The translations under genes were made by a program, and so were the position numbers. A stretch of DNA of 62,917 bases, counting the filler. It is 6 parts of 6 records of this genome, joined end to end, with 100 filler letters (N's around TTAATTAATTAA, not from the genome) between each part and the next. Parts side by side here need not be neighbours in the genome. Positions count along the whole stretch, not along the records: positions 1 to 30,996 come from SRR20825010_3254; 5 more parts are not named here. The stretch is one strand, 5' to 3'. Under the pieces are notes generated by a model. That model saw nothing but the letters and a program-made list of their open reading frames with translations. It had not been told where the DNA came from and made no database searches. This document shows, one piece after another, positions 1 through 62,917 of the stretch. The number at the start of each line of letters is the position of its first letter. Positions within the stretch are counted from its first letter, which is position 1.

Positions 1-1
1 G

Positions 2-2269
2 GAAATGCTTAGTTCGTTTCATTACTATGGTGTTAGTGATTTATCAATAGACAATACCGAAGTTGACAACAAAACAGATTTTAGATATTTAAACACGGGT
101 GAACGAGTTGAACGAATCATTGAAAAGGCAAAATTCTACGGAACTGATAATGGAATTACTAGAGGCTTAATTTTTTGTGCTAGAAATGAAGAGGCAGATG
201 AATTATCGGCTTTATTTAATGCAAAAGGATTTAAAACCATAGCCTTAAGGGGCGATAGTTCTGAAGAAGAAAGAGAAAATTCCATTGAAAAATTAGAGAC
301 CGATAGCCTAAGCGAAAAATATGATTACGTATTCACTGTAGACATATTCAATGAGGGAATTGATATTCCAAAAATCAATCAGATCATCATGTTGCGTCCA
401 ACCCAGTCTGCAATTATTTTTATTCAGCAGTTGGGAAGAGGGTTAAGAAAGGTTGATGGAAAAGGTTATTTAACAGTAATCGATTTCATAGGAAACTATG
501 AAAACAACTACCTCATCCCTATCGCCTTGTATGGTGATACATCTTACAACAAAGACTCTTTGAGGAAATTGATAACGGAAGGCAGTAGAATGATTCCTGG
601 AGCTTCTACCATCAATTTTGATGAAATCACCAAAGAAAGAATCTTTCAATCCATTGACTCTGCCAATATGCAATTGCTCTCTGACTTGAAAAAGGATTAC
701 AACCTTTTGAAATTCAAGTTGGGTCGAACTCCAATGATGATGGACTTTATTGAGCATGGTTCTCGTGATCCTTTCTTATTCGTGGATTACGCTAATTCCT
801 ATTACAACTTTATCGTAAAAGTTGAGAAAGCAGAAAACGTAGCATTATCAAAACAACAGATGAAATTACTGGAGTTGTTTGCTAAAGAAATAAACAACTC
901 AAAACGACTTGAAGAAAGTCTAATCCTCAAAACACTGATCGAATCAAGTAAACTTTCCGTGAAAGAATTGAAAGAACAAGTGCTTAAAAAGCATGGATAT
1001 TCCATTTCTGAAGAGACAATAAAATCTTGCGTTTCTAACTTGAATTTTGAGTTTGTTCGCGAAAAGAAAGACGGCAAAATGCTCCCTGCTAAAGATATCT
1101 ATGACTTAGATATTCTAAGCATTGTAAACGGAAATCTTGTCTTTTCGAACGCGTTTTCAGCACACTTGAATCAAACTGAATTCAAGCGCTTTCTGCTCGA
1201 TTCAGCAGCTTATTCGATTTACGAGTTCGACAGATTGTTTGACGCAGACAAATGGCAAAATGGATTTGTGCTTTACAGAAAGTATTCGCGGAAAGATGTG
1301 TTCAGAATATTGAATGTGGCGGAAAATCCCGTTGCCCAAAACGTAGGGGGATATCTTGTAAGTCCAGACAATGAACATTGTCCAATTTTTGTGAACTATC
1401 ACAAAGAAGAGCATATTTCGGAATCGACAAAGTATGAAGATGAGTTTGTAAACAACAAAGAATTTGATTGGATGTCAAAGTCTAATCGAACGTTGAAGAG
1501 TAATGATGTTCAGTCAATTTTAGGTCAAAACGGGCCTATTCGCCTACCGTTGTTTATCAAAAAAAACAATGATGAAGGAATGGACTTTTACTACATGGGC
1601 GAAGTAAGCCCTGAATTAAATCAAGTGAAACAAACCACCATGCCGAACGACAGTGGAAAGCAACTTTCAGTGGTGAAAATCAGATTCAATTTGGCTAACC
1701 CTGTGACATCTATCATGTACAATTATTTACATGAAAAGTCAGCAATCGAGACTGTTAAGCCAGCAAAAACAGCCAAAGTCATTCCGATTCAACAATCTTT
1801 GAGTTTTGAAGAAGAACTGAGAAACCCGATTCCATTCTATGACTTTTATGCTGCTGCAGGCACATTTAGCGAATTACAATCAGAGAAGGATTTTACTCTC
1901 ATTGAAGGTCCAGAAAACAGTTCAAGCAACGATTATTTCGCTTGTAAAATCATTGGTGAATCAATGAATAGACTCATCCCGAATGGTTCTATTTGCTTGT
2001 TCAAACCATACACTGGTGGTAGCAGGAATGGGAAAATTGTGTTGGTCGAAAACAAGGACATTCAAGACCCTGATTTCAACTCGGCATTTACCATCAAAAC
2101 TTACTCTAGCGAAAAGTCTGTTTCGGAAGAAACGTGGGGACACACTTCTGTCGTGTTAAGACCAAACTCATTTGATAGCTCTTACCAAAACATAATCATC
2201 ACCGAAGAAAACGCTGAAGAAATGAGGGTTGTTGGCGAGTTTGTGAAAGTTTTGATACATACCACTTAG
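2..2269 (+). CDS. SF2 helicase + DUF3427 protein (SauUSI-like type IV restriction enzyme architecture) with C-terminal S24/LexA-like peptidase domain; 5'-partial
   Basis: Frame is open to the window edge. Helicase motifs IV-VI: GLIFC, VDIFNEGIDIP, FIQQLGRGLR. DUF3427-like block: YSRKDV...PIFVNYHK...YEDEF...FDWMSKSNR...LFIKK...FYYMG. C-terminal AAAG / GESM / FTIK. The N-terminal PLD and DExH parts would lie upstream of the window. Confidence 0.8.
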   Translation, partial: EMLSSFHYYGVSDLSIDNTEVDNKTDFRYLNTGERVERIIEKAKFYGTDNGITRGLIFCARNEEADELSALFNAKGFKTIALRGDSSEEERENSIEKLETDSLSEKYDYVFTVDIFNEGIDIPKINQIIMLRPTQSAIIFIQQLGRGLRKVDGKGYLTVIDFIGNYENNYLIPIALYGDTSYNKDSLRKLITEGSRMIPGASTINFDEITKERIFQSIDSANMQLLSDLKKDYNLLKFKLGRTPMMMDFIEHGSRDPFLFVDYANSYYNFIVKVEKAENVALSKQQMKLLELFAKEINNSKRLEESLILKTLIESSKLSVKELKEQVLKKHGYSISEETIKSCVSNLNFEFVREKKDGKMLPAKDIYDLDILSIVNGNLVFSNAFSAHLNQTEFKRFLLDSAAYSIYEFDRLFDADKWQNGFVLYRKYSRKDVFRILNVAENPVAQNVGGYLVSPDNEHCPIFVNYHKEEHISESTKYEDEFVNNKEFDWMSKSNRTLKSNDVQSILGQNGPIRLPLFIKKNNDEGMDFYYMGEVSPELNQVKQTTMPNDSGKQLSVVKIRFNLANPVTSIMYNYLHEKSAIETVKPAKTAKVIPIQQSLSFEEELRNPIPFYDFYAAAGTFSELQSEKDFTLIEGPENSSSNDYFACKIIGESMNRLIPNGSICLFKPYTGGSRNGKIVLVENKDIQDPDFNSAFTIKTYSSEKSVSEETWGHTSVVLRPNSFDSSYQNIIITEENAEEMRVVGEFVKVLIHTT

Positions 2270-2301
2270 TAAGTGGTATAGACATCTCTAGTTTTTCGCC
2301 C

Positions 2302-2322
2302 TTGTTGGTGTTGTCACCAACA
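2302..2322. repeat. Palindromic REP-like element, copy 1 (TTGTTGGTGTTGTCACCAACA)
   Basis: Hairpin TGTTGGTG-ttgt-CACCAACA between convergent genes; exact 21-nt reverse complement at 5352-5372. Confidence 0.7.
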
Positions 2323-2343
2323 GGCAACCTTTCTCTTTATTCC

Positions 2344-3276
2344 CTAATGTATAATTCTAGACTTTGTAGACAGAATATGTTTGAATTCACCAGGAGTGAT
2401 TAATTCATATTCTTTGAATTTCTTATTGAAATAGCTAGGGTTGTTAAAACCCGACAAGTAAGCTATCTCGGAAATCTGGTAGTTCGTGCTTTTTATAAGC
2501 TTCTTAGAAAGCTTAATCCGTTCGCAGGTAATATAATCTATGGGCGATATGCCCAAGGTGTTTTTGAAAACCTTGAAAAAATGGGACTTGCTCATACAAG
2601 CTTTGTCTACCAATTTGTCAATGGATATGTTCTCTGTAAGGTGTGCCTTGATATAACTAATCGCATAAGCAATTCGATGATCACTCAAGAAGTTTTCAGT
2701 ACTTTCTAACAAAGAGTTTCTGGCTTTAGACTGTAATAACCTTATGATCAACTCCTTAATAATACCATCAATAAAGATATCTTTCGAAGTATGATCTTCG
2801 GTAAACGTAAACACCAACCTATCTACCAACTGTTGAATTCCCTTATGGTTATCTAAATGAAATGAATTTTCTGCTAAATCCCAGTTTCCATTCTCCTGCA
2901 AATCAATAATTGTCATTTCGTTAAAAGAGTCTACTACCTCATTTATTTTACTCGGATCAATAGTGAGTGCCAAACATTGGGTAGGTGTTTTCCTTGTGGC
3001 TTCAGGAAAATCAATCAACATCGTTTTACCACTAGGAATCACTACAGATTCACCCGGAAAAAAATCAAAGGAAGTCATGTCTTCAAGATGCATTACCTTT
3101 TTACCCGTAAGCATGCTGGCCAAAACTGGGTAATCAAATGTTAGACTAACCTTTTCAGCCGCTTGGTGAGTTTCAAAAATATTAAGTTCCGAATAGGCCG
3201 AGTTATATACCGTGTAATTCTCAACCAATGTGGTTAATTTTCTTTCCCGCTTATGCTTTTGGAGTAGTCTTTCCAT
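2344..3276 (-). CDS. AraC-family transcriptional regulator
   Basis: C-terminal double HTH (ACMSKSHFFKVFK...GFNNPSYFNKKFK); divergent from the aldehyde dehydrogenase gene. Confidence 0.9.
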   Translation of the reverse strand: MERLLQKHKRERKLTTLVENYTVYNSAYSELNIFETHQAAEKVSLTFDYPVLASMLTGKKVMHLEDMTSFDFFPGESVVIPSGKTMLIDFPEATRKTPTQCLALTIDPSKINEVVDSFNEMTIIDLQENGNWDLAENSFHLDNHKGIQQLVDRLVFTFTEDHTSKDIFIDGIIKELIIRLLQSKARNSLLESTENFLSDHRIAYAISYIKAHLTENISIDKLVDKACMSKSHFFKVFKNTLGISPIDYITCERIKLSKKLIKSTNYQISEIAYLSGFNNPSYFNKKFKEYELITPGEFKHILSTKSRIIH

Positions 3277-3393
3277 GGTTTAAGGTAGAATCAGATTTTC
3301 ATTTCATTTTCTAAGATTATCGTCTTATCAGATTTTATTGTTTTGAACGAGCTTGGGTTTTATTCAGTGTAATAAATCTAAAGAAAAAACAAT

Positions 3394-4893
3394 ATGAGTT
3401 ACAGCAAACCAAAATTTAAGGAAAAATACGGAAATTTCATCAACGGTCAGTTCGTTGCCCCTGTCGATGGTGAGTATTTCGATAACACCTCCCCTGTTGA
3501 CAATTCCTTGATTGCAAAATATCCAAGGTCAAAAGAAGCCGATGTAGTCAATGCAGTAGCCGCAGCAAAAGCCGCAAAAGATGCTTGGGGCAATACCTCA
3601 GCAGCCGCTAGAGCAGCATTACTCAATAAAGTAGCCGATATTATTGAAGCCAACCTTGAAGAATTCGCGTTGGTAGAAACTTGCGATAATGGCAAGCCCA
3701 TCAGAGAAACTCTAAATGCTGATGTCCCCTTGGCTGTTGACCACTGGCGATATTTTGCAGCAGTAATTAGAGCAGAAGAAGGTTCGGCTACGGAATTGGA
3801 CGAAAACACGCTCTCTATGAACATCAAAGAACCGCTGGGTGTTGTAGCGCAAATTATTCCTTGGAATTTCCCGCTATTGATGTTGTCTTGGAAGCTTCCT
3901 CCTGCGTTGGCAGCTGGTAACTGCGTGGTATTAAAACCTGCAGAGCAAACACCTTCTTCAGCTACTTTATTAATGGAAAAAATTGCCGAGGTATTCCCTC
4001 CTGGTGTAGTAAATGTAATTCACGGTTTTGGTCCAGAAGCAGGAAAGCCATTGGCCTCTAGCTCAGAAGTAGACAAAGTAGCCTTTACAGGAGAAACCAC
4101 TACGGGACAGCTCATAATGCAATATGCGTCTAAAAACCTAAATCCAGTAACCATGGAATTGGGTGGTAAATCACCAAATATTTTCTTCAACAGTGTAATG
4201 GACGAAGATGATGCTTACTTAGACAAAGCCATTGAAGGAGCGGTATTGTTCGCTTTCAATCAAGGTGAAGTTTGTACTTGCCCTTCAAGGTTATTGGTGC
4301 AAGAAGACATCTATGATAAATTCATGGAGCGCGTAATCGCCAGAACCGAAGCGATTGTACAGTCGAGTCCTTATGACACTGCCTGTATGGTAGGTGCTCA
4401 GGCTTCTAATGACCAATTCGAGAAAATTTTATCTTATATCAAAATTGGAAAAGAAGAAGGTGCCAAGGTATTGACTGGCGGTGAGGCTTGTAAATTGGAT
4501 GGAGAGCTTGGGAACGGATTCTACGTACAGCCAACCATTTTGGAAGGCCACAATAAGATGAGGGTATTCCAAGAAGAAATCTTCGGCCCTGTAGTTTGTG
4601 TTACCAAATTCAAAGATGAAGCCGAAGCATTGGAAATTGCCAATGACACGCTCTACGGTTTAGGTGCTGGCGTTTGGACAAGAGATGCGCATCAGCTGTA
4701 TCAAATTCCAAGAGCGATTAAAGCAGGTAGAGTTTGGGTGAATTGTTACCATGCATACCCTGCACATGCGCCTTTTGGTGGATACAAAAAGTCAGGTTTT
4801 GGTAGAGAAAATCATTTAATGATGATGAACTACTATCGTCAAAACAAGAATATGTTGATTTCTTATGACAAAAATAAATTGGGCTTCTTTTAG
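3394..4893 (+). CDS. aldB: NAD(P)-dependent aldehyde dehydrogenase, AldB/ExaC type
   Basis: [42 protein letters not shown] (catalytic Cys), EEIFGPV, final KLGFF. Confidence 0.92.
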
Positions 4894-4914
4894 TATATCT
4901 CCAACATTAAAATC

Positions 4915-4947
4915 AAAGGCAAGCCAAATTTGAGGCTTGCCTTTTTA
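4915..4947 (+). terminator. Intrinsic terminator after aldB
   Basis: AAAGGCAAGCC-loop-GGCTTGCCTTT followed by T-rich tail. Confidence 0.7.
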
Positions 4948-4956
4948 TTACCTAAA

Positions 4957-5340
4957 ATGAAAGTCATGAAGCCAGAAAGAGTAGCCATAACAGAAAAAGC
5001 CGCAGCACTTGTAAAGCAACTCCAAGAAAAACACGGTGAACTTATTTTTCATCAAAGCGGAGGTTGTTGCGATGGTTCTTCCCCCATGATATTCGAAAAA
5101 GAAGACATGTATTTAGATGATAGTGACGTGCTTTTAGGTCAAATCGCTGGCGTAAATTACTACATGAACAAAGACCAATTTGACTATTGGAAACACACAC
5201 ATCTTACTGTAGACATTACTGAAGGCAGAGGCTCAAGCTTCTCCTTGGAAATCCCCTTGGGTTTCCGCTTCATTATTCAATCGAGATTATTCAGCGATGA
5301 AGAAAATGCTGTATTGAATAACTCTTCGGTTGGCGAATAA
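4957..5340 (+). CDS. DUF779 family protein (aldehyde dehydrogenase-associated)
   Basis: FHQSGGCCDGSSPM and GRGSSFSLEIPLG motifs; typical position after aldB. Start at ATG 4957 or 4966. Confidence 0.85.
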   Translation: MKVMKPERVAITEKAAALVKQLQEKHGELIFHQSGGCCDGSSPMIFEKEDMYLDDSDVLLGQIAGVNYYMNKDQFDYWKHTHLTVDITEGRGSSFSLEIPLGFRFIIQSRLFSDEENAVLNNSSVGE

Positions 5341-5351
5341 CCTTGACAGTT

Positions 5352-5372
5352 TGTTGGTGACAACACCAACAA
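5352..5372. repeat. Palindromic REP-like element, copy 2 (inverted relative to copy 1)
   Basis: TGTTGGTGACAACACCAACAA = reverse complement of 2302-2322; also between convergent genes. Confidence 0.7.
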
Positions 5373-5383
5373 AGGTGGAAGCC

Positions 5384-6085
5384 CTACTCCTTTAACAACT
5401 CCAGCACATTCGCGTGGTAAAGTTTGCCAATAGGGACAGTATGGCCTGCTACTTGAATTCTGTTGCCTTCAACACTAACAATATGTGTTTTAGCGACAAC
5501 AAAGGATTTATGCACTTGGATAAAATCAGAGGAAGCCAATCGCACTAATAAATCTGAGATTTTCTCTCTGACCAATAGCGTGCTATCTGTTAAAACGACT
5601 TTGGCATAATTTCCTGCGGCTTCAATATAGAGCACGCCTGCTACCTTCACTTGAACGTGTTTCTTATCGCTATACAGAAAGATATGTTCGGGTTGCGTAT
5701 TCTCTGCTTGCGGAGTGATTGGAGGAGCACTTGCTTTCACCTGAGTAGCTTTGTTTACGGCCTTTAAAAAGCGTTCAAAACCAAAAGGCTTTAATAGGTA
5801 ATCAGCAATTTCTAACTCATAACCTTCGAGCGCATATTCCTTATAAGCAGTCGTAACAATCACTTTGGGTGGATTGGTCAGCGTTTTCAGAAACTCGAAG
5901 CCCTTCAATTTGGGCATATTTAAATCCAGAAAAATTAAGTCGACTGTATTTTCTCTCATACAATCCAGGGCTTCTAAAGCATCATAGCAATGTTTGACCA
6001 ACTCCATATTCGGTAGTATGTCACAGTAACCCTTGATAATTTGATGGGCCATGTGTTCATCGTCTATGATCAGGTATTTAATCAT
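5384..6085 (-). CDS. LytTR-family response regulator
   Basis: Receiver domain (IIDDE, FLDLNMP, DYLLKP) plus LytTR domain (FIQVHKSFVV). Confidence 0.92.
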   Translation of the reverse strand: MIKYLIIDDEHMAHQIIKGYCDILPNMELVKHCYDALEALDCMRENTVDLIFLDLNMPKLKGFEFLKTLTNPPKVIVTTAYKEYALEGYELEIADYLLKPFGFERFLKAVNKATQVKASAPPITPQAENTQPEHIFLYSDKKHVQVKVAGVLYIEAAGNYAKVVLTDSTLLVREKISDLLVRLASSDFIQVHKSFVVAKTHIVSVEGNRIQVAGHTVPIGKLYHANVLELLKE

Positions 6086-6900
6086 TTTCGCAATTGCAGT
6101 TGTGCCTTGAAAACGGAGTTTTCATTACTTAATATGAACTCATGCTTATTAACATAAGCCAATTCGAGTCTGCGTTTTAGGTTTTTCAAACCAATTCCGC
6201 TTTTCTCGGGAAGTTCGGCAGCATCAAAATTATTCTCTATTTCAAAATCCACCACTCCCTTATTTGAATTTAACCGAATCTTGATAAAGGCATTCTCTCT
6301 GAGATTTTCCACCCCGTGTTTGAAAGCATTCTCCAATAAAATAATGAAGATTAAAGGCATTACTTTGGTCTCTTCCTCATCAATATCAGTATTGAATTTT
6401 ATATCAATACTTTTATGATAACGCATTTTATGAAGTTCAATATAGTTCTTTAAATACGCGACTTCCTCTTTGAGGGACACCAAACGCTTCTCCCCTTCAT
6501 AAATACTGTAGCGCATCAAGTCGGATAGTTTAAGAATCAGCTGTTTCGATTTATCAATATCTTTGTCCACCATGCCGTACAGATTGTTTAGCATGTTAAA
6601 AAAGAAGTGTGGATTTACCTGACTCTGCAAATGGAGTAACTCATTTTTCGTGTTTTCATGCTTCAACTTTAATACAGATTTCACCTGTATGATGATCCAG
6701 ATGATTCCAGCCACGAGTAAAATTGCATAGTAGATAATCACTATAATTGCGAAAGCCTGCGGGTAGTCGCCCAGAAAAATAACAGACTCCTTCCCACCTA
6801 TTGTCAATTCATAGGCCGTGATTCCCAAAGGAATGGCCACAGTGATGAAGATTATAATTTTAGCTAAGAGCCAGTTATTTCGTTTCAGCATTGAAATCAT
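6082..6900 (-). CDS. LytS/His_kinase-family sensor histidine kinase
   Basis: Two TM segments, SQVNPHFFFNMLNN, ENAFKHG, GIGLKN; overlaps the regulator start by 4 nt. Start at 6900 or 6891. Confidence 0.9.
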   Translation of the reverse strand: MISMLKRNNWLLAKIIIFITVAIPLGITAYELTIGGKESVIFLGDYPQAFAIIVIIYYAILLVAGIIWIIIQVKSVLKLKHENTKNELLHLQSQVNPHFFFNMLNNLYGMVDKDIDKSKQLILKLSDLMRYSIYEGEKRLVSLKEEVAYLKNYIELHKMRYHKSIDIKFNTDIDEEETKVMPLIFIILLENAFKHGVENLRENAFIKIRLNSNKGVVDFEIENNFDAAELPEKSGIGLKNLKRRLELAYVNKHEFILSNENSVFKAQLQLRK

Positions 6901-7118
6901 CTTGAAAAATAAGCAGGTTAAAAGAAAACCGCGCGAAAATGTGATGAACATTCATTTTTCAGGGGCATAAAACCATCAAAGCGCAGATAACACCCTTATG
7001 CCCACTCCAGAACATTACATCCCCGAATCTGCGACACTGATCACATAAATTTAAGTGTCACACATCTTCAATAGATATTCACCGATCAAAAACTCAATAT
7101 CTATTAAAATTCACCAAG

Positions 7119-8291
7119 ATGAAAAAAAGAATTTTCCGCTATTTAAAGCACGTATCCCTGACCTTTCTAGTACTCGCACTCCTCGCCATTGCATTTGGTT
7201 TATACCATGGCGCAAGTGCTAGTTTTGGCCATAACCCATTAAGTCTATCTTTCGATGGTGAAGGCCCCTATGTTTTCTATAAAAACGATAGCACACTGAA
7301 TGTTAAATACATAAAAGGAAATAAAGACGATGGTTTTTATCTAGACCAAGCGGAATATTCAACCGCTGATGCAATCCCTGCCCGTTCCTTTTTCGCATTG
7401 GACGCTTCCACTTTCAATTTCACGATCAATACTGATTTTGAAACCCCAAAAAGCACTTATAACGATAACAACCCTATCCTCGCCATTTCTGACCTAGAGA
7501 GTGGGTACAAAACCTTTCGTGATTTCCTCATCAGCAACAAGGTGATCGATCAAAATCTCAACTGGACATTTGGGAAAGGGCATTTAGTATTGGTAGGCGA
7601 TTTTGTGGACAGAGGTTTCTCTACTACGCAACTACTTTGGTTCATCTATAAATTAGAACAAGATGCTAAAAAACAAGGTGGTAATGTGCATTTCATTATT
7701 GGCAACCATGAGTTAAAAAACATGCATGGCGACTATGAGGCCACAGAACTTAAATACACCTATGTGGCGGCTATGTTAGGGAAAACACAAGCCAATTTAT
7801 ATGATTCAAATTCGGTTTTGGGGAAATGGATGGCCAGTAAAAATGTGATCGAATCCATTAATGGAAACCTCTTTGCTCATGGAGGTTTACATCCAGACAT
7901 CGCCAGCCTCGGTATGTCTTTAGATGAAATCAATGATTTTTTAAGGGCTAATTACGACACCGCCCCTTACCCTAAAGCCATCAAAAGTAAAACCGACCTT
8001 TTGCTCTCCACAAAAACGGGGATTTGTTGGTACCGTGGTTATTTCAAAGAAGACTTAACGCAAGAAGATGTCGAAAATCCTTTGACTCAATTCAATTCCA
8101 AAGCCATTATAGTTGGCCATACGCTTCAGTCGAAAGTAAAAAGTTTCTATAATGGAAAAGTTATTGGGATTGATGTGAAGCACTCAAAAGATTACCATAA
8201 AAATTGGCCTGATAAAGACTCAGAAGGGTTACTCATAACGGAAGGGAAATACTATCGCCTATTGGCCAATGGCGAAAGGGAAGACTTATAA
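7119..8291 (+). CDS. Membrane-anchored calcineurin-like metallophosphoesterase
   Basis: N-terminal TM; SDLES, GDFVDRG, GNHE, HGG and VGHT motifs. Confidence 0.85.
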   Translation: MKKRIFRYLKHVSLTFLVLALLAIAFGLYHGASASFGHNPLSLSFDGEGPYVFYKNDSTLNVKYIKGNKDDGFYLDQAEYSTADAIPARSFFALDASTFNFTINTDFETPKSTYNDNNPILAISDLESGYKTFRDFLISNKVIDQNLNWTFGKGHLVLVGDFVDRGFSTTQLLWFIYKLEQDAKKQGGNVHFIIGNHELKNMHGDYEATELKYTYVAAMLGKTQANLYDSNSVLGKWMASKNVIESINGNLFAHGGLHPDIASLGMSLDEINDFLRANYDTAPYPKAIKSKTDLLLSTKTGICWYRGYFKEDLTQEDVENPLTQFNSKAIIVGHTLQSKVKSFYNGKVIGIDVKHSKDYHKNWPDKDSEGLLITEGKYYRLLANGEREDL

Positions 8292-8382
8292 GCCTTCCGC
8301 TTTCAATCAAATCATAAACTTCTTAGATTGTTGTCAAATTACTGGGTGAATAAAAGCCCTTTACTTTGGTCAAGTGATTTAA

Positions 8383-9351
8383 ATGAAAGCATTTACAAAA
8401 CTCAAATACGGTGGCCCCGAAGTTCTTCAATTAGAGGAAATAGAAAGGCCAACGATAAAAGAGGGTCATATTCTAGTCCGCGTTGTGGCGAATTCTGCCA
8501 ACCCTGCCGATTGGCACATTTTAAGAGGAAAACCTTTTTTTGCACGATTCACATTCGGGCTGCTAAAACCAAAAGATAAAGTGTTGGGTGCTGACTTTTC
8601 TGGTATTGTAGAGGAAGTAGCCAGTAATGTAAGTCGTTTTAAGGTCGGTGACCATGTATTTGGAGAGAAAATGCTAGGAGGTGCTTTTGCGGAGTACATC
8701 TGTGTATCGGATGCGGTTTGTGCAAAAATGCCCATGGAAATTGGATTTCCTGAAATGGCTGCGGTTCCAATAGCGGGATTAACGGCCTTACAAGCCCTGA
8801 TCACGCATGGTCAACTTAAAGCGGGAGAATCGGTTTTAATCAATGGTTCTTCTGGTGGCGTTGGCCATTTTGCAGTACAAATTGCTAAAGCATATGGTGC
8901 TCAAGTAACGGCAGTTTGCTCAAGTAAAAGTGTCGAATTCGTGAAGTCATTAGGCGCTGATGAAGTCATAGCATATGATCAGGTAAATATTCATCAGTAT
9001 AAAGGCAAATACGATTTAGTTGTAGATACACATGGCAACCTTACACTCAAAGACTATAAACGATTAGGGCAAAGAGGAGTAGTTGTAGGCTTTACTAATA
9101 TGAATCACATGATCTCACTTCTGTTGAGTTCGGCATTTAGCAAATTCAAGCTAAGCCAATTTACCGCTAGTCCAAACCCATTCGATTTAGAAAAACTAGC
9201 TTCTCTAATTCAAACAGGAAGTATTCGGCCACATATAGAGAAAACCTATCCGTTCCATAAAATTCCAGAAGCCATAGCCTATATTGAAAACATGCACACC
9301 AAGGGAAAAGTGGTGATGGTTTGGCAAGATGGCAGTGACGAATTAAGCTAA
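8383..9351 (+). CDS. MDR-family NAD(P)-dependent oxidoreductase (quinone reductase-like)
   Basis: YGGPEVL, NPADW, GADFSG, INGSSGGVG, GKVV. Confidence 0.88.
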   Translation: MKAFTKLKYGGPEVLQLEEIERPTIKEGHILVRVVANSANPADWHILRGKPFFARFTFGLLKPKDKVLGADFSGIVEEVASNVSRFKVGDHVFGEKMLGGAFAEYICVSDAVCAKMPMEIGFPEMAAVPIAGLTALQALITHGQLKAGESVLINGSSGGVGHFAVQIAKAYGAQVTAVCSSKSVEFVKSLGADEVIAYDQVNIHQYKGKYDLVVDTHGNLTLKDYKRLGQRGVVVGFTNMNHMISLLLSSAFSKFKLSQFTASPNPFDLEKLASLIQTGSIRPHIEKTYPFHKIPEAIAYIENMHTKGKVVMVWQDGSDELS

Positions 9352-9397
9352 AATCGTAAACCACTTATGCTAACCAAAAAAGCTTTTACTTTAAAAA

Positions 9398-9841
9398 ATG
9401 AAGAACCTCATTAGCTTCAAAGTAGCCACAAAACTAAGTCTGGTAATATTCAGCCTGCTGGCTCTTTTTCATTTGGCTATCATCATTGGTATCGTTCTTT
9501 TCGACTACGCACCCATTGAGTATTTATGGGGTGGAAGAATGGAAACAAAGAACCAACTTTTGGGCTTTGAGTTTATCTCCTTTTTCATTACACTTCTATC
9601 TGTTATCGTGGTACTTATCCATGATCAAAGTTTAAGTAAGCCTCGGTTTAAGAAGGTCGCCCACATTTTTATTTGGGTATTGTTCGTAATGTTTGTGTTG
9701 AATACGGCCGGAAACATTGTGGCTGAAACAAACTTCGAAAAGTCATTTGCTGTTGTAACACTAACGCTCGCTATACTCTGCTTAAGAATGGCCTTAGAGA
9801 AAAAAGAAGGCTTAAAGAATCAAGATAATGATAAACTCTGA
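9398..9841 (+). CDS. Hypothetical 4-TM membrane protein
   Basis: Four hydrophobic segments with a WGGR motif; operon-like spacing. Confidence 0.7.
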   Translation: MKNLISFKVATKLSLVIFSLLALFHLAIIIGIVLFDYAPIEYLWGGRMETKNQLLGFEFISFFITLLSVIVVLIHDQSLSKPRFKKVAHIFIWVLFVMFVLNTAGNIVAETNFEKSFAVVTLTLAILCLRMALEKKEGLKNQDNDKL

Positions 9842-9874
9842 AGCCTTGCAAATCCAGTTTATAATTAAACTCAA

Positions 9875-10249
9875 ATGACGGTGCTCGATAATTTTGACGA
9901 ATACTACTTGAATAAAGAAGAGCCGAACAAAAGCTGTTTACTGGCTTTGCGAAGTCTAATTCTGAAACAAGACGAAGAAGTTACGGAAACAAAAAAGTAC
10001 GGGATGCCTTGCTTCTGTTTCAAGAAGAAGATGTTTTGCTACCTATGGACAGACAAGAAAACAGACGAGCCCTATATTCTTTTTGTGGAAGGAAAACTGT
10101 TAGGTCATCCAAAGCTAGAAACCGGTACACGTGCTAGAATGAAGATTTTCAGAGTAAACCCAAATACAGACCTACCTAAAGACACTATAGAAATGCTTCT
10201 ACAGAGCGCATTGGATTTATACAGAAAGGGAATCATCAAGACCAAATAA
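9875..10249 (+). CDS. DUF1801 (YdhG-like) domain protein
   Basis: ETKKYGMPCF...FCYLW pattern. Confidence 0.75.
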   Translation: MTVLDNFDEYYLNKEEPNKSCLLALRSLILKQDEEVTETKKYGMPCFCFKKKMFCYLWTDKKTDEPYILFVEGKLLGHPKLETGTRARMKIFRVNPNTDLPKDTIEMLLQSALDLYRKGIIKTK

Positions 10250-10423
10250 GTCCTAAATCGATCTTTCAATTCTTTCAGCTTTCAAATCATAACAATTTGA
10301 TAAATAGCACACTTCGATAACCACACATTATTCACCTAAATTTTAGAGATACTTTATTCTTATTTGTGTACAGCACATATGAAATGAATAGAGGCCAATT
10401 TTTATCATCTAAATTTTAAGACA

Positions 10424-10999
10424 ATGAAAAAAATATTATTCCTCACTGGAGACTTCACAGAAGATTACGAAACAATGGTCCCTTTTCAGATGCTTGAAAT
10501 GGTGGGTTACGAAGTGCATACTGTATGTCCTGATAAGAAAAAAGGCGATATAGTTAAAACTGCCATCCACGATTTTGAAGGAGATCAAACCTATACAGAA
10601 AAACCTGGTCACAATTTCGCATTGAACTATAGCTTTGACGAGGTGAATGTTGAGGACTACCAAGGCTTAGTCATTGCTGGCGGTAGAGCACCTGAGTATT
10701 TGAGGCTGAACCAGAGAATCATAGAAATCACAAAGTACTTTTTCGCTAATAACAAACCAGTAGCGGCCATTTGCCACGGTATTCAAATCCTAACTGCTGC
10801 CGATGTTGTGAAAGGAAGAAAACTCACCGCTTACCCAGCTGTTGGCCCTGAAGTGACTTTGGCAGGTGGAGAATTTCAATCCATTCCTGCAGATGGCGTT
10901 TTTGTAGATGGAAACCTAGTTACTTCTCCAGCCTGGCCAGCACACCCAAGCTTTATCAGAGAATTCCTAAAAGTGATGGGCGCTAAAATCGAAATATAA
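10424..10999 (+). CDS. DJ-1/PfpI family protein
   Basis: [22 protein letters not shown] nucleophile elbow. Confidence 0.92.
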
Positions 11000-11034
11000 C
11001 TCGATTTCAAAGTAGGAATCAACTATACATCAAA

Positions 11035-11079
11035 TGTCCGATAATGGCTTAGCAAAGCTGTTGTCGGACATTATTTTTT
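11035..11079 (+). terminator. Intrinsic terminator between convergent pfpI-like and xdhC genes
   Basis: TGTCCGATAATGGCTT-agca-AAGCTGTTGTCGGACA stem (with G-U pairs), then T-rich tail. Confidence 0.65.
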
Positions 11080-11098
11080 ATAACACAAAAAAGCAACT

Positions 11099-12106
11099 TC
11101 ATCGGTTACCCCCATTCTTCACTTTAATTACTTCTGCCATTACGCTCAGCGCAATTTCTCGGGGTAATTTGGAACCAATATCAATTCCTATGGGCGCATG
11201 AATACGATCAATTTCTTCGGAACCAAAACCATAATCTTTCAATCTTTCCACACGCTTGGCATGGGTCTTTCGACTGCCCAAAGCACCAATATAAGTCACT
11301 TCAGATTTCAGCAAAAGCTTCAAGGCTTCATCGTCTATTTTAGGATCGTGAGAGAGGATCACGGCATAAGTGTTCTTGTCCAATTTCAAATTGGGCAACA
11401 CTTCTTGTGGCCATTGAACATGGATGGTTTCTGGCTTTACTTTATACTGTGTTTTGTCTGCAAAAGTAGCCCTAGGGTCAATTAATAATGTTTCGAAACC
11501 AAACATATGCGCCAATTCCGTCAGCTCAACAGTAATATGTGCCGAACCGATGAGCAGCATGACTGGTTTTTTGGGAAAAACCTGTACAAAATGATCTCCT
11601 GAGCTTAGCACTTTGCTATCCCCTTCATTGAAAGCTTGCTCTAATTCAGGCAGAAGTGATTTCTCAAAAGCGGCTCCTGTGCTTTCTCCATTGGCTTTTA
11701 CGATGGAATACTGCGGCTTATCTTCCAAACTAGACAAGAGCATAAAACCTTCATCTTGATTTAAAAGCTCATCCATTGTAGTCCAAATGGCTTCTGGGTA
11801 AAATGGCTGGACAAATACATCCAGAGCACCACCGCAACTCAACCCTACTTCCCAAGCCTCCTCGTCAGAAACACCAAAATGAAGTAGCTCTGCTTTTCCA
11901 TTTTTAATGATTTCGAGTCCTTTTTTCACTACAGCACCTTCCACACAACCACCGCTCACTGAGCCAGTCATTTCTCCGTTTGCGGAAATAATCAATGCAG
12001 AACCTATGGGTCTTGGCGAACTTTTCCATGTATTGATTACCGTAGCAATAGCAAGAGTTTGCCCTTCTCTGTTTAATTTGCGTATACTTGAAACTATATC
12101 AATCAT
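11099..12106 (-). CDS. xdhC: XdhC/CoxI family molybdenum-cofactor insertion accessory protein
   Basis: SSPRPIGS, GSVSGGCVE, GLSCGG, YIGALGSRKT, APIGIDIG, EIALS. Confidence 0.9.
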   Translation of the reverse strand: MIDIVSSIRKLNREGQTLAIATVINTWKSSPRPIGSALIISANGEMTGSVSGGCVEGAVVKKGLEIIKNGKAELLHFGVSDEEAWEVGLSCGGALDVFVQPFYPEAIWTTMDELLNQDEGFMLLSSLEDKPQYSIVKANGESTGAAFEKSLLPELEQAFNEGDSKVLSSGDHFVQVFPKKPVMLLIGSAHITVELTELAHMFGFETLLIDPRATFADKTQYKVKPETIHVQWPQEVLPNLKLDKNTYAVILSHDPKIDDEALKLLLKSEVTYIGALGSRKTHAKRVERLKDYGFGSEEIDRIHAPIGIDIGSKLPREIALSVMAEVIKVKNGGNR

Positions 12107-12142
12107 TACTGCACATTATTCACCCTAAAAACGAAGATACAC

Positions 12143-13123
12143 TTGCTTTACGATAATCACGGCAGACAACTCAGATATTTGAGATTAGGAGTAACCGATA
12201 GGTGCAACCTGCGCTGCTTTTATTGTATGCCCGAAGATGGATTGAATTTCAGCCATCGGAGCCAAATTCTTTCTTTTGAAGAAATAGAAAGATTGATGCG
12301 GATTCTGGCAGAAATGGGAATCAATAAAGTGAGAATTACGGGCGGTGAACCTTTCGTTCGGAAGAATATAATAGAGTTGATTGAAAACATCAGTACTATT
12401 GAAGGCATTAACTCCGTGAACATTACCACCAACGGAACCAGCTTAATTGAGCATTTGCCCAAACTCAAAGCCATTGGAATTGATGCCATCAACCTTAGTC
12501 TTGATTGCTTGGATAAGGAGCGCTTTCTGAAAATCACCAGAAGGGACGAATATGATCAGGTAATGGATTCGTTTCATGCGCTGATGGACTCGGGAATTAC
12601 GACCAAAATCAATATGGTGGTGATGGAAGAGCACAATATCGAAGATATCATTCCTATGTGCGAACTCACTTTACAGCATAAGGTAAGCGTTCGATTTATT
12701 GAAGAAATGCCTTTCAACGGAGGTGGGAAAAAATTTACACCAATTACATGGAATGCCCGACAAATTCTGGCGCATATTCAAGGCCATTACCCGAATGTTG
12801 AAAGGCTCCCTGACCCAGAAAGCTCTACTTCCCTCAACTATCAATTACCGAATGCCAAAGGAAGTTTCGGGATCATTCCGGCCTATACACGTACCATTTG
12901 CCATTCCTGCGATAGAATAAGGTTAACACCAAAAGGCGAACTAAAAACCTGTCTTTATGATGGGGGAAGCTTCAGCTTTAGAGACTTTATGCGGGCTGGT
13001 GCTACAGACGAAGAAATTAGAAATCAGTTCAGAACGCTGTTCAGCAACCGAGCAAAAGACGGGTTCGAAGCCCAACAAAAATCATCAAATCCTTTTGAAT
13101 CAATGGCCACCATTGGCGGATAA
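12143..13123 (+). CDS. moaA: GTP 3',8-cyclase (radical SAM)
   Basis: CNLRCFYC, TGGEP, C-terminal CHSCDRIR...C cluster and terminal IGG; TTG start. Confidence 0.95.
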   Translation: MLYDNHGRQLRYLRLGVTDRCNLRCFYCMPEDGLNFSHRSQILSFEEIERLMRILAEMGINKVRITGGEPFVRKNIIELIENISTIEGINSVNITTNGTSLIEHLPKLKAIGIDAINLSLDCLDKERFLKITRRDEYDQVMDSFHALMDSGITTKINMVVMEEHNIEDIIPMCELTLQHKVSVRFIEEMPFNGGGKKFTPITWNARQILAHIQGHYPNVERLPDPESSTSLNYQLPNAKGSFGIIPAYTRTICHSCDRIRLTPKGELKTCLYDGGSFSFRDFMRAGATDEEIRNQFRTLFSNRAKDGFEAQQKSSNPFESMATIGG

Positions 13124-13132
13124 AATCACCCT

Positions 13133-14341
13133 ATGGAATTCATTCAGTTTACAGAAGCACTTAATATAGTTAAAAACCACCCTTTCATTCCCTTAGTTGA
13201 AAAAAGAGAATTAAAGGACTGCGTAGGTTTAATCTTAAACGAAGACCTCAAAGCCGATCGTCCCTTCCCTCCTTTTGACAGAGTAACAATGGACGGAATT
13301 GCCATCGCTTTTTCCGAGTTTGAAATAGGGCAACGTAGTTTTAAAATTGAAAAAACCATTCCTGCTGGCACACCACAATATACTGTCAAGAATGTGGCGA
13401 AATGTGTACAAATTATGACGGGTGCTATGATGCCCATTGGCTTAGATACTGTGATTCGTTATGAAGATTTAACCATTGCGGATGACACAGCAACCGTTAA
13501 TATTGAAACGATTAAGCCACAACAGAACGTCCATTTTAAGGGAATGGATAAACAATCGGGTGATACCCTTCTTAAAAAAGGAATTAAGTTAGGCGCGCCA
13601 GAAATGAATATTGCTGCGGCCATTGGAAAGGCTGATCTTTCCGTACTTATTCCGCCCAAAGCGGTAATCATCACCACTGGCGATGAATTAGTACCCATTG
13701 AAACCACTCCTGAAGCACACCAAATTAGAAGGTCAGGAAACTACGGAATACAGGCTTTGCTCAATCAATATGGAGTAGAAACGTCAATGCATCATATGAA
13801 TGATGATAAAGCTTTGATGAAAGAAGATTTGACAGCGTTAATCGAGACATATCAATGCATTGTGTTAACCGGAGGAGTGTCGAAAGGCAAGTTTGACTAC
13901 CTCCCTGAAATTTTAGATGAGCTGGGTGTTCAGAAGCATTTCCACAAAGTAAATCAACGACCAGGAAAGCCCTTTTGGTTTGGTACTGCGACCAAGGGAA
14001 GCACCATTTTCGCCTTGCCAGGCAATCCGGTTTCTTCTTTTATGTGCGCCTCAGTATATATTCAAGCCTGGGTAAATGCTTCGCTAAAAATCACTCCAAA
14101 AACGATCAAAGTAAAACTTGACGAAGAGGTCAGTTTTCCACGACCACTCACCTACTTTTTAGAGTGTGCCATTACCTTTGACGAAAATGGAACCTTAATG
14201 GCCTCCCCTTTTATAGGGCATGGATCAGGAGATTTCGCCAATCTTGCTGTGGCCGATGGTTTCGTAGTGCTCCCAGATAACAAATCCGTTTTCAAAGCTG
14301 GAGAAATCTATGATTTTGTACCTTTTAGAAATCTGTTTTAA
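13133..14341 (+). CDS. moeA: Molybdopterin molybdotransferase
   Basis: PPFDRVTMDG, IMTGA, TGDEL, TGGVSKG, RPGKP, LPGNPVS. Confidence 0.93.
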   Translation: MEFIQFTEALNIVKNHPFIPLVEKRELKDCVGLILNEDLKADRPFPPFDRVTMDGIAIAFSEFEIGQRSFKIEKTIPAGTPQYTVKNVAKCVQIMTGAMMPIGLDTVIRYEDLTIADDTATVNIETIKPQQNVHFKGMDKQSGDTLLKKGIKLGAPEMNIAAAIGKADLSVLIPPKAVIITTGDELVPIETTPEAHQIRRSGNYGIQALLNQYGVETSMHHMNDDKALMKEDLTALIETYQCIVLTGGVSKGKFDYLPEILDELGVQKHFHKVNQRPGKPFWFGTATKGSTIFALPGNPVSSFMCASVYIQAWVNASLKITPKTIKVKLDEEVSFPRPLTYFLECAITFDENGTLMASPFIGHGSGDFANLAVADGFVVLPDNKSVFKAGEIYDFVPFRNLF

Positions 14342-14344
14342 ATC

Positions 14345-14821
14345 ATGAGCAAAGAATTTACCCATATAGATCAGAACAAGCCCACCATGGTAGATGTTGG
14401 TGATAAGTCAGAAACCAAACGCACGGCCATTGCTCAAAGCATTGTTCAACTTCCTGCAGAAATGAAAGAACATATTGCTGAAGGCGAGATTATAACTTTG
14501 AAAGGCCCTGTTTTTCAAACCGCTATCATTGCTGGTATTCAGGGAGCAAAAAGAACTTCTGAACTAATTCCACTTTGCCATAATTTGCCTTTGAGTAAAG
14601 TTGAAATCGACATCAAACTTCTAGAAAATCTTCGGGTTGAAATTACCTGTGAAGCCAGAACTTTTGGGAAAACTGGCGTTGAAATGGAAGCCTTGACTGG
14701 CGCATCGGTAGCCGCCTTAACGGTTTATGATATGTGCAAGGCGTTTTCTCACAACATAGAAATTCAAAACACCCGCTTGATGAAAAAGACAGGCGGAAAA
14801 AGTGATTTTACCCAAGCCTAA
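14345..14821 (+). CDS. moaC: Cyclic pyranopterin monophosphate synthase
   Basis: MVDVGDK, LIPLCH, TGVEMEALT, YDMCKA, KTGGKS. Confidence 0.95.
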   Translation: MSKEFTHIDQNKPTMVDVGDKSETKRTAIAQSIVQLPAEMKEHIAEGEIITLKGPVFQTAIIAGIQGAKRTSELIPLCHNLPLSKVEIDIKLLENLRVEITCEARTFGKTGVEMEALTGASVAALTVYDMCKAFSHNIEIQNTRLMKKTGGKSDFTQA

Positions 14822-14849
14822 TACTTGGTTTAATTCCTCCAAATTTTAA

Positions 14850-14857
14850 TAGCTTTG
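14850..14857 (+). promoter_or_regulatory. Candidate Bacteroidota -7 promoter element (TAGCTTTG) upstream of the MoaD-like gene
   Basis: Exact TAnnTTTG match ending 5 nt before the ATG at 14863. Confidence 0.5.
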
Positions 14858-14862
14858 AGATT

Positions 14863-15129
14863 ATGCCTCATGTAATGTTTACTTCTGCCCTCAAAACCTT
14901 CTTCCCTAACTTAAAGGAAGAATATATTGAAGCGGACAGCATTGAAGCACTTCTTTCGGAACTCGAGAAAAAACACCAAGGAATACAAGGCTATTTGGTT
15001 GACGAAAAAGGTCAGATTCGAGAACATGTTAAGTTCTATATTGACGATGAACCTTATGATATCAAGGTGCATACCGAAATACCAAAATCAGCTCAAATTC
15101 ATATTATACAAGCCATATCGGGAGGGTAA
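14863..15129 (+). CDS. MoaD/ThiS-family ubiquitin-like protein
   Basis: 88 aa, beta-grasp pattern, C-terminal QAISGG; stop overlaps the next start (TAATG). Confidence 0.88.
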   Translation: MPHVMFTSALKTFFPNLKEEYIEADSIEALLSELEKKHQGIQGYLVDEKGQIREHVKFYIDDEPYDIKVHTEIPKSAQIHIIQAISGG

Positions 15130-16187
15130 TGAAATTAGCAGTAGGCACAGACAAAGGCTTGCTTATTTATAAGCAAGCAGAAAACAACGGGTGGGTATTG
15201 GCCGATATCCATTTTATAGGAATGCCTATTGGTGCTTTTCATACCGATGAAAATCAACGTTGGTGGGTGGCCATTAATCATAAGCATTGGGGGCCTAAAG
15301 TTTACGTTTCAGCAAACATGGGTGAAACCTTTACTGAAGTGGGTAGCCCGAAATTTTCAACAGAAAGCCCTTTTACGCTCAAATCCATTTGGACGATTGA
15401 GTCTCAAAGCATAGGTAATGTTCATCTCGTATACATAGGTACCGAACCTGCTGCCTTATTTTACTCTGATGACTTGGGTGAAAGTTGGAAAGAAATGAGC
15501 GGACTTAGCAACCACCCTTCTCGATCCAGTTGGCAAGGCGGTGGAAAAGGAAGTAACTCTCCATTTCTACACACGATCTTATCAAATTCAGAAAATGAAA
15601 AGCATTTAATCGTGGGTATTAGCTGTGCTGGCGTTTTCCAAACTTATGATGGCGGAATAACTTGGCAGCCAACCAATAAAGGACTCAAAGCCTTCTTTCT
15701 ACCCAATACAGAAAGTGTTGTGGGCCACGATCCACATACGATTTGCCAATCGAAAACAAATCCCAATGTGCTTTGGCAACAAAACCACTGTGGCATCTAC
15801 CGCTCCGAGAACCTAGGGAAAACATGGCGAGACGTTACTGACAAGAAAGGAAAAGCAGTTTATGGTTTTGCAATGGCCATTGCGGAAGACAATGATTCAG
15901 AGGCTTGGGTAATTCCGGCACAGAGCGATCATTTGAGAATTCCACATGAGCAAAACCTAGCAGTGTATTATACAAAAGATGCTGGGCAAAACTGGGAGTC
16001 GCTCGAAAATGGGCTTCCCAAACCAGCATTCGATTTGATACTGCGCGATGCAATGGACATCAAGGGTAATGCTTTGGTCTTCGGTACAAACAATGGCAAC
16101 CTCTATATCTCGATCGACAAAGGCCAGCATTGGACTACAATAAGTCAGAATTTAAGCACGATTCGATCCGTTGCATTCTTCCTTTAG
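15129..16187 (+). CDS. BNR/Asp-box beta-propeller protein (WD40/YVTN/BNR-like), no signal peptide
   Basis: Repeated Asp-boxes: SANMGETF, SDDLGESW, TYDGGITW, SENLGKTW, TKDAGQNW, SIDKGQHW; also GHDPH and WQQNHCG. Confidence 0.85.
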   Translation: MKLAVGTDKGLLIYKQAENNGWVLADIHFIGMPIGAFHTDENQRWWVAINHKHWGPKVYVSANMGETFTEVGSPKFSTESPFTLKSIWTIESQSIGNVHLVYIGTEPAALFYSDDLGESWKEMSGLSNHPSRSSWQGGGKGSNSPFLHTILSNSENEKHLIVGISCAGVFQTYDGGITWQPTNKGLKAFFLPNTESVVGHDPHTICQSKTNPNVLWQQNHCGIYRSENLGKTWRDVTDKKGKAVYGFAMAIAEDNDSEAWVIPAQSDHLRIPHEQNLAVYYTKDAGQNWESLENGLPKPAFDLILRDAMDIKGNALVFGTNNGNLYISIDKGQHWTTISQNLSTIRSVAFFL

Positions 16188-16229
16188 TTGAGGAAGAAAT
16201 CGATTAGACAAAATCGAATCCCTCAAATT

Positions 16230-16790
16230 TCAGGCACTTTGGATTTGACAATTCTGACCCTTCAACAATTCTTCAATATGATCTAGGTCTAAACTATCAA
16301 CGGTGTTCTTGAAATTTGCTTTATACTCTTGCACTAGCTCTTTCCTTTTCATCGCCTCTAAAAAACGTCTCATGTCCTCTCTAGATTCCAATACCAAACC
16401 AGGGACTGGAATTGCCTTTTTAGAAGTTGCATCCAAACGTACCATAGTAAAGTATGAAGAGTTGGTGTGCCTGATTTCTCCCGTAATAATACTTTCCGCT
16501 TCTACCCTTATACCAACAGTTACTGAAGAAGTACCTACATGATTTACAGAAGCATGTAAATGCACTAGATCACCTACCTCAACGGGTGCTAAAAAATCAA
16601 CCACATTCATTGAGGCCGTAACACAATAACCACCAGCGTGCTTGGCAGAGCAAGCATAAGCTACCTTATCCATCAAAGAAAGTATAGTTCCTCCATGAAT
16701 TTTGCCACCAAAATTGGCATAAGAAGGAATCATTAACTCTGTAATCAGAGTCTTGGAATAATTAACAGAACGGTAAACTGATTGAGTCAT
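16230..16790 (-). CDS. Acyl-CoA thioesterase (hotdog fold, YciA-like)
   Basis: ANFGGKIHGG...MD, VTAS, VGTSS. Confidence 0.9.
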   Translation of the reverse strand: MTQSVYRSVNYSKTLITELMIPSYANFGGKIHGGTILSLMDKVAYACSAKHAGGYCVTASMNVVDFLAPVEVGDLVHLHASVNHVGTSSVTVGIRVEAESIITGEIRHTNSSYFTMVRLDATSKKAIPVPGLVLESREDMRRFLEAMKRKELVQEYKANFKNTVDSLDLDHIEELLKGQNCQIQSA

Positions 16791-17004
16791 ATGGAGAGTT
16801 TCTGGATTAGGCTAAAGATGACAAAAGTTTTTAAGTTGGTCGACATCTATTTTAATGCTTTCAGGGTTTGAAGCGCTAAAGTGAAGCTTATTTATTTTTA
16901 AAAAACCTTCCAACATAACAATTTATTTACTCTTAATTAATTCTATTGCGTATTATATTCTGTAAAATGCGATACTCTTCGTATATTGCGGCATATCTGC
17001 GCCA

Positions 17005-17595
17005 ATGAAACTCCTAAAATTTATCCCTTTCTGTTTTTTCCTAGTCCTGTGTGTTGGCTGTAAGGCTCAAGACAACAAGGCTGATCAAATAAAAATGGCA
17101 TTACTGGCTGCTCCTGTTGAAGTGAGAGACGGTGCTCATGTTTATGGATTCGATAATGATGGAAAGTTCATCACGTTGCGTGAAGGAACAAACGGTTTTA
17201 TTGTTCGCTCTGATGATCCAAATCAAGAAGGATTTGAAGTAGTGTGTTACGGAGTTGATGCTGAACCTTTCATGGCCCGAGGACGTGAGTTAAAATCAAA
17301 AGGTAAAGGCAGGGCAGATATACTTTCAATGAGAGAAGAAGAAGCCGAAGCTGGTACTTTAAAAATGCCCAATTATGGTTCTGTGCTTCATATCTATTAT
17401 GGCACCGATGCCAAATACAACCCTGAAACCGAGGAAATTGAAGGAGCAAGTTATAGATATGTAATCTATACACCTCAAGCCACTCAAGCGTCAACAGGAT
17501 TACCTCTAAGACCAAATGGCCCTGGCCATCCGTGGTTGATGTTTCCCGGAACACACCGGGCTCATATAATGATTACCCCACCGGAGGGAAATTAA
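17005..17595 (+). CDS. Hypothetical exported protein/lipoprotein
   Basis: Signal peptide with possible lipobox (CVGC); followed by a terminator. Confidence 0.7.
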   Translation: MKLLKFIPFCFFLVLCVGCKAQDNKADQIKMALLAAPVEVRDGAHVYGFDNDGKFITLREGTNGFIVRSDDPNQEGFEVVCYGVDAEPFMARGRELKSKGKGRADILSMREEEAEAGTLKMPNYGSVLHIYYGTDAKYNPETEEIEGASYRYVIYTPQATQASTGLPLRPNGPGHPWLMFPGTHRAHIMITPPEGN

Positions 17596-17614
17596 GATCT
17601 ATTAGAATTTACAT

Positions 17615-17655
17615 AAAGCGGGATTCGATCAACAAACATCAATCCTGCTTTTTTG
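17615..17655 (+). terminator. Intrinsic terminator
   Basis: AAAGCGGGATT...AATCCTGCTTT followed by T tract. Confidence 0.55.
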
Positions 17656-17700
17656 AATATATTGTTTAATTGAACGGATTTCTAATCCAAAAATGAAGTT

Positions 17701-18075
17701 ATGACAGCAGAATCTAAAGGTTCAAAGTACGATGAGAAAATTGAAGAAGTAATTAGTAAGCTTTTGCGTAGAGGTTTTACCGACATTAAAGCAACTATTG
17801 AACCTTATGAAGTACCTGCAAGTATCGTAGGCCAAAATCACGAATCTGAATTGGTTCCTGATATTACTGCTGAGAAATGGGGTGGAAAAGGATACTTCGA
17901 GATTTCTAAGAAAGATGTAGACCCAAGTGAGTTAGCAAGTAAATGGAAAGTACTTGAGTTACTGGCTAAAATGAAAAGTGGTGAATTCCAGATCTATGTC
18001 CCTCACGGAAGCATGCAATTTACACAACGTATCATAGACAAGTACAACATTCAAGCAGAACTTGTTAAAATCTAA
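17701..18075 (+). CDS. Small hypothetical protein with PD-(D/E)xK-like signature
   Basis: 124 aa ORF with its own terminator; VPDITA...YFEISKK. Confidence 0.65.
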   Translation: MTAESKGSKYDEKIEEVISKLLRRGFTDIKATIEPYEVPASIVGQNHESELVPDITAEKWGGKGYFEISKKDVDPSELASKWKVLELLAKMKSGEFQIYVPHGSMQFTQRIIDKYNIQAELVKI

Positions 18076-18098
18076 TTTGAGTTTTAAACCATAACTCA

Positions 18099-18130
18099 AA
18101 AGAGCTTCTGAGGAATCAGGAGCTTTTTTT
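18099..18130. terminator. Likely bidirectional intrinsic terminator
   Basis: AAAGAGCTTCTGA-ggaa-TCAGGAGCTTTTTTT between convergent genes. Confidence 0.7.
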
Positions 18131-18143
18131 GTGCCTAATAAAT

Positions 18144-19358
18144 CTATACTGAAGACTTCCCTGCTACAAAACCTGTACTCCAAGCTGCTTGAAAGTTAAA
18201 GCCTCCAGTTACGCCATCCACATCGATCACTTCTCCCGCAAAGAATAAACCTGAGCATTTCCTGCTTTCCATGGTATTGAAATCTACATCAGCCAAGGCC
18301 ACACCTCCAGAGGTAACAAACTCTTCCTTAAAAGTTGTTTTTCCTTTCACCTCATAGGTGTCGTTCAAAAGGAGGTTGATTAATCTATTGAGGTTCTTTT
18401 TACCAAGCTCAGCCCAAATACCCTCTCTATCAATTTCTACTTTCTCCAAAAAGAAATCCCAAAGTCGATTAGGTATGTCCAATGGATTCTTATTCCTGAT
18501 TTTCCTTTTCCCAATGGTTTGAAGTGAATTAACAAACCAAGTTCTCAGCTCTTCCTCATTCATTGCTCCTAACCAGTTGACTTGAATCTTAAAGTTGTAC
18601 CCAAGCTCAGACAATACCCGAGCTCCCCAAGCGGAAGTTTTTAATATGGCCGGTCCACTCATTCCCCAGTGGGTTATGAGCAATGGCCCCGATTGCTGCA
18701 ATTTGGTTCCCTGAACACGCACAGTAGCATTTGGGACCGACAGTCCCATTAAGTTCTTGATAGGCTCCTTGGGCATATTGAAAGTAAAAAGAGAAGGTAC
18801 AGGAGAAATTATCTCGTGCCCCAAATCCTTCAGCCAATCAAAGCCTTGCGCTTTTGGGCTTCCACCAGAAGCGACAATCACTTTATCGAAATGCTGATTT
18901 TTGTCTCCAATTTGTAAATCAAAGCCTGGACTTTTAGGCTGAATAGAATTTACATTAGCGTTGAGCACCACTTGAATTCCAAGCTTACTCGTTTCCTTTA
19001 AAAAGCAGTCAATAATCGTTTGAGAGTTGTCGGTGGTAGGAAACATTCGGTTATCAGCTTCGGCTTTCAACTCTACTCCTCTTTCCTCAAACCATGCTAC
19101 GGTGTCGGTTGTTGTAAACTGCCCAAATACTTTTTTGAGCTGCTTTCCGCCCCTTGGGTAGAATTTAACTAAGTCATTATTATTAAAGCAAGCATGCGTT
19201 ACGTTACAGCGTCCGCCTCCAGACACTTTCACCTTAGACAACAGCTTTCCTGTTTTCTCAAAGATGATAACTTCAGCATCGGGTGAATAGGTTTTACAAG
19301 AAAAGGCGGCAAAAAAACCTGCCGCCCCTCCTCCAATTATTGCTATATTTTGGGGCAT
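18144..19358 (-). CDS. HI0933/BaiN-family flavoprotein
   Basis: GGGAAG, KVKVSGGGRCNVT, LITHWGMSGP, VTSGGV, TGGFNFQAAW; ATG at 19358. Confidence 0.92.
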   Translation of the reverse strand: MPQNIAIIGGGAAGFFAAFSCKTYSPDAEVIIFEKTGKLLSKVKVSGGGRCNVTHACFNNNDLVKFYPRGGKQLKKVFGQFTTTDTVAWFEERGVELKAEADNRMFPTTDNSQTIIDCFLKETSKLGIQVVLNANVNSIQPKSPGFDLQIGDKNQHFDKVIVASGGSPKAQGFDWLKDLGHEIISPVPSLFTFNMPKEPIKNLMGLSVPNATVRVQGTKLQQSGPLLITHWGMSGPAILKTSAWGARVLSELGYNFKIQVNWLGAMNEEELRTWFVNSLQTIGKRKIRNKNPLDIPNRLWDFFLEKVEIDREGIWAELGKKNLNRLINLLLNDTYEVKGKTTFKEEFVTSGGVALADVDFNTMESRKCSGLFFAGEVIDVDGVTGGFNFQAAWSTGFVAGKSSV

Positions 19359-19388
19359 GCCCAAAGATATGAAGACTAATTCAATGCC

Positions 19389-22004
19389 TTACTCTATCCT
19401 TAAAGTTTCAACGGGGTTGGAACTTGCTACACGGTACGATTGTAAACTCACTGTCAGCAGTGCAATGAGCCAAGAACCAAACCCCACAATCAAAAAGATT
19501 CCAATGCCAATACCAATACTATTGGCATAACTAGCCAACCATTGATCCATCATATAATAAGTAATTGGTGCCGAGATTATAAATGCGATCAATACCAAAG
19601 CGGTAAATCTCTTCGAAAGAATCATTACTATTTGGCTTACCGAAGCACCCAACACTTTTCTTATTCCCATTTCCTTTAATCGTTGTTTCACCGTAAAAGA
19701 AGCCAAGCCGAAGAGCCCAAGGGAGGCAATGATAATGGCCAACACAGATAGAATACTGATCACTTTAGTCAGCTGTTGCTCCGATTGGTACATCTTATCG
19801 ATATGGTCATCTAAAAACTGATACTCAAACGGACGCTGAGGGTAAAGTGTAGACCATACGGATTCAATTTCAGCAAGTCCCTCTTGTAATTTATCTGCTT
19901 TCAGCTTCACATCCACTTCGCTCCAACCCCACGCCTGTTGACTCATGAAAAGTGGCTCTACTTTCAAATTGAGCTTATTGTAGCTAAAGTCCTTCACAAT
20001 CCCCACAACGGTTCCAAGCGTGTCGTTTCCGCCAAAATGGAATGGCATGCCCAGTACTTCTCGATCTCCTGCACCTAGCTCTTTGGCCAGCGTTTCATTC
20101 ACTACAAAGCTCAATCCTGCTTTATCATTAGCATACTGGTCACTCAGAGCCCTACCCTCTATAATTTCCATTTCAAAGAAGTCCATAAAGTTGTTGTCCA
20201 CCACAACAAACGAACTAGAACCATTAATCAAAGCAGTATCAGCCCTGTACTGCATGCTTGTCTGGTGTAAATTATTACCCAATCGCTGCGTAGTAGCGGT
20301 CACGTCCGTAATATTAGATTGATTTCTCAATTCCGTTTTGAATAATTCGTATTTCGAATTGGTATCATTATACATGTTGACAGTAACCACCAAGTCCTTT
20401 TTGAAGCCCAAATCGAGGTTCTGCATATAATTAAGCTGCTGAGTAGCCAACACAGTACCAATGATAATAGCGATAGCAATAGCATATTGAAACACTACCA
20501 ACGCATTTCTGAAGAAGGATTTACCAGCCTTCATTCCACTGCCTTTCAAAGCCATTACCGTATTGAAACCAGACATCACCAAAGCGGGATATACCCCAGA
20601 TAAGAAACCAATGACTATAGCAATCGCTAAAACCAGCATAAGGTGGAGTGGTTGGAAGAAAAACGATAGCTCAAGGTTTCTATCTATAATTCCGTTGAGA
20701 GGTCCAATGGCGGCAAAACTCAATAAAAAAGCAATGATTAACGCAATGAAGGATAACATGATCGACTCCATCATAAACTGCCCCGTAATCTGTCCTTTAT
20801 AGGCCCCTATTGACTTTCTAACACCGACCTCTCTAGATCGAGTAGCTGCTCTTGCAGTAGAAAGGTTCATGAAGTTGATACTGGCAATGAGCAGAACAAA
20901 AAATGCCAAAATCAGAAATATGTTTACTGAGCTACGCGCAAATTTCTTGTGGTTATTGTAGTCGTGCGTAATGTCCATGGAGCCCAAATGAACATCGGAC
21001 AAAGGTTGAAGAAATAGGGAGTAAAACTCCAACACCTCTTCGCCCATATATTTTACTAAAAAGTCATCAAACTTGGCTTCAAGCTTTTCTACATCTGTGT
21101 TATTCGCCAGCTGCAAATAGGTATTGAGGTAATTCGATCCCCATCCATTTCTTCTTTGTTCTGAATCCCAAAGTTTAGTGCTCGTCAAAGCATCGAATTG
21201 TAAATGAGAATTATCAGGCACATCTGCGAACACGCCTGTGACCTTTATTTGATTCTCGTCTCCCTCACCTGTTTTAATGACCTGGCCTATTGGGTTTTCA
21301 TCGCCAAAAATCCGCTTGGCCAATGTTTCACTTAAAATCAGGTTGTTAGGTTCATCAAATACGGAATACCTGTTTCCTTCTATCATCTGAAAATCGAACA
21401 TCTTCAAAAAGGAAGTATCTACTCGAACAAGGTTCTCGGTATAATGCGATTGATCTTTGTAGTTGACCAATGTTCTGCCCAATGTCCAGTAGCGAGTGAA
21501 ATCCGTGATTTCCGGATAATCAGCCAGTAGGTTTGGTCCCATGGGATACATAGAAAGCGCTACTTTTTGCTCTGAAACAGCACCAAAGCTCTGCACCTCG
21601 TCTAGTCGATAGATATTGTCCTTCTTTTCATGAAATCCATCGAAACTGAGTTCATTGTTTACAAAAAGAAGAATGAGAAGGCAAGAAGCCATCCCCAAGG
21701 CAAGTCCGAAAATATTAATGAATGAATAGCCCTTGTATTTGAGCAAATTGCGGAAGGTGATTTTGAAATAGTTTTTGTACATGACCAGTGGATTATAAAA
21801 TTTGAGTTTTCTTTTTAAACCAAAATTACGGAGTGAGCAAAGCACATCAATGAAGTAGTGCCATTTGGCTTTGGCATTGCTCATTTCATTGAGTCGCTCT
21901 TGAAAAAGTTCGGCTAAGTCGCCCTCTACCTCATCGTAGATTTCGGGAGCAATTATCCGTTTTAATAGTTTCCTTGACAATAAAGGAGGCTCTTGTTGTT
22001 TCAT
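19389..22004 (-). CDS. MacB/FtsX-type ABC transporter permease with N-terminal 'permease prefix' extension
   Basis: Two MacB-PCD/FtsX halves (INFMNLSTARA..R.REVGVRK, EMGIRKVLGA). Start at 22004 overlaps the padR stop (ATGA). Confidence 0.9.
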   Translation of the reverse strand: MKQQEPPLLSRKLLKRIIAPEIYDEVEGDLAELFQERLNEMSNAKAKWHYFIDVLCSLRNFGLKRKLKFYNPLVMYKNYFKITFRNLLKYKGYSFINIFGLALGMASCLLILLFVNNELSFDGFHEKKDNIYRLDEVQSFGAVSEQKVALSMYPMGPNLLADYPEITDFTRYWTLGRTLVNYKDQSHYTENLVRVDTSFLKMFDFQMIEGNRYSVFDEPNNLILSETLAKRIFGDENPIGQVIKTGEGDENQIKVTGVFADVPDNSHLQFDALTSTKLWDSEQRRNGWGSNYLNTYLQLANNTDVEKLEAKFDDFLVKYMGEEVLEFYSLFLQPLSDVHLGSMDITHDYNNHKKFARSSVNIFLILAFFVLLIASINFMNLSTARAATRSREVGVRKSIGAYKGQITGQFMMESIMLSFIALIIAFLLSFAAIGPLNGIIDRNLELSFFFQPLHLMLVLAIAIVIGFLSGVYPALVMSGFNTVMALKGSGMKAGKSFFRNALVVFQYAIAIAIIIGTVLATQQLNYMQNLDLGFKKDLVVTVNMYNDTNSKYELFKTELRNQSNITDVTATTQRLGNNLHQTSMQYRADTALINGSSSFVVVDNNFMDFFEMEIIEGRALSDQYANDKAGLSFVVNETLAKELGAGDREVLGMPFHFGGNDTLGTVVGIVKDFSYNKLNLKVEPLFMSQQAWGWSEVDVKLKADKLQEGLAEIESVWSTLYPQRPFEYQFLDDHIDKMYQSEQQLTKVISILSVLAIIIASLGLFGLASFTVKQRLKEMGIRKVLGASVSQIVMILSKRFTALVLIAFIISAPITYYMMDQWLASYANSIGIGIGIFLIVGFGSWLIALLTVSLQSYRVASSNPVETLRIE

Positions 22005-22330
22005 TCTTGAGTTGATAACTGTGGAATTACATTCCAAAAGGATTGACGCAATGATTGAGCTTCTTTCAAGGATTTGAAGCCGTAAGCAGTGACCTTAAAA
22101 AAACGCTTACTCTTCCCTCCTCTTGTTTTAGTTGCCCCACCTACACTGGATTCTAAAAAACCTTTTTCTTCCAACCGATATAATGCGGTATGGATGGCAC
22201 TGATATTCACTTTTCGACCAGCTTTCTCTTCGATTTCACATTTCACCAACACTGCATAAGCGTTGTCATTAAGTGCAGCAACCGCCAAAAGCACAAGTTC
22301 TTCGAATTCTCCTAGGTGTGTTCCTCTCAT
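22001..22330 (-). CDS. PadR-family transcriptional regulator
   Basis: LGEFEELVLLAV, LYRLEEKG, RGGKSKRFF. Confidence 0.92.
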   Translation of the reverse strand: MRGTHLGEFEELVLLAVAALNDNAYAVLVKCEIEEKAGRKVNISAIHTALYRLEEKGFLESSVGGATKTRGGKSKRFFKVTAYGFKSLKEAQSLRQSFWNVIPQLSTQE

Positions 22331-22591
22331 TGAATCAGTATTATCATCACTTTTGTAAACAATATACTCTAGCCAATCTAAAAAGTTACAATAGCGATCG
22401 ATTATTTCTTCCTATACGGCTGATAACTTGTGTAAATAAATCCATGCATTGTAGAAAAGAATCACAACATAATTAGGTGACTCATTAACACAAAAAAACC
22501 ATAATTACCTATATATCAATCACTTAAAATCAATAACCTACTTATGGAACGGCCGTTGCAATAATGGAAGCATCACTAAACATTAAAAATC

Positions 22592-22783
22592 ATGAGTGCA
22601 ACAACAGATAAAATCAAAGGAAATTGGAATCAATTAAAAGGTAAGGTAAAGCAAAAGTATGGCAGCCTTACTGAAGATGACTTAACATATGCAGAAGGTC
22701 AGGAAGATGAGCTTCTCGGTAGAATTCAGGAAAAGACGGGTGAGTCTAAGGAAAATGTGAAGAAATTCATCGACTCTCTCTAA
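22592..22783 (+). CDS. CsbD-family stress protein
   Basis: IKGNWNQLKGKVKQKYGSLTEDDL. Confidence 0.9.
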   Translation: MSATTDKIKGNWNQLKGKVKQKYGSLTEDDLTYAEGQEDELLGRIQEKTGESKENVKKFIDSL

Positions 22784-22801
22784 TCACTAGATAACCTTAT
22801 C

Positions 22802-22840
22802 AGTAGCCCAGTAGCATTCCTACAGGGCTACTCGTATTTT
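22802..22840 (+). terminator. Hairpin/terminator after csbD-like gene
   Basis: AGTAGCCC.GTAG-loop-CTAC.GGGCTACT stem with weak T tail. Confidence 0.5.
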
Positions 22841-22875
22841 ATAGCAACAATTATTATATACTAAATGCAACGATC

Positions 22876-23586
22876 ATGAACGACATAGACTTCAAAGGCT
22901 TAAAAGCGCTATACGTCAATTGTACTTTGAAAAAATCACCAGAAGAAAGTCACACTGATGGACTCATGAAAGTCTCTATGAACATCATGGAAAAGGAAGG
23001 AGTCACTGTTGACCATATGCGTTTGGTGGACCATGAAGTAGCTTTTGGTGTTTATCCTGATATGACTGAGCACGGTTGGGAAAAGGACGAATGGCCAGAA
23101 CTGGTGAAGCGGGTTCTAGATGCTGACATTCTAATTATCGGCACTCCTATTTGGCTGGGCGAAAAATCATCGGTAGCTCAAAAACTGATCGAACGAATTT
23201 ATGCCATGAGCGGCATGCAAAATGACAAAGGACAATACCTTTTTTATGGTAAAGTTGGCGGTTGCGTAATTACCGGTAACGAAGATGGCGTAAAGCACAA
23301 CGCTATGTCTATTCTATACGCATTACAGCATGTTGGTTATTCAGTAGCGCCTCAATCTGATTGTGGTTGGCTAGGCGAAATTGGCCCTGGGCCAAGTTAT
23401 TTAGACAAAGAGTCAAATGCCAGTCAAAATGATTTCACCAATAGAAATACCACTTTCATGACTTATAATCTCATGCATTTGGGGAAAATGCTAAAAGAAG
23501 CGGGGGGTTATTCAGCTTATGGAAACTCCAGAAAAGATTGGGATAACGGTAACAGATGGAGTTTTGAGAATCCTGAATACAGATAG
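22876..23586 (+). CDS. Flavodoxin-like / NADPH-dependent FMN reductase family protein
   Basis: NCTLKKSP..SHT, GTPIWLG, TGNEDG. Confidence 0.85.
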   Translation: MNDIDFKGLKALYVNCTLKKSPEESHTDGLMKVSMNIMEKEGVTVDHMRLVDHEVAFGVYPDMTEHGWEKDEWPELVKRVLDADILIIGTPIWLGEKSSVAQKLIERIYAMSGMQNDKGQYLFYGKVGGCVITGNEDGVKHNAMSILYALQHVGYSVAPQSDCGWLGEIGPGPSYLDKESNASQNDFTNRNTTFMTYNLMHLGKMLKEAGGYSAYGNSRKDWDNGNRWSFENPEYR

Positions 23587-23594
23587 CAAACGAG

Positions 23595-24005
23595 CTAAAT
23601 AGTAAGCCAAAAAATGATGTCCACCCTCCTATTCATCCGCCTACCGTAATTGGTTGAGTTGTCATAAGTGGGATTGAAAAGACCGAAATCTTTGATTTCA
23701 ACGGACTCTTTTTTAATGTTTTTATTTTCTAAGAGCAGTTTTATAACCGACTGACTTCGCGCCTCGGAAAGGAGTTCATTGTATTCACTTCCGCCTACAT
23801 CATCCGTATGGCTATGTACAGTAATCATGAAATTATGAACATTCGGAATGGAGTCGAGGAAAGCCAGTAACTGTTTAGATTCCTGTGAACTAACGTAAGA
23901 ACTCCCCCCTCTAAAAAAAACACTCCGAATATAAGAAGGATCTCCAACTTGCGCTTTGGTAGACATGCAACAGAAAATCAATATGGCGATCAAGAGGCTC
24001 TTCAC
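23595..24005 (-). CDS. OmpA-like peptidoglycan-binding domain protein
   Basis: Signal peptide; HTDDVG..EYN..LSEAR; NRRVDI. Confidence 0.85.
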   Translation of the reverse strand: MKSLLIAILIFCCMSTKAQVGDPSYIRSVFFRGGSSYVSSQESKQLLAFLDSIPNVHNFMITVHSHTDDVGGSEYNELLSEARSQSVIKLLLENKNIKKESVEIKDFGLFNPTYDNSTNYGRRMNRRVDIIFWLTI

Positions 24006-24106
24006 TCCCTTAATTTATAGCATAAAAATGATTTATACATATTTAATAAAACCAAACCGAATCAACAAGATGAATATTTCTGATATTCGGTAATTTAGAG
24101 GCCAAT

Positions 24107-24592
24107 ATGAAGAGGTTAGTTGTGATTATGGGAGTTTCAGGTGCTGGAAAAACGAGCATTGGCGAAGCCCTCTCTAAGTCTTTGAACATCCCTTTTCTCG
24201 ATGCTGATGATTTTCAAACCAAGGAAAATCTCAAGAAAATAAGCAGTGGAATTCCATTGAATGATGACGACCATTGGACTTGGTTGGCCTCAATAGTAGA
24301 GCATATTCTAAATGCCCATAGGTCAGAATTTATTCTGGCTTGTTCGGCTTTAAAGCAATCGTATCGCGATTAGCTATCTCAGCGCTTAACCATTGACTTG
24401 GTTTACTTAAAAACTTCAGAAGAAGAGGCCTTAGGACGTTTAGCAGATAGAAAACCTCAAGCATTACAGCGATACCTAGTTCAATCACAGTTGGCTATTT
24501 TGGAAGAACCAAAAGATGCAATAATTGTAAATGCAAAAAACAGTGTAGATAAGATCTTAGAAGAAATTGAAGGTCGGCTAAAGAGTAGATGA
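24107..24592 (+). pseudogene. gntK: Gluconokinase (GntK/IdnK) interrupted by in-frame TAG at 24371-24373
   Basis: GVSGAGKT P-loop, DADDF, ACSALK; the same frame continues after the TAG to SQLAILEEP. Several family motifs are degenerate. Confidence 0.75.
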
Positions 24593-24677
24593 TATTAATT
24601 TCTGGTTAAAGGATTTTAGTCAAAACCATCATTATTCGCATACTTTCGGTATTTTCACAAAGCACAAATGAGCCCTT

Positions 24678-25559
24678 ATGGAAGAGAGTATTAAAGAAAT
24701 AATGAATAACCCCACCATTAGTAATTTGGTGCTCATTTTTTTAGGCATTACGCTGATTTGGATCCTTATCAAGTTTATCCAAAACAAGTTCATAGGAAAA
24801 ATCAAAGCAGCCGATAACCGACACAGAACTAAAAAACTAACGGGTTTCATAGGCTATTTCCTGACTGTTATTCTTATTATCACAGTGTACAGCGATAGTT
24901 TAGGCGGTTTTGGTGTTGCCCTAGGTGTGGCGGGTGCGGGTATTGCTTTTGCCTTGCAAGAAGTAATTACCAGCGTAGCGGGTTGGCTGGCCATCGTATT
25001 TGGCAATTTCTATAAAACTGGCGACCGTGTTCAGTTGGGTGGAATTAAAGGTGATGTAATGGACATTGGCGTTTTACGCACCACCCTAATGGAAGTAGGG
25101 CAATGGGTAAATGGCGATCTTTACAATGGTAGAATCGTAAGAATTTCAAACAGCTTTGTATTTAAAGAGCCTGTTTTTAACTATTCCGCTGACTTTCCCT
25201 TTTTATGGGATGAAATGAGAATTCCACTCAAAACGGAATCGGATTACCAATATGCCAAGGACACTTTCTTGACTATTCTGGAAAGCTCTTTAGGTGATTT
25301 CACCAAAAACTCTCAGGAAGCTTGGGATCAGATGACCAAGAGTCTGTATGTTGAAAATGCACAAATCACCCCCATGGTGAGTATGTCGTTTAATGAAAGT
25401 TGGATGACCTTTACCCTTCGGTATATTGTAAATTATAAAATGCGCAGGACCACAAAAGACATGCTCTATATTCGAATATTAGAGGCCATTAGGAACAGTA
25501 ACGGCAAATTAAAAATTGCTTCTTCCGCTATAGAAATCACCAATATGAATAAGAAATAA
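24678..25559 (+). CDS. Small-conductance mechanosensitive channel (MscS family)
   Basis: Three TMs, GIAFALQE, GDRVQLGG..GDV.DIG..RT. Confidence 0.9.
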   Translation: MEESIKEIMNNPTISNLVLIFLGITLIWILIKFIQNKFIGKIKAADNRHRTKKLTGFIGYFLTVILIITVYSDSLGGFGVALGVAGAGIAFALQEVITSVAGWLAIVFGNFYKTGDRVQLGGIKGDVMDIGVLRTTLMEVGQWVNGDLYNGRIVRISNSFVFKEPVFNYSADFPFLWDEMRIPLKTESDYQYAKDTFLTILESSLGDFTKNSQEAWDQMTKSLYVENAQITPMVSMSFNESWMTFTLRYIVNYKMRRTTKDMLYIRILEAIRNSNGKLKIASSAIEITNMNKK

Positions 25560-25571
25560 GAAGGTAATCCA

Positions 25572-26288
25572 ATGGAAATAAAAGCTTTTAAAAATCCTGA
25601 ATCTACAGCAAAAGCATTTGCCGATTACTTGTCCGAAAAACAAGCTAGTGCTAACAGACTTAACATTGCACTTTCAGGAGGCTCAACCCCCAAGCTCTTA
25701 TTCGAGCTTTTAGTGAAAAAATATTGTGACGACATAGGATGGAACAAATTCCATTTTTACTGGGGAGATGAACGCTGCGTCCCTCCTACTTCTGGCGAAA
25801 GCAATTATGGCGTGACACATGAATTCCTCTTTCAGCATTTAGAAATTCCCGAAGAAAATATCCATCGGGTTTTGGGCGAAAGCACACCAGGTCAGGAAGC
25901 CATTCGGTACAGCCAATTAATCTTAGAAAACCTTCCCTTGGTCAACGGGCTTCCTCAATTCGACATAATAATACTCGGTTTGGGTGAAGACGGCCACACC
26001 GCTTCTATTTTTCCACATCAAATGGAATTGCTTACTTCTAAGGAAGTTTGTGAAGTAGCAGAGCACCCAACATCTGGGCAAAAGCGAATTACCCTTACAG
26101 GTTCAGTCATTAACAATGCCAAGGAAGTTTGCTTCTTGGTGACAGGTGAAGCCAAAGCCGAAAAAGTGAATGAAGTAATAAACATCACCGGTAGCTGTGA
26201 ACTTTACCCAGCGTCCTACATTAAGCCCACTCATGGTGAACTGATTTGGTTTTTAGATAAAGCCGCTTCTGAAAAATCAGAGCTTTAG
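25572..26288 (+). CDS. pgl: 6-phosphogluconolactonase
   Basis: ALSGGSTP, WGDERCVP, SNY, LGLGEDGHTASIFP, RITLT. Confidence 0.93.
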   Translation: MEIKAFKNPESTAKAFADYLSEKQASANRLNIALSGGSTPKLLFELLVKKYCDDIGWNKFHFYWGDERCVPPTSGESNYGVTHEFLFQHLEIPEENIHRVLGESTPGQEAIRYSQLILENLPLVNGLPQFDIIILGLGEDGHTASIFPHQMELLTSKEVCEVAEHPTSGQKRITLTGSVINNAKEVCFLVTGEAKAEKVNEVINITGSCELYPASYIKPTHGELIWFLDKAASEKSEL

Positions 26289-26888
26289 CCTTCTTACTTT
26301 CCATTCAGCCCAAAGCAGGTTTGGCACCCAACAAAGCCATGCGATGATTACATAAGCTGAGATAAAGTCCATTCCAAAACCTACCTGAAACATTGGCAAC
26401 CAAATGCGAAGTGTAACTGCAGCAAAAGTAAGTGCATAGCTCCTTATCATCCATTTTTCATGAAGGGAGACTTTACCTTTTCGTATCGTTCTATATCCCT
26501 GAACAGTAGTGTACAACCAAGCACAAGCCAAGCCGATAAAACCAAGTTTCGAAACCCAACCGCCTTCCGCATAGAAGGCAATGTTTAAACCCGATACACC
26601 ACTCAAGAGCACAGCAATCACATATACTTTACCCAAGTTTCGATGAAAGTTGAGGTACTTATTCCTGAATTTATTTATGAATTGAGACCAGCCTATCAAC
26701 AAAGCAAATCCCCCAAGGTAAATGTGAATATTAAATAGCACTCTCCACAACTCACTGGATTTCACCGTTTCTGACTTTTGGGAAAGTAGGCCGAATTGCT
26801 CTAAATTTTCTGTGAATATGTAGCCCAAAGGGTACAATCCAACACCGATGGCAAAAAAGATGATGATAAACCAGCCGATTTTTTTCAT
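26277..26888 (-). CDS. DUF2306-family membrane protein
   Basis: HR.LGKVY, H..WMIRSYALTFAAVTLR, WLCWVPN. Confidence 0.85.
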   Translation of the reverse strand: MKKIGWFIIIFFAIGVGLYPLGYIFTENLEQFGLLSQKSETVKSSELWRVLFNIHIYLGGFALLIGWSQFINKFRNKYLNFHRNLGKVYVIAVLLSGVSGLNIAFYAEGGWVSKLGFIGLACAWLYTTVQGYRTIRKGKVSLHEKWMIRSYALTFAAVTLRIWLPMFQVGFGMDFISAYVIIAWLCWVPNLLWAEWKVRRLKL

Positions 26889-27181
26889 ACCGAAATCATT
26901 TAAAAAATTATCTCCACACAATTCATGGATGGACTTATATGAGTCAAAAAATGAACTCTCCCACCTTACAAGATAAGACCTCCGTAATGAAAATAAAAGT
27001 GTAGATAAAAAGAGAAGTGCACAGCCCTATATATTGGCAACTCTGACCTAAAAAACTCCTCAACCCATCAATCACACTTAACCTACAAAAGCCTATTTAG
27101 AAAAAATCGAAAACCAATCTATTCAAACCAACACAAATAGAAATACAATAATTATATTTACCACTGATATAACTACATTCA

Positions 27182-27673
27182 ATGAAAAATATAATAGCAT
27201 TTAGCTTCTCACTTTTTCTTTTCAGTGCCTGCACAGACACATCCCCTGATATACTTTATACGGATCAAACCGCATATATTCAAAATGAGAGTCCAGACAC
27301 GATTTACATCTCATATAGTACCGAAAATCAAATTTTTGAAAACGAAGACAATAGTGACTTAAAAATTTTAAGTACCGTAAAGACCGACTCTGTATTACTG
27401 GGAAAGCGGTATGACAATGAGTATGGTGGCGGGTCTAAACATAAGATTTTAGAGCATATTTCTCTTGGTAGCCAAACTGCAATGACGCCAGATGAACTCA
27501 ACTCGAAGATTCACTATTTGAATATCTACAAAATAGTGGATGGAAATATTTTGAAAGCCAATATTGATTTAACTGCCTATAAGGCTTGGAACAAAACAAG
27601 GCCTTGGGATGACGATAGGACAGCTCGTACTCGAGAGTTTTATTTTTATGTAACAGATGATCTCTTTGAATAA
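27182..27673 (+). CDS. Hypothetical lipoprotein
   Basis: Lipobox FSAC after a hydrophobic stretch; AT-rich ORF. Confidence 0.65.
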   Translation: MKNIIAFSFSLFLFSACTDTSPDILYTDQTAYIQNESPDTIYISYSTENQIFENEDNSDLKILSTVKTDSVLLGKRYDNEYGGGSKHKILEHISLGSQTAMTPDELNSKIHYLNIYKIVDGNILKANIDLTAYKAWNKTRPWDDDRTARTREFYFYVTDDLFE

Positions 27674-27733
27674 GACCCTTGAACTTAGCGGCTACTAGTG
27701 TCCGTCAGAAAGAATTATGCATAAATAGAAAAT

Positions 27734-27775
27734 TAATATCTCAGCTCTTAGAAAAAACTAAGAGCTGAGATATTA
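27734..27775. terminator. Perfect 18-bp stem-loop between convergent genes
   Basis: TAATATCTCAGCTCTTAG-AAAAAA-CTAAGAGCTGAGATATTA. Confidence 0.7.
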
Positions 27776-27780
27776 CCTAA

Positions 27781-30513
27781 TTACTCACTCCTCAAAGTAT
27801 CTACTGGATTTTTATGAGCAGCCCTAAGCGACTGATAACTGATCGTTGCAATGGCTATAGCTAAGGTGCCTACCGTAGATACCGCAAACACCCAAATATG
27901 GATTGGCGTACGATTAGCAAAATCACTCAGCCACTGATCTACTAAATAGTAAGCAATGGGGGATGCTAATAACATAGATATCAAAAATAACTTAGTGAAT
28001 TCAGCAGAGAACAGCATCACCAGTTCCGAGATTCTCGCGCCTAAAACTTTACGAATGCCCAGCTCCTTTAACCTTTGTTCAGCAGAAAAAGCAGCTAAAC
28101 CGAAGAGTCCCAAACAGGCAATGATTAAGGCCATTACAGTGAAAATATTGAGCACCAAACTCATTCGGCTTTCTTCTTGAAATGTATTTTCAAAGTCTTC
28201 ATCCAGAAAACTGTATTCGAAAGGAATGGTAGCATCCACCGCCTTAATACTTGCTTCGACTCGATCTAGTACAGCCTGTAAATCTTCAGGACTGGAGACA
28301 ACTTGAGGGTTTAAGCGCATGGAATAAAAAGATAGCCCAGCGCCATAATCCCACACCTTGTCATTATCTATATTGATGAAAATTAGGGGTGCAATTGCCT
28401 GACGCACACTGGCAAAATTGAAATCCTTCACCACGCCAATCACCTCGAATTTATCCTCGCTGCCCGATGCCAAAGCCACAAATTGCCCCACCGCACTAGT
28501 AGGGTCATCTCCTCCCCAACCCAATACTTTCACGGCTTCTTCATTCAGAATCACTTTGTATTGATCGGTAGTCAGGGCTTGATCGAAATTACGGCCTGCC
28601 AAAAACTCCAAACCCAAAACATCTAAGTAATCCGCCTCTACGCGTAAGTTGCTTAAAGCCACCACTGGCGCTTCTGGTTCCGTAGATTTATACCGATCAC
28701 CCGAATTAACATAAGGCGGTACACCAAAGGATTTTCCTACTTTGGCGAAGGCTGGCATTGCAGCTAATTCAGTTTTTAGGCGTTCGGTATCGAAGCCCAT
28801 TTGCTCAATATTGCCGATTTGTAAAACATTCTCTTTGGCAAAGCCCAAATCTAGGTTAGAAGTATAGTTCAGCTGTTTCTGCACAAAGAAGGTGCAAATA
28901 ATCAGCGTCATGGAAATAGTGAATTGAAAAACCACCAAGCCATTCCGAATTCCTTTCCCCTTAAATCCTGCGCTCATTTTGCCTTTCAATACCTGAATCG
29001 GTTTGAATGACGACAGGTAGAAAGCAGGATAACTTCCTGCGATAAAACCCAAGAGTAAAACGAAAACCAGTAGAACCGCAATAAAAGCTGGTTGGCTTAA
29101 ATAAGGAGTAAGTAATAACTCTTTCCCTGAAATGGCATTGAACCAGCCCAAAGATGAATTGACAATAAAGAGTGCTGCCACTGTGCTTACTGCCACAAAC
29201 AAGGTAGACTCAAAGATGAATTGCTTGATTAAAGTACCTCTTTCGGAACCCAGCACTTTTCTGATGCCTACCTCCTTGGCACGATTGGAAGAACGGGCCG
29301 TAGAAAGGTTCATAAAGTTGATGCAGGAAAGCACCAATACCAAAATCCCAATGGCCATAAACACTTTAACGAACTGCGGATTACCGACAGGGCCAAAACT
29401 ATTGTAGGGAGGCGCTTCCGACAAATAAATCTCTTTCACAGGCTGTAAAGTCAGTTTCCAAGGATTACCAGCGGTAAACTCTTCAAAGCTCTGATTGAAA
29501 ATTTGCTCTGTGGTGGCAGGCGCATATTTAGGTGGAATGGCCTGAATCTTATCGCTCAACGCAGCCATATTCGTATCGTCATTTACCTTGGCATAAGTAG
29601 CAAAAGCCGTCCAAATCCATTTCCATCCATCACGATCCATTTGGGTCTGGTAGCTGTTCAGCGACACCAAAACATCAAACTGTAGGTGAGATTTACTTGG
29701 TACATCCACCAAAACACCCGTCACCATAAAGTTTTGCCAAGTGCCATCCCATTGTTTTACTTCTAGCGTTTTTCCCATGGCGCTTTCATAACCAAAATAG
29801 CGTTCGGCAGTGCTTTGTGTAATCACCATACTATTGGGTGATTCAATGGCCGTTTTTGGATTTCCTTCAGAAAACTCAAAAGGAAAAACTTCGAAGAAGT
29901 TGTTTTCCACAGCGAAGAAGGCACTTTCTTCAAAAGACTTGTCTTTTTTAGCCTCAGCTTTATAATTAGTGATTTGCGAGCCCAAAAACATAATTCTGGT
30001 GACCTCTTCAAATTCTGGCACTTCATCTCGTAAAGCTACCGCCACATTGGGGCCAGTGGTCGACATTTGTGCGGTCCAATCAGTCCATATGTTGGGTTGG
30101 TTAACACGGTACACCCGATCTATCTCGGGTAGAAATGTGTCGTAGGTAGTTTCATGGTGAATGAAAAGACCAATCGTAAGCGAAATGCTAATTCCGATCA
30201 TTAAACCGAGCAGATTGAGCACGGTAAATTGCTTTTGCCTGATGGCATTCCGCCAGGCAATTTTAAACATGTTTTTGATCATCATGGTGTTATTACTTTG
30301 AGTTTTGAAAAGTGAAAAAGAAGAGAATCCTATAAGCAAATGGAGGGCATCGATCCAATACATGAACCGCGCATACCGCTTGCCTTTGACCAGCATTCTG
30401 TCTTCGTAAATTTCTTGTAAGTCCCCTAAAAACTCTTCCAAGTACATTTTATTGATGCACTTAGCCGCCAACCAATTGGCGAGTTTAGGCGTATTGAATT
30501 TCTTCTTAGGCAT
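27781..30513 (-). CDS. MacB/FtsX-type ABC transporter permease with N-terminal 'permease prefix' extension (second paralog)
   Basis: INFMNLSTARS..RAKEVGIRKVLG, ELGIRKVLGA; N-terminal P..A..L...EEFLGDLQE; overlaps the padR stop (TAATG). Confidence 0.9.
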   Translation of the reverse strand: MPKKKFNTPKLANWLAAKCINKMYLEEFLGDLQEIYEDRMLVKGKRYARFMYWIDALHLLIGFSSFSLFKTQSNNTMMIKNMFKIAWRNAIRQKQFTVLNLLGLMIGISISLTIGLFIHHETTYDTFLPEIDRVYRVNQPNIWTDWTAQMSTTGPNVAVALRDEVPEFEEVTRIMFLGSQITNYKAEAKKDKSFEESAFFAVENNFFEVFPFEFSEGNPKTAIESPNSMVITQSTAERYFGYESAMGKTLEVKQWDGTWQNFMVTGVLVDVPSKSHLQFDVLVSLNSYQTQMDRDGWKWIWTAFATYAKVNDDTNMAALSDKIQAIPPKYAPATTEQIFNQSFEEFTAGNPWKLTLQPVKEIYLSEAPPYNSFGPVGNPQFVKVFMAIGILVLVLSCINFMNLSTARSSNRAKEVGIRKVLGSERGTLIKQFIFESTLFVAVSTVAALFIVNSSLGWFNAISGKELLLTPYLSQPAFIAVLLVFVLLLGFIAGSYPAFYLSSFKPIQVLKGKMSAGFKGKGIRNGLVVFQFTISMTLIICTFFVQKQLNYTSNLDLGFAKENVLQIGNIEQMGFDTERLKTELAAMPAFAKVGKSFGVPPYVNSGDRYKSTEPEAPVVALSNLRVEADYLDVLGLEFLAGRNFDQALTTDQYKVILNEEAVKVLGWGGDDPTSAVGQFVALASGSEDKFEVIGVVKDFNFASVRQAIAPLIFINIDNDKVWDYGAGLSFYSMRLNPQVVSSPEDLQAVLDRVEASIKAVDATIPFEYSFLDEDFENTFQEESRMSLVLNIFTVMALIIACLGLFGLAAFSAEQRLKELGIRKVLGARISELVMLFSAEFTKLFLISMLLASPIAYYLVDQWLSDFANRTPIHIWVFAVSTVGTLAIAIATISYQSLRAAHKNPVDTLRSE

Positions 30514-30842
30514 TAGTGACCTGCATTAAGTTGCGGAATCAACTGCCACATTTTTTGGCGAACATCTTGAGCGGCCTCTAATTGGCGCATGCCCGAAGGA
30601 GTGACTTCAAAAAGGCGTTTGCGCCTATCGCCTCGTTTTTCGGTATTGCCGCCCATTTCAGATTTGAGCAAACCTTTGTCTTGCAAACGGTAGAGGGTAA
30701 TGTGCACTGCCCCTAAAAGTATAGACCGACCGCTGTGCTTTTCTACTTCTTGTTTTACATTAATGCCATAAGCCTCCCCTTTTAGAATACAGACAGCCAA
30801 AAGCACCAACTCTTCGAACTCACCAAGCCCTTTGTTTTTCAT
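30513..30842 (-). CDS. PadR-family transcriptional regulator (second paralog)
   Basis: LGEFEELVLLAV, LYRLQDKG, RGDRRKRLF. Confidence 0.92.
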   Translation of the reverse strand: MKNKGLGEFEELVLLAVCILKGEAYGINVKQEVEKHSGRSILLGAVHITLYRLQDKGLLKSEMGGNTEKRGDRRKRLFEVTPSGMRQLEAAQDVRQKMWQLIPQLNAGH

Positions 30843-30852
30843 TAGATATACA

Positions 30853-30895
30853 TTGTATGTTATACAAAGTTATAACTAATAGATTGAAATACAAA
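30853..30895 (-). promoter_or_regulatory. Candidate padR promoter (-33 TTTG, -7 TAACTTTG) with overlapping inverted repeat
   Basis: Minus strand: TTTG (30895-30892), 19-nt spacer, TAACTTTG (30872-30865). Inverted repeat TTGTAT-N3-ATACAA at 30853-30867. Confidence 0.55.
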
Positions 30896-30996
30896 TGAGG
30901 CAATTAAATGAAATGGAATTACTCTTGAACCTTAACCGCAAAGGGCTATTCGCAGCGTCATTGCTTCTTCGCTTCTCAACCGCTAAAGCTAAGGGC

Positions 30997-31096
30997 NNNN
31001 NNNNNNNNNNNNNNNNNNNNNNNNNNNNNNNNNNNNNNNNTTAATTAATTAANNNNNNNNNNNNNNNNNNNNNNNNNNNNNNNNNNNNNNNNNNNN
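30997..31096. other. Artificial contig spacer
   Basis: 44 N + TTAATTAATTAA + 44 N; composition changes abruptly across it. Confidence 0.98.
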
Positions 31097-31225
31097 CCTC
31101 GCTTTGTGCCAAAGCATCGGCTCGAGTGCCAGGTTTGGACCTGGCCTACGGGCGAGCGGCGATACATCGACTCGACCTGGGAACTAGCTCCGGCGACATT
31201 CCTTCCAGCTAGCTGTCAGCGCATG

Positions 31226-31264
31226 AAAAAGCCCGACCTTTTCCCCCCGAAAAAGGCCGAGCTT
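31226..31264 (-). terminator. Intrinsic terminator downstream of the large repeat protein
   Basis: Minus strand AAGCTCGGCCTTTT-loop-AAAAGGTCGGGCTT then TTT. Confidence 0.6.
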
Positions 31265-31350
31265 GACTCACGAAATCGATCCGAGCGTTCCACCGGCTCC
31301 CCGTTGCCCGGCATCGATTTGTTGTCGCGAGTTTTCTTCAGTCCTAAGGA

Positions 31351-34300
31351 TCAGCGATCCGTCGGACGGTTCTGAATGCCTGGCGTTTGCATGAACGATG
31401 CCAAGAAGCTGCGTTTGCTGTTGTCGACGACCGTGAAGTCGGTCAACGGAACAACGGTCGGGTTGGTGCCACCGACATCAATGTCGTCGATGCTTTCACC
31501 GTTGCCCAAAGCTCCTTCTGCGGAGCTCGGGAATTCAGGTCCGTCGCTCGTGCCGCTTGGCAATGACAATCGAGTCACTTGGTATTTGCCCGGCAACAAG
31601 CCTTCGAACAGGTACTCGCCATTGGCGTCGGTGGTCACGGTCACAGGAGTGAACGTGCTTCCGTCTGACAACGTTCCGGTCAGTTGCAACTGAACACCTT
31701 CGTAGCCCACTTCACCCGCGTCCCGAACACCATTTCGGTTGGCATCGCGGTAGACATTGCCGGAGATCTCATTGATTGCTTGATCAATGGCTGTGGTTGC
31801 CGAAGCCGTGTTGTCAGTGGTGTTGGTTTCCGCCGTGGTGGTGGATACCGTCACGCTGTTGACCTGGTCAGCCGTCACTCCATCGTTGACAGAAGCAACA
31901 ATGGTGAACTGGAACGAACTGCCTGATGCAATGGTGCCGCCATTAACGGTGACCGTTTGCCCTGTTGCTGACAAGGCTCCGCTTGGTCCCGTACCGCTAA
32001 CGAAGGTCAATCCTGCTGGCAGCGTATCGACCGCGGTCACGGCGGCTGCTGGCGAAGGGCCATCGTTGAACACGATCACGGTGTAAGTCAGTTCCGCACC
32101 GGTTTGAGCGGTGGTCACGTCAACCGTTTTGGTGACTCGGACGTTGGCTTCCGGAACAACGGTGACCGGGACGGATGCCGAGTTGTTGTCGGTTTGAGTT
32201 TCACCAGCGTCCGTTGCAATCGAAACATTGTTCGTGATGGCTCCGGATGCATCATCATCAACCGTCGCGGTGATCGTCAGCGTTCGAGTGGTGCCAGGAG
32301 CAAGGTCGAATTCAGGGAAGACAATCACGCCATTGGTGGTGCTGGTCGGAGTCACCGCGGCACCACCGGAGGTGGCCGAAGCGAATGTTAAACCAGCTGG
32401 TAGCGTGTCAGTCACGATCGCACCCGTTGCCGTCGATGGGCTTTCGCCGTTGTCAGCTTCGGTTCCATCGTCGTTGGTGTCATGCGAAACGACAATGTTG
32501 AACGTCACCGTGTCATCGGGGCCGAACGTTGTGGCACCGCCCTGAACAGTTTTCGCGATTGTCAGGTCGAACTCGGGAGTCACACCCACGGTAACGGTGT
32601 CGGTGTTGTTGGTGCTGTCCAATTCGGTCACGCCAGGGACGGCAACGCTCGCGGAGTTGACCAGGTCCGTTGTCACGGTCGGATCCACATCGGCGGTGAC
32701 CGTGAAGGTCCGTGTCGTGCCAACCGGAATCGAAGCGTATTCGACTTCCAACAAACGAGTCGTGGTGTTGAAGTTGGAGGTCGATGAACCAGCCGCTGTA
32801 ATCACGACGTTGGACAATCCGGCGGGCAACGTGTCGGTGATCCGAGAGTTGATCGCGTCAGAGATGCTGTCGTCGTCGTGCGAAACCGTGAAGGTGTAGG
32901 TGACGGTATCCGCACCCGGAACCACGGTGGTTTCTGCCGCCGTTTTTTCCAAGATCAGGTCGATTCGGGCGTCCGGATCGATGTTGACGGTGGAAGTGTT
33001 GTTGTTGGAATCCGATTCGGGATCGGTCGTGCTGACCGTAGCCGTGTTGGCGATCACATCGAATTCATCCGAGGCGATGCCGACTTCGAATTGGAACGTC
33101 AAGGATTCACTTGGGTCCAAATCGGGAACTGTAAAGGTCAGTGTTTGACCCGTTTGGACCACGGTCACCCCTGATGTTCCCGCATCAAAGCTGCCGGCGA
33201 CCAATGACAGTCCATCGTCCAAGATGTCAACGACTTCAACGCCGCGAGCTTCGGATGGTCCAGAGTTGCTGACGACGACCTGATAGGTCACAAAACCGCC
33301 CGCCACCACCTGGAATGGTGAGGTGCTATCGATGATGTCGTCGGCGTCATCGCCATCGGTGCGATCATCGGGGATCCGAGTTTCGATGACTGTCTTCGCG
33401 ACCGTCACGTCGACTTCGCGGACGACGTCGGTAGTGTCATTGGTTGTGACATCTGGCGCGTTGTCGGCCGTTGCGGTAACCGAGTTGTCCAGTGGCGAAT
33501 CACCGTCGGCGATGGTTGGATCGACGGTGACAATGATCTCGATGGTTTCGTCTTCACCGGCGGCCAGATCACCCAGCACCATTTGGATTTTGCCGGCGTC
33601 AGGACCTGCCGTCACTTCGCTGACCGAACCCGAGCCGTCGGTGAAGCTTGCCGAAACAAACGTCACTCCGGTTGGCAGCGTGTCCAGTGCGGTCACGTTG
33701 ATTGCGTTGTCGGTGCTGGTGTTGGTGACCGTGATTTGATAGGTCAGTTGGTTACCCGCCGTGACGGTTGCCAAGTTGTCCGTTTTGGTCACGCTCAAAG
33801 TCGCGATGGGAACATCCGCGTTCGCCAGCGAAACGTTGTTCAATAGTGGATCGGAGTCATCCGGGTTGGTCGGGTCGTTGTCGACTTCTACCTGGAAACC
33901 GCTGACGTGAGCTTCATTCTCAGGGTCTGCAGAAACATCGGTATCGATGTCGGTGAAAACTCGGTAGGTGACTGATCCAGATGCCGCCAAGGCTCCCACG
34001 CTGAACGTTCGGATTTCACGGCCCGCACCACCAACTTCCGTTGTCGTGGTTGTGGCAACAGCCCCACCGCCACTGTCTTCGATTCGATCGAAGGTCAGTC
34101 CGTCGGGGATGAAGTCGTCCACGCTGACATCGGTTGCATCCAACGGACCCAAGTTTTCGATCACCAAGTCGAAGACCGCGGTACCGCCGGCGATCAAGTT
34201 CGATGATGCGGTCACCAATGATTTGGTGATTCGCAAATCGGTGTTGGGAACCACACCAAAGTCAACGGTTGAGTTGGTGTTGTTGTCGGTTCCGTCCGTG

Positions 34301-35910
34301 GTGGGTTCGCCATTGACTTCCAAGGTGATCGCACCGCTGACCAAGCCGATTCCATCGACGTAGGTGCCGTCGTTGTCGTCGTTTGCATTCAGGTCGGTGT
34401 CCGCGGCGGCGGTGCCACTGCCGGAGTGTCCAAAGAGCGGTTGGCCGGTTGCGAATTCAGATTCAGGAATCACAACAGCGTAGGTGCCAGGGCCAAGTGG
34501 ATCGCCGCTGGTCAGCGTGGTGAAGGTGTAGGCACCTGAGGTGGCTCCACCGGTGACCGTGGTTGTGGCGATCGGAGTGTCGCCGGCGTCGACCGTATCA
34601 GTTGGTCCGCTCAAGGCATAAAGTTCCACCACGATTTCATTACCCGCACCGGGGTTTGGGAAATCGGGCTCGCCGGCGTCACGTGTGCCGTTGTTTTGGT
34701 TGGTTTGGTTGGTTCCGCCGCCATCATCGATGAAGATTTCACCACCCAATTCCATCGGTTGGATGCTGGCCAAGTTCAGAACGTTTTCATTGCTGCTTTG
34801 TGATTCCAAGACAGAAACGAACAGGTCCAAACTAGATGCACCAGCACCACCGTTGCTGGTGACTGCATCAACAAAAACCTCGATGGCACCAACGTTACCG
34901 AAATCAGCACCGGTGCCGACATCGGAGAACGAACTGAAAGGCACGAACAGTTCTTGAGCAGGACCGCCGATGTTGCTGGGCAAGCTCAGCGTTGCGGTCG
35001 AGAAGTTGGCCGCATCGGTGTAGACGCGGACTTCAACTCCGTCGGTCACGACTTGGTCGCTTCGAACAGACAGAACGATTCCGGCGGCTGAATCGGAGTT
35101 CGACAAGTCCTCTCCACCCAGACCGGTCGCATCCAGGGCAAGTCCGCCACCATCAGCATCGACACCGTCGTATTGCACAAGCAGCGTCGCCGTAACGTCG
35201 CCACCGTTGCTGAAGACCAATTCGCTGGAACCCGTGACAATTTCAAATTGGCTGTCACCACTCGTTCTCGCAGCGAGAAAAATTTCCACATCTCGTTCGT
35301 CACCGATAACATCGCCGCCGGAGGTCAACGCACCACTGCTGCTGGTGGTGGTGCTGCCGGCTACGGTTTCGGTGATTGGTTGCGAGGGTTGATCGATCGA
35401 GAACGCATCGATCGTGGCGGCGGTGACGCCAGTGTCATCGGTGATGGTCAACGTTGCGGTATCAGGGAACACCAATCCGCTGAGGTCGGCCCCACCGGGA
35501 GCGTCTTCTTGCGTCAGGAAGTAGACACCTGTGGCGGTCACGCCGGTCGCATCGGAACCGTCCAGGTTGGTGAAGCGATAGGCACCATCGGCAACCGTGG
35601 TGACGGTGCCTTCGACAACGTCGGTTCCGATTTCGAGCGTGCCGTTGGAGTTGGAGTCACGGTACAAAGTGATCAACGCACCCTCGATGGCAGGTTCTCC
35701 ACCATCCATGGTTCCGTTGCCATCGCTGTCGATGTAGGCGATGCCGCTGATGGCGGCCAAATCGCTCGCCATCAATTCCCGTTTTTGCAGGGATTCCAGT
35801 CGAAGACGCCGTTGTCCTCGGCGACCACGACGGCTGGATTTCGCTTGATCAGATTTTTGGGTGCGACGGCTTTGACCGGTCAGACGGTCGATCATGCGTT
35901 GGAAGATCAT
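31351..35910 (-). CDS. Large planctomycete extracellular protein with three SdrD-B-like and six DUF11-like repeats
   Basis: N-terminal RRLRLESLQKRELMA planctomycete motif; I/LxGxxxxD...NG..D.GE repeats; D/NL.I.K...G...Y...V.N.GP..A..V...D.LP.GL.F repeats; very acidic and Thr-rich. Confidence 0.88.
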   Translation of the reverse strand: MIFQRMIDRLTGQSRRTQKSDQAKSSRRGRRGQRRLRLESLQKRELMASDLAAISGIAYIDSDGNGTMDGGEPAIEGALITLYRDSNSNGTLEIGTDVVEGTVTTVADGAYRFTNLDGSDATGVTATGVYFLTQEDAPGGADLSGLVFPDTATLTITDDTGVTAATIDAFSIDQPSQPITETVAGSTTTSSSGALTSGGDVIGDERDVEIFLAARTSGDSQFEIVTGSSELVFSNGGDVTATLLVQYDGVDADGGGLALDATGLGGEDLSNSDSAAGIVLSVRSDQVVTDGVEVRVYTDAANFSTATLSLPSNIGGPAQELFVPFSSFSDVGTGADFGNVGAIEVFVDAVTSNGGAGASSLDLFVSVLESQSSNENVLNLASIQPMELGGEIFIDDGGGTNQTNQNNGTRDAGEPDFPNPGAGNEIVVELYALSGPTDTVDAGDTPIATTTVTGGATSGAYTFTTLTSGDPLGPGTYAVVIPESEFATGQPLFGHSGSGTAAADTDLNANDDNDGTYVDGIGLVSGAITLEVNGEPTTDGTDNNTNSTVDFGVVPNTDLRITKSLVTASSNLIAGGTAVFDLVIENLGPLDATDVSVDDFIPDGLTFDRIEDSGGGAVATTTTTEVGGAGREIRTFSVGALAASGSVTYRVFTDIDTDVSADPENEAHVSGFQVEVDNDPTNPDDSDPLLNNVSLANADVPIATLSVTKTDNLATVTAGNQLTYQITVTNTSTDNAINVTALDTLPTGVTFVSASFTDGSGSVSEVTAGPDAGKIQMVLGDLAAGEDETIEIIVTVDPTIADGDSPLDNSVTATADNAPDVTTNDTTDVVREVDVTVAKTVIETRIPDDRTDGDDADDIIDSTSPFQVVAGGFVTYQVVVSNSGPSEARGVEVVDILDDGLSLVAGSFDAGTSGVTVVQTGQTLTFTVPDLDPSESLTFQFEVGIASDEFDVIANTATVSTTDPESDSNNNTSTVNIDPDARIDLILEKTAAETTVVPGADTVTYTFTVSHDDDSISDAINSRITDTLPAGLSNVVITAAGSSTSNFNTTTRLLEVEYASIPVGTTRTFTVTADVDPTVTTDLVNSASVAVPGVTELDSTNNTDTVTVGVTPEFDLTIAKTVQGGATTFGPDDTVTFNIVVSHDTNDDGTEADNGESPSTATGAIVTDTLPAGLTFASATSGGAAVTPTSTTNGVIVFPEFDLAPGTTRTLTITATVDDDASGAITNNVSIATDAGETQTDNNSASVPVTVVPEANVRVTKTVDVTTAQTGAELTYTVIVFNDGPSPAAAVTAVDTLPAGLTFVSGTGPSGALSATGQTVTVNGGTIASGSSFQFTIVASVNDGVTADQVNSVTVSTTTAETNTTDNTASATTAIDQAINEISGNVYRDANRNGVRDAGEVGYEGVQLQLTGTLSDGSTFTPVTVTTDANGEYLFEGLLPGKYQVTRLSLPSGTSDGPEFPSSAEGALGNGESIDDIDVGGTNPTVVPLTDFTVVDNSKRSFLASFMQTPGIQNRPTDR

Positions 35911-36216
35911 GTCCAATTCCCTGGAAACTGTTGTCTTAGTTGGGGGAGCGTGCGTCTCCGGAGCCCGTCACGCGAAATCATGGGGATGACGCGACCGGCT
36001 CGTTGCTGGGTGATGGTTGGATGTTCTCACCCGGAGAATGGTTTCATCCTTCACCGCTCCGAATCCCTCGGTTTCGGTGTAATCGGCATGTTTGCTTCAT
36101 TCGCGTCAGCTGATTCATTGCGAGTCAGCTGAAATTTTCGAATTGTTCCTCCCGGCAACCCATTCAGGATTCCCGGTCAAATCAGCAGGCCTTGCCAAAC
36201 CTCTCGACGTTTTTCA

Positions 36217-37300
36217 CTACCAGCGATACTCGCCGCCGAAGCTGATGCCTTGGGCCCAGTAGTCGGTGTTGTCGAACTCGAAGGCGGGGTAGTCAGCTAG
36301 AACGGGTGTTGCTGGAGTCGTGCCGTTGGGCAGTTGAGCCGTGTCGACGCGGCGGTCGATGTGGTCGCCAGGTCGCACAACGTTGGACCAGTAAAGGAAC
36401 GTGTATCCGAAGGTGGCTCGAAGTTGCTCAGTGACTTGGTAACCCAGTGTCAGGTCGAGTTGTGGCAGGACAGAGAATTCGTCCCGGCTGTACTCGCCGA
36501 TGTTGGAATTTTGAGCCAACAAACCGCCTTTTTCAGCCGCTCCGCCATCGATCGATGTTTCACCGTCGATCGTGACTCGTTGACGAGTGTTACCAACGCC
36601 CAAGCGAATCAGAGCATCGAAGGTCCAGTAGCCACGGGTTCGTTTGTACATCCATCCCAAGTCCAGTCCGTTGAACTGGTTGCGAGTGCGGAAGTCATCA
36701 AAGATGTCGTACTGCAACACGGTGGTGTCGGGAGCCGTTGGGATGCTGGCCAGGTTTTCCGTGATTCGAACGCCTTCACGCAGTTCGACTTGCCGGAATC
36801 CGACCAGGTATTCAAATCGTTCGCAGGTGTGTTCGGGGCAACCGCAGAAGACGCCTTGGCTGCAGCTGGTTTCGCTGCGGCGGAGGTGACGCAGGTTGAT
36901 TCCCCATCCTCGCAAGCGGCTGTCAACATCGACGGCCACTGTTCCTGCCAATTGGTTTGGGAAAGCGACTTGTTGTTGGTCTTCGACGCTGCCATTGGCC
37001 ACATTGATGAACGGGCGACCCAAGAATTGTGAGTCAGCACCACTGGCACGATAGCTGTCGGTTTCTTCCCCGATTCCGAAACCTTCGGCTCCGATGCCCC
37101 AAGTGTGGCACTTGTCCAACCAAAATCCAAACTTCAGACGCAATCCGTCCATGTTGTCGGTCAAGACATCTTGTCCACCGTATAGCACGCGACCCGGATC
37201 ATTTGGGAAACGTTGCGAAGGAAGCACATCAGTGGACACCAATGGTGGCAACGCCATGCCGTCTTGCCACCAAAGCAGGTACTCGGCTGAGAACCAACCG
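36217..37300 (-). CDS. BBP7-family outer-membrane beta-barrel protein, 5'-partial
   Basis: FRTRNQFNG, GGLLAQ.SNIG, GYTFLYWSNVVRPGDHID, C-terminal YWAQGISFGGEYRW (aromatic terminal beta signal). Confidence 0.8.
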
Positions 37301-37400
37301 NNNNNNNNNNNNNNNNNNNNNNNNNNNNNNNNNNNNNNNNNNNNTTAATTAATTAANNNNNNNNNNNNNNNNNNNNNNNNNNNNNNNNNNNNNNNNNNNN
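37301..37400. other. Artificial contig spacer
   Basis: 44 N + TTAATTAATTAA + 44 N. Confidence 0.98.
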
Positions 37401-40077
37401 TAGAGTAGTTGAAATTCAGATCCAAGGTTACGTCATCTGTTCTGATTGGAGTAACTCCGAGCATCACTTCCCAGCCTTTGCTATTTACCAAACCTGCATT
37501 CACATACTTGGAGGTAAAACCCGAAGAAGAAGGAAGCGTCACTGGAAGGATTTGATTTTTGTTGTCCGTGTTGAAATAGGTGACATCGAATTTCAGACGA
37601 TTTTGAAGTGCAATCAGCTCAAGACCCAATTCGTAAGAAGTAGCGATTTCAGGCTTTAAATCTGGAGTTTTCAAGTTGTCTGGCACAGTCAGCCGAGTCT
37701 GTCCATCCCATTCACCGCTATTGCTCAATACCTGATATAAATTGTAAGGATCGGTGTCATTACCTACCTGTGCCCAGCCAGCTCTCAATTTCAGGAGATC
37801 GATAGAATTGCCCATGTCAACCATTTCGTTCAGGATCAAACTCAAAGAAGAGGAAGGGTAGAAGTAAGACCTATTTGCTTCTGGTAAAGTAGATGACCAG
37901 TCATTTCTAGCTGTCACATCCAAATAAATCAAGTCTTTGAAACCAAAATTGGCAAGTCCATATACACTGTTCACAGCCTTTTGAGAAATAGAGGAAGTGT
38001 AAATCAAATTGTCAGAAGAGGTATTGCTCAAGGTGTAAACGCCCGGTACGATTAGTCCAGAACCTTCAGGTTTGGTAGAGTTCTGTACGGAGTTATTGTC
38101 ATTGAATCTTAAATTTCCACCGCCAGAAAGGGTCATATGGAAATTGTTGAAGTCCTTAGTATAAGTACCTAGAATGTCAATGTTTCTTTCCATTCTATCC
38201 AAATTCACCAAACCATAACCGCCATTTGGATCTCCTGTATAACTAATCGGTATTTTAGATTCTCTTCTCTCAGAATACATGTCGAGCATGTAACTCGTTT
38301 TCACATTGAAATTGTCTGAGAATTTGTAATCCAACGCGATATTTCCAAAGACTCTGTTTCGAGTGAAGCTGTTGTTCACTTCATAAGCCAAGAAATAAGG
38401 GTTATTAAATTCACCAATTGCCTGTGAGCGTTGCTGAATTCCTTCTTGACCTGGTACCCAATAGGATTCCAATTCATTGATATCGATATGTGGAGAAACC
38501 TTGTAAGCCGCTTCCAGTGGATTCGTACCGCGATTACCTGCAGGTCTATTGTCAGAACCCGTTTGGTTGATATTCAAACTAGAACTCAACGTCAATTTGG
38601 GGTTGACCTTTAGCGTGGTATTGATGGAAAGGTTATCTCTGGAAAAATCAGAATTTGGGATAATCCCCCAGTTGTTCAGGTTGGTGTAGCCAATTCTGTA
38701 ATTGATGAATTCATTGTTGTTTGCCACAGAAACCCCGTTGGTAGTTGTCACACCCGTCCGAACAAAGTCTGAAACATTGTTTGGATGTGAAACTAGGGAG
38801 GTTGGGATACGATTGCCATCAGCATCCAAAGGACTATTCCACTGAATAGCAGTATAGCCTTTGTCCAATTCTGGGCCAGCACCAGCAGAAGAACCTTCTT
38901 CGATGACTAATTGTCCACCTGGATAAGGGTTGTTGTCAGGTGTATAAGGTCTTACACCCGTGGCAAATTTGCTATGAAAAGGAAGGAACTTGTAAGGCAT
39001 CTCCAAAAGTGTGTTCGAAGAAACTGACACTGTTACGTCATTTACTTTTTTGCCCGATTTAGTCGTGATCAAGACCACCCCGTTACCAGCTCTGGAACCA
39101 TAAAGGGCGGCTGCACTAGGACCCTTCAGAATAGACATGCTTTCTATGTCTTCTGGGTTCAGATCCGAAATAGCGTTTCCATAATCCACTTTATTTTCAC
39201 TTCCGATTTCAGAGATGTTATTGAGGCTGTTGATTATCGGAACACCATCTACTACAAATAGAGGCTGATTGTCTCCGCTCAATGAACTCATTCCTCGGAT
39301 AACCATACTCACTGAGGATCCAGCGCCACCTGTAGAACTTACACTTACTCCAGGAACTCGTCCTGCAATAGATTTCAGCGCATTGTCCTGACTACCATTT
39401 TGGAATGCATTGCCATCAAGTTCTGCAACCGAATAACCTAGAGAGCGCTCATCTCTTTCTATTCCTAATGCCGTCACGACTACTCCTTCCATATCTGCAA
39501 AAGTTGGAAGAAGTTTCACGGAGAAGAAAGTCTGATTTTGAACGACAAATTCCTGAGTTTCGAAGCCTACATAGCTGAAAACCAATACTGATTCTTTGGT
39601 AGGGATTTCTATAGAAAACTTGCCGTCGATGTTTGTAATTACGCCATTGGTAGTGCCTTTCACTAGAATAGTCGCTCCAGCTAATGGTAAATCAGTTTCA
39701 TCCAAAACTATTCCCGTCACAGGGAAAAACTTCTCAGATTGTGGTTTGCGAATAAGGATGTTTTCTCCCATTACTTTAAACTCAAAGGGAGAGGTAACCG
39801 AAACTTCTTTGAGTAAATCTTGAATCGTTGCTTTTGTACTTACAGTGATTTTTTGAGCAAGCTGCTCGTAAATTCCATCTGCATAGATGAATTTGTACTC
39901 ACTTTGAGATTCTACTTCTGAGATAAACTGTTTTAGGGTGAGTGAGCTGCTTGAGATCAAAATGATCTTTTCTTGACCTAATTCGGCTGCCTGTGCCCAA
40001 TTGGGCAATAGCATCATTAGCAAGAGCCACGCTCTGCCAAGGTGAAAAAGATGTTTTTTTGTAAATGTAATTTCCAT
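37401..40077 (-). CDS. susC: SusC/RagA-family TonB-dependent transporter with N-terminal extension, 3'-partial
   Basis: STN-like N-terminus, CarboxypepD-like domain (GATILVKGT), VVVTALGI, PLFVVDGVP, LKGPSAAALYGSRAGNGVVLITTKSG. Confidence 0.92.
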
Positions 40078-40120
40078 ACTTTGTCCGTTTGAGTGGTTTG
40101 TTTACTGCTTGATTAAATTG

Positions 40121-40165
40121 CCACGCTGTAGGTCTTCGTCAAATTCTCTTCAGCGTGGTTTTTTT
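40121..40165 (+). terminator. Terminator-like hairpin oriented antisense to fecR-susC
   Basis: CCACGCTG...CAGCGTGG followed by TTTTTTT on the + strand, while both flanking genes are on the - strand. Confidence 0.6.
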
Positions 40166-40308
40166 ATTTGAAAGTCACTAAAAAGTTCCCGCAGATCGAC
40201 GCAGAAAAAATTCGCTGATTTCCGCTGATCTTGTTGCTCGATTAGAGTTTACTTGCATCTTTATTTGTGAATTGTTGATTCATGAATGTTTTTTATTGTT
40301 AGGAAAAA

Positions 40309-41280
40309 TTAATTTTTAGAGAGTTTAGACTTTTTCGAGATCACCTTGATCAATTCGTTCGAATCAGCTTCTTTATTTGCCAAAAAGCCAATAGCTGAAA
40401 TCACCTCATCTATGCTTTTATCTTTGAATTGACCACTAAGTTTCAGATCGTAAAGGCTAGAATCGTTTACTGCTAGCTCAAGCCCATACCATCTTTCCAG
40501 CGTGTTCATTACCTGAGCGAAATCAGTCTGACTGAAGTTCAATACCTGCGCTATCCAGTGAATAGGCTCATTGAATTCCACTACTTGGTAAGTCTTAGCG
40601 TGTTTATCGATCTGGATTCGCTGACCGATAGTTAGGGTTTCGTCGATGATCAAATTCTCCCATGCCAGCGATACATTTACAGTGCCTTCAGTCACGGAAA
40701 CTTCTATTATTTCATCTTCTTCGTAGGAGGAAATATTGAATGCTGTGCCCAATACCATGACTTTCATCGCTTGAGTGGTGATCTCAAAAGGTTGAGACTT
40801 GTCTTTTGCCACTTGGAAAAATGCTTCGCCACGGAGATTGACTTTTCTCATTTCCTGATTTTCAAAAGGCAACTGCTCTAAGGAAGAAGCTACATTCAGA
40901 TTTACTTCGGTACCGTCAGGAAGTGAGATGTTTTTTTGCTCTGCAAAAACTGTTTGATATAGCGTGAAGCTTTGTGTGTCAGTATTTTGTAGGTAATTGA
41001 ATATTAAGAAACTAAAGCTTGCCAGCAAAAGAAGAGTGGCAGCCACGCCCATCCAGTATTTGCCCAGCTGATGACTGAAGGTTTGTTTTTTAGAAGTGAG
41101 TATGTAAGCGCTATTTTCATTCAGGCTATTCTCAAAACTTGATTTCAACGCTTCACTGTAGATTTCTCGCACTTCAGGATCATCCAAGCCGTTTAAAAAT
41201 GAGTCAAAATCAGCCTTTGTAATCTTGTCTTCTAAATACCTGTTGACCAAATCTTTGATCTCCTGCCGTGATGGACGCAT
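40309..41280 (-). CDS. FecR-family anti-sigma factor
   Basis: Single TM, LPDGTEVNLN..S.L, GEAFFQV, VLGTAFN, LERWYG. Confidence 0.9.
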   Translation of the reverse strand: MRPSRQEIKDLVNRYLEDKITKADFDSFLNGLDDPEVREIYSEALKSSFENSLNENSAYILTSKKQTFSHQLGKYWMGVAATLLLLASFSFLIFNYLQNTDTQSFTLYQTVFAEQKNISLPDGTEVNLNVASSLEQLPFENQEMRKVNLRGEAFFQVAKDKSQPFEITTQAMKVMVLGTAFNISSYEEDEIIEVSVTEGTVNVSLAWENLIIDETLTIGQRIQIDKHAKTYQVVEFNEPIHWIAQVLNFSQTDFAQVMNTLERWYGLELAVNDSSLYDLKLSGQFKDKSIDEVISAIGFLANKEADSNELIKVISKKSKLSKN

Positions 41281-41450
41281 GCAACGTTGTCTTAGTGAAT
41301 CACTGGAGTGAAATTCCAGTGAAAGCAAATTCAATTGCTTGCTCTAAAGACTGTGGCAGTACGAAATGGACTAGTCGTGTTGCATTATCAAAAAGTTAAA
41401 GATTTGTGAAGTGGAGTAATATTGAATTATACATGCTAACCTTCTCCTTT

Positions 41451-41492
41451 AAAAAAAAAATCCCCCAAGAAGTGTATGACTTTTTGGGGGAT
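41451..41492 (-). terminator. Intrinsic terminator after the exonuclease gene
   Basis: ATCCCCCAAGAAGT/ACTTTTTGGGGGAT stem with A10 on the + strand (U tract on the - strand). Confidence 0.75.
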
Positions 41493-41509
41493 AGTTGAGA
41501 TAAATATGC

Positions 41510-42313
41510 TTATTGATTAAATCCTCTCAGTTTGATCTGAGTAAGTTTTCTTTTGGTATCAAGCGGAAAATCGCCTCGCATCATCCAATCGTAATAACCT
41601 GGCTCTTCTTTGAGTACCTGAGTAACAGGAGTTCCTTTTTGCTTTCCAAAATTAAATACCTCTACGCCTTCGTTGTTAAACACAAATCTTCCAGCTAGAT
41701 CTACCATTCTTTCATTTAGAAGATCATGAAGTTTCTTCATGTCATTCTCGATGATCCCCATTTTGTTTCCCTGAAGATCTTCCATTTCCTCCCCGAGGTA
41801 TCGTTCTATTTGCGCTTTGAATACATCTAACGTAGCAAGTGTGTCCACTTCAGCACTGTGTGCATTTTCTAGTTTTTGGCCACAGTAGAATTTATAGGCG
41901 GAAGTTAGGTTACGCTTTTCCATCATGAAAAAGATCTTCTGCGCATCCAGCAAATTTCTCTTATCCAAATCAAATTCGATTCCTGCTCTAAGAAATTCTT
42001 CTACTAATAGTGGGATGTCATACTTCAAAACATTGAATCCAGCCAAATCTGACTGGCCAATGAACTGGAATATATCTTTAGCCAATTCCTTAAAAGTCTT
42101 CTCTTCTTTCACATCCTTGTCATATATGCCGTGGATGAGCGAAGATTCCAGCGGAATAGGTATGGTAGGATTGATTTTTCTTGTGAAGATTTCTTGCCCG
42201 CCATCTGGCATTACTTTTACTATGGAAATCTCCACAATTCTGTCGGTGGAGATATTGATTCCGGTTGCTTCCAGATCAAAAAATGAAACGGAATTCTTCA
42301 AGTTTAACTGCAT
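41510..42313 (-). CDS. DEDDh 3'-5' exonuclease (DNA polymerase III epsilon-like)
   Basis: FDLEATG, GFN...YD, AHSAEVD. Confidence 0.88.
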   Translation of the reverse strand: MQLNLKNSVSFFDLEATGINISTDRIVEISIVKVMPDGGQEIFTRKINPTIPIPLESSLIHGIYDKDVKEEKTFKELAKDIFQFIGQSDLAGFNVLKYDIPLLVEEFLRAGIEFDLDKRNLLDAQKIFFMMEKRNLTSAYKFYCGQKLENAHSAEVDTLATLDVFKAQIERYLGEEMEDLQGNKMGIIENDMKKLHDLLNERMVDLAGRFVFNNEGVEVFNFGKQKGTPVTQVLKEEPGYYDWMMRGDFPLDTKRKLTQIKLRGFNQ

Positions 42314-42315
42314 GG

Positions 42316-43671
42316 TTATTTGAATTTAGCTTTAATCGGTTCGAGATCCATTTTGTCATAGGATCCAGAACTCATCAAAAGTAGGTTGGAATTTGTATAA
42401 TCTTGAGCCAAAAGGAATTCCTTAAGGTCCTTGCTATCTGTAAATAATTTTAAATCAGGTCTTTGAAAGCCATCTCTCAGTGTCTCTTCATCCATTAGTT
42501 CTAGCTTTTTCAACGCTACAGCATGCGGATCTAGGTAGATAATTGCCAGATCAGCAGCTTCCATGGACTTGGCATAATTAGGTAAAAACTCCTTATTCAA
42601 TGAGGAGTAAGTATGCAATTCCTGCACTGCAACTAATTTTCTGTTTGGGAATTGGGTTTTAACAGCTGATACCGTTGCTTTCAGTTTGGAAGGAGCATGC
42701 GCAAAGTCTCTGAAAAGGCTGGAGTTATCAGTTTGCATCAAAAGCTCTTGACGTTTTGCAGCGCCTTTGAACGTCTGAATGCTTTCGTAGAACTGCTCTT
42801 TTGTCAATCCTAAAGCCAAACAAATATCCATCGCACCTTGAAGGTTTTGAAGATTATGCTCTCCGAAAATGTAAATAGGTACTAAGCCATCTTCTGTTTC
42901 AAGGAAAGTTTTACCTTCTAGAATAAGTGCAGGATGAGCTTTATATGCAGTTTTCTTTGCTGAAATCTCACTTTTTTCTGCTGCTTCTTTCACAAGTGGA
43001 TCAGCTTCGCAATAAATCAATTCTCCTGACTCCGGAGTCAAATCCATCAATTTGCTAAACTGCTCTTTGTATTCGTCAAAGTCTGGAAACACATTGTAAT
43101 GATCCCAAGCAATACCACTTACCAAAGCGATGTCATGCTTGTAATGGAAGAATTTTGGAGTTCTATCTAGGGGAGAAGTGAGGTATTCGTCGCCCTCAAT
43201 GATAATAACAGGAGCATCCGACAGTTTCACCATCAAATTAAATCCTTCGATCTGCGCACCTACTAAGTAGTCAAAATCTACCTTCTGATCTTTCAACACA
43301 TGTAATATCACGGAGGTGATAGAGGTCTTTCCGTGTGAACCCGCCACGATAACTCGTTTTTTATTCTGGCTCTGATTGAATATAAATTCAGGGAAGGAAA
43401 AAACTGGAATGCCTAATTCTTGAGCTTTTACAAGTTCCGGATTATCTATTCTAGCATGCATTCCAAGTATAATACCATCAAGTTTGGAAGTGATTTTCTC
43501 TGGAAACCATCCATATTCAGCAGGTAAAATCCCTGCTTTTTCTAATCGGGCTCGTGATGGTTCATAGATTTCATCGTCAGAACCGGTTACTTGGTATCCT
43601 TTTTCTACAAGTGCCAAAGCTAGGTTGTGCATCACGGCTCCACCGATGGCTATAAAATGATAGTTATTCAT
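42316..43671 (-). CDS. Mpl/MurC-family UDP-N-acetylmuramate peptide ligase
   Basis: HFIAIGGAVMHNLA, AGSHGKTS, IEGDEY, DFAHAP. Confidence 0.85.
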   Translation of the reverse strand: MNNYHFIAIGGAVMHNLALALVEKGYQVTGSDDEIYEPSRARLEKAGILPAEYGWFPEKITSKLDGIILGMHARIDNPELVKAQELGIPVFSFPEFIFNQSQNKKRVIVAGSHGKTSITSVILHVLKDQKVDFDYLVGAQIEGFNLMVKLSDAPVIIIEGDEYLTSPLDRTPKFFHYKHDIALVSGIAWDHYNVFPDFDEYKEQFSKLMDLTPESGELIYCEADPLVKEAAEKSEISAKKTAYKAHPALILEGKTFLETEDGLVPIYIFGEHNLQNLQGAMDICLALGLTKEQFYESIQTFKGAAKRQELLMQTDNSSLFRDFAHAPSKLKATVSAVKTQFPNRKLVAVQELHTYSSLNKEFLPNYAKSMEAADLAIIYLDPHAVALKKLELMDEETLRDGFQRPDLKLFTDSKDLKEFLLAQDYTNSNLLLMSSGSYDKMDLEPIKAKFK

Positions 43672-43806
43672 TGAGCTAAATAATGAGTTGGAATTCTACT
43701 TCAAACTTAAAAATAATAATCGGGTGCTCAGGAGACTAGTAATTCTAAATCAAAACATTTTTTCTGAGTGGTACAATTTGCCTATTTTCGAGCCAAACCC
43801 AATAGA

Positions 43807-44490
43807 ATGATTCCAGATAAATACGCTTACCTCAGTTTAGCATTGATGTTCATGATTGCTTGGACATTGATTTTTATCAAGAATCCCTGGAAAAGTGGGA
43901 TGATCAGAGTCGGGGCAGTTGGAGGATTAATGGGAATGATTGCAGAGTTTTGGTATTTCCGGGACTATTGGCGACCGCCTACTTTATTCGGGGAAGGGAT
44001 TGTAGGGCTAGAAGATTATATCATTGGTTTTGCTTTGTTTGGAGTAGGGGGATACATCCACTCTTCCTTCACCAATAAAGAGATTGATTTTGATAAAAAA
44101 ATGATCCCCAAAAATTGGGACTTCTTTTACATATTCCTGATTGGTTGTGGAAGTTTGACCTTCTTTAGTGTAATACTAGGCTTCCATTCAGGTTACGTTA
44201 CCTTCTTGACTTTCTTCCTTTTATCCGTTTATATCTGGATTCAAAGACCCGATTTAATTGGATTGTCCATTATCTCAGCTTTCGCTACGCTTGCCATATC
44301 ATTGGTGATCTATTACATCAATTTTAATATATTATTTCCGAATTTTTGGGATCAATACGGTATGTTAGATAAGCCTATTTTAGGCTTCAAAATACTCAAT
44401 ATCCCACTTTCTGAGATGTTATGGCACTTTTCCTGGGCGATGCTTTGTAGCATGTTCCGAGGATATAGAAATGGTGTCTATTATAAATAA
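43807..44490 (+). CDS. Membrane protein resembling the lycopene-cyclase (CrtYc/Yd-like) domain family
   Basis: Multi-TM with two internal repeats ending YW......GLED and FW......IPLSE; no crt genes nearby. Confidence 0.55.
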   Translation: MIPDKYAYLSLALMFMIAWTLIFIKNPWKSGMIRVGAVGGLMGMIAEFWYFRDYWRPPTLFGEGIVGLEDYIIGFALFGVGGYIHSSFTNKEIDFDKKMIPKNWDFFYIFLIGCGSLTFFSVILGFHSGYVTFLTFFLLSVYIWIQRPDLIGLSIISAFATLAISLVIYYINFNILFPNFWDQYGMLDKPILGFKILNIPLSEMLWHFSWAMLCSMFRGYRNGVYYK

Positions 44491-44588
44491 TTTCCCCTTT
44501 GAGGCTTGATTCTTGATGCCTTCTCTTTGTTGATAACTCGGGCAAAAGTTGTTTAAAACTCTTGCCTTTTTCCCAATACATTTGTTCC

Positions 44589-46169
44589 ATGGCCGAAAAT
44601 AGTAACAACCCACGTATCACCCGTAACAAACCAACTCACCAAAACACAAGCATGCTCGGAAAAATGCCGCCGCAAGCGACTGATCTTGAGGAGGCTGTGC
44701 TTGGTGCATTGATGCTGGAGAAGGAAGCGCTCACAAATGTGATCGATATCCTGAAGGTGGAAAGTTTCTATAAGGATTCGCATCAGGTCATATTTCAGGC
44801 AATTCTTGATCTTTTTACGGAAAGTCAGCCAATTGATCTTCTTACCGTGACTTCTCAGCTTCGCAAAAGCGGAACATTGGAGATTGCAGGCGGCGCTTTC
44901 TATGTAACCGAACTTACTTCTAAGGTAGCTTCTGCTGCCAATATTGAATATCACGCAAGAATTATAACCGAGCAATCCATCAAGCGCGAGATGATCAAAA
45001 TCGCTTCTGACATTCAAAAGGATGCTTACGAAGAGACCACAGACGTTTTTGAGTTGTTGGATAAAATGGAGCAGAATCTTTTTGAGATATCTGAAAAGAA
45101 TATCCGAAAAAATTACTCTGACATGAAGTCCATTATGCGAGAGGCGATCATAGAATTGGAAGCTAGAAAAGGTCAAAAGGACGGACTGACAGGTGTTCCT
45201 TCTGGTTTGACAGCTTTGGATCGTGTGACAGCAGGTTGGCAAAAATCGGATTTGGTCATCATTGCAGCACGTCCTGCGATGGGTAAGACAGCATTTGTGC
45301 TTTCTGTTTTGAGAAATGCAGCAGTAGATCACAATCGACCGGTGGCCATATTCTCTTTGGAGATGTCCTCCATACAGTTGGTGAATCGACTTATTTCCTC
45401 GGAAGCAGAACTTGATTCTGAGAAAATCAAGAAAGGTTCACTTGCAGAGCATGAGTGGGCACAATTGGTTCACAAGACTGCCAAACTATCCAAAGCACCG
45501 CTTTTCGTAGATGATACTCCTGCACTTTCTATCCTTGAGCTTCGTGCAAAATGTAGAAAACTAAAAGCTCAGCACGATATTCAGATGATTGTAATTGATT
45601 ACTTGCAGCTGATGTCTGGTGACTCCAAAAGTGGCGGAGGAGGTAACCGAGAGCAGGAAATTGCGAGTATTTCCCGAGCCCTGAAGAAAATCGCTAAGGA
45701 GCTTGAGGTGCCGGTAATTGCACTTTCACAGCTTTCTAGAGCAGTGGAGACCAGAGGAGGAGATAAGAGACCACAACTTTCGGATTTGAGGGAATCAGGA
45801 GCCATCGAGCAAGATGCTGATATGGTTATGTTCCTTTACCGTCCTGAATATTATGGAATTACGGAAGATGAGGATGGTAATTCTACTCAAGGAGTGGGTG
45901 AAGTGATCATCGCCAAGCACAGAAATGGTTCTTTGGATAATGTGAAACTTCGCTTTATCGGTAGATATACTAAGTTTCAGGATTTGGATGGCTTCGGTAA
46001 TATGCAAGATCCACAAGGCGCAAATGCAGTCTACAGACCTACGTTTGCAGCTCAGTCTAGTGGAGTGTCTGAGTTTGACTCGGGTAATACGATCAAGCTA
46101 CAGAGTAAAGCCAATAGCGATGATGGAGATGATTTGTTGAATAGAAATAATTCGGAAGACGCTTTTTAA
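44589..46169 (+). CDS. dnaB: Replicative DNA helicase
   Basis: PPQATDLEEAVLGA, AARPAMGKT, FSLEM, IDYLQL, LSQLSR, DLRESGAIEQDAD, KHRNG. Confidence 0.96.
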   Translation: MAENSNNPRITRNKPTHQNTSMLGKMPPQATDLEEAVLGALMLEKEALTNVIDILKVESFYKDSHQVIFQAILDLFTESQPIDLLTVTSQLRKSGTLEIAGGAFYVTELTSKVASAANIEYHARIITEQSIKREMIKIASDIQKDAYEETTDVFELLDKMEQNLFEISEKNIRKNYSDMKSIMREAIIELEARKGQKDGLTGVPSGLTALDRVTAGWQKSDLVIIAARPAMGKTAFVLSVLRNAAVDHNRPVAIFSLEMSSIQLVNRLISSEAELDSEKIKKGSLAEHEWAQLVHKTAKLSKAPLFVDDTPALSILELRAKCRKLKAQHDIQMIVIDYLQLMSGDSKSGGGGNREQEIASISRALKKIAKELEVPVIALSQLSRAVETRGGDKRPQLSDLRESGAIEQDADMVMFLYRPEYYGITEDEDGNSTQGVGEVIIAKHRNGSLDNVKLRFIGRYTKFQDLDGFGNMQDPQGANAVYRPTFAAQSSGVSEFDSGNTIKLQSKANSDDGDDLLNRNNSEDAF

Positions 46170-46178
46170 ATTTTTGAA

Positions 46179-47177
46179 ATGAGAGCAATTACATTAGATA
46201 GCAACCAAGATTCTAGATTACTTCTTACAGAAGTTCAAACTCGGAATTTGCAACCAGGAGAAGTTCGTGTCATGATAAAGGCAGCAGCCTTAAATCACCG
46301 TGACGAATGGTGTAGAAAAGGTCTCTATCCAAATATTCAAGACGGTGTAATACTCGGGTCTGATGGAGCTGGAATTGTAACTGAAATAGGAGAGGGAGTA
46401 GCCTATGATTGGTTGCAAAAAGAAGTGATTATTAACCCTGCGCTGAACTGGGGAGAAAACCAAAAAGTGCAAAGCTCTTCTTTTGAGATTCTGGGAATGC
46501 CTAGAAATGGGACTTTGGCTGATTCAGTGATTGTTCCTGTGGACAGACTTTACGACAAACCTGCACACATGACCTGGGAAGAAGCTGGAGCATTGCCGCT
46601 TGCAGGTTTAACGGCGTTTCGAGCACTTACTTATCAGGGCGAAATTCAGGCAGGAGAAAATTTAATGGTAACTGGTTTCGGTGGTGGAGTAGCCCAATTT
46701 GCTGTGCAATTTGGAATGGCTCTTGGCGCCAATGTGTCCACAAGTAGCAGTAGTCCAGCGAAGTTAGAACGAGCTAAAGCTATTGGTGTGTCAAAGACCT
46801 TTAACTATTTGGATCATAATTGGATAACAAAAGCATTAGAGGAGACAAATGGCTTTGATTTGATCATAGATGGCGCTGTTGGTGAAACACTAAATCATCT
46901 GATTCAGGTTGCTAAACCTGGAGGAAAAATAGTTTTTTACGGAGCGACTCTAGGAAATCCTAGTAAAATAGAAGCCAGAAAAATCTTCTGGAATCAGTTG
47001 AAAATCATGGGTACTACCATGGGTTCAGATCTTGATTTTAAGAATATGATTTCTTTGGTCTGCGAAAAGAAAATTCAGCCAATTATTGATCAGGTTTTCA
47101 AATTTGATCAAGCTGAAGAAGCCTTTGATAGAATGCGTGACGGGAAGCAAACAGGCAAAATCGTATTAGTACCTTAA
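46179..47177 (+). CDS. Zinc-binding-family (MDR) dehydrogenase / quinone oxidoreductase
   Basis: ALNHRD, GSDGAG, TGFGGGVA, GKIVL. Confidence 0.88.
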   Translation: MRAITLDSNQDSRLLLTEVQTRNLQPGEVRVMIKAAALNHRDEWCRKGLYPNIQDGVILGSDGAGIVTEIGEGVAYDWLQKEVIINPALNWGENQKVQSSSFEILGMPRNGTLADSVIVPVDRLYDKPAHMTWEEAGALPLAGLTAFRALTYQGEIQAGENLMVTGFGGGVAQFAVQFGMALGANVSTSSSSPAKLERAKAIGVSKTFNYLDHNWITKALEETNGFDLIIDGAVGETLNHLIQVAKPGGKIVFYGATLGNPSKIEARKIFWNQLKIMGTTMGSDLDFKNMISLVCEKKIQPIIDQVFKFDQAEEAFDRMRDGKQTGKIVLVP

Positions 47178-47183
47178 GGTGTC

Positions 47184-47669
47184 TTAAATCTGTACGTAGG
47201 TTTCCCCAAATTCCTTTTTTGCTATTCTATAAATCTCATCCTTTTCCGGCGGAACGACTAACATGTCTCCAGGTTTGACGATCATAGTTGCCTTCCAAGG
47301 TGCCTGAAATTCCATAACATTTGTAGCTCCGAATGCCTCTAAATGCTCTTTAGCTACTATGATTCCTGTTGTTTCACCCTTAGGTTGATAGCAACCCCAG
47401 CCTTGTTCTAGAGATTGGACTAAAGTATACTTCTTCTTAAAAGTTTCTGCTTTTACGAGGTACAATTCATTTGTGCTCGTTTGGTTTTCTACCAGCCAAT
47501 CTCCCGCTTCAGCAGTATTTTGTGTTTCATCTCCATCTGAAGTCTTTGTCACTACCAATAATCCCGCTTGTGCTTTTTTGGCGCGGACCATAGATTTCTT
47601 TTTATAGCGTTTGCCACTTTTTTCTAGAATTGGAAGAAAATGAGTCAGCATCTCTTTTTGGGTGATCAT
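47184..47669 (-). CDS. Hypothetical protein with internal duplication (PGDYG-like)
   Basis: AGDWLV...LYLVK.ETFKKKY and PGDMLV...IYRIAKKEFGETY. Confidence 0.65.
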   Translation of the reverse strand: MITQKEMLTHFLPILEKSGKRYKKKSMVRAKKAQAGLLVVTKTSDGDETQNTAEAGDWLVENQTSTNELYLVKAETFKKKYTLVQSLEQGWGCYQPKGETTGIIVAKEHLEAFGATNVMEFQAPWKATMIVKPGDMLVVPPEKDEIYRIAKKEFGETYVQI

Positions 47670-47805
47670 TAGGCAAAATCTTTGAAGTGGAGTATTAAAT
47701 TATCAAGGTAAGAAAATGGCAACGATTCTACTTGTATTGAATGGAAGTTGATGCAAGAATTATATCATCGGTAGGTGGTTTTTGGACATTCGATACCTAA
47801 CCTTC

Positions 47806-48942
47806 TTATTTTGTTATTTTGAATTTATAAAATGTGACTTTCTCTTCTTCTCCGAAATACTCTTGATTTTTAAGGACTATGATCTCGTCTTCGTTATTGT
47901 AAACTCCATTGAAAAGTAATCCCTTTGGGAGCTCAATGTCTTTTTGAATTAGCGAATCATTCTTATCCAAAATCGCTGCATACCGTGGGATTCCATTGAT
48001 AAAATCCATCCATTCTTCCATCTTTTCAGGATCGTGTTGGCCCGAAACTTCCTTTTCAACCCCTTTGGTATAGATCACTACTGTATGATTAGACAAGGGA
48101 TAAAGCCCTTCAATTCTCCCGAAAATATTGGGTTCTCGCTGTTGATTGATGAGTTCTGGATTTTCGATTGGCACACCGATTATGTCCACGGCATCAGAAA
48201 TAGTTAGATCTACAGTTTTTGAATAAATCAACTCATCGCCTTTCTCTTCATATACATGGTATTTTCTTTCGGCTAAGAAATAGAGATACCATTTCCCATC
48301 CCTTTTCTCGACAGTAGGAAACATCCAACGATAATAATTTCCATCCTGATAAATTGTGTTTGGAGGAAAACTCATTGTGTTGGTTATTTCTCCTGTTTCA
48401 GGATTAAAGGTCTCCAAAATAGGACTTGTATAGATTCTCTGATAAAATGCAGACGTATTTGAGTAGTCACTGAGATCTCTCTCTGGGCGTATGTAGGCAT
48501 AAGTATCGCCTAGTGAATAGGCAGAAAAATTTAATCCATTGAGGTGTAGATATTCCAAAGGCATTTCGATTCTTCGGCTTATTTCACCGTTGTTTCCGAA
48601 TTGAATCAAGCCCTTTTGGGAATCCATAATTGTGACCTTTCCTTCCAAAAAACTTTTTCCCTGAAGCCAAGAAATCGCGTTAGGCCCATCTTTTTGTAGA
48701 TCATAGTGATGCTGGGATGTTCCCTTTTCATCAAAAAGTAAAATAGAATTCAAACCATGATCTATTCCCAGGTAGAGGCCTGATTCTGGATCAAAATCAA
48801 AAACATTAAGATTTCCTAGGTAATCAACATGTATGGAATCCTTGATTTCAAGGGTAAAAGACTGAGGTGAATTATCAGTTGAATTACGCGATTTGCAACT
48901 GAAAAGTGCTGCCAATATAAAAATCAGACATAGTTGTTTCAT
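47806..48942 (-). CDS. Hypothetical lipoprotein, probable beta-propeller
   Basis: Lipobox LFSC; beta-rich 378-aa ORF. Confidence 0.7.
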   Translation of the reverse strand: MKQLCLIFILAALFSCKSRNSTDNSPQSFTLEIKDSIHVDYLGNLNVFDFDPESGLYLGIDHGLNSILLFDEKGTSQHHYDLQKDGPNAISWLQGKSFLEGKVTIMDSQKGLIQFGNNGEISRRIEMPLEYLHLNGLNFSAYSLGDTYAYIRPERDLSDYSNTSAFYQRIYTSPILETFNPETGEITNTMSFPPNTIYQDGNYYRWMFPTVEKRDGKWYLYFLAERKYHVYEEKGDELIYSKTVDLTISDAVDIIGVPIENPELINQQREPNIFGRIEGLYPLSNHTVVIYTKGVEKEVSGQHDPEKMEEWMDFINGIPRYAAILDKNDSLIQKDIELPKGLLFNGVYNNEDEIIVLKNQEYFGEEEKVTFYKFKITK

Positions 48943-49022
48943 GAATTCAAGAACGGATATTTTCTTATTCCTAAAAAGTTAAAAAATTCAAAATTTTCCC
49001 CTAAGAATAAGCCATTCAGCTC

Positions 49023-49355
49023 TCAATCTAAGTCATTTTCAAAAAGGAAATTCTGATAAGCATTCTGTAATTCCTGCAGAGCTTTGGTGTTTTTTTCGGC
49101 ACGAGCCAGAGAGATACCATTTTCAAAAATCACTTTAGATTGCTCTATTTCGCCCATTTCGGCGTATAAATGCGCAGCTGGAAAGTAGGTGGCAAGGTAA
49201 GTTGGATGTTCATCTAGTAATTTTGCAAAGAGTGAATATGCCTCATCTTGATCTGTTTCTCGGAACTCTATAGCCAAGGCATACCAGTTGAAGGGATTCC
49301 CTGGTTCTTCTTCGGTAAATTGTCTTAGTAACTGTATCCTGTCCAGATTGGTCAT
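49023..49355 (-). CDS. Small TPR-like protein
   Basis: P.NPF.WYALA.E, P.YLATY helical repeat pattern. Confidence 0.75.
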   Translation of the reverse strand: MTNLDRIQLLRQFTEEEPGNPFNWYALAIEFRETDQDEAYSLFAKLLDEHPTYLATYFPAAHLYAEMGEIEQSKVIFENGISLARAEKNTKALQELQNAYQNFLFENDLD

Positions 49356-49429
49356 CAATAGTTTTTTTAATTAAGTGCTTACTGTTATTTTCACGAGAAA
49401 TAAATCTAAACTAATCTAATTCTAAACCA

Positions 49430-50167
49430 ATGAAGATTCTTGTTTGTATCACCCACGTACCCGATACTACCTCCAAGATTCAGTTTACGGCCGACAATAC
49501 CAAGTTTGATTCTACGGGAGTTCAATATATTATTGGCCCTTACGATGATTATGCCTTGGCTCGTGCTGTTGAATTGAGAGATCAAGCGAGTGGAAAGTTA
49601 ACAGTTTTGAATGTAGGAGAAGCGGATTCTGATCCGACGCTTAGAAAAGCACTAGCAATAGGGGCTGATGAAGCGATTAGAGTAAACTCTGCACCGAAAG
49701 ATTCTTATTTCGTTGCGCAGCAGATTGCACATTACGCCAAAGAAGGAGCTTACGATTTGATTTTGATGGGTAGAGAATCCATTGATTTCAACGGCGGAAT
49801 GGTTCATGGCATGGTAGGAGAGTTGTTGGGAATTCCTTCATTTTCCCCAGTAATGAAACTAGATGTAGATGGATCTTCTGTGAAAATGGCTAGAGAAATC
49901 GAAGGTGGTAAGGAAATGCTAGAAGCAAGTCTTCCACTGATTGCTGGTTGCCAGGAGCCAATTGCAGAATGGAAAATTCCAAATATGCGTGGAATCATGT
50001 CTGCGAGAACTAAGCCGTTGACGGTAGTAGAACCTGTTTCTCAGGATACACAAGCTGAAGCGAGTAAATATGAGCTTCCACCAGCTAAAGGAGCTGTGAA
50101 ATTAGTGGATAAAGATAATGTAGCTGAGCTGGTAAGGCTTTTGAAAAACGAAGCAAAGGTTCTTTAA
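49430..50167 (+). CDS. etfB: Electron transfer flavoprotein beta subunit
   Basis: VCITHVPDT, ALAIGAD, REIEGG. Confidence 0.93.
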   Translation: MKILVCITHVPDTTSKIQFTADNTKFDSTGVQYIIGPYDDYALARAVELRDQASGKLTVLNVGEADSDPTLRKALAIGADEAIRVNSAPKDSYFVAQQIAHYAKEGAYDLILMGRESIDFNGGMVHGMVGELLGIPSFSPVMKLDVDGSSVKMAREIEGGKEMLEASLPLIAGCQEPIAEWKIPNMRGIMSARTKPLTVVEPVSQDTQAEASKYELPPAKGAVKLVDKDNVAELVRLLKNEAKVL

Positions 50168-50202
50168 TCCAAACCCAATAACTTATTATAAATTAAGATA
50201 TT

Positions 50203-51171
50203 ATGTCAATTTTAGTATATATAGAACAAGCCGAGGGAAAGGTGAAAAAGACCAGCCTTGAGGCAGTCTCTTTTGCAAATGCTTTAGCTGGACAAACTGG
50301 TGAGGGAGATGTAGTTGCAGTAGCTCTTGGTACTATTGGTGCCGAAGAATTAGCTGCAATAGGGAAAGCTGGTGCTGCAAAAGTACTTCACGGTGCAGAT
50401 AGCAAACTAGATGCAGGTGTGATTCAAGCACATGCTTCAGCAGTAGCTCAGGCTTTCAATCAAATCGGAGCGAAGACCTTGGTATTGGCGAAATCTTCCT
50501 TAGGAGATGCCGTTGCTGCTAGACTTGCAATCAAACTGAATGCTGGTTTGGTTTCCAACGTAGTCGAGTTGCCAAAAACTGATGGTGCTTATATAGTGAA
50601 GAGAAGTATTTACACAGGAAAAGCTTTCGCAGAAACTACGGTAACTACTGAAAATAAAATTCTTGCAGTTAAGAAGAATGCAATTGATCTGAAGCTTGAT
50701 GGTGCCGATGCGCAAGTTGAAAACTTTGACGTTGCATTGGATGAAGCTGATTTTGCCTCTAAAATCACTTCTACCGAAAGAGCTACAGGCGATGTATTGC
50801 TTCCAGAAGCAGATATTGTCGTGTCAGGTGGTAGAGGCTTGAAAGGCCCAGAAAATTGGGGTATGGTAGAAGAAATGGCGAAAATACTAGGTGCTGCTAC
50901 GGCATGTTCTAAGCCAGTTTCTGACCTTGGATGGAGACCTCATCATGAGCACGTTGGACAAACTGGTGTAAAAGTCGCTCCAACTTTGTACATAGCGATA
51001 GGAATTTCAGGCGCTATTCAACATCTTGCAGGGGTCAACTCTTCAAAGTGCATCGTGGTCATCAATAAAGACCCAGATGCGCCTTTTTTCAAAGCTGCAG
51101 ATTACGGAATCGTAGGAGATGCATTTGAGGTTGTACCCAAATTGAACGAAGCATTTAAAGCTGAATTATAA
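50203..51171 (+). CDS. etfA: Electron transfer flavoprotein alpha subunit
   Basis: VVSGGRG, VGQTG, GISGAIQHLAG, INKDPDAP. Confidence 0.95.
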   Translation: MSILVYIEQAEGKVKKTSLEAVSFANALAGQTGEGDVVAVALGTIGAEELAAIGKAGAAKVLHGADSKLDAGVIQAHASAVAQAFNQIGAKTLVLAKSSLGDAVAARLAIKLNAGLVSNVVELPKTDGAYIVKRSIYTGKAFAETTVTTENKILAVKKNAIDLKLDGADAQVENFDVALDEADFASKITSTERATGDVLLPEADIVVSGGRGLKGPENWGMVEEMAKILGAATACSKPVSDLGWRPHHEHVGQTGVKVAPTLYIAIGISGAIQHLAGVNSSKCIVVINKDPDAPFFKAADYGIVGDAFEVVPKLNEAFKAEL

Positions 51172-51177
51172 ATTTTT

Positions 51178-51442
51178 GTGGAAAAACTCATAGAACTCGA
51201 GATTTTAGGACTCTCGTCCAACCATTCCCAGTCAGGGTCATTTACCTTGGTGTTAGGGGAAGTTGGTGGAGCTAGACGTTTACCGATTGTGATCGGCATG
51301 TTTGAAGCTCAAGCGATAGCTTTGGAGATCGAAAAGATTGTTCCAAATCGTCCCATGACGCATGATTTGTTTAAGTCATTTGCAACTGGGTTCAATTTTG
51401 ACATTGAAAGAATCGTCATCACAGATATGAAGGAAGGAGTCT
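51178..51442 (+). CDS. Bifunctional nuclease (DUF151) family protein, 3'-partial
   Basis: LPIVIGMFEAQAIA, RPMTHDL. Confidence 0.88.
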
Positions 51443-51542
51443 NNNNNNNNNNNNNNNNNNNNNNNNNNNNNNNNNNNNNNNNNNNNTTAATTAATTAANN
51501 NNNNNNNNNNNNNNNNNNNNNNNNNNNNNNNNNNNNNNNNNN
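51443..51542. other. Artificial contig spacer
   Basis: 44 N + TTAATTAATTAA + 44 N. Confidence 0.98.
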
Positions 51543-51543
51543 C

Positions 51544-51648
51544 TCCGTGGCGCGCGCCATGACGGTTGCCACGCCAAAGGCCGATCCTGCATCCGCGCAC
51601 GATATCGGCGTCGCAACCATCCATATGACCGATCTTCCGTCACGGTGA
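51544..51648 (+). CDS. Possible 3' end of an unidentified gene
   Basis: Open frame from the contig edge (SVARAMTVATPK...DLPSR*) with GC-rich third positions; TGACCAAA/TTTGGTCA hairpin at the stop. Confidence 0.3.
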   Translation, partial: SVARAMTVATPKADPASAHDIGVATIHMTDLPSR

Positions 51649-51660
51649 CCAAACCGGCTT

Positions 51661-52965
51661 TTGGTCATGCGCGGGAGAATTTCAGTTATCGATCTGATCC
51701 AGAGCCTTGGCCTGATTACCGGCGGACGGCTGACGAAGCCGGCGGGGCTGATCAATTCGCAGATATTCCATGAAATGCTGGAACGCCGCGTCAACTACAA
51801 GGGTGCCGACGGCCGGGTCCGGGAATCCTGCTGGGGGAAATATACCGGCACTTTCGACGCCGAAGTGATGCAGCGCGTGATCATAGAAATGGTTGAGGAG
51901 GCCGGCGTGGAGGTGCTGCTGCGCGCGATGGTCGTGCAGACCGTCATGAAGGACAAGGCGGTGCACGGTCTGATCATCCGGACCAAATCCGGCGAAAGCC
52001 TGGTTCTTGCCAAGGCCTTCATCGATGCCTCCGGCGCCGGCGCCGGCGATGTCGCGGCGCTGGCCGGCGCCGGGTTCATGCTCGGCCGCGAGGGGGACGG
52101 CCTTACCCAGCCGATAGCCTCGTATTTCCGGGTGCTGAATGTGAATGTCCCGTCCCTGATCGCCGATCGCGAAGCCAACCGGGAGGATATGTGGGAGGTC
52201 GTCTATCCCGAAGAAGCGGGCAATCGCAACGAGGACTTCGTCATGGCCGTGCTGCTGACAGGATTCCAGCAGCGCATCAAGGACAAGGTGGCGGAAGGCT
52301 TTGACTGGATCATCCCGAAGGATCATATCACCATGAAGACCGGGCTGATGCCCGGCGAAATCAGCGTCAACGTCACCCGGTTTCAGGGCAACGGCCTCGA
52401 TGACCGCGATCTCAGCAAAGCCGAAATCGAGATTCGCAAGCAGGCCTACCGCGCCTTCGATTTCCTGCAACGGTTCGTCAGGGGGGTCGAGGAAGCGATA
52501 TTCCTCGAAGTCGCACCGAAACTCGGCATCCGTGAAACCCGCCGCATCACGGGCGAATACACCATTACCGAAGCGGATGTGCGCGGCAATGGCCGCTTTG
52601 CGGATGCGATCGGGCTTTGCAATTCGCCGGTCGATGTGCACGAACCCGGCGGATCGCATGCGATCATGGATCATGTCGGCATCGGCTACGGCATTCCCTA
52701 CCGCGCAATGGTGCCCCTTGCCGTCGACAACCTGCTTATCGCCGGCCGCTGCATTTCGGCGGATGCCATCGCGTTCGGTTCCACCCGCAATGTCCCGGCC
52801 TGCACGATGACCGGGGAGGCGGCGGCGATTGCGGCGGCTCTGGCGGCGCGGCGTCCTCACGTCGTCGGCGACGTCGGCGACGTTCAGGCGCGCCTTCGCG
52901 AACTCAAGGTCTGGCTCGGCACACCCGGAGAAGAGGTTCCCGACGTCCTGAAACAGGCAGGCTGA
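51661..52965 (+). pseudogene. FAD-dependent oxidoreductase (FAD_oxidored-like) apparently lacking its N-terminal dinucleotide-binding motif
   Basis: FIDASG..GD.A..AGA, GIRETRRI.GEY, YGIPYRAMVP, NLLIAGRCIS; no GxGxxG before these motifs. Confidence 0.6.
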
Positions 52966-52998
52966 ACGACCGGAAAACCGCGCTTGCCGGACCGGGAA

Positions 52999-53103
52999 CT
53001 GGAGCCTGTCCGCATTTTGTTGAATCGCGAACAGGTTCTAACTTTTTGTTTTTCCACGCGTCCGGACGGAACGCCGGTGTCCGGTTTTCCTGGACGCGCT
53101 CTA
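52999..53103. repeat. Rhizobial intergenic palindromic element (RIME/BRU-RS-like)
   Basis: Two hairpins joined by a T-rich linker: GGAGCCTGT...ACAGGTTCT, ttttgtttttc, CGCGTCCGGA...TCCTGGACGCG. Ends on the TAG stop of otnC. Confidence 0.6.
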
Positions 53104-53739
53104 TCGTTTCAGCGCGGCGCTCTGCTCGGGGGTCAGCGGGCGGAGATTGCGGCCTTCGAGAAGCAGGAAGAGCTTCGCGGTCTCCTCCAGTTCCTCGGTC
53201 GCGTATTGTGCATCCCGCAGGCTCTTGCCGGCGACCACCGGTCCGTGATTGGCAAGCAGTACCGCATGAGCCGCCTTTGCCTTCTCCGCCACAGCCTCTG
53301 CCAGCGCCGGATCGCCCGGCGGATAGTAGGGCACCAGCGGCAGAGAGCCGACCCTCATCACGTAATAGGCGGTCAGCGGCGGCAGCACATCGTCTTCATC
53401 GATATCGGCCAGAATGCTGACGGCGACCGCATGGGTGGAGTGCAGGTGCACCACAGCGCCAGCCAGTTTCTGCTGGCAATACATGCACTGGTGCAGGAAC
53501 GCCTCCTTTGTCGGCTTGTCGCCGCCGACATGGACCCCTTCGGCCGTAAACCGCGACAGCCGCTCGGGGTCGAGACTGCCGAGCGAGGCATTGGTTGGCG
53601 TCATCAGCAGATCGCCGTTGCCAAGGCGCGCGCTGATATTTCCCGTCGAACCGAATGTCAGGGAGCGGTCGAAAAGCGATTTGCCAACCAGCGCAATCTC
53701 GTCGCGCAGCCTGGTTTCTTCGGAAAGTATCGCGGTCAT
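53101..53739 (-). CDS. otnC: 3-oxo-tetronate 4-phosphate decarboxylase (class II aldolase family)
   Basis: GSTGNISAR, GDKPTKEAFLH, VVHLHSTH, PPLTAYYVMRVG, LLANHGPVV, EELEETAKL. Confidence 0.85.
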   Translation of the reverse strand: MTAILSEETRLRDEIALVGKSLFDRSLTFGSTGNISARLGNGDLLMTPTNASLGSLDPERLSRFTAEGVHVGGDKPTKEAFLHQCMYCQQKLAGAVVHLHSTHAVAVSILADIDEDDVLPPLTAYYVMRVGSLPLVPYYPPGDPALAEAVAEKAKAAHAVLLANHGPVVAGKSLRDAQYATEELEETAKLFLLLEGRNLRPLTPEQSAALKR

Positions 53740-53970
53740 TGTGCAAGTTGCCCCAGCTGAAGACATGTTGACGGACCCGCCAATGTGTACGATTCCCATG
53801 CGCAGGTATATGGGCAAGGCCAGATAGCGACAGTTCCGGTATTTCGCGGTATCCGCTGCTTAGCCTTCGAACGTAGCAGTCGTCTTGTGCCGGACGGATC
53901 CGTACCGCGCAACGCGACACTCGACATTCCATTCCGTTTGGCCTATATGGGCGCCAGCATTGAAATAGAT

Positions 53971-54050
53971 GCGCATGAATGGCCCCTGCTGGACGACATC
54001 CCGGCCCGGGCGACTTGAAACACCCTCATTTCTTAAAGAAAGGATGACCG
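53971..54050 (+). promoter_or_regulatory. Candidate alphaproteobacterial S15 autoregulatory leader RNA
   Basis: GCTGGACGACATCCCGGC stem-loop in the rpsO 5' UTR, followed by AAAGGA RBS. Confidence 0.55.
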
Positions 54051-54320
54051 ATGTCGATTACTGCTGAACGCAAGGCAGAGCTGATCAAGGAATACGCAAC
54101 CAAGGAAGGCGACACCGGTTCGCCGGAAGTTCAGGTTGCGATCCTGACCGAGCGGATCACCAACCTGACCGAGCACTTCAAGGACCACAAGAAGGATAAC
54201 CATTCCCGCCGTGGTCTGCTGACGCTGGTTTCGACCCGCCGTTCGCTGCTTGATTATGTAAAGCGCATCGATGAAAGCCGTTATACGAGCCTTATCGGCC
54301 GTCTCGGCATTCGCCGTTAA
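54051..54320 (+). CDS. rpsO: 30S ribosomal protein S15
   Basis: [24 protein letters not shown]; 89 aa. Confidence 0.98.
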
Positions 54321-54328
54321 GTTTTATC

Positions 54329-54358
54329 CGGCGGGCGTTAGCGCCCGCCGTTTCCATT
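54329..54358 (+). terminator. Terminator after rpsO
   Basis: CGGCGGGCG-ttag-CGCCCGCCG then TTTCCATTT. Confidence 0.7.
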
Positions 54359-54450
54359 TGCGCTGAAGAGCGCCGGTTTTGCGTCGTGGCGGGCGCAGGA
54401 TCAGAATGCGCGGTCCCGGAACGTCCGGCGCCGCATGCCGCAACGGACCT

Positions 54451-54513
54451 GTCATGGGGCAGGATTGCTGGCTGCTTCGCTTACCGGAAGCAGCACGTTG
54501 TCTTGCCCGTGAC
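54451..54513 (+). promoter_or_regulatory. Long stem-loop in pnp 5' UTR (candidate RNase III/PNPase autoregulatory structure)
   Basis: GTCATGGGGCAGGA...GCTGCTTC / GAAGCAGC...TCTTGCCCGTGAC pairing. Confidence 0.55.
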
Positions 54514-54595
54514 GTGTCGAACGAAACGTGACGCCGCGACGCCGCTTTCCTTTTGGTGGAAGGGCGGGATCGCAGCATTTGTTAAAGGACAAGAC

Positions 54596-54895
54596 ATGTT
54601 CAACACACACAAAGTGGAAATCGAGTGGGCCGGCCGCACACTCAAGCTCGAGACCGGCAAGGTTGCCCGTCAGGCTGATGGCGCGGTCATGGCCACTTAT
54701 GGCGAAACCGTCGTTCTGGCGACCGTCGTCTCGGCCAAGCAGCCGACCCCGGGCCGGGACTTCTTCCCGCTCACCGTCAACTATCAGGAAAAGACCTTCG
54801 CCGCCGGCCGGATTCCGGGTGGCTATTTCAAGCGTGAAGGCCGTCCGAGCGAAAATGAGACCCTCGTTTCCCGTCTGATCGACCGTCCGATCCGC
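54596..54895 (+). CDS. pnp: Polyribonucleotide nucleotidyltransferase, 3'-partial
   Basis: [51 protein letters not shown] at 54596. Confidence 0.96.
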
Positions 54896-54995
54896 NNNNN
54901 NNNNNNNNNNNNNNNNNNNNNNNNNNNNNNNNNNNNNNNTTAATTAATTAANNNNNNNNNNNNNNNNNNNNNNNNNNNNNNNNNNNNNNNNNNNN
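54896..54995. other. Artificial contig spacer
   Basis: 44 N + TTAATTAATTAA + 44 N. Confidence 0.98.
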
Positions 54996-55002
54996 ACACG
55001 CT

Positions 55003-55617
55003 TTAAAGCTCTTCGGTCGAAACCCGATCGCCGCTCTCGTCGATCCCGTAAACGATGGGCGCCCCGGTGGCGATTTCGCGCTTGAGGATCGCTTCTTCGT
55101 CGAGCCCTTCAAGTTTCATGACAAGCGCACGCAGCGAATTGCCATGCGCCGTGACCAGAACGGTCTTGCCGGCCTTGAGCAGCGGCGCGATCTCGGCTTC
55201 GTAATAGGGCAGAACCCGCGCCGCGGTGTCTTTGAGGCTTTCGCCGCCCGGCGGGGGCACGTCATAGGAGCGGCGCCAGATATGGACCTGCTCCTCGCCC
55301 CATTTTTCCCGCGCATCGTCCTTGTTGAGCCCCGAAAGGTCGCCATAGTCACGCTCGTTGAGCTTGTGACTGCGCACGATGGTGAGATCGGTGATCCCCA
55401 TTTCCTCGAGCATCAGGTCGAGCGTGCGCTGGGCGCGGCTCAGCGCGGATGTGAAATAGGCGTCCGGCACGGTCCCGCGTGCCTTGAGCGCCTGTCCGGC
55501 TTTTTTGGCTTCCTCGATCCCCAGATCGGTCAGGCCGGGGTTCTTCCAGCCGGTGAACAGGTTTTTCAAGTTCCATTCGCTCTGGCCATGGCGAACGAGG
55601 ATCAGCGTGCCGGTCAT
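55003..55617 (-). CDS. gpmA: 2,3-bisphosphoglycerate-dependent phosphoglycerate mutase
   Basis: [31 protein letters not shown]. Confidence 0.95.
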
Positions 55618-55665
55618 AAATCAGTCCTTGTCATTGAGCGTGTTCGATAATGCGGTCATTACAGA

Positions 55666-56472
55666 TCAAAGGCCGAGCACATCGGCCATGGAATAAAGGC
55701 CCGCCGGCTGTTCTGCGGCCCACAGCGCCGCTCGAAGCGCTCCATCGGCAAACAGCGTCCGGTCGCGCGCAGAATGGGACAGGGTGAGGGTTTCGGCCAT
55801 CGATGAAAACAAAACCGAATGCTCGCCCACAATGCCACCGCCGCGCAATGTGGCAAAGCCGATGGAGCCAGGTTGACGCGCGCCGGTGTGCCCGTCGCGC
55901 ACCTTGACCGAATGGTCGGCCAGATCGATGCCGCGCCCCTCGGCCGCCGCCTCGCCCAGAAGCAGCGCTGTGCCCGAAGGCGCGTCCACCTTGTGGCGGT
56001 GGTGCATTTCAAGGATCTCGATGTCGAAATCGATGTCGAGGCTCGCCGCTGTCCTTTTGACCAATGCGGCCAAAAGGTTCACCCCAAGGCTCATATTGCC
56101 CGATTTGACAATCCGCGCGCCATCGCCCCCTGCTCTGGCGATCGCTGCATCCTCCTCGGGTGAACACCCGGTTGTCCCTATGATATGGATCAGCTTGCGC
56201 TCTGCGGCCCGACGGGCCAGCGCGACGCTCAATTGCGGCGCCGTGAAATCGATGATGGCATCGACATGGTCGGCTATATCGAGTGGCGTGTCCCCGATGG
56301 CAACGCCCAGCGGTTCGAGCCCCAAAAGGCTGCCGGCATCCTTGCCCAAAACGCTCGAATTGTCCCGGTCGGCAGCCGCTGTGAGCGTCATGCCGGCATG
56401 GGCCGCGACGGCGCGGATAACCGTCTGTCCCATGCGCCCGCCCGCGCCCACAACCCCGATTTTCAATGCCAT
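55666..56472 (-). CDS. dapB: 4-hydroxy-tetrahydrodipicolinate reductase
   Basis: [31 protein letters not shown]. Confidence 0.96.
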
Positions 56473-56484
56473 GCTGTTTTCCCT

Positions 56485-57171
56485 TTACGCCGCCTGCATT
56501 TCGGCCAGCACCGCCTGCGCGCTCTGGCGCGGGCTGGGTGCGGCAACGATGGGCCGCGCCACAACAAGATGGGATGCGCCCGCCGCCAGCGCATCGGCCG
56601 GTGTCATCACACGCTTCTGGTCTCCCCTGTCCGCACCGGCAGGTCGGATACCGGGGGTCACCACGGCCATGTCGGGCCCGACGATCTCACGCACCGCCCG
56701 CGCCTCGAAGGCCGAGGCCACGACGCCGCCCATGCCCGCATCGCGTGCCTGGCGCGCCCGACGTGCCACGAGCTCGGCAACCGAAACGCCATAGCCGGCA
56801 TCATCGAGATCGGCCTGATCCATCGAGGTGAGGACGGTGACGCCCAGCAGGCAGAGCGACGACCCTTCGGCTGCCTTGACTGCAGCCGCCATCGCCTTGG
56901 GATAGGCATGGAGCGTGAGCATGGTCGCGCCGGTTTCGGCAATGGCCGCGACGCCCTTTGCAATCGTGTTGTCGATATCGAGGAGCTTGAGGTCGAAAAA
57001 CACGCGCTTGCCGGCCTTGAGCAATTCCTTGCCCACGATCAGCCCGTCGCCGCCATAGAAAAGCTGATAGCCGATCTTGTAGAAATCGACGATGCCATCG
57101 AGCCGGGAAATCATGTCCTCGGCTTCACGGCGTGTCCCGACATCGAGCCCGACAATCAGGTCACCGGCCAT
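56485..57171 (-). CDS. pyrF: Orotidine-5'-phosphate decarboxylase
   Basis: [34 protein letters not shown]; start at ATG 57171. Confidence 0.95.
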
Positions 57172-57242
57172 TCCATGTCTCCGCGTGCTTTGGTGTATCA
57201 AGGCTCGATGCCATGAGTTGGGCCCGAGCGCAAGCTCCGGCT

Positions 57243-57794
57243 CTAAATCCCGCCCCGTGAAAAATGGGTGAGTTCTTTGACCAGCTGGTCGATCTTGGTG
57301 CTGACCCCCGATTCTGCCACCGAGCCGTCCTCGGCGAAAGCGCTCGATGCCGGACCGACGCCGAGCAGGGTCGGCACGACCAGCGCGCCGATCTTGGAGA
57401 GCGAATCGCGCAAATGGCTCTGGGCCCATATGGTCCCGTAGCGCCCCGAGGACACCCCGCCGATCCCGAACACCGCATGCCGGAAGGGTGACGGCTTTTG
57501 CCGGGAAAGCCATGCGATCGTGTTGACGACCAGCGGCGGCAGCCCGCCATTGTATTCGGGCGTGGCGATAAACACGATGTCGTGGGATCGGAACAGATCG
57601 GCCAGTTGTCCTGCGGCCTCGGGCACATTGTCAGGCTCGAGATCCTGATTGAAAACCGGCATCTCGAAATCTTTGAGCGTGATCGAATTGACCGCGACCC
57701 CGGCTTCGCTGAGCTTTGCGTCCACCGCGTCCTGAAGCGTCTTGTTGACCGATCCGGCGCGGATCGAGCCGCAGAGGGTAAGGGCGCTAGCCAT
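57243..57794 (-). CDS. NADPH-dependent FMN reductase
   Basis: [17 protein letters not shown](L)SR, SSGRYG. Confidence 0.9.
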
Positions 57795-57860
57795 TGGTGT
57801 CTCCTTGTTGATGGGCGGCAGTTAAGCGGGCCATTTGGATCGCCGCAACCGCTCACATAC

Positions 57861-57890
57861 AAAAAGCCCTCCGCAACGCGAAGGGCTTTT
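57861..57890 (-). terminator. Intrinsic terminator after dnaJ
   Basis: AAAAAGCCCT...AGGGCTTTT hairpin with A/T flanks. Confidence 0.7.
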
Positions 57891-57914
57891 GAAAAAAGGT
57901 CCAGCCAACCGACG

Positions 57915-58863
57915 TCAGTGGAACATTGTCTTGAGCTTGTCGAAAAACCCTTCCGAACCCGGCGAGGTGTCGCGGTTGGAAAGCGTTTCGAATTCTTCGA
58001 GCAGTTCGCGCTGCCGCTTTGAGAGTTTTTGCGGGGTTTCCACCTCGAGCTGGACGTAAAGGTCACCAACCTGCTGGCTGCGCAGCACCGGCATGCCCTT
58101 GCCCTTGAGCCGCACGCGCTGGCCGGGCTGGGTGCCTTCGTTGACCTTGACCTTGGCACGGCTGCCTCCGAGCGTCGGCACTTCGAACTCGCCGCCCAAG
58201 GCCGCTGTGATCATCGAAATGGGCACCTTGGCGAAAAGATCGGCGCCGTCGCGCTGGAACAGCTGGTGCGGTCTGACTGAAACGAAGATGTAGAGATCGC
58301 CGGCCGGTCCGCCGCGCAATCCCGCCTCGCCTTCCCCACCCAGACGAATGCGCGTGCCGTCCTCGATTCCCTTGGGAACATCGACCGAGAGCGTACGCGA
58401 GGTCTGCCGGCGGCCTTGCCCGTGGCAGTCGGTGCAAGGCTGGTCCATGGTTTCCCCGCGCCCGTGGCATTGGGGGCAGGTCTGCTGAATCGTAAAGAAT
58501 CCTTGCGCTGCGCGCACCTTGCCGTGCCCGCCGCACATGCGGCAGGTCGAAAACCCGGTGCCCGGCTTGGCGCCCGTCCCCTCGCACGTCTCGCACCCGA
58601 TCAGGGATGGCACGTCGATATCGACAGTGGTGCCCGCAAAGGCGTCTTCGAGGGTGATTTCGAGATTGTAGCGCAGATCCGAGCCGCGCTGGCGGCCGTC
58701 GCGGGAACGCTGGCCGCGTGCGCCACCCATGAATTCCCCGAAAATGTCCTCGAAAATATCGGACATCGAGGAGGAAAAATCATTCCCGAACCCCTGGGCA
58801 CCGCCACCGCCGCCATTGAAAGCCGCGTGGCCAAACCGGTCATAGGCCGCGCGCTTTTGCGGG
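57915..58863 (-). CDS. dnaJ: Chaperone DnaJ, 5'-partial
   Basis: End of J domain ([13 protein letters not shown]), G/F region, four CxxCxGxG repeats, GEGEAG..GGP.GDLY. Confidence 0.96.
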
Positions 58864-58963
58864 NNNNNNNNNNNNNNNNNNNNNNNNNNNNNNNNNNNNN
58901 NNNNNNNTTAATTAATTAANNNNNNNNNNNNNNNNNNNNNNNNNNNNNNNNNNNNNNNNNNNN
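58864..58963. other. Artificial contig spacer
   Basis: 44 N + TTAATTAATTAA + 44 N. Confidence 0.98.
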
Positions 58964-58964
58964 C

Positions 58965-59243
58965 GAGCCGACCTCGGCGCTCGACATGAGCGTCCAGGCG
59001 CAGGTGGTGGACCTGTTGAGGGACCTGCAGCGACGGCATGACCTGGCCTACCTGTTCATCAGCCATGACCTCAAGGTGGTGCGGGCGCTGGCCAATGACG
59101 TGATCGTCATGCGGTCGGGCAAGGTGGTGGAACAGGGCACGGCCGACCAGATCTTCGATCACCCAACCACCGATTATACCAAGGCGCTGATGGCGGCGGC
59201 GTTCAATCTCGAAACCGCGTCCGGCGGCGTGGTCAGTGAATAG
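58965..59243 (+). CDS. Peptide ABC transporter ATP-binding protein (YejF-like), 5'-partial
   Basis: EPTSALDMSVQAQV, FISHDL, P...YTKAL..AAF. Confidence 0.85.
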   Translation, partial: EPTSALDMSVQAQVVDLLRDLQRRHDLAYLFISHDLKVVRALANDVIVMRSGKVVEQGTADQIFDHPTTDYTKALMAAAFNLETASGGVVSE

Positions 59244-59251
59244 GCGGAACA

Positions 59252-60217
59252 ATGTCTGACGGCACTCGAAACGGACGTATCCTGCTCGCGCTTACCGGCT
59301 GGGCGCCGGAGGTGTGGATCCAGGAGCTCGCCAAGGCCGCGCCTGGGCGACCGGTGACGCTTGAGCCGGACGGGGAAGTCGATCCCAGCATCGAGTATGC
59401 GATCGTCTGGAAGCAGCGCCCCGGGCTGTTGTCGAAGCTGCCGAACCTCAAGGCGATCTTCTCGCTCGGCGCCGGCGTGGATCACGTCTTTGCGGATCCC
59501 GATTTGCCGGACGTGCCGATCGTGCGCGTGGTGTCGCCGAACCTGACCACCCGGATGAGCGAATACGTGGTCTGGCAGGTGCTCGATCATCACCGGCTCG
59601 GCCCGCGCTACCGGGCACAGCAGGCAAGCCGGATCTGGTACGAGGACCGCGACCAGAAGGCCGCAAGCGACATCACCGTGGGCATCATGGGCCTTGGGGA
59701 GCTTGGCCAGGATGCCGCAGCCAAGCTCCAGGTCATGGGCTTTGCCGTTTCCGGGTGGTCGAGGACCGAGAAACAGGTGGAAGGCGTTACCTGTCATGCG
59801 GGCGAGGACGGGCTTGGGGCGTTCCTCGCTTCCGCCGACATCTTCGTCGTGCTGCTGCCGCTGACGCCGGACACAAGGGAAATCCTCAACCGCGGCCTGT
59901 TTGCGCGGATGACCAAACGCGGGCCACTGGGCGCGCCGGTGCTGATCAATGCCGGGCGCGGCGGCTTGCAGAACGAGACCGACATCCTCGCGGCCCTGGA
60001 TGAGGGGCTGCTTTCGGCAGCAACCCTCGACGTGTTCCAGCAGGAGCCGCTTGACCCCGATAGCCCGTTCTGGCGCCACCCGAAGGTGACAATCACGCCG
60101 CATGCGGCGGCAGCATCGATGCCATCCTCGCTGATCGCACCGATGGTCGCGCAGATGGACGCCTTCGAGCGGGGCGAGGCGCTGACCAATCTGGTTGACC
60201 GCAAGGCGGGATACTGA
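59252..60217 (+). CDS. ghrA: Glyoxylate/hydroxypyruvate reductase A
   Basis: SLGAGVDH, GIMGLGELG, LLPLTPDT, INAGRG, LDVF..EPL, TPH.AA. Confidence 0.88.
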   Translation: MSDGTRNGRILLALTGWAPEVWIQELAKAAPGRPVTLEPDGEVDPSIEYAIVWKQRPGLLSKLPNLKAIFSLGAGVDHVFADPDLPDVPIVRVVSPNLTTRMSEYVVWQVLDHHRLGPRYRAQQASRIWYEDRDQKAASDITVGIMGLGELGQDAAAKLQVMGFAVSGWSRTEKQVEGVTCHAGEDGLGAFLASADIFVVLLPLTPDTREILNRGLFARMTKRGPLGAPVLINAGRGGLQNETDILAALDEGLLSAATLDVFQQEPLDPDSPFWRHPKVTITPHAAAASMPSSLIAPMVAQMDAFERGEALTNLVDRKAGY

Positions 60218-60223
60218 GCCGGC

Positions 60224-61084
60224 TTACGGCCTTCGGTAACAGGTCGGCAAGCCGTACAGCCTGGCGATCCGGTCGATCGCATCGCGCAAGGGTTCGCGGG
60301 TGACATACATGGTTCCGCCGGAGGCATGGAGAAGTGTATCGGGATCCTCGATGAACCCGACATGGCCTTTCCAGAACACCATGTCACCTCTCTGCAGGCC
60401 GTCGGTTTCGGGATCGATGATCCGGCCCAGACCGGCCGCCTGCTGATCGGAATCGCGCGGGGCGGGTTTGCCGGTCATGGCCAGCGCCATCTGCACCAGG
60501 CCCGAGCAGTCAATGCCGAAACCGGACCGGCCGCCCCAGAGATAGGGCGTGCCCAGGAACCGGGCGGCGACGGAGACGGCGTCTTCCGCCGCAACTTCGC
60601 CCAATGGCCTGAGATGCGCGGCGATGATGGCGGATCCATCCTCCATGAGCGCATAGGCCGTTCCCCTCGTTTCCGCCGCAGCGGTGATGCTGAGCCGGCT
60701 GCCCATCGACAGGACCTTGAGATGGGGAAAGCGGAGATCCGCTCCCGGATAGACGAAACTGCGCGGAATGGAGACGACGTGGGTTGCCTCGCCTGCGCCC
60801 TGGCCGATGGCATCCTCGCGCACATAGCCGACATACCCATCCGCCGCCAGCTGCACCCAGGCCCAGCCGCCGGAGCTGTCGAACACGGTCAGCGCCTCGC
60901 CGCAGAGCGCCTGGGTATCGATGCTGCAGGCGGCGTCCGGCCTTGGGCGAATGTCGGCGACCGGCACGATCACTTCGGCGGGCATGCCGTCGGTGTAGCG
61001 CTCGGCAGCCACCCTGTCCCTGAGACGGATGTCGGCAAGATCCGGCCTGTAGGCATATGACCGGCGGTCCAATATCTCACTCAT
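60224..61084 (-). CDS. NlpC/P60 (C40) peptidase with N-terminal SH3-like domains
   Basis: GWAWVQ...DGYVGY, PYLWGG...GIDCSGL, FWKGHV, LLHA. Confidence 0.92.
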   Translation of the reverse strand: MSEILDRRSYAYRPDLADIRLRDRVAAERYTDGMPAEVIVPVADIRPRPDAACSIDTQALCGEALTVFDSSGGWAWVQLAADGYVGYVREDAIGQGAGEATHVVSIPRSFVYPGADLRFPHLKVLSMGSRLSITAAAETRGTAYALMEDGSAIIAAHLRPLGEVAAEDAVSVAARFLGTPYLWGGRSGFGIDCSGLVQMALAMTGKPAPRDSDQQAAGLGRIIDPETDGLQRGDMVFWKGHVGFIEDPDTLLHASGGTMYVTREPLRDAIDRIARLYGLPTCYRRP

Positions 61085-61449
61085 GATCCCGTTCCTTCAG
61101 CCAGCGCCAGTTTGCGGCCTTCCGCGATGATGATGTCGCCAAGTTTCTCGACAAACAGCGCGCCTTCCACCGTCCGCTTGATGATGACGTTGCGCCGGTC
61201 GCGCTCGTCACGCACCCGGCGCACCAGCCCCATGTGCCCCATGGTGTCGAGCGCCCGGGTGATCACCGGCTTGGTGACGCCGAGCATGGCGGCAAGCCCC
61301 CGCACCGTGTGCGGCGGCGGCGCCAGATAGATGTGCAGCAGGATCGCCAGCTGCCTGATGGTCAGATCCGGCCCGATGACACGCACATGTTCAAGGGTGG
61401 CGGCGTGCCACAACCCGAGGGCATCGGATGGCCTAAGATCAAGTGGCAT
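61081..61449 (-). CDS. MarR-family transcriptional regulator
   Basis: TVRGLA..L.VTKPVITRALD, RDERDRR; stop overlaps the NlpC/P60 start (ATGA). Confidence 0.88.
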   Translation of the reverse strand: MPLDLRPSDALGLWHAATLEHVRVIGPDLTIRQLAILLHIYLAPPPHTVRGLAAMLGVTKPVITRALDTMGHMGLVRRVRDERDRRNVIIKRTVEGALFVEKLGDIIIAEGRKLALAEGTGS

Positions 61450-61543
61450 GGGTGCGCGCCTGCATCATTTCGGAACCGAATTATACTGACCGAAACTTGA
61501 GGATCGCGCAAGCCAGCCGCCCCACCACCAGGCGGGATCGGCG

Positions 61544-62917
61544 TCAGGCCGGATGCCGTTTGCTGATCACGTCGAACAGGGCCCGGATTCCTTGCGCCTC
61601 GCCGCCCATCGGCGCGTGCGGCTTGTCTTTCGGCGACCAGGCGAAGATATCGAAATGCGCCCACCTGGTTTCGGGCGCGACGAAGCGCTTGAGAAACAGC
61701 GCTGCCGTTATCGAGCCGGCAAAGCCGCCCGACGGGGCATTGGTCAGATCGGCAATCCTGGCTTTGACATCGGCCTCGTACGGCTTGTAGAGCGGCATCC
61801 GCCAGAGCGGATCGACGACATTGGCCGATGCGGTGGCGATGTCGGCGGCAAGCGTCTCGTCGTCGGTGTAGAAAGGCGGCAGGTCCGGACCGAGCGCCAC
61901 CCGCGCGGCGCCGGTCAGCGTGGCCATGTCGATGAGCAGGTCGGGCTTTTCCTCGCAGGCATAGGCCAGCGCATCGGCGAGCACCAGACGGCCCTCGGCA
62001 TCGGTGTTGTCGATCTGCACCGTCAGGCCCTTGCGGCTGGCAAGCACATCGCCGGGCCGGAAGGCGGAGGCGGAAATCGAGTTCTCGACCGCCGGCACCA
62101 GCACGCGCAGATCCACCGACAATCCGGCATCCATGATCATCATCGCCAGCGCCATCACATTGGCGGCCCCGCCCATGTCCTTCTTCATGTTGAGCATCGA
62201 GGACGAGGGCTTGATGTCGAGACCGCCGGTGTCAAAACAGACGCCCTTGCCCACCAGCGTCAGCTTCAGCGCACCGGGCTTGCCCCAGCGCATCTCCAAG
62301 AGGCGCGGCGCCTGATCGGCGGCGCGGCCGACCGCATGGATCATCGGGAACCCCTGTGCAATCAGATCATCGCCTGAAACGACGCTGATCTCGGCCTTGT
62401 AGTGGCCGGCAAGGCCGCGGAAGGCCGCTTCCAGCGCGTCGGGTCCCATGTCATTGGCGGGCGTGTTGACCAGATCGCGCGCCAAGCCGACGGCGGCCAC
62501 GGTTCGCTCAATGGACTCGGCGTCCGCATCGGCCGGGATGACCAGTCTGGGGCTATCCTTGGCCGGTTTGCGGTAGGTTTCGAAGCGGTAGGCGCCCATG
62601 CCGAACGCCATTGCCATGACCGCGCCGGAGATCGGCGACGTCTCGATGTGCCAATCCCCCTTGGGCAGCACTCGGGCCAGCTTGCCGCCGATGAAGGGGT
62701 GACACTCGCCATCTTCACCGAGTCCGAAAAGCGCGCCAGCGAGCTTGCCGTGGCGATTTGGCGCGAGAAGCACTGCCCCCTCGGCCGCCTGGAAACCGGC
62801 GGCCCTGGCCCAGGCAAGCGCCGTCTTGTCGAAATGACCGCGCTCGATGTCGGCGCGGGAAATCGCCCAGACCGGCAATGTCTCTCCGGACATCGGCGCA
62901 AACGGGGACGGTCGGTC
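61544..62917 (-). CDS. M17 leucyl aminopeptidase family protein, probably 5'-partial
   Basis: VGKGVCFDTGG, MKKDMGGAA, NTDAEGRL, ATLTGA; frame stays open past ATG 62893 to the window end. Confidence 0.92.
   Translation of the reverse strand, partial: DRPSPFAPMSGETLPVWAISRADIERGHFDKTALAWARAAGFQAAEGAVLLAPNRHGKLAGALFGLGEDGECHPFIGGKLARVLPKGDWHIETSPISGAVMAMAFGMGAYRFETYRKPAKDSPRLVIPADADAESIERTVAAVGLARDLVNTPANDMGPDALEAAFRGLAGHYKAEISVVSGDDLIAQGFPMIHAVGRAADQAPRLLEMRWGKPGALKLTLVGKGVCFDTGGLDIKPSSSMLNMKKDMGGAANVMALAMMIMDAGLSVDLRVLVPAVENSISASAFRPGDVLASRKGLTVQIDNTDAEGRLVLADALAYACEEKPDLLIDMATLTGAARVALGPDLPPFYTDDETLAADIATASANVVDPLWRMPLYKPYEADVKARIADLTNAPSGGFAGSITAALFLKRFVAPETRWAHFDIFAWSPKDKPHAPMGGEAQGIRALFDVISKRHPA

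Follow-up and report, generated by a model that had tools for sequence, protein, structure and literature searches.

The first gene in the window (the whole 62,917-nucleotide stretch of DNA that was analyzed, filler included) encodes a SauUSI-type type IV restriction enzyme whose C-terminus is extended by a LexA-type S24 peptidase module. Its domain architecture, its S24 fold, and the conservation of its catalytic dyad and cut site are shown here, the recurrence of full-length relatives marks this fusion as a conserved family and not a chimera, and the tail, rather than being peculiar to the SauUSI-type enzyme, is a portable module that also ends enzymes of many other classes. We infer that the tail cuts itself, that RecA filaments are the trigger, that the cut turns the enzyme off, and that ClpXP then degrades it. 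Such a fuse would count as restriction alleviation, and we put the chances that this proposal is right at about even.

Domain organization of the enzyme

Nucleotides 2 to 2269 (forward strand) form one uninterrupted open reading frame of 755 codons with a stop codon at 2267 to 2269 and an open 5′ end. This is the 3′ two-thirds of the gene, the last 755 of about 1150 codons, with ∼393 N-terminal codons preceding the window start. The encoded protein matches the PADLOC model mREase_IV (PDLC03658; E = 1.6e-123) over profile positions 401 to 951 of 953. The second RecA-like lobe of the SF2 motor is found at residues 52 to 149 (nucleotides 155 to 448; Helicase_C, Pfam PF00271, E = 4.5e-15) and is followed at residues 293 to 576 (nucleotides 878 to 1729) by DUF3427 (PF11907, E = 1.5e-79), an SRA-like domain that acts as the target recognition domain in SauUSI (PMC6765204, PMC7913695). 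With respect to an SF2 helicase-like ATPase, Helicase_C is present in the window and the first lobe is visible in relatives only.

A variable Lys/Ala/Pro-rich linker (residues 577 to 609; nucleotides 1730 to 1828) joins DUF3427 to the tail, which comprises a cleavage-site region (residues 610 to 630; nucleotides 1829 to 1891) and an S24 catalytic core (residues 631 to 751; nucleotides 1892 to 2254). Peptidase_S24 (PF00717) matches residues 616 to 746 with 28.4 bits, compared to a curated cutoff of 23.3. The predicted scissile bond, Ala619-Gly620, is encoded by GCA-GGC at nucleotides 1856 to 1861, the Ser654 codon of the G-E-S-M motif is TCA at 1961 to 1963, and the Lys699 codon of the F-T-I-K motif is AAA at 2096 to 2098. 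The original prediction had located these same residues at the same bases, but its residue numbers (618-619, 653, and 698) are one lower because counting began at the ATG at nucleotide 5. The Gly-to-Ser spacing that it gave, 34 residues, was the same when the sequence was read again.

No helix-turn-helix domain in the window protein exceeded the Pfam cutoff; two weak matches (E = 0.11 and 0.16) fall inside DUF3427. Identification of the protein as LexA proper was rejected on this basis and because the N-terminal part, seen in relatives, is a nuclease-helicase. Thus, the window protein is not a LexA, though its tail may function as the C-terminal domain of LexA does.

The missing N-terminal part was examined in relatives. 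P0001, which is 92% identical to the window protein, aligns over residues 3 to 944 with 7clg_A (953 amino acids; E = 2.6e-220), a structure named once in the SauUSI structure paper (PMC7913695). Its N-terminus contains PLDc_2 (residues 63 to 175) and ResIII (216 to 367) domains with the motifs H-T-K (121 to 123), G-S-S-N (138 to 141), GTGKT (248), and DETH (336). The order of PLD nuclease, SF2 translocase, coupler, and DUF3427/SRA-like target recognition domain is identical to that of SauUSI. However, SauUSI stops after the target recognition domain at 953 amino acids, whereas the window family adds a linker of ∼35 residues and an S24 module of ∼145 residues. A further difference is that Lys occupies the position in P0001 that matches E126 of the SauUSI motif H(X)K(X)4E, as that motif is described in PMC7913695. 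By homology to 7CLG, the window enzyme is predicted to cleave DNA containing 5-methylcytosine or 5-hydroxymethylcytosine in an ATP-dependent manner. The SauUSI-like architecture that had been proposed for this gene was thus borne out, including the helicase C-lobe and DUF3427-like domain, the linker, the lack of a helix-turn-helix repressor domain, and the position of the PLD domain, which lies with the first helicase lobe upstream of the window start.

Downstream of the stop codon, a pattern scan detected a terminator-like hairpin followed by a T-rich run (nucleotides 2310 to 2328, forward strand; one found compared to 0.2 expected from shuffled sequences). It lies in front of a convergent gene (nucleotides 2344 to 3276, reverse strand) that was assigned to the AraC family from the syntenic genes at two loci, L001 and L002. 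A search of the whole window against Rfam gave no match.

Fold and conservation of the S24 tail

The AlphaFold2 model of the tail has a pLDDT of 83.7, and its closest structural match is the LexA C-terminal domain 3k2z_B (Z = 13.1; root mean square deviation, 2.7 over 118 residues). Further matches are LexA on the RecA filament (8gms_B, Z = 12.3), lambda CI (Z = 12.0), and UmuD′ (Z = 10.9), and signal peptidases match at a Z of about 7. Foldseek searches with the model returned 28 matches at E ≤ 1e-3, and all of the matches listed are LexA, CI, or UmuD. The predicted structure therefore resembles the S24 fold far beyond chance, and no other fold matches it at that level. Confidence is lowest in the cleavage loop (pLDDT < 50 at tail residues 22 to 32), where the modeled geometry is uncertain. 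When the tail sequence was compared to the PDB, a single weak match to LexA was found (E = 0.3), and no NCBIfam model matched the tail; thus, the S24 assignment rests on Pfam and structure.

Conservation was evaluated in 104 diverse tails representing clusters at ≤50% identity. Ser654, Lys699, Gly652, and Met655 are each invariant (104/104). At the cut site, residue 619 is Ala in 100 tails and Cys in 4, and residue 620 is Gly in 94, with Thr or Ser in its place in the other 10. Pro611 (102/104), Ala618 (96/104), and Phe622 (100/104) are also strongly conserved, and the three positions preceding the cut are occupied by Ala (65 tails), Val (25), or Ile (10), then Ala (96), and then Ala (100). 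The Ser/Lys dyad is present at 66 of 73 genome loci, and the seven exceptions are six tail-less forms and one broken gene. Within the SauUSI-type family, all-pairs identity in the cleavage-site region (0.81) and the S24 core (0.73) is on a par with that in the helicase (0.79) and DUF3427 (0.68), and the linker, at 0.28, is the only poorly conserved stretch. These results agree with the earlier reading of the tail as a genuine S24 domain with apparently intact catalytic residues, as judged from the alignment and the predicted fold.

The tail shares its fold (Z = 10.6 to 13.1), Ser-Lys dyad, Ala/Cys-Gly site, and Gly-to-Ser spacing of 34 residues with LexA, lambda CI, and UmuD (MEROPS family S24). 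It differs from them in having conserved positions of its own (P611, F646, C665, R675, D689, Y701, S703, K705, W712, and H714) and a Ser-to-Lys spacing of 45 residues, compared to 37 in Escherichia coli LexA (S119-K156).

Occurrence of the tail on other restriction and defense enzymes

A search with the tail gave 1191 matches, of which the best 150 were surveyed. Among the matches listed, restriction enzymes of types I, II, III, ISP, and IV terminate in this tail, as do several defense helicases. The cargoes include type I HsdR, type III Res, type ISP/IIG, XhoI, Mrr, PLD nucleases, DUF2075/Schlafen helicases, and DruE-, DrmD-, and UvrD-like helicases. In 102 of the 103 full-coverage matches listed, the protein finishes with the tail, so that the cargo is N-terminal to it, as in LexA and CI. 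In LexA and CI that cargo is a helix-turn-helix DNA-binding domain, whereas in the window family it is a nuclease-helicase of ∼1000 residues. Well-supported clades in a quick tree of the 104 tails, in which 55 of 101 inner branches lack resolution, mix enzyme classes. The original interpretation was supported in its architecture, intact-looking S24 domain, and absence of a helix-turn-helix domain, and the fusion is widespread. The breadth of the tail's cargoes and the NUDIX partner gene described below lay beyond the sequence available to that interpretation, and both alter the picture.

No publication on a SauUSI-S24 fusion was found in literature searches judged by title and abstract. Term searches of the main texts of the SauUSI papers found no mention of S24, LexA, or peptidase, and S24 and LexA are likewise absent from the ARMADA/YprA preprint.

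Distribution of the family and its NUDIX partner gene

Full-length relatives of the window protein (1143 to 1155 amino acids) are common in Bacteroidota. The same architecture was found at 76 genome loci, several of them from isolates, and thousands of proteins in databases share it. Most loci are 74 to 93% identical in protein sequence, which is unusually conserved, and copies at this level of identity occur in records named as several Bacteroidota orders. Yet in a sample of 151 genomes from the order to which G001 belongs, G001 being the genome that carries a 93% relative, only G001 itself had a full-length match. This patchy spread, together with such similar copies across orders, is typical of mobile accessory genes. 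The genes flanking the cassette are housekeeping genes rather than defense islands, and they vary between genomes. Relatives that lack the tail, with identities of up to 80%, end cleanly after DUF3427. RecA and ClpX are present in G001, and no C5-cytosine methyltransferase was found in that genome.

A NUDIX gene is adjacent to the enzyme gene at all 68 evaluable relative loci (64 intact and directly upstream, 2 frameshifted, and 2 directly downstream). It is seen in relatives; the window starts inside the enzyme gene, and the upstream neighbor lies beyond it. The best solved relative of this NUDIX protein is 3gwy_A (Q5LBB1_BACFN), which it matches over its whole length (E = 1.9e-39). Q5LBB1_BACFN, the closest characterized homologue, destroys 5-methyl- and 5-hydroxymethyl-dCTP, and like E. 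coli NudG it is a NUDIX hydrolase for 5-substituted (d)CTP (PMC5158307). The NUDIX protein scores with MutT and NudG models, both below the cutoff (NudG-type NCBIfam model, 78.8 bits compared to 156), and the gene matches the PADLOC model PDC-S07 (E = 3.7e-46). Judging from this homology, the cassette NUDIX most likely hydrolyzes 5-methyl- and 5-hydroxymethyl-dCTP. Linkage to a MutT/NUDIX gene has been described before, for SauUSI as well as for at least 60 relatives (PMC3141236).

The Bacteroidetes SOS box is given as CTAA-N5-TTAG in PMC8565304. A search for this box at fixed offsets, which may miss some sites, detected it upstream of the cassette at 1 of 66 loci, and thus there is no sign of a transcriptional SOS link. 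Alignment of 16 upstream promoter regions revealed just a partly shared CAACAAGT-like word and the start-codon context.

Proposed regulation by self-cleavage

In the proposed model, the enzyme would combine a PLD nuclease and an SF2 translocase with a DUF3427 reader of 5-methyl- and 5-hydroxymethylcytosine, and its gene would form a two-gene cassette with the small NUDIX gene, as in relatives. The NUDIX protein would remove 5-methyl- and 5-hydroxymethyl-dCTP and thereby keep modified cytosine out of host DNA. A putatively competent LexA-type S24 module would be joined to the enzyme through the flexible linker. When host DNA is broken, by the enzyme or by other damage, RecA filaments on single-stranded DNA would stimulate the tail to cut between Ala619 and Gly620 and release the 135-residue S24 core. 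The cut enzyme would end in Phe-Tyr-Ala-Ala-Ala, a candidate C-terminal ClpXP signal like those of ssrA and LexA, and restriction would be off until repair is complete. Restriction alleviation of this kind would be protein autonomous.

Several observations favor the "off" direction. As in LexA and CI, the cargo always precedes the tail (102 of 103), the subunits that carry the tail are the DNA-damaging ones of many restriction classes, type I HsdR among them, and the cut would leave the cargo with a terminal Ala-Ala resembling an ssrA/LexA-type ClpX degron. The N-terminal fragment of LexA reportedly ends in Val-Ala-Ala. Latent ClpX signals are revealed by LexA cleavage (PMC10584840), and the terminal Ala-Ala of E. 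coli ClpXP C-terminal degrons is critical, necessary yet insufficient (PMC10862746). The latter rule derives from E. coli, as PMC10862746 presents it, and because Ala-Ala before the cut is a LexA-type site anyway, its conservation may reflect the needs of cleavage and not a degron. Other observations weigh against a fuse: some tails may not cut themselves, judging from the 10 of 104 with Thr or Ser after the cut, and tail-less SauUSI-type enzymes, SauUSI included, work without such a switch.

Restriction alleviation has classically been explained by the unmodified sites that arise during repair. That rationale is not directly applicable to a modification-dependent enzyme, and for a type IV enzyme the reason would be self-inflicted breaks or newly acquired methylation. 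There is a resemblance to EcoKI, a resemblance in possible working and not in membership: HsdR of EcoKI is a known target of ClpXP-dependent restriction alleviation under DNA-damage stress, in which a DNA-damaging restriction subunit is shut off posttranslationally when the host genome is at risk (PMC4231737). Type I HsdR C-terminal domains are also among the cargoes that bear the tail. The difference is that in EcoKI no degron was found and ClpXP recognizes the translocating enzyme (PMC4231737), whereas the signal proposed here would be built in and freed by self-cleavage.

The wider form of the proposal is that evolution has repeatedly attached a portable self-destruct module that senses RecA to the DNA-damaging subunits of restriction and defense enzymes of at least 10 classes, each of which, once self-DNA is broken, would lose its tail, expose an Ala-Ala degron, and be removed by ClpXP. 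We hold this generalization more tentatively, at somewhat less than even chances.

Alternative explanations

The tail might instead be an activation switch that holds the enzyme inactive or misassembled until RecA filaments on phage replication intermediates or damaged DNA stimulate cleavage and yield an active nuclease-helicase, as in the conversion of UmuD to UmuD′. Many defense systems stay off until infection, and an intact, conserved tail is consistent with such a switch. UmuD is activated by S24 cleavage (PMC8565304), but it keeps its working S24 domain, whereas here the S24 domain would be the discarded part. The N-terminal position of the cargo is that of repressors inactivated by cleavage, and it is difficult to envisage an inhibitory contact common to all, because the same small tail follows a variable linker (identity, 0.28) on at least 10 structurally unrelated cargoes. 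Furthermore, restriction must hit DNA at entry, earlier than RecA filaments form, tail-less relatives of up to 80% identity stop cleanly at the end of DUF3427, and SauUSI is active without a tail (PMC3141236). It seems unlikely that the tail is an activator, and the evidence on direction leans toward "off." It is similarly unlikely that the tail is no damage switch at all and serves as a dimerization or scaffolding module or cuts itself constitutively, independently of RecA, as a step in maturation. The matched LexA-type C-terminal domains dimerize in solved structures, SauUSI works as a dimer (PMC7913695), and the absence of Gly from the cut site in 10 of 104 tails would fit a role other than a switch. 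However, SauUSI dimerizes already via its nuclease domains (PMC7913695), and a purely structural role leaves unexplained the invariant Ser and Lys (104/104) with Ala/Cys-Gly in at least 94 tails. Prediction of a homodimer from two copies of the tail scored 0.00 in two runs without controls, which gives no answer either way.

Superposition of the model on chains of LexA, CI, and UmuD bound to RecA filaments (8gms_B, Z = 12.3; 8gmu_A, Z = 12.0; and 8gmt_A, Z = 10.6) would also be expected if the tail docked the enzyme on these filaments and directed it to recombination intermediates without regulating it, or if it were a protease acting on another protein. Both roles appear improbable: the conserved internal Ala-Gly, 34 residues before the Ser, points to cleavage in cis, and no candidate substrate gene is conserved beside the cassette, whose flanks vary between genomes. 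Alternatively, the cassette might function in repair, or in sanitizing the nucleotide pool of modified cytosines, rather than in defense, with a MutT-like NUDIX enzyme, a base-flipping helicase-nuclease, and an SOS-linked tail all working on host DNA. Such a function could be suspected from the subthreshold MutT and NudG scores of the NUDIX protein, the housekeeping genes around the cassette, and the unusual conservation of the enzyme (74 to 93% identity for most loci). It is nevertheless very improbable, given a clear relationship to SauUSI, a demonstrated restriction enzyme (PMC3141236), matches of both genes to PADLOC defense models (mREase_IV and PDC-S07), and a distribution as patchy as 1 in 151 genomes of the G001 order, G001 itself. 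The gene is cut by the window start, and the full protein is not visible in the window alone, which might raise the concern of an assembly or gene-calling artifact. There is virtually no chance of this: a single frame spans DUF3427, linker, and S24 domain, and the same architecture recurs at the 76 loci and in the thousands of proteins. An assembly chimera, one of the outcomes that could have undone the original prediction, was rejected on the strength of these recurrent full-length relatives in genomes and databases.

The fusion of a protease to an enzyme that restricts modified DNA has a precedent in AmaNI, whose authors presume that its caspase domain regulates restriction by cleavage or serves abortive infection (PMC6765204). 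AmaNI differs from the window family in that its protease is a caspase rather than an S24 domain and its nuclease is of the HNH type, and PMC6765204 proposes no link to RecA.

Implications

How hosts are protected from their own DNA-cutting defenses is understood mechanistically for few systems, such as the action of ClpXP on HsdR of EcoKI. If the fuse proposed here is correct, a damage sensor that cuts itself and is built into enzymes of many classes would answer the problem of autoimmunity in a simple and general way and would give restriction alleviation an inherent molecular basis. Immune effectors would then join transcription factors and UmuD among the known targets of the RecA coprotease. 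The pairing with a putative 5-methyl- and 5-hydroxymethyl-dCTP hydrolase offers a candidate role for the NUDIX gene beside SauUSI that was noted in 2011 (PMC3141236). Enzymes of this kind hinder the genetic manipulation of Bacteroidota, and a damage-triggered off-switch might lower that barrier.

A SauUSI-type enzyme with a C-terminal S24 domain

The 3' part of a SauUSI-type enzyme gene lies at positions 2..2269 on the plus strand, as a single open frame of 755 codons that is open at the window start and stops at 2267-2269. Pfam matched Helicase_C (residues 52-149) and also the two domains named in the original prediction, DUF3427 (residues 293-576; E, 1.5e-79) and Peptidase_S24 (residues 616-746; 28.4 bits versus a curated cutoff of 23.3). 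Readout of the sequence bore out the residues that had been assigned to the tail. With residues counted along the 755-residue frame, GCA GGC at 1856-1861 encodes Ala-Gly (A619-G620), TCA at 1961 encodes the Ser of G-E-S-M (S654), and AAA at 2096 encodes the Lys of F-T-I-K (K699); the Gly-to-Ser spacing is 34 residues, as claimed.

Relatives were searched in a protein collection clustered at 90%, in which 7995 were scored and the best 120 were examined. These 120 were 78-92% identical and mostly 1143-1158 aa long, with ∼10 shorter entries that were partial or N-terminally shorter forms. A precomputed PF00717 match was present in 95 of the best 120; the others were of equal length and coverage and fell just below the threshold (22.6 bits for P0032, one of these proteins). 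In P0001, a 92%-identical relative, the domain order was PLDc_2, ResIII/DEAD, Helicase_C, DUF3427, and Peptidase_S24. The PLD HxK motif and DExH box expected upstream of the window were both found in this relative (H-T-K at 121-123 and DETH at 336), as were G-S-S-N at 138-141 and GTGKT at 248. Against the PADLOC type IV model, P0001 covered positions 1-951 of the 953-position profile (E, 1.1e-231). It also aligned with PDB 7clg_A (953 aa; residues 3-944; E, 2.6e-220), and 7CLG is given as an entry in the paper on the SauUSI structure (PMC7913695). The domain order and these two matches indicate that the enzyme is, as judged from sequence, SauUSI-type as predicted, with ∼180 additional C-terminal residues. 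As an observation, the S24-tailed SauUSI-type enzyme is well supported.

The tail was modeled with AlphaFold2 on a 61-sequence alignment (mean pLDDT, 83.7; pTM, 0.78), and only tail residues 22-32, the loop carrying Ala-Gly, had a pLDDT of <50. Foldseek returned 28 PDB matches at E ≤0.001, and every match listed was a LexA, lambda CI, or UmuD entry. VIA-align Z scores were 13.1 against Thermotoga LexA (rmsd, 2.7 over 118 residues), 12.3 to 12.8 against E. coli LexA (one of the chains from a complex with a RecA filament), 12.0 against lambda CI, 10.9 against UmuD', and ∼7 against signal peptidases.

A search with the tail alone against 1.84 billion cluster representatives gave 1191 hits at E ≤0.001, 613 of them at E ≤1e-10. 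The window tail was aligned with the 103 hits among the best 150 of 1191 that covered the full tail. S654, K699, G652, and M655 were present in 104/104 tails, A618 in 96/104, A619 in 100/104 (Cys in the other 4), and G620 in 94/104 (Thr in 7 and Ser in 3). The cleavage site of UmuD is Cys-Gly. The 10 tails with Thr or Ser at the G620 position retain Ser and Lys and may be uncleavable, slow, or cut elsewhere. With a Pfam score above the cutoff, a LexA-like predicted fold, and an invariant Ser and Lys, the S24 domain appears intact, as first proposed, and the model points to a competent-looking domain.

Within the SauUSI-type family, all-pairs identity was 0.81 in the cleavage-site region and 0.73 in the S24 core, compared to 0.79 in the helicase, 0.68 in DUF3427, and 0.28 in the linker. 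Six relatives without a tail, including one at 80% identity, end cleanly after DUF3427 with no tail remnant downstream. Domain-level conservation together with these clean tail-less forms indicates that the tail is an add-on kept by selection wherever it is present.

The S24 tail on other enzymes

A Pfam scan of 103 of the best 150 tail hits took in 49 longer and 54 shorter proteins. The longer proteins carried a DUF2075/Schlafen-type helicase (18/49, some with GIY-YIG), DUF3427 (7/49), a type I HsdR C-terminal domain, a type ISP C-terminal domain, ResIII only, or Helicase_C only (2/49 each), or XhoI, a type III-like endonuclease domain, an MrfA zinc domain, UvrD_C, or a PLD nuclease (1/49 each); 11/49 had no second domain. 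The shorter proteins were mostly gene fragments: 40/54 had S24 only, 11/54 had a cargo of this kind (an Mrr nuclease in one case), and 3/54, ordinary repressor-like proteins, had an HTH. PADLOC models assigned the cargoes to type I, II, III, IIG, and IV restriction enzymes and to DruE-, DrmD/BrxH-, and NERD+UvrD-like proteins. The tail lay ≤20 residues from the C terminus in 102/103 hits with full tail coverage. One 287-aa protein (P0171) has two tandem S24 stretches.

In a quick tail tree, resolved only in part, well-supported clades mixed type ISP with PLD (support, 98), type ISP with type I and Mrr (99), and DrmD- with DruE- and type III-like cargoes (98). The module has thus moved between cargoes; it is portable and not peculiar to the SauUSI-type enzyme.

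Distribution and genomic context

The fusion is common. A one-genome-per-species scan found 76 loci, nearly all in Bacteroidota records, including several cultured isolates, and a frame of at least 1100 aa including the tail was intact in 59 alignment rows (the window and 58 loci). G001 is the genome of a 93% relative, and of 151 genomes sampled from its order only G001 itself had a full-length match. Copies 74-93% identical were spread over records from several Bacteroidota orders, a distribution like that of a mobile accessory gene. Three other genomes of that order had a match to the tail only (48-50% identity; G031:C5:67956-68423, G098:C44:225123-225581, and G148:C50:20408-20875), ending open frames of ∼730 residues, the length of DUF2075/Schlafen-type fusions. 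Copies 75-79% identical (L020, L070, and P0105) were on contigs labeled Gammaproteobacteria, Bifidobacterium, and Nitrososphaeraceae MAGs, labels that could stem from binning errors or from a very recent spread beyond Bacteroidota. Locus L023 holds a decayed copy: the enzyme frame ends at 743 aa, with a tail legible further downstream at 83.9% identity.

Two Roseivirga records, L001 and L002 (92-93% identity), share synteny with the window, and AraC-family and aldehyde dehydrogenase genes follow in both. In the intervals compared (window 2270-3394, L001:12272-15682, and L002:12272-16500), the enzyme and AraC-family genes are separated in the window by 74 bases only, holding a terminator-like hairpin, and in both Roseivirga records by zinc-type alcohol dehydrogenase and NmrA-like NAD(P)-binding genes, with a glyoxalase-family gene also in L002.

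In relatives, a NUDIX gene is an obligatory partner of the enzyme gene. It has 131 codons and lies directly upstream, overlapping the enzyme gene start (L001:8434-8829, outside the window, and the corresponding place in 63 other loci). The partner was intact and directly upstream in 64/68 evaluable loci, directly downstream in 2/68 (L075 and L076, both Firmicutes-labeled), and frameshifted in 2/68 (L057 and L074), decayed copies in which the enzyme gene is broken too. Tail-less forms also carry it, and thus the partner goes with the SauUSI family rather than with the tail. A word like (A/T)(C/T)CAACAAGT occurs ∼25-40 bases 5' of the NUDIX start codon in about half of 16 aligned loci (L006, L010, L014, L020, L023, and L052 among them) and may be a promoter/operator element or a mobile cassette edge.

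The linkage itself is already published: Xu et al. reported linkage of a MutT/NUDIX gene to SauUSI and at least 60 relatives, its function left open in their account (PMC3141236). In PADLOC the partner hit candidate PDC-S07 (E, 3.7e-46), and its best solved relative is 3gwy_A (Q5LBB1_BACFN; E, 1.9e-39). Q5LBB1_BACFN hydrolyzes 5-Me-dCTP, 5-hydroxymethyl-dCTP, and 5-Me-CTP with kcat/Km of >1e6 per M per s; canonical NTPs are much poorer substrates (PMC5158307). These would be exactly the nucleotides that make host DNA a target of a 5mC/5hmC-dependent enzyme. We infer that the partner shields the host; perhaps it also deprives phages with modified cytosine in their DNA of the nucleotides they need.

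Automatic annotation already names the parts (JGI: 'helicase / HKD family nuclease / SOS-response transcriptional repressor LexA'). Full-text literature searches of main articles found no paper on an S24 tail of a SauUSI-type or any other restriction enzyme. The tail goes unmentioned in the main text of two papers on SauUSI, of the DUF3427 screen, and of the preprint on YprA/ARMADA. The nearest printed idea is the caspase domain of the AmaNI restriction enzyme, presumed regulatory by its authors (PMC6765204).

Potential function of the tail

A plausible mechanism, by analogy, and one to which we give an even chance, is that breaks in self-DNA would generate RecA filaments, that these would trigger cleavage of the tail, and that cleavage would lead to loss of the enzyme. 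LexA and CI have the same order of parts as the SauUSI-type enzyme (N-terminal cargo, flexible linker, Ala-Gly site, and S24 core), and RecA-ssDNA filaments stimulate their self-cleavage, inactivating the cargo (PMC8565304, PMC10584840). The predicted cut would leave a cargo ending in F-Y-A-A-A, and in the set of 104 tails the cut is preceded by [A/V/I]-A-A. The N-fragment of LexA reportedly ends in Val-Ala-Ala. In strong ClpXP C-terminal degrons of E. coli, terminal Ala-Ala is critical, not sufficient (PMC10862746), and LexA cleavage is reported to expose latent ClpX signals, so that the fragments are destroyed (PMC10584840). Restriction alleviation, the transient loss of restriction under DNA-damage stress, proceeds for EcoKI through ClpXP acting on HsdR (PMC4231737), and HsdR-type cargoes are among those bearing the tail. 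RecA and ClpX are present in G001, the stand-in for the window's genome, in which no C5-cytosine methyltransferase was found.

Several observations count against enzyme loss through tail cleavage. The cleavage loop is the lowest-confidence part of the AlphaFold2 model, 10/104 tails lack Gly after the predicted cut, and the preceding A-A may mirror only a cleavage-site requirement. The Bacteroidetes SOS box was found upstream of the cassette in just 1/66 loci, tail-less relatives cope without a switch, and the usual reason given for alleviation, that repair produces unmodified sites, does not extend in a simple way to a modification-dependent enzyme. Cleavage on RecA* might instead activate the enzyme, which we consider improbable because the S24 part is the piece thrown away, a common inhibitory contact over so many cargoes is difficult to imagine, and restriction has to work as DNA enters the cell. 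A structural or constitutive role is equally improbable and leaves the invariant Ser-Lys dyad unexplained. Docking of the tail on RecA filaments, or proteolysis in trans, seems less probable still, and a cassette serving repair instead of defense is the least likely, given a single full-length match, in G001 itself, among 151 sampled genomes of its order versus copies 74-93% identical across several Bacteroidota orders.

Loss of the enzyme after tail cleavage is favored by the LexA/CI layout, the Ala-Ala end, the HsdR-type cargoes, and the generality of the action: a cut that exposes a degron would be effective on any cargo regardless of its fold, which fits a module found on at least 10 unrelated enzyme types behind a variable linker.
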